A stretch of 37,255 nucleotides of DNA from Paraphysomonas bandaiensis (Eukaryota; Protista; Chrysophyceae), in the NCBI GenBank assembly GCA_965644295.1, contig CBFFRP010000304.1:1-37255 (forward strand). Direction: 5' to 3'. Of the stretch, positions 1 to 37,255 are shown in pieces. How positions within the stretch are numbered: position 1 is the first letter of the stretch; each line of letters opens with the position of its first letter. The position numbers were made by a program, and so were the translations under genes. The notes under the pieces were generated by a model, which worked only from the letters and a program-made list of their open reading frames with translations, was not told the origin of the DNA and ran no database searches.

Positions 1-592
1 GTATAAGTTTGTGACTATCGAAGGTCTGATATGATTATTGATTGGTGGAAGAAAGAATATAATTGTAGATGGTAGGGAATGCCAATGAATGGTAAAACAT
101 GTCGAGCATAATTTTACTAGTTGGTTGTTGAGTGAATAGCCCATGGAGTGGGTATTATGTGGTCTGACCCAGCACTCTACTACTTCCGTGATTCGTTTAA
201 AATAAACAGTCACATGACGGCTATGAACACTTACTATCATTTATTAATATGATGGAATTAATCAGAAGTCTCGATAGGACAAAACTGCTAATGTTATGGG
301 AATACAAGGGAACGTAACCATCATGCAAGCATTATATGTACTCAACAATTCTAACAAAAGTTGAGCTGTGGAGTGCGGAAGTGTCGTATCAACAATACAG
401 AAGAAAATTATAGATCGAAGTTATACTGTGGTGCCTTCAGCACGGGATTGGTCACAAGCAAACGACCACCACCATACTTCACTCCCACACTATCTAAGTT
501 ATATTTATGCCCAGATCAAGAACATCGACATCAGCTGCTGAAAAAATACTATCAGTGAACCTGAATGGATATGCAAATGCACACCTCTCAGC

Positions 593-2080
593 CTAGAAGC
601 CTTCTGCAGTGGTGGGACCGGTCTGTAGATACTGATATGCCTGCATATACCAACATCAATCACTATGAATGAAAAAATAATATACACAGGCGAAACACTT
701 TGATAATGCATCAGCTAAGTTGGCAGGTAGCGATAAGTACCTGGTCGTGGAGGTGCACAGTGCTAGTGGTACTGATATGTGTGCCTTCAATACAAGCGGT
801 TATTTCGATGTCATAGCTGAATCTGTCATTCGCCACAAACACCATTCTCCCTGCGACCACCTGACCCCTATTTACAGCAATGGGATCGGCCAATAGAAGG
901 CGACACTGACGGTGTATATGAGGTCATGCAGTACCGAGACAACCCATAAATATACCTGATACCAGTGAGTTCCGGGATGGTCTGGGGAGGTGGAAAGCAC
1001 GACGTGATTGTCTTGGCCAAGAAACCCCAAATCAAACCAGCATCCAAACCCATGCATTATAGCTGCTCACATCATACTCAGTCAGATATCTTACAATATA
1101 TACGGAGCATCAGATTCAAAACCTGTTCTGTCTATAGGAAATCTGTAGGCGATCTCGAAATTGGTTAACTCGTCAGTGGTAACAGTTCCAAAGTCTATAC
1201 AGTGCACAGTACGGGACGAAGAGATCAGGTTGGAAGATGGGAAGAATCCAACAATGGGTTGAGAAAAATTTTCAAGTCTTGCCCTCTCCACGAGAGGCGT
1301 CAGATCAATGCCATAGAAACTCGGATTCTGCAGAAAATATCAGATTATGGAATTAGGGTAAGAGGGCTTAAAAAATAAGTACCTCCCATAGTGCAGCTTT
1401 CGCTAGCTGATCTTTATACAAAGCGTCATCAGTCATTGGTGAGAAAATAATGCTTCCGGTTGTCGGCATCATGAGACCGCTCGGTTTCAAAAATTTGTCC
1501 CGGGCCACGACGTATGACTCAAGCATCCGCTCATGCACCAACAAAAAACCTATGGGCTCCGATATAATTACATCAACCTTTTCAGGTAATGTAATATCCT
1601 CCAGCTTTCCTTGAACTACTTCTACTATTCCAGAAAAGCCATTGTGATCAGCCAGTAACTGAGCATACTCTGCAGATTGACTTGCTTCCACAGCATATAC
1701 TTTTCTAGCTCCAGCTTGAGCAGCAAAAAATGAAAGAATTCCAGTCCCTGTCCCAACATCTAATACAACTTTTCCTTCAAAATTTGATCTGTTTTCTAGA
1801 ATGGCCTGTTGGTATGTTCCAGTACGTACCTACAGCATGATATGGAGTCATACAGAGTTATGGTATCATAGTATCCCTACCAAATCCTGTAGCATATTTC
1901 CCTGTATAAGATATGAGACATAGTGAGTGTAATCATATGTATGTATGTATATAGGCATATATATATGTATGTATATATATGTATGTGTATAGAGGTATGT
2001 ACCTGATGGAGTAGCTGGGCATAGTAACAAGTAAAAGGATTCTTATTCTCCTCGTCTGTCTTTGATGTCTTCTCTTGCAT
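593..2080 (-). CDS. CARM1: Histone-arginine methyltransferase CARM1/PRMT4, multi-exon
   Basis: Spliced exons read YYAQLLHQ|GNMLQDL|[39 protein letters not shown] (SAM motif I), [22 protein letters not shown] (double-E loop) and THWYQ loop. Probable last exon 640-593 (AYQYLQ..GF*). Start could lie further upstream. Confidence 0.9.
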
Positions 2081-2571
2081 TGTACAGTCAATGTAGATAT
2101 GGAGGAGTTAACCTCTAAATGTATATGTTGCAAAGTATGGTAGATACTCCTATATATATATATATATATATATGTCTGTACAGATATATACACACTGATG
2201 CTGCATCTCACTGTAAAAATAGGTAACCACATTTTCTTGAAATAGTCAACTTTCAGATTCAAAATTCGTCATTTTGGAGATTATAGAAAATGTGGGGTAG
2301 GAATTTCTACCTATTTTTTGCAGTGAGGCCAATTTCTCACAGCTCTGTGTACGTATATATACTGTATATGTATGTGGCCTACAGCAGTACACAGCAGTAC
2401 ATCAACTTCTCAAGTACAGTACTATATTATACATCAGTACATCAGTACATCCGTACAGATGTACCTCTATATGTAGCTACATGACAGCTCCAATCAACAC
2501 TCATGACACTCATGTATATAAACCACACCAACATACATATATCTTCATAACTACATATCCCTCCAATCAGT

Positions 2572-5229
2572 ATGGAAGAAACTCGTACAGAGGAATCTCC
2601 ATTACATGCTGATGGGAAACAAGAGAAAACACCTGTAAAACGAGCAGTAGAGATGCCTATAGCTTATAATGGACAGACCATCATGTCTGCTGCTAGTCAA
2701 GGTATATATACACTATATACATCCTTATATATATATTCATGATACGTATAGGTAATTTACCTGTCGTGGTATTGTTATGGGGCATGGCATCAGCTAAAAA
2801 GCAGTCGTTAATGACACCGGATGCTCAAGGGAACAACCCTATGCATTATGCATGTCTGGCTAACACTGGAGAGGTGATGGGATTCCTTCATCAACAGATG
2901 AAAGGGATGTTAACCCCAGAGATCAGACTTGTGGATTCCGTAAACAATGCCGGAGAGACCCCTCTTCTTCGATCTATGGCCACAGGGCAGATGCTCGTTA
3001 TTAAGGTATGTATTTATTGGAGATTGTTGCATGTAAATCATGTATCCCCACAGGCCCTTTTGGACGAAAAGAGTGATCCACTTGTACGAGATTCCAATGG
3101 GAATACTGTTTTCATTAATTGCGCCAAAAACTGTCAATTTTGGTGCTTGAATTATATGTACAATCACATCAGGCATGGACAATGTTACTTCTTTTTGCTA
3201 CTGTTTTATTGTGATAGTTTTATAGGGATAATCATGGGCCGAATGAAGTATTCGAATTAGTTAGTGCGAGGGATAATAATGGTATGGGTGCCTTAGAATG
3301 GGCAGCTGAATCTGGCGACCTAAATGCTCTTGAGTTTTTAATTCGACAATGTGGTTTGAATCCTTTTCGCCCTGTGGAGTCTACTGGACAAACACCCTTA
3401 CATATTGCGATAAGTCGGCACCGTATTGACGTGGCACTTTTCCTTTTAGATATGGGCGCTGACCCCCACCACAAGGACACGCAAGGGTTATCTCCTCTAA
3501 ATCTACCTGCTATTCGGCAGGACAGGGAGCTGAGGTGGGCACTGCAATGTCATCCGGCTGTGAGTGGGAGATGCTGTCAGTCCTCGCCTCGGACTACAAG
3601 TGCGCAGGATATTGAGGCCAGCGTATCTCCTCCTGCAGTTTGGCGGGAGGAAAATGGACGCAAGAGAAGTTTCGCAGTGCGACGAACTTGTGAGACAAGG
3701 GTCTTATACGTTGCACTCTACGCAGTTGTTGTGTTTGGTATCTGGCTTCTGGCTACTGTTATCCCATTTTATGGGTGGATCCCTCTGGTTGCGGCTGGTG
3801 GAGGGGGATACGGGTATTACAATTTTATATTACTCTGGTGTAGGTTTTCTCACCCTGACACACAGATATCTCTCGATGCAAGTTGGGACTCTACAAGCGC
3901 GTGCGATGCACGCCAAGGGTAGACTCTTGTTAGATCAGTGGCAGGTATCTATATTCTACTCTTAATGCTATTACTTTTGACGATTTCCTCTTGTATGATG
4001 CAGCAAGTGGTCGGAGCCCCAGAAAAGTATGTGGGCTTCTGGGTGGGAAACGTGGCAGCTTTTCTTTTCTATTTCTTTTGCTGCATGGCGTACAGGTACA
4101 GTTCTGAGGACGACGATGAAGGTACCTTCAAAGGAGCAGCACGGAACTCCCAAGGCTTAGCAGGTCTGGATTGCCTCACTGAGGACCCTGCTCTCTTCTG
4201 GACGGCGCTGCTGTCTCTTGCGGTTACTATTGTGCTGTGGGTAGTTGTCGTCTGGATCCGTACAGACCCTGGAATGGTTGACACAAGAGCGGATGATTTT
4301 GACGAGGTTAGGACTTGCCTAGACTGTGTGTTTTTATTGAAGTATCTACCACAGGTTATGAAGCAGAGTATTCTCAGTGGAGGAACAGCCCCCAGTGCCA
4401 CCACCTATTGCAGAACTACTCTAGTCAAGAAGCCGATCAGGTATAACATAGCATTGGCTCTCAAACAACTCATCACTGCTCTCACCAGGAGCAAGTACTG
4501 TACAAGCAGTGGTTTCGTCGTAGCTCGAATGGATCACCACTGTGTATGGCTTAATAATGCGGTAGGATACGGCAACCATCGAATGTTTATGCTACTACTG
4601 TACTCGCACCTTTTCACCAATGTTGCTACCCTCGCTCTGTTTATCCGGTGAGTTATATAGTTAAACTGTTGCCGTGCTTTGACTATTTTTAAGGGCGTTG
4701 CATCGTGATACATCCACAGCCGCTGCATCTGTTGTGACTGGAGAGCTTATTTCCCAACGCATGCTACTATTGACGGCTTTGACAGTCTTTTTGCTAATCA
4801 TATCATGTGGAATACTAGTGCTTGTGGTAGAGCAAACTCACAACATTGTGACTAATATGGTATTGCTTAACTTTGCGCGTACCTACATGAATTGATTGTT
4901 TTTTCTCTATCGTGCAGACCACAAATGAGAAAGTAAATCGGGCGCGGTACTGGTGGATGAAGGGGCCAGATGGGAAACCTCTAAACAGGTTTGATAGAGG
5001 GCCAGTGACTAATATACTGGAGTTCCTCGGGGTGCCAGGATATCACATCGACTACATGACGATTATGTCTATTCCCTCGAGCCCAGCTACCGGTGGATCA
5101 TCCAAGGTCAGTAAAGCGAAACCAAATTCAACACAATCAGAAATGACGACAAAGCTGTCAACGGCGGACGCTAGTGCGAAATGTTCGTGCAAACATGATC
5201 ATGACAACGGTAAGACTTATGATACATAG
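2572..5229 (+). CDS. Ankyrin-repeat DHHC palmitoyl acyltransferase (Akr1/ZDHHC13/17-like), multi-exon
   Basis: Ankyrin motifs (GNNPMHYAC, GETPLLRS, GQTPLHIA), TM helices, PIR/SKYC..VARMDHHCVWLNNAVGYGNHR DHHC domain, TTNE and NRFDRG motifs. Short GT-AG introns link the ORF pieces; ATG at 2572. Confidence 0.92.
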
Positions 5230-5845
5230 TATTCGTTTTACTCATGCTGTATATGTAGATCTATAAGGTTAGGACTTGTACTTAGTATATTCATATATCC
5301 GTTGCGCTGCAATGGATTTTTAGATGGTGTGGCGTTGGTATTTGTTTTCTAATAAGTAGTATAGTTTACTCACAGTGAAACTCGGACACCACGTTGAAGC
5401 AAGCGATATTGACTCTTATCCTGTCCTCACAGTGAATTATTAGACATTAGCAGTCGAAATTGAATATCAACTTTACCCTTAAAATAATTTCAAATTGTTC
5501 ATTATTTTGGATTACTATATCGTTACAGAACTCAATAGCTCAATAGATGTCGTCTTCAACAAGCATTGATATTTACGTTGCTTACTACATAGCTATTTAA
5601 CCATTTCTACAACTCTCTCGGATTTACGGCATGCGTGCTATCAATTGCAGGGGATATGATTGGCTACTGTACAGTAAGTGTTTCTATAAATCTATCTGTG
5701 CTGGGCGTAAATAAGTTCGAAACATGTATCACGATAATATCACAGCTTATTTTTATGTACAAGTCATAGCTGAGAGAGCCACGTCATAATACTAGAAGTC
5801 TCAATAGCACTACAAAGTATGTGACAACTTTCACCAGAGTTTACG

Positions 5846-6721
5846 CTATTCGCTGTTTAAGAGACTTCTCAACTTGGGAAGCAGAACCTTTTCAGCAAGC
5901 ATGGAATGTCCCTTATCAGTAAGGTGATGTAAATCTCCCAAAAAGTTTGATGGGTCTCTAACAAATTCACAGTCGGGATTGTCAGTACTGACAAAAGAAA
6001 GCAAGTCGGCATGCTCTTTACAGATCTCTTCTATTCGTTTGTTTACTTCAGTGACCTTTGCAATACAGTTATTCACATTCCAGCGTAAATAGAAAGGTGT
6101 GAGGGTGATACCCAGATATACAACATGTACAGATGGATTATTTTCCCATAATTTCTTTAAAAATAATTGAAATCCTTCAACAGCAGATGATACACTAAGA
6201 CCTTGTGCTATATCATTCGTACCACAGAAATATACTACAATACGTGGATGATATCTGATACATAAATCATATATTAATGGTATAATATCATATGTACAAC
6301 TTCCACCAAATGCAGAATTAATAATAGGGATATTTAATACAGTAAAATCATCTATAATGTACCTCCAATATGTGAATGTTGAGCTCCCTATAAAACATAT
6401 ACATCCTTTACTTAATGGTAGATTTATATGAATATTATGAATTTTATTATATGCTGTTTTTTGTATAGTTTTAGATGAAAAAATTGGAAAATATTGACGT
6501 AATAATGTTCCTATTATGAAATAAGTATATAATACTGTATCACCTATAGGGGATTTCATATACCAGGGTGTTACTGCATGTGTGAGCATACGGTGGTATT
6601 CTACTCCTATGAAGTAGTATAGATAGAGGAAACTACAAAAAATTGCTATAGATAATACAATCATCATTATAGGTGTATGGTAATGAAGTATAGACTGGGA
6701 ATATATTGACATACTATACAC
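5846..6721 (-). CDS. SGNH/GDSL-type hydrolase with N-terminal membrane anchor
   Basis: Blocks FIGSS, NSAFGGS, GTND and DLHH (catalytic DxxH); intronless 291-aa ORF. Confidence 0.85.
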   Translation of the reverse strand: MYSMSIYSQSILHYHTPIMMIVLSIAIFCSFLYLYYFIGVEYHRMLTHAVTPWYMKSPIGDTVLYTYFIIGTLLRQYFPIFSSKTIQKTAYNKIHNIHINLPLSKGCICFIGSSTFTYWRYIIDDFTVLNIPIINSAFGGSCTYDIIPLIYDLCIRYHPRIVVYFCGTNDIAQGLSVSSAVEGFQLFLKKLWENNPSVHVVYLGITLTPFYLRWNVNNCIAKVTEVNKRIEEICKEHADLLSFVSTDNPDCEFVRDPSNFLGDLHHLTDKGHSMLAEKVLLPKLRSLLNSE

Positions 6722-7106
6722 ATACTAAATTAGAACACTTCGCTCATTGAGTTCTTGCAAAAAATAAAGAAGGTGATATGTGCGTATGATACATGGAGAA
6801 TACTTCGCTCTGTGGTGTATTTTTAGACAGCAGTGTATATAAGACTACCTGGGGATACTGTATACATACGGTTCGACATCTCACTGTCCACACACCACAC
6901 CTTGAACTATACACATGTTGAATATACCATATACGCACTATTGTACTTGTGCACTACACAGCAGGCAGTCGTCCCTCCTCGGCGTCCCAGAGAATACGCA
7001 CCATAATACAACTGTAGGATGGAATTGTAGACACAGCTGTGAGTATTGAACAAAGCGGTAGGTACTTAAGATACATACATAGCATTGATTCCAAATATGC
7101 AAATAG

Positions 7107-7531
7107 GAAACGACGGTAATCAGGCACAAAAGTCCTATGGTCTATCCCATTTTAAGTACTTCTTGCAGACCTAAACACAACTTCATTGAATTATGAAACT
7201 TTGAAACCGGAGGACATAACTGTCGAACTGTTCCAGTTCTTTGGCGGATATCTTTCGAGGTGAAACTGCAGCGTTCGAATATCTGATCGGCGTGGATCAT
7301 ACCATTGTCATTGCTGGGAAAGCATTGGCAAACTACACCAATCCTCACCACAAAACATATCCTCCGAGATTGGTGTTTGACGACCGCAACCGCTCACTTG
7401 TATCGACCTTTATGAACAATTTATTTGTACTCTCCTATTCGGAATTTACACCGACCGGCAATCTATATCATTTCAAACTAACGGTTTTCGCTGTAATGAT
7501 TATGCACGTGGAGAGCTTCTGTGGATTGTAA
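7107..7531 (+). pseudogene. Internally deleted, diverged Crypton-like tyrosine recombinase remnant
   Basis: ~7190-7256 translates YETLKPEDITVELFQFFGGYL (cf. YKELIDSDINVELFQCFGGFL in the intact YR). It is joined directly to FRGETAAFEYLIGVDHTIVIAGKALANYTNPHHKTYPP (cf. FSGECSIFEYIMGLDVTIAVGGKILSGYSNPRNKIYPP). In-frame stop at ~7172; catalytic core missing. Confidence 0.85.
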
Positions 7532-7573
7532 TGTTCAATGAAATATATCATGAACTGAATTAGAGAGAGTATC

Positions 7574-8025
7574 TGTTGAAGATACATGATCGTCATCATA
7601 ACGTCGTCATTATCAGTTACACTTCTAATTATTCCGTTGTTTTATATTGTTATTTATAATTCTCACTTCACTGTGTTCATTACTTAACACTCTAATAATC
7701 ACAACATTGTTTTAGTATTACTAAGACCAATCCTTTATTTGGTAGCGAGATGTCAGTTAAAGTTACAAGTTACGACTCAACCGACTCGGATTCGACAACC
7801 GACAAGCAAAAAGACTCAATGCCGAAATTCGATGCGAAGAACTTCTCCAGGTGGCAGAAGAAGTGCCGCGCATGGTTCTATCGCAAGCCTAAGATCGTTT
7901 ATACTCTACAAAACGATCACCCAATTGAGCCTGAAGCAGGAGAAAACTCAGTTCACTGTGTTCATTACTTTACACTCTAATAATCACAACATTGTTTTAC
8001 TATTACTAAGATCAATTCTTTATTC
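7574..8025 (+). mobile_element. Ty1/copia-type LTR retrotransposon fragment (LTR-like repeat, PBS-like site, gag N-terminus)
   Basis: ~78-bp direct repeat at ~7662-7739 and ~7948-8025. TGGTAGCGAGA (PBS-like) at 7740 immediately precedes ORF 7750-7980 with MPKFDAKNFSRWQKKCRAWF, resembling the copia gag N-terminal PxFDGxNFxxW motif. TGTTGAAG at 7574 resembles an LTR start. Confidence 0.6.
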
Positions 8026-8211
8026 TACGACACCTGGATATCAGAAGAGCTGTTCAGAAGAGGCTGAGAGAGAGGTAACAGAAGTTGACATTATTTGCTA
8101 AGGTTTGCTATTATCAATTGATAAGATAAAATTATAAACATTACATGATAAAGAGCCTAAGTTGCATTCGATGTATTCAACACCATTCATTTATTCATTT
8201 GCTACTATAGT

Positions 8212-8480
8212 GTGCAAACCATACTACACAATATATCTTTTGATCCTTGCATCTCACATAATACTGCACTCAATTGCAAGTATATAGAATCTTCAGATCT
8301 CAACAAGAGGTTATATTCTGATGAAGAATGGAGTTCCTTCAAAGCAAAAACCAAGAAGGAAAAGGTTTGCACTTGGTGTACCTCACCCGCATATGCATTT
8401 GCATTGCAGTGCGTGCTGTGCACGACGGGTATCGAAACAAGAATGTACAATCAAAATTTGAAGGATGATCCTCTCCAGGT
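8212..8480 (+). pseudogene. Fragment with CxxC..CxxC zinc-finger-like motif
   Basis: VCTWCTSPAYAFALQCVLC. No ATG start (GTG); abuts the opposite-strand helicase fragment at ~8478. Confidence 0.35.
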
Positions 8481-9160
8481 GCAAATGAATTTCCCACTGT
8501 TATAGCGGGGGTTATCAAAACCGCATACTTTACACCCCAGATATCATGAATATTTTCAATGGTGTCTCTCATCTCCATACCCATTCCTTGTTTGTACAAC
8601 AAAATATGAGTGATATCTACACCCTCTTGCTGTAGAAGAGCTTCCACTTTTCTAGCTCTTTTTTGCTGCAATATACAGCAAATACATTTTTTCCCTCTCT
8701 TATAAATTTCACCAATAATTCTCTAGCCGAGCCCGCGTTTTTGATTTTGTAGGCCGTATTATTTTTAGGAACAATTGTGTTGCGAATGTATGACACATGA
8801 AACGTACGGTTGGAATTCACATCACGTACAAAATCGATAGTTCGTTGAGAGATAAATGCGTCCGCCAAACCAACTTTTTCTGCAGATTGTATTATCTCTT
8901 GGAGGTGAAGAAATATTTGTGTGTGACAACGCATTGCTGTACTGTTGAATGGTGCAAGAATTTCCTCAATCTCGTCGAGTATATTATCTGTATTTAGATT
9001 TTGTTTTCAACACCGATTCCAGCTGAATCACCATGGTATCTGTGTCAGAAATTGAACTATCTTTAAAGTTCATCAAGTAGTGGTCCATTCCAGCTTCGCG
9101 AGCAGCATGGTACGTAAACAGTCGGCGTGGTGCTATTTGTAGTATTGACTTTTTGTCGGT
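8478..9160 (-). pseudogene. UL9/origin-binding-protein-like SF2 helicase fragment, frameshifted (viral type)
   Basis: Across two frameshifts (~8990, ~8660): SILQIAPRRLFT (motif Ia), VIQLESVLK (Ib), ILDEIEEILAPF (II), VGLADAFISQRTIDF (III), KNVFAVYCS (IV), ITPAITVGNSF (V). Walker A and motif VI absent. Confidence 0.75.
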
Positions 9161-9793
9161 ACACACAAGAAGGACGAAGGGCAGACGGACGCTCGTGCCG
9201 CTTAGGCATTCTTCCTGGGCCAGAAAGGCCCTCCTATCGTAATAAAACATTCGTTTTATTACTCTTCCTTTCCACTCTATCTATAAATATAATATAATAA
9301 TTATCTTATATATAATAATATTAATAATACTATACTTTAAATAATAATATTTTTAAGTTATTCACTTTATACACCCACAAAGTAACACAAATAACAACAT
9401 GGATGAAATGGATAATATTTTATAAGATAATAAAAAAATAAAACAAATTTTGGAAATTAGAAAATCCACCCAATCTATCCAGCATAAAAAAACTATACTT
9501 AAAATATAATTGGCATTATGGCTTTCTGGCATTTTATGGCTTTTATGAAAATTAGAAAAAGTTATAAAATAAAAGTTATTATATATATAGTTTCTGTTAT
9601 AAAAGCCAGTGCCATAACAACGCCAGTGGTAACGGTGATGGTGATGTAACGGTGTTGGTGTCAGTGTTGGCATTGGTGTTGTAAAGGAAATGAAAAGAAG
9701 ATAAAACAAAATACACGCAACGAACAATATACAAAATAGTTTTAAAATATCGGCTTCTTTCTTTAAAGTATGATAAAGAAATGCTTGAACTTA

Positions 9794-10555
9794 TCATTCA
9801 GTTGTTGAATCTAAACTCCATGTCTCACCTGTTAATCTAAAATTGATAGTATTAAACATAATATAACCTACTGAGGCAATAACAATTCTTATAATTGAAT
9901 ATCTTTTAGTTGTTGTGACTGCTTCAGTAAATAAAGTTGAATCTTGAGTACCTGGAAATGCTACATCATCTATATATGAAAAGTTTATTCCATATATATA
10001 TATATAGCATGCTTTCATTGTTCTCTCTTGTCCTGTGCTTCTTTCTTGAGTTGATATAGATGTTAAACGAATTTTTATTTGAACCCATTCACCATCTATT
10101 GATTGAGATGTATCATATGTAGTTGAAAAATAATAATCTGTTCCATTACTACCAATGTAATTACCTGTTGTACCGTCATAAGCTTCACCAGAAGGCATAG
10201 CATAAAAAACACCATCTCTACAATTGTCAATGCCATTAGGACCACTATTATATCTATTATTTCCCCAGAACGCATCATCACTATCATCAAATAATAAATT
10301 ACATGAATTTAAAGGATCGGCTGTTCTATATCTACCATATGAAGTACAAATTAAGTTATAATTTGCATCACTTCCACCAGAATAAGTTTTAGTTATACGT
10401 GTGTCAAAAACATCATGGCCATTAAAAGCAGTTGGGAGACCTGTAAATGATGTAGGAAAAGTAACATTTGTTTGATATTGTGTGTTTGTATTACCTTGAA
10501 TGACATTATATTTGTTAATGTGATTAGCAATATTAATAATAGAACTTAATGACAT
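9794..10555 (-). CDS. Virus-like protein with discoidin/F5-8 type C-like beta-sandwich; probably decaying
   Basis: AT-rich, intronless; pattern LFDD..FW..GNYIG..DGEWVQIK..YSIIRIVI. The expected GSNDG segment appears replaced by a (TA)n slip (YIYIY). Confidence 0.5.
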   Translation of the reverse strand: MSLSSIINIANHINKYNVIQGNTNTQYQTNVTFPTSFTGLPTAFNGHDVFDTRITKTYSGGSDANYNLICTSYGRYRTADPLNSCNLLFDDSDDAFWGNNRYNSGPNGIDNCRDGVFYAMPSGEAYDGTTGNYIGSNGTDYYFSTTYDTSQSIDGEWVQIKIRLTSISTQERSTGQERTMKACYIYIYGINFSYIDDVAFPGTQDSTLFTEAVTTTKRYSIIRIVIASVGYIMFNTINFRLTGETWSLDSTTE

Positions 10556-10629
10556 ATATATATATTGATGTTATAGAATAATTTGTTATTTTTATATTAA
10601 ATAATTATATAGTATAAATATATATAATC

Positions 10630-10900
10630 ATGAGTGTTTACCCAAAACCGAAAAGATCAAATACAGTTTTTAATGCATTAGACTATACAAATCCAAAAGA
10701 TAGTGTAGTTGATATAGATTTAACAGGATATATTCAAAAGAGTGGTGACATAATGAGTGGAACTCTAGTTTTACCATCATTAAATTTATATGGAGAAGGA
10801 ACAGTTAAGTTTAATGATGATTCAATACAAACAACAGCAATGACAGATGATTTAAAGACATATATTGAAAATACGAAAACAAAAGCTACTAATATTGACG
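10630..10900 (+). pseudogene. Truncated viral fibre-like protein (Polinton-like virus/virophage/phage style)
   Basis: MSVYPKPK..FNALDY start, GYIQKSGDIMSGTL (YVxKxGDTMTG-like fibre motif) and KFNDDSIQTTA (FxDGTxQTTA-like). Cut at 10900 by a dispersed repeat. Confidence 0.55.
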
Positions 10901-11001
10901 TTGGTACACGGGTGGGTGGGTAGTAGAATCAGTGCTATATCTCGGTGTTTTAGGTGGGGCACCAGCCAGCCTACACTATGGCCACGCCCTAGGATGGGGC
11001 A
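10900..11001. repeat. Dispersed ~100-bp GC-rich repeat, copy 1
   Basis: Near-identical (few substitutions) to the reverse complement of 22585-22687. Confidence 0.9.
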
Positions 11002-11245
11002 ACTATCATGCGCAACGGAATAGTTAGAAGTGTAACTGATAATGACGATCATTATGGTGACGATGATGTATCTTGAACAGATACTATCATTAATTCAGTT
11101 CGTGATACATTACATTGAACATCATCACTCATATATACTACCTTATATTAAGATGAATCCTAATATTATAATATTAATAATACTAGTATAATTTAAATAA
11201 TAAATTATCTTATATATTTTTCGCACTTACATAACTTATTTACAC

Positions 11246-12483
11246 TTACACTATCCCAAGACGATCAAGCAACACGTGACAAAAATCATCACATTTTGAA
11301 TTGGCCTTAATTGCTCCAATTATAGTTGACTGCTCAGCACCACTGATGTTACCTCCACACACCTTCTCGAAGATAGTCATCGCCAGCATCCAAAAGTCTG
11401 TATTAATAGATGCAACAGGACCTCTGTTATTCCGACGATCCCACAACTCCCTCGGAAGATAGGCCGGAGTAGAAGCACTGCGTGAGTTGAACAGCACCAA
11501 ACTACCCAAATCCGTCAGAATAAACTCACCGCATGTGTTGATGAGGATATTGGGAGGCTTCACATCATTGTGAGCATAGCCATTCTGATGCAGGAAGTCC
11601 AGTGCACCAGAAAGACAAGTCCAAAACATGGGTGCTGTGATCAAATCTAAAGAAGGAAGGTGCTCGAGGGTGACAGGATGCATAGGCATAAACATGAAGA
11701 ATTTGAGATGTCGTTCATAAAGCTCAAACGAGATGATCCACTGACAGGGCGGCTGATCTTTCAAAACATTCTCAAAGTTCTTGGCGCGCTCGTACTCCTG
11801 AGGTGAGCATATCTTCAAAACATAAGGGACAGAGTGCTTGAAACAAATCTGCAAATTATCGTTGCCATTGATCAACACTCCATCAAGAACAAATCCATTC
11901 CTTTCCAGCTCTATAGTGGTTTGAACAGAAGGCAACTTCAAAGCGTCTTCGTAGGCACATGCAAGGAGTTTTATATCATTAGTTCTGATAGCTATGTCCA
12001 CGCTCCATCCAAACTTCTTAACCATACGAGAAATCGCATCAGGATTCACCTCTGCAACATTCAATTTGCAAGCCAGAGCCACTAATTCAGTCACTGACAG
12101 TGTTGACGATCCTACAGGAAAACAAAATGAACAAACATCAATCAAAACTAAAACAAGAACGAACCATCCGAAGCAGAACACAAACTCAAAATTCAGTTAC
12201 CTGAAGTCGATCGAAGTTCACCCCTCAACTTCCTCTCTTCATCTATTGACTTTCTCACTACTATTCTCTCTTCGAGTAATGACTTCTTCTCTTCTCGCAG
12301 CTGCTTCTTCTCTTCGTGTAAACGTTCAAGTTTACGCCTCCGAAATTGTTTGTCATCATCGGCTAATGCTTTAACTTCAGTATCGTCAATAGAAGATTCC
12401 ACGCTTCGAATCTGTTCATTAATTTGGTTTATTTCAGTCTCAACACGGTCTATTGCTGCATTGATATCATCGATATCACTCAT
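11246..12483 (-). CDS. Coiled-coil plus divergent protein kinase (possibly Crinkler-like), 2 exons
   Basis: Exon 12483-12201 (coiled coil, EEKKQLREEKKSL), intron 12200-12112 (GTAAC..TGTAG, frame preserved), exon 12111-11246 with VLKI, HNDVKPPNILI, DLG, TPAYLPRE and DFWMLA. Confidence 0.8.
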
Positions 12484-13029
12484 CTTATATACAGTGATAT
12501 TAACTAAGTGATGTCGTTCCTTGTGGTTGTTGGCTGATAGCTATGGGAAAAGAAGGTGCTGAGGGGAGGTATGCACCTTAGTTTTCGGGAATAAATTGAA
12601 GCAAATATACTCGATATTACTGATGTAAAACTACGGCTGGAATACAGATAATTATTGTCTCAATACTAGAGGCATTTTGGAACAAAAATATACAGAGGAC
12701 GCTGATACGGATTCACATTTTTTCAGTAACATTTTTAGTAATATGTTAGAGTTTTTTTTGGCACGTGGTTGTGAAAAACAGTCATTTTAGTGCCTCTCAT
12801 TGACATGACAAGTGGACTTTTTCTGTAAAATGTGGAAGGTACCGTACTCAAGCCCGCACCATAATGGTGTGGAACTATATAAGTGGTGATGATGAGTGAC
12901 CAGTGGTATGTATGGTGTTGCTGGTGAGTAATAGATCCAGGGAGGTGGGTGTTGAAGGAGGAGCTCTCTCATCACAGCATGGTATCATACATACAGAACA
13001 TAATAACAGCGAGAACATATCATAGTAGC

Positions 13030-15187
13030 ATGGAATCAACTACCACGGAATCAACTACCACGGAATCAACTACCACGGAATCAACTACCACGGAATCAAC
13101 TACCACGGAATCAACTACCACAGGGGGCATTAGAAAAGTCGGTGATGGGGAAACCAAAAATCGTAACTCCTCTGCGTTAGCTCAGTTTGCGAAGTACTTG
13201 GAGATGCGGTTCGACGGGAAGAAGAGGTATAAGGAACTCATAGACAGTGATATAAATGTAGAACTATTTCAATGTTTCGGTGGCTTTTTGATCGATCACG
13301 CCGTCCATGGAACAACGAAGAAGCCTTTGACCCTAGGTACTGCTTGGCAGTATTTGTCAGACACGAAGACTGCGCTGACGAAGCGATTTAAAAGAAATGA
13401 GTTATTAAGCAGCTCCAATGAGCTGTGGTACAAAGATGTGAGAGCGGCAGTATCAAAGCATATTATCAAGCGGTGTATCGCACAAGGAGTGCGTATATCA
13501 GAGAAAACAAGTCCAGTGGGGAAAGAACTAATGAAGCGCATAGGTGAATACATTATACATCGGGCATCTGATTTCTCCGGTAAGTGGACATACTTCACAT
13601 ATCTATGATTTACTGTATGCTAATAAACTTTATTTAGAAGTGAAGAAGTATTCATTGTACAATCTCTATTTGGTTTTCACGTTTGCTGCTGTTGGTCGGG
13701 TGTCTGAAGCAATGTTTGCTTCGTATAATAATGCAATGTGGCACTGCGATGGATACTTAACGTTTGATTGGACAGAATTGAAGGTGGCTTCTATCAAAAC
13801 AATGAACTTTTTTCCCGACTACTCTTGTCTAGAGACTTGTGTTTTCTTCGCTTATTCAATGTACTGGATGTCCTGTACTGCAGCAGATCTCAACGGTGAC
13901 TTCGTCTTTCCAGATCTAGCATTGACTACATCAAGCGCTAGTCAATTTGTTTCTAAGCTACTAAAACAAATGATCGGGAAGGTACCTGGAGTTACAAAGG
14001 AAACAACAGGCAAGGGTCTTAGAGTCGGGGCTGCAACTGACATAGCCAGTAGTCAGTCAGGCGGCATCTTCCATGCGATTATGCGTGGAGGATGGGACTT
14101 CTCCGGAGAGTGCAGCATTTTTGAGTATATCATGGGACTAGATGTCACTATTGCTGTGGGTGGAAAAATTTTAAGTGGCTACTCTAATCCCAGGAATAAG
14201 ATATATCCACCCGAGTGTGTATTTATCAACAATGGAAACCGAGAACAAGTGATGGCGTTAATCGAAACATGTTATCCACTCACTTACCCAGAATTTGGGG
14301 TTGATGGCTGTCTATTTCAATTTAAACTCTCTGTGTTTGCTACATTCCTTATGAGGTTACCATCATTTGTTTCTAAATACACGGCACAACATGCAGTGGT
14401 TTGTAAATTCAAGCACAACATGATGCGCCACCATTTCACTTGGAATGACATAATGCAATGGAGTGCTGCGATTGAGGAGGAATGGCTTCGCCTTAATTTT
14501 GTAGACACAAGAAATGTAGACGAAATTTACCAGGAGAATCGCATTCTTCGAGACCAAATACAACAGCTTCATAGAAAGTGTGACACCCAAACTATTGCAA
14601 TAGCTGATCTGCACAAGAAATTAGACACTGCTGTGGCTGATATTCTAGAAGGCTTGAAAAATATTCCAACGGATACCACTATACCAACTTCAGAGACTGT
14701 ATCACGGATACCTACATCGCCTACAGTCTTGCCTCCGATTACTGAAGGACCTTCCAAAGGTCCATCCACTACTACGACAAATGTTTTTCAATACATGAGA
14801 GTTAACATGCAGCGCATGCCCCATATATCCTTCATTCAATATAAAACTCTCGAAAAATTATGCTTATCAACAGTTATTATTGACTATTTTGATTATGAAT
14901 TACATGAAATTGTAGGAAAGAGATACCCTATGGTAGACAACGTCAACAAACAGAAAAAACTAAATCGAGTATTGACTAAAGGACTCGGCCTATTGTACGA
15001 TGACGAGAAACGTTTTCTTGATGAGCCGAAACCCTGTATGGCAAGTCAGTCTACTTCGTACAGAGAATGGAAGAGTAATTTAAAATGCATAGCTGAAAAG
15101 GTTGAATTGCGTGTTATTGTTGATTTATTTGGTCAGGAAAATTACGACAAGTTTCACCCCAAAAAAAAGCCTCTAAGAAATACATAA
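13030..15187 (+). CDS. Crypton-like tyrosine recombinase, 2 exons
   Basis: Intron 13580-13637 (GTAAGT..TGCTAAT..TTTAG) fuses the two ORFs in frame (..SDFS|EVKKY..). Catalytic motifs GRVSE (Arg), ELKV (candidate Lys), GKGLRVGAA (H/K-x-x-R), RGGW (Trp) and IFEYI (Tyr). No RT, so Crypton rather than DIRS. Confidence 0.85.
13032..13121 (+). repeat. Perfect 15-bp x6 coding tandem repeat (ESTTT)6
   Basis: GGAATCAACTACCAC repeated six times with no substitutions at the YR N-terminus. Confidence 0.97.
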
Positions 15188-15264
15188 ACAGTATATATGA
15201 TGCAATGAGTGCACGAAGGGACAGTGATGGTAACATTATTCCAAGGACAAAGAAAAGGAAACTT

Positions 15265-15814
15265 CAGTCTGATGTTAGTAATCTGTAGAATGCCAATATA
15301 TGTATTCATTTATAACCACTCCATCAACTTTTTATAATGTACCCTTATAATTAATGATTCATTAGTAATTGGAATACATCGTATCATTATTTACAGAGCA
15401 TACAACAGTATAATCAACCATTACAGCGTTCAGCATTTTATTATTCGACACAGTCTGATGTTAGTAATCTGTAGAATGCCTATATGTATTCATTTATAAC
15501 CACTCCATCAACTTTTTATAATGTACCCTTATAATTAATGATTCATTAGTAATTGGAATACATCGTATCATTATTTACAGAGCATACAACAGTATAATCA
15601 ACCATTACAGCGTGCAGCATTTTATTATTCGACACAGTCTGATGTTAGTAATCTGTAGAATGCCTATATGTATTCATTTATAACCACTCCATCAACTTTT
15701 TATACTGTACCCTTATAATTAATGATTCATTAGTAATTGGAATACATCGTATCATTATTTACAGAGCATACAACAGTATAATCAACCATCACAGCGTTCA
15801 GCATTTTATTATTC
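15265..15814. repeat. Tandem repeat A, ~185 bp x3
   Basis: Units start CAGTCTGATGTTAG at 15265, 15451 and 15635; near-identical. Confidence 0.95.
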
Positions 15815-16198
15815 CACACCGTTCAGAATTCTTATCACATACAGCCATACTGCATACCCTTACACAACATGACACATATTCACTGCAAGATGGAACAGGG
15901 GCAGCCGGGCGCTTGTGTCGCTTAGGCATCCCTCTTGCACCGGTAAGTATAAACGTCATTGCGCCTACAACAGCATAATAAACCATCACAGCCTTCAGCA
16001 TTTTATTATTCCACACCGTTCAGAATTCTTATCACATACAGCCATACTGCATACCCTTACACAACATGACACATATTCACTGCAAGATGGTACAGGGGCA
16101 GCCGGGCGCTTGTGTCGCTTAGGCATCCCTCTTGCACCGGTAAGTATAAACGTCATTGCGCCTACAACAGCATAATAAACCATGACAACATTCAGCAT
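15769..16198. repeat. Tandem repeat B, 197 bp x ~2.2
   Basis: TACAACAG.. motif recurs at 15769, 15966 and 16163; intervening sequences near-identical. Confidence 0.95.
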
Positions 16199-16949
16199 CT
16201 CATATACCATCACACAACATAGTGCATGCATGATATACAGCCTTCTATTCCTTCAAATGTACCACTTCTCATCTCTCTGCATACCTGACACTTTAAATAG
16301 GATGATGGGAGCATGATGCTCCCACCTGGAATTCAATCATTGATATCCATATCATATCACTTCATACCATAATATACAGCCCTTCACAGTTCCTCTCCAT
16401 ACAGCCTTATAAACCTCGTCCAGTAACTGCATATCTCATCTCACAGTTTCATGAAATAAGATGGTAGCAACATGTTATCACCTATCATTCAAGCACTCAT
16501 TAACGTGTATCTGCTGCATATGGCTGCCTCGTCATATTACTATATACATATACTCGATGCATGTGATATGATGCACTATGCTATGATGCACTCTGCTGAT
16601 TGGATCACTCGATGGGCGCACTTGCTGTGCGGCCTTTGTGTAAAAACAAGGGTGCGGGATCCCGCACCTGCGGTGCGGGCTAAATAATTTTTCAGGATTA
16701 AGATGAACTTCCCGTCCTCTTACACAGTGTAGATTCGTATTGAATACACACATACAGGCAGAATATACATACGCAGCATCTGCACTATATAATCCTACGT
16801 ATCATATCAACGTATGGAGGTCTAGTAGTGGGGAGCCATATGCATATATGTCTGGTGGTTGCAATCCTATTCACCTCCATTCCAATTCCATATATATATA
16901 TACCTCTATACATTCATTTGACTACTAATACTTATCATAAGAAGTCATC

Positions 16950-18274
16950 ATGAGTGATACAAAAGCAACATTAGAGGCAAGAACTATTCAAGTAGATGAT
17001 AAAGTCTACTCAGCTAAAGCACTGGCTGATGAACATCCTGGTGGTGATTTATTTATTAAAGCATTTGCTGGTCGTGATGCTACTGAAGCATTTATGTCAT
17101 ATCATCGTCGTCGATTCCCTCATGATAAAATGAAACATACGGCTATTGGTAAAGCAGTTTCTATTAAATCAGAGGATGCGGATAAGGATTATATTGAGCT
17201 TTGTGAGATTATCGATAAAGTATTACCAAGAGCGAAATCATTTGCACCAACATCTTATTTTGTTAAGGCATTTACTATTATTGCTATTGCTGTTGGGCTT
17301 GAGGTAAGATAGTATGCTATATTTTTGCTGTGATATCGTATTCATGTCGTATCCAGTTGTACATTCACCTCACCCGAAGCTACAAGTGGTATCTGACTGC
17401 TGTGTTGGGGCTAGTGTATGCTTTTATTGGGCTCAATATTCAGCACGATGCCAATCACGGTGCTATATCTCGCAACCCTAGAGTCAACAGACTTTTGGGC
17501 CTAACTCAAAACTGGATTGGTGGTTCAGCAGTGGATTGGATACACCAACACGTTGTGCAGCACCACGTACACACCAACGACCTGCACCATGACCCAGACA
17601 TTGCGGGTAATACATTCATTCGACTCAATCCGCTGCAGCCTCTGCTCCACTTCCACGTTGTGCAGCACATATACATCTTCCTTCTAATCTGTGGCTTTGG
17701 CTTCTCCGTTGTCTTCACGTCAATGCAACACCTTTACACTGGCATGCACAAGAGTAGAATGTCTGAGATGTTGGCGGGGTACAGAGTGCGGGAGTTTCTG
17801 GCAACATTTCCTTTCTTTTTGCGCTGGTTTGTTCTGCCGATTGTGCAGGTGCCCTCTGTCCAGACTGCTCTAAATGTAGCGCCAATGTTTGTTACCGGTG
17901 GGTTCTATCTGGCCTTTTTCTTTGTCATTTCCCACAACTTTGTTGGTGTGCACATGTTCGACAAGACAAAGACAGATAAGAAGAAGGAGTCATTCTTGTA
18001 CAGCCAAGTAGCATCTTCTTGCAATGTGGGAGGGCCTTGGTTGGCCTTTATTAATGGTGGACTTAACTACCAAATTGAGCACCATCTCTTTCCCCGTATA
18101 TCACACACACACTATCCTAAAATAGCCCCCGTTGTTCGTGAATTCTGTCGCAAAAAAGGTATCCCGTATGTGCACTTCCCGACTATTTCTGAGAACATGG
18201 CCTCTTGTGTGAACCACCTCTACAAGTTTGGCAATGACAAGAACCCCTACCCCTCCGTCAAAGCGTGGAAGTAA
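16950..18274 (+). CDS. Front-end fatty acid desaturase (cytochrome b5 fusion; delta-4/5/6 type), 2 exons
   Basis: HPGG haem motif, His boxes HDANH, HVVQHH and QIEHH; intron 17304-17356. Confidence 0.93.
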
Positions 18275-19627
18275 GCGTGTGCATATTAAGCACTACGAAC
18301 ATGCTGCAGCTGCTACTTAGACTGCAGTCCACGGCACTCTCTACAAATTTATTTTGTGGTACTATGTTGGTTGCCTTACCAATATGCGTAATCTAATTTA
18401 AAGTCTGCTTGTTACATTAAACTGAGAAATTGTCCGCTCAACGACACTCCTTATCACTAGGTTAAATTGTAGCTTACACTCATAATGTTGAAAACCTGAT
18501 GTAGCTTGTTTGCTGTTAAAGGAAATAGGAGTTTACTGATTAACCTTAGGTATATTGAACTACAACCAACTCCTACGTGCGTACTTGAAGTTTGGTAAAA
18601 AGCCAATCGCTAGTAGTTATCCTGTATTCTATGTAGCAATGAAATACAGAATATACATGACTACAGTATAGGAGTAGCTATTACAAGTATACAAAGAAAA
18701 ATATAGTAGCTGTTAAAGATATGATTTGTAGAACAGAATGTTGATGTTGGTGAATGACGTGGTTCCTAACTCATAGGGCTACAACATCATAAACTTACTA
18801 TATCTCCTATAATATCAATCAGTCAATATTGCACTAACTAAAAGCGTAAATTAATAAGGTAAACAAATTAAAAAATCAATGGCAGCTACAAAAAGGAATG
18901 AATAAAAATAGATAACCCAAACCTTATACTCCCGAATTACAAATGTACCCCTACCACAGAAGGATACACAAGATATAGCAAATAGCGAGGTATTAACTTT
19001 CGTACATAAATGTGATGATGAATGTGAAAATATAAAATTGTAGTTTCACTAGGCTTCGTGTTGTTAGATGAAACCCAAAACACAACGTAGCAACGTAGAG
19101 GATTTGATGATCTGCTTTTGAAACTTGACTCATAATTGTGGAATTGTGGTGTCCCTAAAATACAAATGACTGCCAATATTATAATTGAGATAGAAGATAG
19201 ATTGTGTTCGAACAAAATATTGAACATGAAAGTCTATAATTGCCGGGAGCGTTCTGTTGAACCCAGATCAAAACACTTTCTTGAGACACAATGGGGATAA
19301 AATTTCAACGTTACTCTATTTTCTGAAGGAAATTCCATGTCGCTGTTTGATTTATAAATAAAGATATAAAACCATGTAACCTCACTACAGTGTACTTATT
19401 TTCACTACATTGTCATTCGACAAATACATATATCACAAGAATAAAAAATAAAACGTCAGATAGTGTTACGCCAAATGTGCATAACAAAGTATGTTTTGCA
19501 ACAATAAGAGTAGCACTCGTTTAAGTGAGCTCTTGTCTACGAAAATACACCTACTTCACTTTGGGACATGAGCTACTGCAAGTCTGCTGAGATTCACTGA
19601 CGAAAAAAGTGTCAGATCAATGAAGCA

Positions 19628-20901
19628 TTACAAAAGTCTGTGATACGTACTTGAGTTTAAGGTAGCAAACTTTTCCTCCTCTTGCTCGTCAAATTGAGTA
19701 AGTCCGTTATGATTTTGTTCTTCTTTTTGTTGCTGTGGTGAATGGTGGTATTGTTGCTCTGCTGCAGGTGGAGGAAGGTCTGCAAACATAATACTGGTAA
19801 GGAACGAAACACATTGTGACACAAATGCAGTACCTAGCGGTGGCGGAATATCCAGAATTCCCACAGATCGCTTCCTCTTTGTCTTCCCGTTCAAATCACT
19901 TCTGGAGCCCCGTCGCCCGGTACCTACCCCTTCTTCGCCACTAACACTCCCTCGCCTGCTATCTCGACCTGTCCCTGTGGCACTTCCGGTGCTACTCACC
20001 GACTCTCGCCTGCCCACACGACTTGCCGACTTACGCCGTCGATACTGCCGTTCTTTCTGGCTTTCCCCATCGTCAACATCCCCTCCAACACTACTATCGC
20101 TATCGCACAAGGTATTCGAGTACAAGCCACGGCGAAGGCCGCGTTCAAAACTAGGGAGTGAGACGTAGTCACCAGAGAACATCTCCTTCCGACGGGCTGC
20201 ACAGGCCTTCCATACTGAACTAGAAAGACATGAGCTCCGAACCTGATTCTGTAGGCGAATCATCGGAGCGACAACACGAGGATGACGTGTGCAATAGTCG
20301 ACAAAAAATTGACGTGTGACACCTGTGTTTCCTAATTGTTTCTGCCGAAGAATGCGATCTTTCAGTCTGCACAAATAATCAAAAAGGTTGGTCATTCACA
20401 GGTGCAGTACATACTTCTCAAAAACAGGAGTCTTAGGGGAATTACCACCGCAGAGTGCCTTTATCATGATGTCGTATTCGTAGTAATCCAGTTTGCCATT
20501 ATGGTCAGAATCATAAAGTTCGAATAAGAAGGATGCTGTTATTAAACTATAAGCCTGTATGTGGACATACTAAAGCATAACTTACCAACATCAGAATCGT
20601 CTAATGTGCAGAAATACCACATAACAATCACCATATCTCTGAAATTAATATTTTCAGTTTTCATTCCTTTTAATAGAAGTAAAAAAGTTTTATGTAACAC
20701 CCCATCAGCCCTCTGACCACACTGAGATACTATCTTGTTAACAGAGATGAATGTTTCATGATGACGACATAGTTTCATATATAATGTATGTAGTTTATAT
20801 ATATATTGTTTGGTTAGTCCAAGTGTTTCAAACTCTGTTCTATATTCTATTATATGAGGGTGGGTTTGATATATGTTACGATGAGAGAGTGTACAACCCA
20901 T
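19628..20901 (-). CDS. N-myristoylated EF-hand protein (calcineurin-B/NCS-like N-terminus) with R/S-rich tail, multi-exon
   Basis: MGC start. Exon 20535-20415 encodes FELYDSDHNGKLDYYEY (canonical EF loop). Introns 20585-20536, 20414-20367 and probably 19833-19780. Confidence 0.7.
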
Positions 20902-22584
20902 TGAATAGATTGATAGAATGAGTTATTGATGATAGATAAAGGGCATTGATATGTGGATTATGAGGGTATGGTATGTCTTGTTCTTAATATGGTAGATGAG
21001 CGATGCATGAGTGAGTAGACAGTAACAGTTCTAGAGAACATATGAACAGTGTATAGGTACAGTGTAGTTAGACATGTCTACTCATATGAATATATTCGTA
21101 CTGATAGGGAATATGTTTGTATTGTCGTACTGTTGTACACTGTTGTGTACTCTACTACGTCGTATATGCTAGTATACTAGTATTACAAGTACTTCATGTC
21201 GTACTTCTGTATAAACATCGTACTTCTATATCGCACCATATGCAGCAGTATAGATGAACCTGATGATGATGATGTATAGCTATATGCAGTGCTGTATGTT
21301 AGCTATGAATCATCTCACATCCTCCATATCCATATCTATATATATCACATCATCTCATAGATATCCAACTCAACCATATGAAATCTTACTTTACACTCTT
21401 TCTATGATTTCAGATCATATCAGATGATAAGATGGACAGCAACACTACCCTCACACTATATATAACCCACATATCCATCTGAATATGATCATATCAAACC
21501 ACTCCTATACTCTACCACTCTTCTCTAGTATACTGTCTTAACCACTCTTATTATATCCTGATATATATACATTCATGTGTTGATAGCATCATGTACTGTA
21601 TATATCAGAAGTGTATTGAGGAGGCTCACTGATGTGCGCCCTGTAATTGATCTTGTGGATACGATAAGTTACGCGACCATGTATATATCCGAGTCATGCT
21701 CAAATATTCACCCCTTTACTCAGAGAGTGTGGGTTACTAGATACAAGAAACACTTCTCTACAACAGATACAGCAATTGCCTTTTTTTGCTGTGTCACAGA
21801 CTAATTGAAGAGTATATAGTGGAGGTAGTTATGTTGCAGTGACTATCTTTATGGCGTGGATGTTTTCTTCTTTCACTACATCGGAGCGTTGTTTGGTGAA
21901 ACTAGAACCAATGAAACACGTGACATTTGGGAAATTCTGGATATTTCTCAGCACTCGTGGTGCGATTCTCCCACCGTCATCGCATGCCTTGAGGAGCCTT
22001 TACGTCATTATCGGAAAATTTAGGAGTCATAGTACAGGAACATTAGTACAAGTAAACCAGTTTGAAAGTGAGTGGCGAGAAATAAAAGAATATACCTACA
22101 GAAAGCGGAATGTGGTGAAGCAATATGGCGGATCTGACATCATGATGTGCATCTTTTGCCGGATATGTTTAGCTAATTTTCAGAATTGTATAGGACAAAA
22201 CACTGTAACATGTAATAAAAGATACTATATCAACTTTGAATGTTGTTGAGAGTGCTAATGGAGGCCTTGAAGGTGTTGGTTCAGGACCATTATATAGTAG
22301 AAATGGTTGAAACATTTCTGATAATATGGATACTAACCATCTACCTCGAATATTCTGAGGAGTGCTACCAACGTAAATAGATGTAGAACTCAAGTATACA
22401 TACTATACCCAGTCATTGTGTCAAATTCTTTTTGAGATGGTTTGAATAAGGAAGAATATCTTGCGTCTTTTAAAGATTGTGTTAAAAATTATTGTAGATG
22501 ATGTTCTCAAGAGCCCTACGGAACATGAAGCCGCAGTAAAAGCGATAAGCATTCTTTCGAAGGGCTACCTATTTGAATATACAC

Positions 22585-22920
22585 TGCCCCATTCCGAGGG
22601 CGTAGCCATAATGTAGGCTGGCTGGTGCCCCACCTAAAACACCGAGTTATAGCACTGATTCTACTACCCACCCACCCGTGTACCAACTTAGCTGACCACA
22701 TAGATCACGTGCAGATTCTGTTGTCCCCCAACCTGTGTTAACCTTTGCTGAGATTACGCGGAATTTCTCATTACTATGCATGACTTTTATATATGTAATT
22801 CGCGCAGATTCTAGTAGGACCATGTGTACCTTCCCATCATTACCAAACAAAGATTACGCGGGGATTCTCGTGACCATGCATGACTTAGTATAGGTCTAGT
22901 GTGACATTGGCTACCCCCCC
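22585..22920. mobile_element. Dispersed repeat copy 2 within a possible MITE/non-autonomous DNA transposon
   Basis: 22585-22687 matches 10900-11001 inverted. Imperfect inverted pair GGGCGTAGCCATAATGT (22598) / ACATTGGCTACCCCC (22904). Internal duplication GATTACGCGG..TGCATGACTT at ~22752 and ~22852. Confidence 0.5.
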
Positions 22921-24356
22921 TCCCTCCCCTAGAATGAGCGGGGTTTCTCGTAGTCTTATGTCTCATATAGGCTATGCAAGTATAGTGTAGATCTAGCTAG
23001 AGTTTTCTTGAAGCCGACACACAAAGAATCTATATAAATAATCTATACGTTACTTAGCTTAGTCAACACTAACACTTCACTAGGGTACGCTCTCAGAATG
23101 GGACCTACACTTTGTTCGGTCAGTTGTTCCCGAGTTTATGTGTGTAAGCTCTAACTATTTATAAAACATCTAAATTAGGACTGAATGAGAAGTCAGGGTG
23201 ATATACTGATACCTTCACTGCAGCTAAAATCTTACCGGTGTGAATCGTAGATATGAACAAGCAGCTTGTTGTCATTGTGGGCGCTGAAATCAATGATGTA
23301 AGTATATAGATTGTCATGACTTGTTAGTTGTTAGTAGTGCGTGGTAGGTGAGACAAATATATAGCAGAAAGGGTGAATTCAGTTACTGATGCATGTTAAT
23401 GGTTACTTCGAACATAAGAAGGCTATATAGTCCGCTATCGATTTTTAAACGTAAGTGGAAAGCTCAATACTCCTAAGTCAACTTGTAGCTTTTCCCCACG
23501 ATGCAAAGTAGAGGTATATATCAATATAGAAAGTTTATAGAACTTAGGAGTTTGCTGTAGTGTTGTTGTGGTTTACAGGCATAATATATGGCTATATGTA
23601 TGATGTTTCTATTGAATCAACAACAGACCAAGAAACATATTCTTTGAAGCATTCTGAATGTCAACGAGCGTCATACAAGCAGAGGTAATGATACACTATA
23701 TGTCTTGTTCGTCTTTGATTATACAGTATATATATATATGATCTGTGTGCGATATACAGTGACGTATAGTGGCATCAAATAGTGGCAGCTTGTGTACCTA
23801 GCTCGACTAATGTAATTCAATATGAACACCAATCAGTTTGAGGAATGAATATCCACATATCATATAACAGTCGTGTTACATATCATGTATATATATATAT
23901 ATATATACATACACAGTCCTCTGAGACATACAGTCAGAGTATGTGCTTACCAATCGAGTACATGAAATACCACTCACTCGATATACCAGATACCAGATAC
24001 AATAATGGGACATCTAAAAAGTCCAGCTTTGGCCAATTCCAAAATTTTCCATTTCTTCATCAAAAACACGACTTTTCTACCATAATATCATGAAATTTTC
24101 ATTTTCCATATGTTTTTCTACCTTAATTCCATATGTTTCCCTCAACCAAACTAATATTCAGTGTATATATCCCTTCAAGATTATAGATTCGGATTCCCAG
24201 TTTCTAGATTCGACCGTCTATCACCCATTTCTTATCCTTATTTTTCTATATATTAACCCATCAGGTTCCGGATTTCGGCCCATATGTTAGAGAGCCACTT
24301 CCATCAAAGAACTTCATTATTATCAATCATCTTCCATATATATTCATAATATTAAC

Positions 24357-26564
24357 ATGAACAATCGTCTATATCTTAAGATTCTATTATCTATATATCT
24401 ATCATGTATTGATGCATGGTTTGATAATCATAGAGATTCATCACTATTACAATATTCAGTAACATCTTCTAATGATTGTAAGGATCATCTTATCACATCT
24501 ATTGATCGATATGCTGAATCAGATATATCATGGGGGGATGCTATGTATTTCTTATATTCCTATGATGAAATCAATGAGATTACTACACTAATGGGTACAG
24601 GAACGAAAACATCGATGGGAACAGACACAGAGATGTGGTGCATAGCTCCAGGGCACTATATAGTGTATCTTGGAGAGAGTTCCATCACTGACATTTATTC
24701 ATACTCTATTAAGATATGTGGAACTACTCCAGTTGATGCAGGTAGCTTTATTGTCTTCAGAATCAGCAGTGATGGCGATTGCAATGTTGTTCTTGGCAAC
24801 AAGCTCATCGGTGCAGGCAACAGCCAATCATACAGCACTAATAAATTTGACTTAAGTTCGGTTTCTGATTTTTCATATGACTACAACTCTGCTTCGTTTT
24901 CTATGGACTTTTCTGACATTGACTTTTCGAGTACATTTTCTGGAGATTTTTCATTTTCCAATGACTTCTCCCTGTCAGGCGACTTTTCAATGTCTGATTT
25001 CTCCGGGTCTATAGGTATCACTGCAAGTCCAACTATTTTTCCTTCAGTATCTCCCACTGTTGAGCCTTCTAGTTCGCCTACGTCTTCTCCCACTGTTGAG
25101 CCTTCTAGTTCGCCTACGTCTTCTCCCACTGTTGAGCCTTCTAGTTCGCCTACGTCTTCTCCCACTGTTGAGCCTTCTAGTTCGCCTACATCTTCTCCCA
25201 CTTTTGCACCTTCTGACTCCCCAACTGTATCACCGACCATTCCTGGAGAAACCAACTCTCCAACGCAGATGCCAACTCGTAGCCCAACAACGGAGCCTAC
25301 AAGCAGCCCCACATTTATTCCCACTTCTAACCCTACCTCTATATACGACACACTGGAGCCTTCAAATCGCACCTCCACGTGCTATAGTGATTGCTCATAT
25401 CCCGGTATGACTGTTGATCCCGCCGACTGGGGAAGCACAGAATATTGCCAGTTCTATGCCTCCACGGCCTGCACCGAAGATACAGTTGGTGCATACGCCT
25501 GTGTTCCAGATTGTCTCAATGATTGCTCTGATGTATTTTGCGACTCAATGAGCACACTGGTGTACGCCTGCGACCCTGACTCTTCTGCCACTTACTCTAA
25601 CAAGACTGTGCTTGAGACTGAGTGTCTTGATGCCTATGCAGAGGGTGCTGAGACTGAGACCCTCCTTGAGTTTGACTCTGAGAGCACTTTTGATGATGTA
25701 AGTGCGGCGGAGATGCGAAACAGTACGGAAGCACAAAATGCAGCGTTATCGGCAATGTCTCTGGCAATGTCGGGCGTACCAGTCTCTCAGATCACAATTA
25801 AGGATATCAAAGACGAGGAATCCAATAGGCGCTTATTTCGACGCTTTCTTCAAACTTCTGGAGCTATAGTGACATTTGGCATCGTCGCCAAGCTCGAGCA
25901 ACTCGGCTACAAGAGCACTGAGGGTGCGGCCGCATATACTTCGTTGACCAATCAAATTTCTCAGTCTGTTTCTAGCGGGGCGTTTCAACAGAATCTGAAA
26001 GCTGCAGGTCAGACAGCTGGTGTAACTACTTTTCAAAATGCTAAGGTGAACAAATCCCCGGTGTACACGGATCCTGTGGTGGTGGCTGTTGTTACTGTTA
26101 AACCTACAAGCTTTCCGACCCCCGCACCTTCCGTTGTTCCAACCCCGGTACCTACCAACGTGCCCAAGAAAAATTCTGATAATGACGACATCGCGCTATC
26201 GGAATCCGAAATATCTGGTGTTGTGGTGGGGTCTGTCATTGGATTCTGTTTACTGCTCGGGGTAGTTTACTTGTGCTGGGACAAGAAGCGCCTCGGAGAT
26301 ATGGAGGAGCAATTCCGTCAACATAATTTTCTTACTCGAATGCGTTCTCGTTCTGCAGGTTCGCAACAGCTGCGCTCTGAAGGCCCCACTGTCGCATCAT
26401 TTGACTCTATCGATAAGGCTTACAAGTCTAGGGATGACCACCAAGGTATGGATATTGAAATGGAGGCAAAACGTCAGAGCGATCTGGAGGAGAGGAGAAT
26501 ATCAGAGGTGGGCGGAGACGATGATGTTCGTGCTGCTATAAAGGCAAGGGGATCTGATGTTTAG
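24357..26564 (+). CDS. Type I membrane mucin-like surface protein
   Basis: Signal peptide, S/D/F-rich tract, PTVEPSSSPTSS repeats, Cys-rich domain, TM helix VVVGSVIGFCLLLGVVYLCW and cytoplasmic tail; 735-aa intronless ORF. Confidence 0.85.
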   Translation: MNNRLYLKILLSIYLSCIDAWFDNHRDSSLLQYSVTSSNDCKDHLITSIDRYAESDISWGDAMYFLYSYDEINEITTLMGTGTKTSMGTDTEMWCIAPGHYIVYLGESSITDIYSYSIKICGTTPVDAGSFIVFRISSDGDCNVVLGNKLIGAGNSQSYSTNKFDLSSVSDFSYDYNSASFSMDFSDIDFSSTFSGDFSFSNDFSLSGDFSMSDFSGSIGITASPTIFPSVSPTVEPSSSPTSSPTVEPSSSPTSSPTVEPSSSPTSSPTVEPSSSPTSSPTFAPSDSPTVSPTIPGETNSPTQMPTRSPTTEPTSSPTFIPTSNPTSIYDTLEPSNRTSTCYSDCSYPGMTVDPADWGSTEYCQFYASTACTEDTVGAYACVPDCLNDCSDVFCDSMSTLVYACDPDSSATYSNKTVLETECLDAYAEGAETETLLEFDSESTFDDVSAAEMRNSTEAQNAALSAMSLAMSGVPVSQITIKDIKDEESNRRLFRRFLQTSGAIVTFGIVAKLEQLGYKSTEGAAAYTSLTNQISQSVSSGAFQQNLKAAGQTAGVTTFQNAKVNKSPVYTDPVVVAVVTVKPTSFPTPAPSVVPTPVPTNVPKKNSDNDDIALSESEISGVVVGSVIGFCLLLGVVYLCWDKKRLGDMEEQFRQHNFLTRMRSRSAGSQQLRSEGPTVASFDSIDKAYKSRDDHQGMDIEMEAKRQSDLEERRISEVGGDDDVRAAIKARGSDV
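25052..25200 (+). repeat. 36-bp x4 coding tandem repeat (SPTVEPSSSPTS)
   Basis: Direct inspection of CTCCCACTGTTGAGCCTTCTAGTTCGCCTACGTCTT units. Confidence 0.95.
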
Positions 26565-28104
26565 ACGTTTTGTTATCTTAATTGGTGGAGTGCAGCAACA
26601 ACCTAACCAGAGTACGTTCACTATAATTATACTTTGTAGTTCTGTTTTCAGTAGATTATAAAAGTTGTTATATTTCTTGAAATTTTGCTCTGATGTTCCT
26701 TCTTACAATAATATTGCATGCTACGGATTATATATTTTAGTAGTCTACACAGAGTTATAAATCATTTAAGGAAGCTAAGTCATTCGAATAAAACATTTAT
26801 TTGACGCAAAGTACAGCGCTCTAGTTTGAAGTTTGAGCAAGTTTAAAACCATGGATGCTTTGAAGGCGTGAAAATAAAAGACTACATAGGATCTTTCTCA
26901 TTAGATTAAAAAGATGTTCCCTGATTAGAAATCAAACGAAAATCAAATTGTTTCAAATCAATGACATCTAGTTATGGGAATTACATTTGTACTAGATTGC
27001 TCAATACAATAATTTTCCAAATTCAAGAATAGCTACAACAATAGTACCCCGTCATTGAAAGGGTGCCGAGGAAATAGCAACTGTGCGAGGTATTGAAATT
27101 TACATATGGACTATTGATCATATTTCAGACAATTAAGATCGTTAAAGAGAAGTTAAAGTTATTCAATACTAGATAGATTATGTTATTATAATTGTATACA
27201 CAATTGTGTTGTCACGTAAAACTCATCAACAACATGATAATATAATTTGTTTATGTCATCCACTGATCAAATTCCGTATCTTGTACAGTCGTGGTACAAT
27301 ACTTCAGTTTCACAGTTATAGCTCTATAGTATGTTTGACTATGTACGTATTGCAGTTTCTCACATTGTATTCACCGTATTCTATAAAACTATCTTAGAAA
27401 GACATAGATATTCCAACGCTAACGTGCGTATTCCAACATTACATATGAATGTGATGACGAAAGTACGAAATTGTAGTCGCACGGGATTTTTCTTGTCGTT
27501 TCTGTCATCATCACCACAACAATGCTCATCACGCTTACCCTCTCCTAATGCAACAGACTCGAATGCTGTGCGTATGAAATTCAGGTCAAAAAGCACTTGT
27601 TTAGAGACAAAATGGCAAAATGGGGATTTTCAATACTTTCTTAAATAGCGTGTCGTTAATAATGCTGATGAAGTCTTTTGAAACGGCCCAATAATATCAT
27701 TGCATATATTCATATCACTAATCAGTGTCTATTTGGTCCACAAATCAATATCTGCAATTTAATATATCGCTCCTTACACCTGGAATGTGTATCTACTTAG
27801 GTATTAATGACAGTTCAGTTCCAGGCAATTATAATGGCCCATTATTTAACACCAATTCCTAAGTAGATAACACCACCCACAATAGATAGTGTGGCACTCC
27901 CTTTATTATACTATATAATCGCATTCGTTAGTTCACTCAATTATTAAGCAATATTGTAGGAACACATTTCTTCAGAAACAAATAAAACTCTTTGGATGAA
28001 AATAACGATGTGACAGAACACAATTTAAGGCATATAAGTCAATGACGTGATTTTCTATGACGTATGCATACTCAATGAGCTCGTGTACCAACTTCGTTAA
28101 TACT

Positions 28105-28731
28105 TTACTTGGATCCCGTAGCTGCCATACCGCTTGCAGGAGCAGTTGTGCCCATGGCCTGTTGAGCAGCTTGTACAAAGGCCTCAGGGTCCTCGGGCTG
28201 AGGCATAAAGGAAATGTAGAACTTCGGGTTACCAGTGATAGGACCGCAGCATCCAAAGCAGTTATCACATGCAGAAACGCGGTTTCTGCAGCAGCAGCAT
28301 GGGAAGGGGAAGTTCTCAAAAGGCATAACCACAGCTCTCTTATCACTGCAGCACTGCGAGAAGCAAATCAAGCATCCCAAATCAGTAATTTCAAACTTGG
28401 GTTGATCAGTTGGAACACAGATACCATCACTGTCTCTTGTAGGACAGCATCCGAATGTCTTAAATGGAGCCCTGTCAAAGTAGCGGACACCAGTATTGTC
28501 AATCGGAAGACAGACACCACAACAAGGAGATAAAGTGAAGTTACTTTCAATAGAGTTCTGACGTACGTAAAGATATGACCTTTCTCTGTCGTAGAATGAG
28601 AAACCAGCGCATAAAAAGACAGCTGCTTTCATACAGCAATCCAAGTCACGTATCTCAGCATCATAGACAACAAGATTATTTGCTGTATTCCATGCAGTAG
28701 CACCGTGATGAGGTGATTTGCGATCTCCCAT
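28105..28731 (-). CDS. Cys-rich hypothetical protein
   Basis: 208-aa ATG ORF with many CC/CCCC clusters and host-like AT-rich upstream region; family not recognised. Confidence 0.7.
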   Translation of the reverse strand: MGDRKSPHHGATAWNTANNLVVYDAEIRDLDCCMKAAVFLCAGFSFYDRERSYLYVRQNSIESNFTLSPCCGVCLPIDNTGVRYFDRAPFKTFGCCPTRDSDGICVPTDQPKFEITDLGCLICFSQCCSDKRAVVMPFENFPFPCCCCRNRVSACDNCFGCCGPITGNPKFYISFMPQPEDPEAFVQAAQQAMGTTAPASGMAATGSK

Positions 28732-28915
28732 GATAATATGTTATGTAATGTGTGTCGGATTGAATGCAGACGGTTGATATTGTGGATATGTTGATGGATG
28801 GATGCACTGATGATATGATACGCTAGTATGCTAGTATGCTATGCAGAGTATCTTGCAAACCAACAAAAACATGTGAAAGCGTATCTTCAGGGGGTGCAAA
28901 GATTTGAAGAATCTT

Positions 28916-29140
28916 GAAGAGACACACCAATAGAATATTCTTTCATGTTATTTAATTGAAAATATAGGAAATATACCTAAAAAATATATAAAAAAGGGGG
29001 ATTTTAGAATTGATGGAATGAAGAGAGGCACCAATGGAATGTTCTTTCATGTTATTTAATTGAAAATACAAAATATGCCTAAAAAATATGAAAAGATGGG
29101 ATTCCAACTGTAAAATCCTGAAGAGACAACCCATATGGTG
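28916..29140. repeat. Diverged ~105-bp tandem duplication in a divergent intergenic region
   Basis: CACCAAT(A/G)GAAT(A/G)TTCTTTCATGTTATTTAATTGAAAATA at ~28925 and ~29029; TGAAGAGA recurs three times. Confidence 0.85.
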
Positions 29141-29489
29141 AAAAAGGAGATTGTGCTGTTGAAAGATTCAAGATTATGTAGAATCTTGAATAGTCCGATA
29201 CTTTTTTCAGTTTAATATAAGATGTGATTGAAGAAAGTAAAAATAAAGCAATATGGTTGGTTGATAAAGGAAAGTCAGTCAAAGTTAGGTCCAAGGAAAG
29301 TGAGCGGACCGTAAGTGAATATGAGTTTAATAATATGAATAGTGAGATTCTTATATATACATATGAGTGTATAGTCAAACACTCATTACACTGTACACTA
29401 GATATGTATATCTCCCTCATCTCATCTATTCTCTCCTTCTATTGACACATATTCAATACTCTCCTTGATCTGGAGACTATACTCTTCTC

Positions 29490-31870
29490 ATGTCTCTTAA
29501 TTATACCAGTGAAATATGTATTATATTGACCCTAATTACTGGTCTATGTACATTCCTACCTATCCTTCTTAAGCAAGGGTTTGATGGGGCTCATCTATTC
29601 TCTACACTTGATTTAAATGATACAATGATGTTTCATGTATCACTTGTAGCTACATTCTCTGCAGCAATGCCTATGACACTCGATACATTACTAGATTTTA
29701 GGTTACCATTAAGAGCAATACTTCCACACTGGTCAATAGTAGCAGCATTAGGATTACCTGGTATAATAACATATATTGCATATTATACAGGGGGGAAGAC
29801 TGGGGCGATATCAATATCGTTTATGTGTTTACTTGCCCGTGAAATGATTCTAAGAGGGTCTCTGTTGAGCTACCTGTTGTATGACGGATGCTCTTGGAAA
29901 ACAGTAACAACAGTAGGGGGAGTTTGGCTTATGACTGCATTCTCGCTTCAGGTGTTGGTGTGGCGCACTTTTAGACCGGACATTATTCCGCATTCGTGGA
30001 ATACTTGTGGTAGAATTTTATCGTTATTCTCCGCTATTGTTGTCAGTGGAATGGTAATTATTCGCTTGCGCAAGGCCAGAACACCTTCGTGTGGAGCTAA
30101 CTCAGAAACATATGTGATACTATATCCAGTACTTTTTGCGCTAAATATCTTACTTAAGTTCTGCATACTCTTCACAACAAATGATATGGCATACTCTGGA
30201 TTTGTTGATATGTTTGTGTGCATTTTAGCAACCACTATTCCTGGTCGACAAGCGAGACAAGAAAAGGCTATAGCCGAGGTAACGTTTTACGTGAAATATA
30301 CATGCCTATATTAAAATAACTGCAGCATATAATTGAGTCTAAGAGAAACTATGTGAGTTATGTATCGCACGAGATCCGCACACCACTAAATGCGGCGTAC
30401 ATGGGCATCCAACTACTGGCTAAAGAATGTAATCGAGGGCTAAAAGAAAGCGCTGAGTTTTGGAGTATATTGGATGATGTTGACACCTCATGCAGAGTTG
30501 CTATCGATATTCTAAATGAGTTTTTACTGGCCAATAAGCTAGAAGCTGGAAAGGTCTCACTAGAAAAGGAACTAGTTGGAGCAGCAGAGTTAATAAGGAG
30601 TGTTGCAGACCCCTTTGGTGTGCAGGTATTGTGCCAGTCACTTTGTTGTCATTTTCTTAGCTCGTATATAGGCTCGTCAGAAAGGAGTGGAGTTTTTACA
30701 TGATGGTGATTCACACTTGGACCCGGTTCTTATAACAAACGACGTTCATATTAATGTGGACGCTAGGAAAGTCGGCCAAGTTTTGCGAAACTTGATCTCC
30801 AATGCACTGAAATTCACGCCTAGGGGTGGCCGGGTAGATGTGTATGCCTACCTCACTACTAAGTCACAGGCCTCGTATTCGGGAAATTCACTGTTTTCGA
30901 TTCCTCACAGCAGTGTTCAACCGATAGCGTCTTCATTCAATGAAGGAAACCTGAGTTCCACACGGAAGTCTTCCGAAGACCGATGTTACGATTTGGACAA
31001 TAATGTTCTTCGTATTGAAGTGCACGATAGTGGTGTGGGCATATCTCCGGTATGAATATATATATGATATGTGCACAATATATCATTGTTTTTCGCCAGG
31101 AAAACCAGCTGAAGTTGTTTGGTGAAATAGTGCAGTTCAATGCCGCACAACTTCAAAATGGCGGCGGCTCTGGTATAGGATTGTGGAGTAAGTGAAGTAG
31201 TGGATTACATATTGCGTACTTATGTTATTCTCCTGTAGTATCTAAAAAGATCGTTGATCTCCATGGCGGACGAATTGGAGTAACATCTGAACTAGGAAAA
31301 GGGTCAATGTTCTTTGTGGAGCTAGATGAAGCTAAGTTGGAGCCGTTTTCTACGAAGACCCTTGCAGTAAAGTCAAGTGTTAAGGATATCAGTAGTCGAA
31401 GATTACTTGCTTCATCATCAAATCGCAGTATATGTCAGGATTGTATAGGTGTTGTACGAGATATTAACGTCCTCATCGTGGATGACTCAGCTGTGAATCG
31501 AAAGATGTTGACTCGTCTAATTGAGCCATCAGTTGGCCATATATCTCAAGCTGAAAATGGTCTTGAGGCTGTGTCGAAAGTACGTGAGACTATGTCGTCT
31601 AATTCATCACTCGATTTGATATTCATGGACGCCACCATGCCTGAGATGTGTGGCACAGATGCCACTGTACTAATTAGAGAAATGGGATTCGTAGGCATGA
31701 TAGTATTTCTCACTGGTAATGCAATGCCAGAAGATATTCTTCGATTTAAGGCAGTTGGTGCGAATGACGTCATTGCAAAACCTTGCACCATTGAAAGTGT
31801 AGAAAGGATTCTTTTGTCTGTAGGTAGACAGACGATTGATAGTTCTGGTAGTGTTTGTGATTCTATATAA
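29490..31870 (+). CDS. Membrane-bound hybrid histidine kinase (multi-TM + HisKA + HATPase + receiver), multi-exon
   Basis: H-box SHEIRTPLN, N-box QVLRNLISNALKFT, G1 DSGVGIS, G2 GGGSGIGL, receiver VDDS..FMDATMP..LTGN..AKP; first intron 30279-30325. Confidence 0.93.
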
Positions 31871-32808
31871 AGTGTAGGGTAGGTAATATTTGACGAATGT
31901 TACCCTCTCTTTGGATGACACGCTTACATTGTGTATTTGGTTTACAATATTATATGTATAGTGATGATTTGTATCTCGTTCATGTCATTGGCTGAAACGC
32001 CAATGTACCTCTACGATCTTTCTATTTTTTATTTGGATTTTTAAAATAAATGTATACATATTATGATATTTGCCGAAGATAAAAACTGATTTTTAATATA
32101 TTGTTACTTTTATTTCTCGAAAAGATAGGTGGTCTAACTGTGCCACTCGGTCGTAGCTAGCTATGATACAATTTGATATGCTGTAAACAATAAGTGCTAA
32201 ACTAGACATTCTCAGATACCTTAAATCTTAAATGCACCACCGATAGAGGAATTCACTACTCTCGAAAACTCTGTCACACTAACAATAGTAGCTGGCAGCG
32301 TCTGGGGCTAACTCAACCTGATCTACTGTTAGAATACGTATCCTAAGATAGAGCTGTACTATTTGTTAAATACAATGTGAAAAAACAACACTTTAACAAA
32401 TACTGTGTAGATGTATAATGTTAAAACTGAATTATGATGGCAACAATTCAAGAGACAGAAAGTTATCAATGGTTGTTGTTATAAGGCTAAAATTATGCTG
32501 AAGTAACCGTGTAGGAAATTATGGATGTAGATTGAGCAACTTTGGTTGAACTATAGACGGATATTTACGTAATGTCACATACAAGGTCGTGCCATCCTAA
32601 AGATGCAGCCAAGCGGTGTCGAGCAACGTTGCTAGCATTAAAAATAGATATACATTGGATTGCAACTCATTCTCATAGTAACACATAACAAAATTACTTT
32701 GTACGATTAACTTTAAAAACTATCCATAATGTTTACAATACACCTATAGTAATATCCTCCCGTTTAATACATACTAATTGTGACTGTGAGTACCGTTACA
32801 AGGTAAGA

Positions 32809-33243
32809 CTATGATGTTGGTACAAGTATGAGTGAATTAGGTACTAGTTTCTTCTCATGTCCGCCTTTTCTTCTTCTTCTTTTCTTTCGTTTTGTAGACA
32901 CTGTTTCATTTGTCGTATCTTCTACAGTAACATCTTTCACAGTCGTATGTTTCACAGTCGTATGTTTCACTGTTGCTTCATTCACAGATTCAGATAATTG
33001 AATTTGTTTTATATCAATTGAATCATTACATAAATTAGACACATCTGTTGAACTACTTTGTAGATTATCTGTCTGTAGTTTGTCTGTATCATCTGCTGTA
33101 TGATTTGCTGAGTGAGTTGGTTGAAGTTTAGCTTTTTTCTTTGCTAATTCATTCCAATAGAGATCCTCTTCAAGCTCACGTGTACGCCATTTCTTCCACC
33201 TACTTGCTATCTTAGAAGGAAGTTTACGAGCTGGTTTTGGCAT
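32809..33243 (-). CDS. Small basic hypothetical protein with NLS-like KRKKRRRRK
   Basis: 144-aa ATG ORF with short (VKHTT) repeats; may be spliced at the 3' end. Confidence 0.5.
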   Translation of the reverse strand: MPKPARKLPSKIASRWKKWRTRELEEDLYWNELAKKKAKLQPTHSANHTADDTDKLQTDNLQSSSTDVSNLCNDSIDIKQIQLSESVNEATVKHTTVKHTTVKDVTVEDTTNETVSTKRKKRRRRKGGHEKKLVPNSLILVPTS

Positions 33244-33390
33244 ATAATGGATAGAGGGATATGTATGGATGGAGGGGGATAGATGGTTATATAAGAGAGG
33301 AGAGGTTGAGAACTATATACATATATACAAGAAGTGCATACATACAGGAAGTGTGTGGTATACCACAAGAAGTATGAGGAGAGCCCACTG

Positions 33391-33506
33391 ATGTATGTAT
33401 GTATGTATGTATGTATGTATGTATGTATGTATGTATGTATGTATGTATGTATGTATGTATGTATGTATGTATGTATGTATGTATGTATGTATGTATGTAT
33501 GTATGT
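33391..33506. repeat. (TATG)n microsatellite
   Basis: Pure tetranucleotide run of ~29 units. Confidence 0.98.
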
Positions 33507-33856
33507 AGGAAGAAAGAATATGTTGTATTAATCAATCATATTCCCTCCTCTTGAAACCCATTGATTTGATTTGTTAAAGAACTCCACATCTTTCAGTTTA
33601 TATTCTTCAAGATATACATATAAAAAAACTACTCATATCTTACACATACAGCAGCAGGAATTCCTATAGTCTCATAGTATATGTACAGCAGTGTGTATAC
33701 TGCTGTAGATGATCATCCAGATATCTCATACATAGCTGCCTAATATAACACGCATACAACACTCTAAGTCCCCATATATCCATATATCACTATTGTTCTA
33801 CACACATTCCAAACATCTCTCTACCTATTAATCACTCATTCTATATAGAATTCATT

Positions 33857-34711
33857 ATGATGCGGACAGTGTTTCAGCGATCTCATATCTATAGAAACAC
33901 CAGACACTTATCTAACTTACGTTTAGGAGGTAACTTCATACATATACATACATGTACACATATAACGCATATATTATACTAGATACGGCACCAAATTTTA
34001 CTCAGAAGAGTACTATGGGGACTATCAACTTCCATGAGTGGATAGGAGACTCTTGGTGCATCCTGTTTTCCCATCCACGTGCATTTACACCCGTATGTAC
34101 CACTGAACTCGGATACATGGCTAAAATTAAGTCGGAGTTTGATAAGCGTGGAGTGAAGGTATTTATTAATGTATTTTGTTTTTTATGATGGATTATTTTG
34201 GCTTTGATAGATTGCGGCTGTTTCTGTTGACAGCGTTGAAGACGATTTAAAGTGGTCGGAAGATATCAAGGACGTTAAAGGTCTTATTCAGGACGCAATT
34301 TGTGTATTTAATTGATGAATGGTGTCTATAGGACATGAAGTTAACTACCCGATTATTGCTGATATGGACCGTACTGTTTGTGAGAAGTACGGTATGTTAA
34401 TGAGTGAAGACGATATATCTGGAGCTCCTCCTGCAACTGTACGATCGGTATTTGTTATCGGACCGGATAAGAAAATTAAACTTACCATCACTTATCCTCC
34501 GAGCACTGGAAGAAATTTCGACGAGGTGCTGCGTGTTGTGGATTCCCTGCAGCTAACTCACAATAGGAAGCTCGCCACGCCGGTCAATTGGAATCAAGGA
34601 GAGAAATGTGTTATTCTTCCCACAGTTAATGATGACGATGCGAAGAAAATGTTTGGCAGTTTTGACGCTGTCAAGCCATATCTACGGATGGTTGATCCTC
34701 CATCGAAGTAG
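33857..34711 (+). CDS. PRDX6: 1-Cys peroxiredoxin (Prx6 family) with probable mitochondrial presequence, multi-exon
   Basis: [35 protein letters not shown] and ATPVNW. First exon [24 protein letters not shown] is Arg-rich and acid-free. Confidence 0.93.
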
Positions 34712-35214
34712 GATATATATCCCATTCCCTGTTTCTATCGGGTGTCGTTTCGTATGATGCTTGCTCTATGATGTCCAAGCACATGGCATGACGGCGTAAT
34801 TGTAACGATTCGTACTTTAATAAAATTTTGATTATTTACGCAATTGACGTCCTCAATTTTGTATAATTGATTGTGATAGCAAAAAACTACATATGGGAGC
34901 TGGTTTTTATGATTAGAATGAAATATGCTCATTGGAGCGATATGTTAGCCATGTCGAATAAAATAGAAAAATGACTCAGACTTTACTTTATTATTGTTGT
35001 GAAACTTACTTGTAAGAACTCATTACAATAACATAAGTATTGTTAGTGCTCAGTACACTTCTACTATATATGTTATTGCGACCTCCAGCTATAGACTTGT
35101 AAAATAGAGTTTTTATAGACTTGTAGGGATGTATCCTATATCTTGGAGGTTGGAGTTGTGACGTAATATACGAGAATAATGGTATACAAGTATACAATAT
35201 CCATCAGGTAAGTA

Positions 35215-36477
35215 TTACAATTCATTGTTACTAATAGCAGAAGTAAGACTTGTTATTCTATCTATAATAATATTTGCAACATGTTCAGGTGAGTAACTCA
35301 TTTTAACGAATTTTTGTGCTTTATGTCCTATCCGCTTTCCTTGCATTGGGTTACGGTGCAAATAACTCATTAGCTGTTGCAAATGCTGTACACTCGGCTC
35401 AGCTGTGCCATCACGGTTCAGCGTGTACTCTAAAGGATAGGAATGATTGTGTTTCATGTACATAGTCGGTCCGCTGTAATTGGTAACTATTACAGGTAGA
35501 CCGGCCGCCATAGCTTCTATACAAGGTAAGCACCAACCTTCCCCTCTGGAGGGAAGAACAAAGGCATCAGCTGTTCTATAAAGAGTGCGCAGTTCCGATT
35601 TACTCAATTCGTTGTGTATTAATCTAACCTTGGCCAATGATTTCATTGGACGATTGAAAATGCGTCGAGCGTAGGAATCAAATACTTTCAATAGATTTGT
35701 AGGTCCTGGCACCCAGTGCGGCTTGTAAGATCGAATTACTAACTCTACTTCATCCTCACTTGTAAATATGCTCCAAAAGGCGCTCAAGAGTATATCCCAA
35801 CCTTTCCTATGCTCGTGTTTGTACGTTGATACAAAGCGGTATACTCCACTTTTCTTCGGCGGCAAAATACCGGAACTATCATCATCAGTCTTGTCAGCGT
35901 AGAAGTCAATATTAACAGCTTCAGGAACGACATGAACTTTACCCGCAGGAACACCATGAGATATAAAAACATGCATATGAAAGTAAGATGGTACCCACAC
36001 TTCGTCTACTTCTTTGATATCTTCAATATCTTGAACAGACAAATAATTTGATTCAGTCATCATTCGACCAATCACATACTTTGGACGATTAGTAGATATT
36101 CGAGTCACTTCAGGACGAAAATTTGAATCTGGAAGTTTGTGATGTATGAGTATACTTCCTTTTAATAAAGGAGTATGTGTAGTGTATTGGGTTTGTAGCT
36201 GGTGTATTATAGAGGCCTCTTGAGGGATTAATGTTGATAAAAACTGCTCTGTACATTGTCCAATATCAAGAAACAGTTGATTATGAGGTAACTGTGATGA
36301 TAATCCATATAAAATAGTTGATATTTCATTAAAAAATCCTGATGAATCACATCCAATAGGTGCATACCATATAACAGGAGGGAACTCGATGGCTCTAGAT
36401 GATATAGAGGCTACAGAGACTATAGATGGTAGAGTATATATCATAATACAATAAAATACAAGTAAACACCATAACAT
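35215..36477 (-). CDS. GT4/GT-B glycosyltransferase with signal anchor
   Basis: DEVWVPSYF, RKGWDILL and FVLPSRGEGWCLPCIEAMAAGLPVI (EX7E motif). Confidence 0.9.
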   Translation of the reverse strand: MLWCLLVFYCIMIYTLPSIVSVASISSRAIEFPPVIWYAPIGCDSSGFFNEISTILYGLSSQLPHNQLFLDIGQCTEQFLSTLIPQEASIIHQLQTQYTTHTPLLKGSILIHHKLPDSNFRPEVTRISTNRPKYVIGRMMTESNYLSVQDIEDIKEVDEVWVPSYFHMHVFISHGVPAGKVHVVPEAVNIDFYADKTDDDSSGILPPKKSGVYRFVSTYKHEHRKGWDILLSAFWSIFTSEDEVELVIRSYKPHWVPGPTNLLKVFDSYARRIFNRPMKSLAKVRLIHNELSKSELRTLYRTADAFVLPSRGEGWCLPCIEAMAAGLPVIVTNYSGPTMYMKHNHSYPLEYTLNRDGTAEPSVQHLQQLMSYLHRNPMQGKRIGHKAQKFVKMSYSPEHVANIIIDRITSLTSAISNNEL

Positions 36478-36729
36478 TATATACTAATATCCTAACAATA
36501 ATATCTATGGATATTAGAAGAATATGATGGAGTATGCAATGGAATTGTTAGCTATGAGGTCAGTGTACATACTGCTGTATGGAGTATTCATGGTAATTGA
36601 GATAAGAAGGACAGCATATGGATAAATATAATATTTATATTTGGATAAATATAATATATATTTATATAATACTAGGTTTCCTGGTAGAAACATGGGATTT
36701 TTACAGCACCTTTGAAATCGTAGTGTACA

Positions 36730-37255
36730 GTATGTATGTATGTATGTATGTATGTATGTATGTATGTATGTATGTATGTATGTATGTATGTATGTATGTA
36801 TGTATGTATGTATGTATGTATGTATGTATGTATGTATGTATGTATGTATGTATGTATGTATGTATGTATGTATGTATGTATGTATGTATGTATGTATGTA
36901 TGTATGTATGTATGTATGTATGTATGTATGTATGTATGTATGTATGTATGTATGTATGTATGTATGTATGTATGTATGTATGTATGTATGTATGTATGTA
37001 TGTATGTATGTATGTATGTATGTATGTATGTATGTATGTATGTATGTATGTATGTATGTATGTATGTATGTATGTATGTATGTATGTATGTATGTATGTA
37101 TGTATGTATGTATGTATGTATGTATGTATGTATGTATGTATGTATGTATGTATGTATGTATGTATGTATGTATGTATGTATGTATGTATGTATGTATGTA
37201 TGTATGTATGTATGTATGTATGTATGTATGTATGTATGTATGTATGTATGTATGT
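36730..37255. repeat. (TATG)n microsatellite running to the window end
   Basis: More than 520 bp of pure repeat. Confidence 0.98.

Follow-up and report, generated by a model that had tools for sequence, protein, structure and literature searches.

Positions 12819-16693 of the window (the whole stretch of 37,255 nucleotides from Paraphysomonas bandaiensis analysed here) very probably represent one copy of a recently amplified Crypton DNA transposon of the CryptonS-like, stramenopile type. The family is young, transcribed and multi-copy; the 62.5-Mb genome holds 15 full copies, and the 14 that can be aligned are separated in total by two indels and five SNPs. The preliminary description of this DNA had proposed a Crypton-type tyrosine-recombinase transposon with defined DNA ends, which was borne out by both the recombinase gene and the TTTTC ends. 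The collection of paralogs and the alignment of their flanks, suggested at the same time, was carried out, and the 15 full copies define the exact ends of the element.

Among these copies, sharp breaks of identity fall at 12818/12819 and 16693/16694, and the flanking DNA differs from locus to locus at all loci examined. By this copy alignment the element previously delimited at 12851-16681 is real and its true limits are slightly wider (Table 1). The pentamer TTTTC adjoins all 21 distinct 5' flanks and all 17 distinct 3' flanks examined, forming a terminal direct repeat of 5 bp and often 6 bp, with T as the base before the 5' pentamer in 12 of 21 copies. Neither terminal inverted repeats nor split or inverted LTRs were found at the element ends. 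The notion of an undescribed family carrying hairpins instead of short direct repeats was mistaken, the TTTTC hallmark of Cryptons being found at every end examined. In the window, the Crypton begins exactly at the TTTTTC that closes a ~70-bp repeat, and this ~70-bp repeat is present at no fewer than 10 loci.

Table 1. Features of the element and of the upstream relic (positions in the window).
Feature	Position	Strand	Remark
Decayed relic of another Crypton recombinase gene	7253..7522	+	about 90 aa, 44% identity
Whole element (probable Crypton)	12819..16693	+	3,875 bp with both TTTTC repeats, 3,870 bp net
5' terminal direct repeat TTTTC	12819..12823	+	presumed crossover or target pentamer
Subterminal 9-mer GCCCGCACC, candidate recombinase site	12852..12860	+	
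Recombinase exon 1	13030..13579	+	holds the 15-bp x6 repeat
Intron, 58 nt, GT..AG	13580..13637	+	removed in RNA, retained in all aligned full genomic copies
Recombinase exon 2	13638..15187	+	catalytic domain, coiled coil, C-terminal region
A8 run	15161..15168	+	ends the exon 2 frame early in the window copy
Tandem repeat, 184 bp x3.0	15265..15819	+	invariant in 14 copies
Tandem repeat, 197 bp x2.2	15769..16198	+	~46-bp module common with the 184-bp unit
Perfect 18-bp palindrome GGTGCGGGATCCCGCACC	16651..16668	+	two inverted 9-mer copies, one mismatch each
9-mer GCCCGCACC in inverse orientation to the 5' copy	16672..16680	-	13 nt before the 3' end
3' terminal direct repeat TTTTC	16689..16693	+	preceding base T in every case

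The only long ORFs within the element are the two exons of the recombinase gene, and Rfam and tRNA scans of the element returned no match. The repeat in exon 1 (13032-13121) codes for ESTTT, with 6 or 5 units in genomic copies and 3 in the JGI gene model, while exon 2 includes an Arg codon at 13697-13699 and a Tyr codon at 14126-14128. In assembled contigs, the splice removing the intron was present in two RNA runs and absent from two DNA runs; the same splice occurs in the JGI gene model, and spliced recombinase contigs were found in a polyA metatranscriptome as well as in a run from the organism that is probably RNA. The A8 run of the window copy reads A9 in five other full copies and in contigs of all four sequencing runs examined, and A9 lengthens the frame by 40 codons, giving a conserved basic tail and a TAG stop near 15286. 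Judged from this comparison, the window copy has a 1-bp deletion in the A9 run, with a predicted C-terminally truncated protein devoid of the conserved basic tail, and it probably relies on intact copies.

The gene is predicted to encode a Cre-like tyrosine recombinase, about 700-740 aa in length, that has an additional C-terminal region. The AF2 model built from a 47-sequence alignment reached a pLDDT of 93.3 (the single-sequence AlphaFold model, pLDDT 37, was unusable), and the best Foldseek matches were all Cre (prob 1.00, TM about 0.57 by target), followed by Flp, XerH, Ndc10 and lambda Int. With the coiled coil included, the profile matched only coiled-coil proteins, and the alignment was therefore trimmed; the recombinase family profile matched Cre (E=0.017) across the HxxR...W...Y region. 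The catalytic set R-K-x-R-W-Y is present, R216, E219 and K244 being invariant among 47 relatives and R324, W348 and Y359 conserved in 46 of 47; the His position of HxxR is Lys in the window recombinase and T, H or K within the family. Pfam searches with both exons detected no recombinase family and one weak, non-enzymatic match (E 0.29), Phage_integrase (Pfam) was weakly matched by only 2 of 46 relatives, phmmer against PDB sequences gave no match, and word-indexed homology searches yielded 1 and 3 matches only. The closest ESM-Atlas clusters, by features and by shape, comprise oomycete and diatom proteins (TM 0.84-0.86, >400 aa), and one relative is a Skeletonema menzelii protein. Furthermore, C-terminal residues 474-742 are 67% conserved in a diverged paralogue, and residues 583-742 are matched by separate database proteins. 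Taken with the RNA contigs and the JGI model, the predicted fold and the residue conservation confirm the spliced tyrosine recombinase with catalytic motifs that had been recognised at the outset.

A 5-bp repeat around every copy would also be expected if the recombinase were a passenger and the element were moved by a DDE-type transposase encoded elsewhere, with TTTTC as a true 5-bp target-site duplication arising at a much-favoured target, and by sequence alone such a duplication is indistinguishable from a crossover overlap. We nevertheless consider this explanation highly improbable, since the actual ends are without terminal inverted repeats, the flanking pentamer is invariably the same sequence, as expected of a recombinase overlap region, the sole ORF is an intact, expressed recombinase with conserved catalytic residues, and the architecture fits that of published Cryptons (PMC3212892).

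Genome-wide, we counted 41 element 3' ends and at least 25 internal-deletion derivatives. The commonest derivative, 1-800+2105-3875, has at least 12 copies and is also found in the DNA of another strain, and several loci carry derivatives of two types devoid of the tandem repeats, 1-1203+3532-3875 and 1-859+3652-3875. Flank comparison showed distinct insertion sites for the former, one of whose three copies shares its flank with another and is not independent; the latter, reduced to ~860 bp on the 5' side and 224 bp on the 3' side, occupies three sites told apart by coordinates alone. The occurrence of these mini-derivatives at three sites suggests that mobilisation in trans is possible, and we infer that the internal-deletion derivatives are non-autonomous and may have been mobilised in this way. 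When empty sites were sought, the right flank proved to occur once in the assembly and the left one to be repetitive; there is therefore no allelic or paralogous empty site in the assembly, and no bridging contig was found in two other strains. No clean circle junction was seen in the contigs examined, and the sole joint between the two ends, found in a single DNA contig from another strain, retains both TTTTTC copies and extends just 31 nt on the shorter side; it resembles a tandem or nested insertion rather than a circle. Conservative cut-and-paste alone leaves the amplification to about 40 copies unaccounted for.

Downstream of the gene, the ~46-bp motif formerly described as an array recurs at five positions (15401, 15585, 15769, 15966 and 16163; chance expectation, none). 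These recurrences are real and represent a module common to two ordinary tandem repeats, of 184 and 197 bp, in which the units are 96-98% alike and contain nothing spacer-like. The 184-bp repeat begins inside the final codons of the ORF in its long form and therefore lies in the 3' UTR; just four SNPs occur downstream of the ORF in the 14 aligned full copies, with equal repeat numbers throughout. As a constant component of the 3' UTR, the repeats belong to the element itself and are no cargo; since they are missing from derivatives at several loci, there is no cassette zone and they are probably dispensable in cis. An integron- or Starship-like element with a variable cassette or cargo array downstream of the recombinase might be read from the repeated module behind the gene and from the conserved GC-rich motifs at the ends. 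It is very unlikely here and the variable zone earlier proposed is contradicted, given that the 14 copies share the same 3' region and repeat numbers, the near-identical units contain no unique "spacers", copies differ by simple internal deletions, and a relative on a metagenome scaffold is without such an array. We give hardly any credence to the thought that the repeat block is an assembly artefact; short-read contigs do collapse it (a 368-nt skip and 84 ambiguous letters), yet unit numbers are equal in the 14 aligned full copies and in more than 12 deletion derivatives of one type (type A), on different long contigs, and both repeat types are partly covered by DNA contigs of two other strains.

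The element moves as DNA and not via RNA, for no reverse transcriptase or RNase H was detected in any of the 15 full copies (ORF listing, Pfam), and the intron is kept in all aligned full genomic copies though the mRNA is spliced. Tyrosine recombinases are also encoded by DIRS, Ngaro and PAT elements, and the window contains retrotransposon fragments close by, but a remnant of such a retrotransposon that has lost its reverse transcriptase is barely conceivable in view of these two observations, of the lack of split or inverted long terminal repeats, and of the near-identical copies, which show that the present 3.9-kb form transposes.

The Crypton of the window has been credited with a sister copy 6 kb upstream, bearing the same 5' motif and 3' element. 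In its place we found only the ~270-bp coding relic listed in Table 1, which corresponds to profile positions 259-350 of 393, and 44 bp at 9166-9209, the sole other element-like stretch upstream; the sister region lacks the 5' terminal motif and the GC-rich 9-mer alike. As for the inverted GC-rich hairpins assigned to both ends, the inverted 9-mers and the 3' palindrome exist, but they are subterminal and the fold energy at the 5' end is unremarkable (the 5' "hairpin" no better than shuffles, z -1.0; the 3' hairpin modest, z -2.3). The 5' 9-mer, overlapped by a weak palindrome at 12857-12869, is identical in 14 of 14 aligned full copies. Because it is altered in an old copy of 94% identity, and because of the unremarkable hairpin energies, the assignment of these motifs as recombinase binding sites is weak. 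The subterminal inverted 9-mers stand as candidate recombinase sites, a remaining new detail that establishes no new kind of element.

In the mechanism that we propose, the recombinase would bind near both ends, the candidate sites being four GCCCGCACC-type 9-mers (one 5' and three 3'), and strand exchange inside the 5-6-bp TTTTC overlap would release a circle carrying one TTTTC. A circle or tandem junction would read GCTAAATAATTTTTCTGTAAAATGTGG, with a single TTTTC, and re-integration of the circle by the same reaction at a genomic TTTTC would give an insertion bracketed by TTTTC. The circle intermediate, like the binding sites, is putative, and we know of no experimental demonstration of such a circle-based Crypton mechanism. 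Going further, one might imagine a distinct, currently active Crypton lineage uniting three traits: the recombinase would recognise the inverted 9-mer sites (the palindrome included among the three at the 3' end) and cross over at TTTTC; insertion would be biased to the TTTTC ends of resident elements, as at the ~70-bp repeat junction and the head-to-tail joint of the other strain; and an antisense spliced transcript from the 197-bp repeats, to which minus-strand GT..AG joints over 15965-16284 might correspond, would regulate the element. This joint reading is doubtful; were it true, the family and its natural ~1.1-kb mini-elements would constitute a ready experimental system for the Crypton mechanism.

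Few eukaryotic transposons are as poorly understood as Cryptons, which are usually low in number, old and hard to delimit. The present family offers exact ends, a fixed crossover pentamer and intact, transcribed master copies, and its mini-derivatives narrow the sequence needed in cis to 860 bp plus 224 bp or less. It is a practical candidate for transposition assays and a marker with which to follow recent genomic change among strains. No new category of element emerges, and the integron- or Starship-like idea fails.

The CryptonS elements that Kojima and Jurka (2011) describe from oomycetes and from the diatom Phaeodactylum tricornutum are 3.1-4.7 kb long and possess a single tyrosine-recombinase gene, a conserved C-terminal region, no GCR1_C domain, and 5-6-bp terminal direct repeats, with the termini TATGG in most and CTGTAAG in CryptonS-1_PTri (PMC3212892). 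The window element resembles them in its single recombinase gene of similar size with an extra C-terminal region, in the absence of GCR1_C, TIRs and LTRs, in the length of its terminal direct repeats, in its stramenopile host, and in its non-autonomous derivatives (published example, CryptonS-2N1_ALai). By eye, the likeness extends to GRxxE/D, to the K-T-x3-Q/K-x3-F-x-D hairpin and to RGxW with Tyr 11 residues later. Its termini are TTTTC, not TATGG or CTGTAAG; TATGG is no strict CryptonS requirement, because CryptonS-1_PTri itself departs from it. It differs, too, in the replacement of the HxxR His by Lys and in the family's GC-rich 9-mers, inverted and subterminal, and its long tandem repeats within the element. 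Moreover, published Cryptons are mostly low-copy, whereas this family has about 40 ends and 14 near-identical full copies. A fuzzy search for the published CryptonS motifs among 156 proteins gave no close match, and none of the top 150 sequence relatives resembles those motifs closely; therefore the element, which motif layout and the oomycete and diatom Atlas clusters indirectly suggest to be CryptonS-like, probably belongs to a separate lineage. Deletion derivatives with a few hundred bp per end, amplified in trans, are known as CryptonI-1N1_RPro and CryptonA-1N1_OL (PMC3212892), and compared with these the window family has several independent deletion types. With Cre/loxP and Flp/FRT it shares the two-domain fold, the Arg-Lys-Arg-Trp-Tyr arrangement including the Cre-type Trp, and presumed recombination across a short overlap between protein-binding repeats. 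The window protein has roughly double the length of Cre or Flp and carries a coiled coil as well as a C-terminal domain; its candidate binding repeats lie asymmetrically 13-34 nt from the overlap and form no compact 13-8-13 site, and the element, as a transposon, inserts at numerous TTTTC sites and not at a single cognate one.

Searched in six frames, the 62.5-Mb genome from which the window comes holds the full coding region of the recombinase at 15 loci (99-100% identity), besides many partial loci. When the window was compared by BLAST with these copies and their 4-kb flanks, identity began at 12818/12819 and stopped at 16693/16694 in every copy, which therefore sets the limits of the element (see the table); the preliminary description had located it at 12851-16681, but the true ends lie wider. 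All copy starts read (N)TTTTCTGTAAAATGTGG and all copy ends read GGTGCGGGCTAAATAATTTTTC(N). Among all loci in hand, 21 distinct 5' flanks and 17 distinct 3' flanks every one abut TTTTC; a T precedes the 5' pentamer in 12 of the 21 copies, and the 3' pentamer is never followed by G. Fourteen aligned full copies differ in a single 15-bp ESTTT unit, in whether an A run has 8 or 9 bases and in five SNPs, and nowhere else; the last 224 bp of the element occur 41 times in the genome.

Features of the Crypton and its derivatives (window coordinates, except element coordinates 1-3875 for derivatives)
Feature	Position	Remarks
Whole element	12819-16693	identity limits among genomic copies
9-mer GCCCGCACC	12852-12860	
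15-bp repeat encoding ESTTT	13032-13121	unit number varies; 6 in window copy
A8 run	15161-15168	window copy
Tandem repeat, 184 bp x3.0	15265-15819	98% matches, Tandem Repeats Finder
Tandem repeat, 197 bp x2.2	15769-16198	96% matches, Tandem Repeats Finder; adjoins 184-bp repeat
Perfect 18-bp palindrome	16651-16668	two one-mismatch copies of GCCCGCACC
Inverse of 9-mer GCCCGCACC	16672-16680	
Derivative	1-800+2105-3875	at least 12 copies
Derivative	1-1203+3532-3875	3 copies
Derivative	1-859+3652-3875	3 copies
Other internal-deletion derivatives		several singletons

Two long forward-strand ORFs, 12949-13608 and 13544-15187, have between them a short stretch with GT..AG ends, and joining 13579 to 13638 yields a single uninterrupted frame. 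The JGI gene model P0001 (742 aa, 99% identical), found by homology search, uses the identical splice (...ASDFS|EVKKY...), and in Logan contigs of four sequencing runs 13580-13637 is skipped by those from two RNA runs and retained in those from two DNA runs. On the strength of the shared splice and these RNA contigs, the recombinase gene is real, transcribed and spliced. Its ESTTT repeat has 5 units in most full copies and 3 in the JGI model. At the 3' end of the frame, five full copies, the JGI model and contigs from all four runs carry A9 instead of A8, which lengthens the frame by 40 codons, up to ...PRTKKRKLQSDVSNL; the tail so encoded is conserved among diverged paralogues (67% on contig C63 over residues 474-742, 81% on C237 over 701-742). 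The window copy is slightly defective, its C-terminus truncated by A8, a truncation common to 10 of the 15 full copies.

The protein was not recognised by Pfam, and a full scan with HMMER, covering 1.84 billion representatives, returned 560 relatives, 215 at E<=1e-10 and none named. In A2, a trimmed alignment of 47 of the 560, R216, E219 and K244 never vary; R324 is found in 46 sequences, as are W348 and Y359; and position 321 (the classical His) is T, H or K, with K in the element's protein. AlphaFold2 with A2 gave a model (pLDDT 93.3, pTM 0.89) for which Cre filled all top ranks in Foldseek against the PDB (prob 1.00), followed by Flp, XerH, Ndc10, Tn1549 Int and lambda Int; the A2 profile matches Cre by sequence too (E=0.017), with R, W and Y aligned. 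Oomycete and diatom proteins make up the nearest ESM-Atlas clusters, whether nearness is taken from language-model features or from shape (TM 0.84-0.86 across more than 400 residues), and one close profile match is a hypothetical protein of Skeletonema menzelii. The Cre-like model, the conserved R/K/R/W/Y and the splice in RNA contigs and P0001 bear out the earlier proposal of a spliced, Crypton-like tyrosine recombinase with catalytic motifs. Fragments of more diverged relatives (45-80% aa identity; C-terminal halves only) lie on contigs C63, C281, C301 and C237 (loci L046, L022, L020, L028), and the GC-rich 9-mer is absent from the stretches examined there.

Downstream of the gene, unit alignment revealed a module of about 46 bp common to both tandem repeats, with five occurrences observed against none expected by chance. 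The recurring motif noticed earlier thus exists, but as a module shared by two tandem repeats, within which unit alignment found no unique spacers. Unit numbers are equal in all 14 aligned full copies, directly contradicting the variable cassette zone proposed behind the recombinase; the integron- or Starship-like reading is rejected, as the 3' repeats do not vary among these copies. On the minus strand at 15965-16284, contigs X9 and X7, from RNA runs only, carry the joints 16207 to 15963, 16284 to 15963 and 16207 to 16160; the skipped parts, CT..AC on the plus strand, correspond to GT..AG introns on the minus strand, the acceptors occupy matching positions in the 197-bp units, and metatranscriptome RNA contig depth peaks over 15908-16563. 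With joint sides of just 27-28 nt, this points weakly to what may be an antisense spliced transcript from the element's 3' region, over the 197-bp repeats. As for the GC-rich inverted hairpins described at the ends, inverted 9-mers and a palindrome exist, but the advantage of their single-strand folding over shuffled sequences is only modest (3' end, z -2.3; 5' end, z -1.0). The subterminal 9-mers are candidate binding sites; one old, 94%-identical copy has lost the 5' 9-mer.

A whole-element DNA search of the genome recovered 15 full copies together with a series of internal-deletion derivatives. Each of the repeat-less types (1-1203+3532-3875 and 1-859+3652-3875) occupies two or more loci; for the former, flanks are unrelated between contigs C58 and C259, and the C396 copy has the same flank as C58, hence is not independent. 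The 1-800+2105-3875 junction (window 13616/14923), also carried by X3, a DNA contig from another strain, has its 5' breakpoint within the intron, and this derivative could encode the N-terminal ~183 aa only. Tail-to-tail pairs occur once each at L031 (G000:C58:212439-221983) and G000:C346:91318-96531: the former pairs a full copy with a 1-1203+3532-3875 derivative, their 3' ends 46 bp apart, and an identical stretch of 37 bp borders each 5' end, in inverted orientation (a flank recurring at C396), and the latter two 1-800+2105-3875 copies with 3' ends 133 bp apart.

One DNA contig from another strain joins 16693 to 12818. Because both TTTTTC copies are kept and one side measures just 31 nt, this joint looks more like a tandem or nested insertion than a circle. 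Neither the window's genome assembly nor the run contigs yielded an empty site. The ~70 bp directly left of the Crypton (12754-12823) are a repeat present at 10 or more other loci, and the one paralogue examined (C58:12807-12905) passes through ...GGACTTTTTC into unrelated sequence; the start of the Crypton therefore coincides exactly with the TTTTTC that closes another repeated unit. It may have inserted into another element's end, and a preference for such ends is possible.

Farther left, 12573-12709 is a ~137-bp high-copy, MITE-like repeat (861 candidates at first look; dozens of matches of 83-94% identity on many contigs; contig depth about 530 in other strains). To the right, 16728-16891 had no contig coverage in four runs, and two forward ORFs (16950-18274), starting about 250 bp from the Crypton, resemble one split cytochrome-b5-fused front-end fatty-acid desaturase gene (HPGG motif, His boxes). 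A sister copy with the same 5' motif and 3' element had been described upstream. There the family HMM matches 7253-7522 only (profile positions 259-350 of 393; by tblastn, 90 aa at 44% identity), neither the 5' terminal 21-mer nor the GC-rich 9-mer occurs, and the sole likeness to the 197-bp unit is to a part of it, at 9166-9209 (82% across 44 bp), so that the supposed copy shrinks to a coding relic and a 44-bp resemblance. The relic at 7253-7522 is decayed and belongs to another Crypton family; retrotransposon-like ORFs adjoin it. By eye only, we noted a Copia-gag-like fragment beside this relic (7750-7980, plus strand) and, on the minus strand, GDSL/SGNH-like (5846-6721), protein-kinase-like (11246-12181, HNDVKPPNIL) and coiled-coil (12193-12483) ORFs.

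Like Cryptons (PMC3212892), the element has a sole recombinase gene and no reverse transcriptase, lacks terminal inverted repeats and LTRs, is bounded on both sides by a short direct repeat that does not vary, occupies unrelated insertion sites, and keeps in its DNA copies an intron removed from RNA. These features match the definition of Goodwin and colleagues and of Kojima and Jurka. The family is a real Crypton family with well-defined limits, recent activity and expression, and it includes both autonomous and non-autonomous members. Kojima and Jurka proposed that Cryptons are excised as circles and integrate by recombining at a short stretch of identical sequence (PMC3212892). They describe the CryptonS elements of oomycetes and one diatom as bounded by terminal direct repeats of 5 or 6 bp, in most cases TATGG, with CTGTAAG in CryptonS-1_PTri (4,671 bp, 4 copies); the C-terminal region of these elements is conserved and lacks GCR1_C (PMC3212892). 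By eye, our protein resembles the published CryptonS alignment in GRxxE, K-T-x3-K/Q-x3-F-x-D, and RGGW with Tyr 11 residues on, whereas CryptonA differs from it in layout, with His and a spacing of 9 residues. Because none of 156 relatives compared closely matches the published CryptonS motifs, the element's family probably represents a branch separate from published CryptonS.

Follow-up and report, generated by a model that had tools for sequence, protein, structure and literature searches.

The repeat array at 15265-16198 is, by its sequence and its recurrence in the genome, part of a Crypton-type tyrosine-recombinase (YR) DNA transposon and not a local feature of a single locus. It was analysed within a 37,255-nucleotide stretch of DNA from Paraphysomonas bandaiensis (hereafter, the window) and against the genome from which this stretch derives. 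Our preferred reading, which we regard as probable, is that the array is the 3' end of the transposon, where a tail once present in single copy was duplicated by three local events and subsequently spread.

The layout of the array was recovered by independent repeat searches. TRF reported a 184-bp period repeated 3.0 times at 15265-15819 (98% matches) and a 197-bp period repeated 2.2 times at 15769-16198 (96% matches); the two overlap by a common motif, R, and a separate repeat search returned the same two unit families. A degenerate 46-mer representing R matched at 15401, 15585, 15769 and 15966 with 0-1 mismatches and had no match in 100 dinucleotide shuffles. The fifth copy, at 16163, is identical to the fourth (R4) at 37 of 47 positions. 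These data reproduce the A-R-A-R-A-R-B-R-B-R' order of the original prediction. R terminates every unit, both in the 184-bp A series (three units) and in the 197-bp B series (2.2 units). The view that the A and B segments are unrelated also holds, as comparing the units with R left out revealed no similarity between them. The coordinates of the array and of the element that carries it are collected in Table 1.

Table 1. Features of the Crypton-type element and its internal repeat array (window coordinates).
Feature	Position	Strand	Remarks
Crypton-type transposon, 3,876 bp	12818-16693	+	homology bounds; one YR gene and 1.4-kb non-coding 3' region
Left TTTTC(-like) terminal direct repeat	12818-12823	+	first 1-2 bases vary between insertions
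YR gene	12949-15288	+	58-nt GT-AG intron at 13580-13637
A unit 1, 186 bp	15265-15450	+	last 8 YR codons and stop, 3' flank, R1, GACA
R1	15401-15446	+	within A unit 1
A unit 2, 184 bp	15451-15634	+	with R2 (15585-15630)
A unit 3	15635-15814	+	with R3 (15769-15814); ancestral unit
B unit 1, 151 bp	15815-15965	+	GC-rich core 15885-15947
R4	15966-16011	+	Rb (5')/Ra (3') chimera; B-duplication joint
B unit 2	16012-16162	+	core 16082-16144
R5	16163-16198	+	ancestral Rb paralogue (R' in the original prediction)
3' tail	16199-16693	+	19-bp palindrome at 16306-16324
Subterminal GGTGCGGG/CCCGCACC palindromes	16651-16679	+	mirror CCCGCACC at 12853-12860
Right TTTTTC terminal direct repeat	16688-16693	+	invariant, element-derived

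R is not confined to this one locus: the array of three A and two B units (A3-B2) recurs elsewhere in the genome. Assemblies often go wrong over tandem repeats; nevertheless, the chance that this array is an assembly artefact is very small, because the same 966 bp (15265-16230) recur at ~100% identity and with identical structure on different contigs, at 29 loci or more. The units are told apart by substitutions, and a variant with two A units (A2) is limited to a few copies. The genome contains 67 matches to the ORF in the B unit which, at two B units each, correspond to ~33-34 elements. We count ~15 full-length (autonomous) and ~19 deleted copies, all at near-100% identity. A 2.54-kb derivative lacking 13619-14922 accounts for at least 14 copies, and other deletion forms are rarer.

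A search with a 12-kb query defined the ends of the element directly. Homology starts at 12818/12819 and stops at 16693 in at least 14 full-length copies at ~100% identity, and the flanks around ~20-21 excised copies are unrelated, with ends that always read nTTTTC on the left and TTTTTC on the right. Variation in the first bases of the left repeat (Table 1) indicates that the left copy is target-derived. No empty-site allele was found for the insertion in the window. The element has a single gene (742-765 aa) and no RT, LTR or TIR; apart from overlaps, it contains no other ORF of 100 aa or more, and in place of long terminal repeats it has short subterminal palindromes only. Its length of 3,861 or 3,876 bp reflects the number of 15-bp coding repeats. 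This repeat (STTTE units) lies at 13032-13121, near the YR N-terminus, and varies from 2 to 7 units among P0001, P0002, P0006 (JGI proteins P0001 and P0006 are described below) and the window. Cryptons are characterized by a lone YR gene, the lack of RT, TIR and LTR, short terminal direct repeats and non-autonomous derivatives (PMC3212892; PMC13465315). Terminal direct repeats of 4-6 bp without TIR or LTR, the Crypton criterion, were found in 21 copies. The combination of one YR gene, no RT, TIR or LTR, 5-6-bp terminal repeats and non-autonomous derivatives therefore assigns the family to the Cryptons.

A few copies have flanks in common. A 1.53-kb derivative without any array occurs at two places, each of which shares one flank with a third copy, and independent transposition of this form is therefore not proven. 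The flanks of L053 (C58:213354-214884), L054 (C259:4318-5848) and L034 (C433:27154-29693) are common pairwise, in the arrangement X-element-Z, W-element-Y and X-element-Y. C58 carries a deleted copy that faces a full one across 46 bp, and the outer flank of both is the same sequence in inverted orientation. These arrangements point to ectopic exchange among copies at dispersed sites, to an inverted duplication, or to an effect of haplotigs or of the assembly.

The YR gene is assembled from ORFs 12949-13608 and 13544-15187, which are joined by the 58-nt intron; two JGI proteins that are 99% identical to the window (P0001 and P0006; 742 and 765 aa) read across it. These spliced proteins end ...QSDVSNL, and the C-terminal sequence continues to ...KKRKLQSDVSNL. 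In intact copies the stop is the TAG at 15286-15288, inside A unit 1: the last 8 codons plus TAG (15265-15288) are the first 24 nt of that unit. As the YR stop lies 24 nt into the first A unit, the array consists of the last 8 codons of the gene and its 3' flank. Use of this TAG requires a run of nine A residues (A9); the window copy has eight (A8, 15161-15168) and stops early, at 15185-15187. Both run lengths are present among the copies, and the long frame is found in 5 of the 15 full-length copies. The A9 form yields the full YR with a KKRK-containing tail, and the A8 form (~10 of 15 full-length copies) a product 34 aa shorter. This homopolymer polymorphism could be real decay or sequencing error.

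Conserved residues and the modelled fold together identify the product of the element gene as a tyrosine recombinase. An exhaustive HMMER search collected 554 relatives, and alignment of 40-60 of them left R236, K264, R344, R365, W368 and Y379 (P0006 numbering) near-invariant; the conserved R, K, R, R-G-x-W and Y positions are the tyrosine-recombinase catalytic set. The alignment-based model reached a pLDDT of 92.7, against 36 for a single-sequence prediction. Its best structural match was Flp (Z 13.2, rmsd 3.6 Å, 203 residues aligned), followed by Ndc10 (Z 12.7), XerH (12.3), Cre (10.8) and lambda Int (10.0), so that all of the best structural matches are tyrosine recombinases or their derivatives. 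The ESM-Atlas neighbours were oomycete CB-domain proteins, NDC10_II, Phage_integrase and DUF3504. Other searches by sequence returned little: Pfam had no match for the YR protein, Phage_integrase was matched weakly by 2 of 40 relatives, a word search for homologues found the protein itself only, a profile search against PDB gave a best E of about 0.4 (to Cre), and scans of metagenomes had no match.

The ancestral form of the array can be read directly from L041-L046, diverged sister families within this genome at 66-90% identity. Each part of the region is single there: the YR C-terminus with its stop is followed by A, Ra, a spacer of ~55 nt, B, Rb and the tail. Alignment of the R copies resolved two conserved types, Ra, which lies behind A and has an end of the ...GCGTTCAGCATTTTAT type, and Rb, which lies behind B and has an end of the ...CCATTCAGCATCTCAT type. 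The two are alike over about 36-40 bp, at only about 80%. Because the older sister families hold a single A-Ra-spacer-B-Rb, R is best described as two old paralogues, which on this alignment form an old pair of direct repeats. This changes the interpretation of the distal copy, which had been taken as the decayed end of a polarised array: the fifth copy is the conserved ancestral Rb, found as such in four sister families. The spacer between Ra and B is missing from the window family, and its loss explains the last ~10 nt of the R copies there as a spacer remnant. The motif predicted at ~46 bp is therefore confirmed, with its extent shortened by that remnant on the evidence of the sister families.

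Conservation of R across relatives is uneven. L042 has lost most of Ra, and L043 most of Rb. In L044, a distant non-autonomous relative, Ra (89%) and Rb (83%) are among the best-kept blocks, and in L057, a ~1-kb MITE-like relative, 40 bp of the left end are joined directly to R-B-R-tail. The preservation of R in these last two suggests that it may be under constraint rather than neutral.

We propose the following route from the single-copy tail to the present array. The ancestral tail comprised A (the last 8 YR codons and 3' flank), Ra, the ~55-nt spacer, B, Rb and the tail. In a master copy, deletion of the spacer would have fused Ra to B. A second event would have been a tandem duplication of A and Ra, the joint of which shows no more than 1-2 nt of homology, with a later increase to three copies. 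In a third, unequal homologous exchange between Ra and Rb, or replication slippage, would have duplicated B together with one R, leaving R4 as a chimera. Transposition would then have carried the finished A3-B2 array to about 34 loci.

The joints of the two duplications are preserved. R4 is like R5, and not R3, at diagnostic positions 9 and 15 only, and like R3, and not R5, at nine diagnostic positions, all of them from 22 onward; its flanks are the end of B on the left and the start of B on the right. Joints at equivalent positions of two flanking direct repeats, as seen here for Ra and Rb, are what unequal homologous exchange or slippage between them leaves behind. The A-duplication joint (...TTCGACA followed by CAGTCTG...) connects sequence just past Ra to the eighth-last YR codon, with homology of at most 1-2 nt, and lies outside R. 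Duplication of A between R copies, as originally envisaged, is thus not what the joint records. A unit 3 keeps sister-family bases at two sites at which units 1 and 2 have derived ones in common, which marks unit 3 as the original. Tandem duplication between direct repeats, by unequal crossing-over or slippage, is common inside transposons and 3' UTRs. The B duplication has the same form, R-B-R' becoming R-B-R(chimera)-B-R' with the joint inside the repeat; it does not differ in principle, and the repeats are here short (~40 bp) and only ~80% alike.

Both duplications, like the loss of the spacer, predate the recent burst of copies. Three A units at 184-bp spacing and two B units at 197-bp spacing are found in nearly all of 46 loci, and at least 33 copies carry A3-B2 at about 100% identity. 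The A2 state arose in one copy by unit loss through exchange, and in two others by an unrelated 291-bp deletion. A dynamic array driven by the recombinase was part of the original prediction; ~33 copies with A3-B2 and one unit lost by exchange speak against it. We infer that the multiplication itself is a neutral passenger without a function of its own, and that the single-copy A-Ra-B-Rb block serves the YR gene as its 3' UTR or as its downstream region. This block may hold cis-acting protein-binding sites, given that most non-autonomous derivatives keep it.

R had been proposed as a recombination site that drives cassette duplication. Part of this idea is borne out, since the B joint falls inside R homology, in R4, and a YR gene lies directly upstream; the part that fails is that R lacks the features of a YR site. 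Sites of the lox, FRT or att type have inverted arms around a 6-8-bp shared core. No inverted arms of 6 nt or more were found in R1, R3 or R5, and R4 has one AT-rich 8-mer only. Cryptons are expected to move by site-specific recombination, with a circle as intermediate. The circle junction rebuilt from the two ends of the element has a 10-bp inverted repeat (GGTGCGGGCT / AGCCCGCACC) around a TTTTTC core, with further GGTGCGGG palindromes, and R in direct orientation bears no resemblance to it. Variation of cassette number between copies, as in integrons, is likewise not a property of the A3-B2 array. With no dyad in R and no likeness to the terminal site, the B exchange looks homology-driven and not YR site-specific. 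R would accordingly be a recombination point only as the homology at which B was duplicated.

A different role for the recombinase was also considered, in which R, either alone or together with the B core, acts as an arm-type accessory or secondary YR site and the duplications were selected or made by the recombinase. The adjacent YR gene, the persistence of the block in most non-autonomous derivatives and the conservation of Ra and Rb in the distant L044 are consistent with such a site. At the R/B joint there is also a heptamer, CCACACC, similar to the CCGCACC motifs of the termini, and the joint matches the left subterminal region in inverted orientation with a score that none of 500 shuffles attained. 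This heptamer is missing in the sister families, however, which read ACACACC there; R has neither a dyad nor a TTTTC core and is unlike the circle junction in direct orientation; one or other R is largely lost in L042 and L043; the 1.53-kb derivative occurs without the array at two places; and the A joint lies outside R. We therefore judge an accessory site unlikely. As candidate sites in their own right, the CC[GA]CACC heptamers were rejected: they are 9-fold enriched in the element, and the internal ones are not conserved in sister families. In the lambda family, arm-type sites build the intasome. Like those sites, R is present as several motif copies in the element, beside the YR gene and away from the crossover. 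Lambda arm sites are, however, ~10 bp against 46 bp for R, and the sister families have two R copies only, some having lost one; for R an arm-type role is putative.

The original prediction offered as an alternative that R is the 3' end of an intron in a minus-strand gene running through the array, with B as a duplicated exon. On the minus strand R does read like a branch site, pyrimidine tract and AG, and B contains a 53-codon minus ORF that starts upstream of MPKRHKRP and is open in several sister copies; a 9-nt deletion in L044 keeps its frame. The frame is, however, broken by 7-nt and 8-nt indels (L056 and L057) and by a 1-nt deletion (L045), and the families become unalignable past ...PSC. 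Relative to the most distant homologue, 1 synonymous and 6 non-synonymous changes are seen which, with a long stretch of identical bases, point to conservation of B at the level of DNA and not of protein. Outside 13296-13598 the element has no minus-strand ORF of 100 aa or more, and the only recorded proteins are plus-strand YR products. The frameshifts in sister copies, the lack of a long minus ORF and the excess of non-synonymous changes make a minus-strand gene very improbable.

Other readings of the 3' region were examined and set aside. A mini-intron on the plus strand (GTAAGT...ACAG at the B/R joint) was rejected, its donor being GGAAGT, GAAAGT or GTAATT in four sister families. Rfam had no match at E <= 1 over 12700-16800, and a tRNA scan found none. 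Folding of the B and R unit as RNA gave z-scores of +1.28 and +1.34 for the two strands, no better than shuffles, and RNAalifold of the B core returned a short stem with a single compensatory change only. The suggestion that the 3' region is an old degenerate array (ATACAGCC and CTGCATA motifs) rested on weak matches (E >= 0.1) and was dropped, as was a relationship of the B core to the termini of the element itself, which scored at the shuffle mean.

The B core does have a relative elsewhere. It matches 9165-9228 of the window at 79% over 52 nt (82% over 57 nt for the B core of L042), and L058 at 90% over 40 nt. A repeat tip that starts sharply at 9160 is found at no fewer than 58 places in the genome, and by its distribution the stretch at 9160 is the outermost tip of a repeat, not part of a second Crypton. 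Three contigs have such repeats as opposed pairs, with separations of 19.6, 21.7 and 22.2 kb, and each interval contains the ORFs of 9794-10923 plus a stand-alone rve integrase of ~350 aa. The segment at 9160-10896 belongs to an element of 20-22 kb, here truncated, whose TIRs measure at least 540 bp and whose architecture is Polinton-like; partner copies lie in G000 at C297:1046164-1065790, C298:195336-217566 and C461:15476-37187, and C370:43594-44583 holds two facing TIRs only, in MITE-like form. The 20-22-kb element is putatively Polinton-like, by architecture only. PHROGs returned nothing for the ORFs beside the TIR tip, which we therefore do not call viral, and Pfam nothing for the other ORFs of the element. 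It is the outermost ~55-75 nt of its TIR that match the Crypton B core. Separately, a second Crypton-type YR, strongly diverged, is represented by an isolated fragment at 7241-7531; it is unique in the genome and has 42-44% aa identity to the 3,876-bp Crypton family.

This match raises the question of a shared function. The B core could be a working cis signal held in common with the TIR tips of the 20-22-kb rve element, by which the Crypton borrows integrase, replication or packaging, and the greater efficacy of a doubled signal would then account for the duplication of the R-flanked B. The 79-90% identity of the B core over 40-57 nt to the outermost TIR tip fits such a signal, as do the sharp start of the tip at 9160 in 58 or more places and the facing pairs, 19.6-22.2 kb apart, that enclose the ~350-aa rve ORF. 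The match spans only ~55 nt, though, and could be an old captured fragment; the B core lies 550-750 bp inside the Crypton, not at its end, and in close sister families is about as conserved as neighbouring sequence. We consider a shared signal quite unlikely, and the resemblance stands as an unexplained link between two classes of mobile element.

Duplication of the Crypton's own tail remains our preferred reading, and the element that carries it is otherwise unremarkable, a very young representative of an established class of transposons, its array being ordinary transposon anatomy. Crypton DNA transposons reportedly go back to work by Goodwin in 2003. The window family shares with them the single YR gene, the lack of RT, TIR and LTR, the 5-6-bp terminal repeats with a variable target-side copy, and the non-autonomous deletion derivatives. 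Known Cryptons include CryptonS of oomycetes and diatoms (Kojima & Jurka 2011, PMC3212892). The host here appears to be a stramenopile too, and membership in this subgroup is putative; CryptonS elements commonly have TATGG ends, in contrast to TTTTC in the window family. Most Cryptons are low-copy, whereas this family has an unusually high and young copy number (~34). Its 1.4-kb non-coding tail with internal tandem duplications is not mentioned in two papers on Cryptons that were examined. Ordered A/B repeats near the 3' end of a YR element recall the Ngaro/VIPER YR retroelements, which have split direct repeats in the order A1 ... B1-A2-B2 (PMC13465315). In Ngaro/VIPER the repeats are terminal, occur at both the 5' and the 3' end, and are found in elements that encode an RT; those in the window are internal tandem copies, and their element lacks an RT and has nothing homologous to A or B at its 5' end.

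The window is eukaryotic DNA and also contains microsatellites, GT-AG introns, a glycosyltransferase and a kinase. Two of the microsatellites are long and perfect, (GTAT)n with 131 units at 36730-37255 and (ATGT)n with 29 units at 33391-33507, and the contig ends in the former. A ~140-bp repeat at 12573-12710, just left of the Crypton, is 87-94% identical to other copies, with at least 874 first-look candidates in the genome, and appears to be a very abundant MITE-like element. To the right, the ORFs 16950-17312 and 17330-18274 form a cytochrome-b5/fatty-acid (front-end type) desaturase pair. The right end of the Crypton is 257 bp upstream of this pair and in the same orientation, which places the element in the likely promoter of the desaturase gene.

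What appeared to be a recombinase-driven cassette array is thus a duplicated Crypton tail, and the result matters mainly as correct annotation. In the chimeric R4, repeat-mediated duplication is seen in clean form. Cryptons have received little study and mostly have few copies, and the window family is near-100% identical and high-copy. With clear ends and graded natural deletion derivatives, it offers good material for mapping the cis requirements of a eukaryotic YR transposon.
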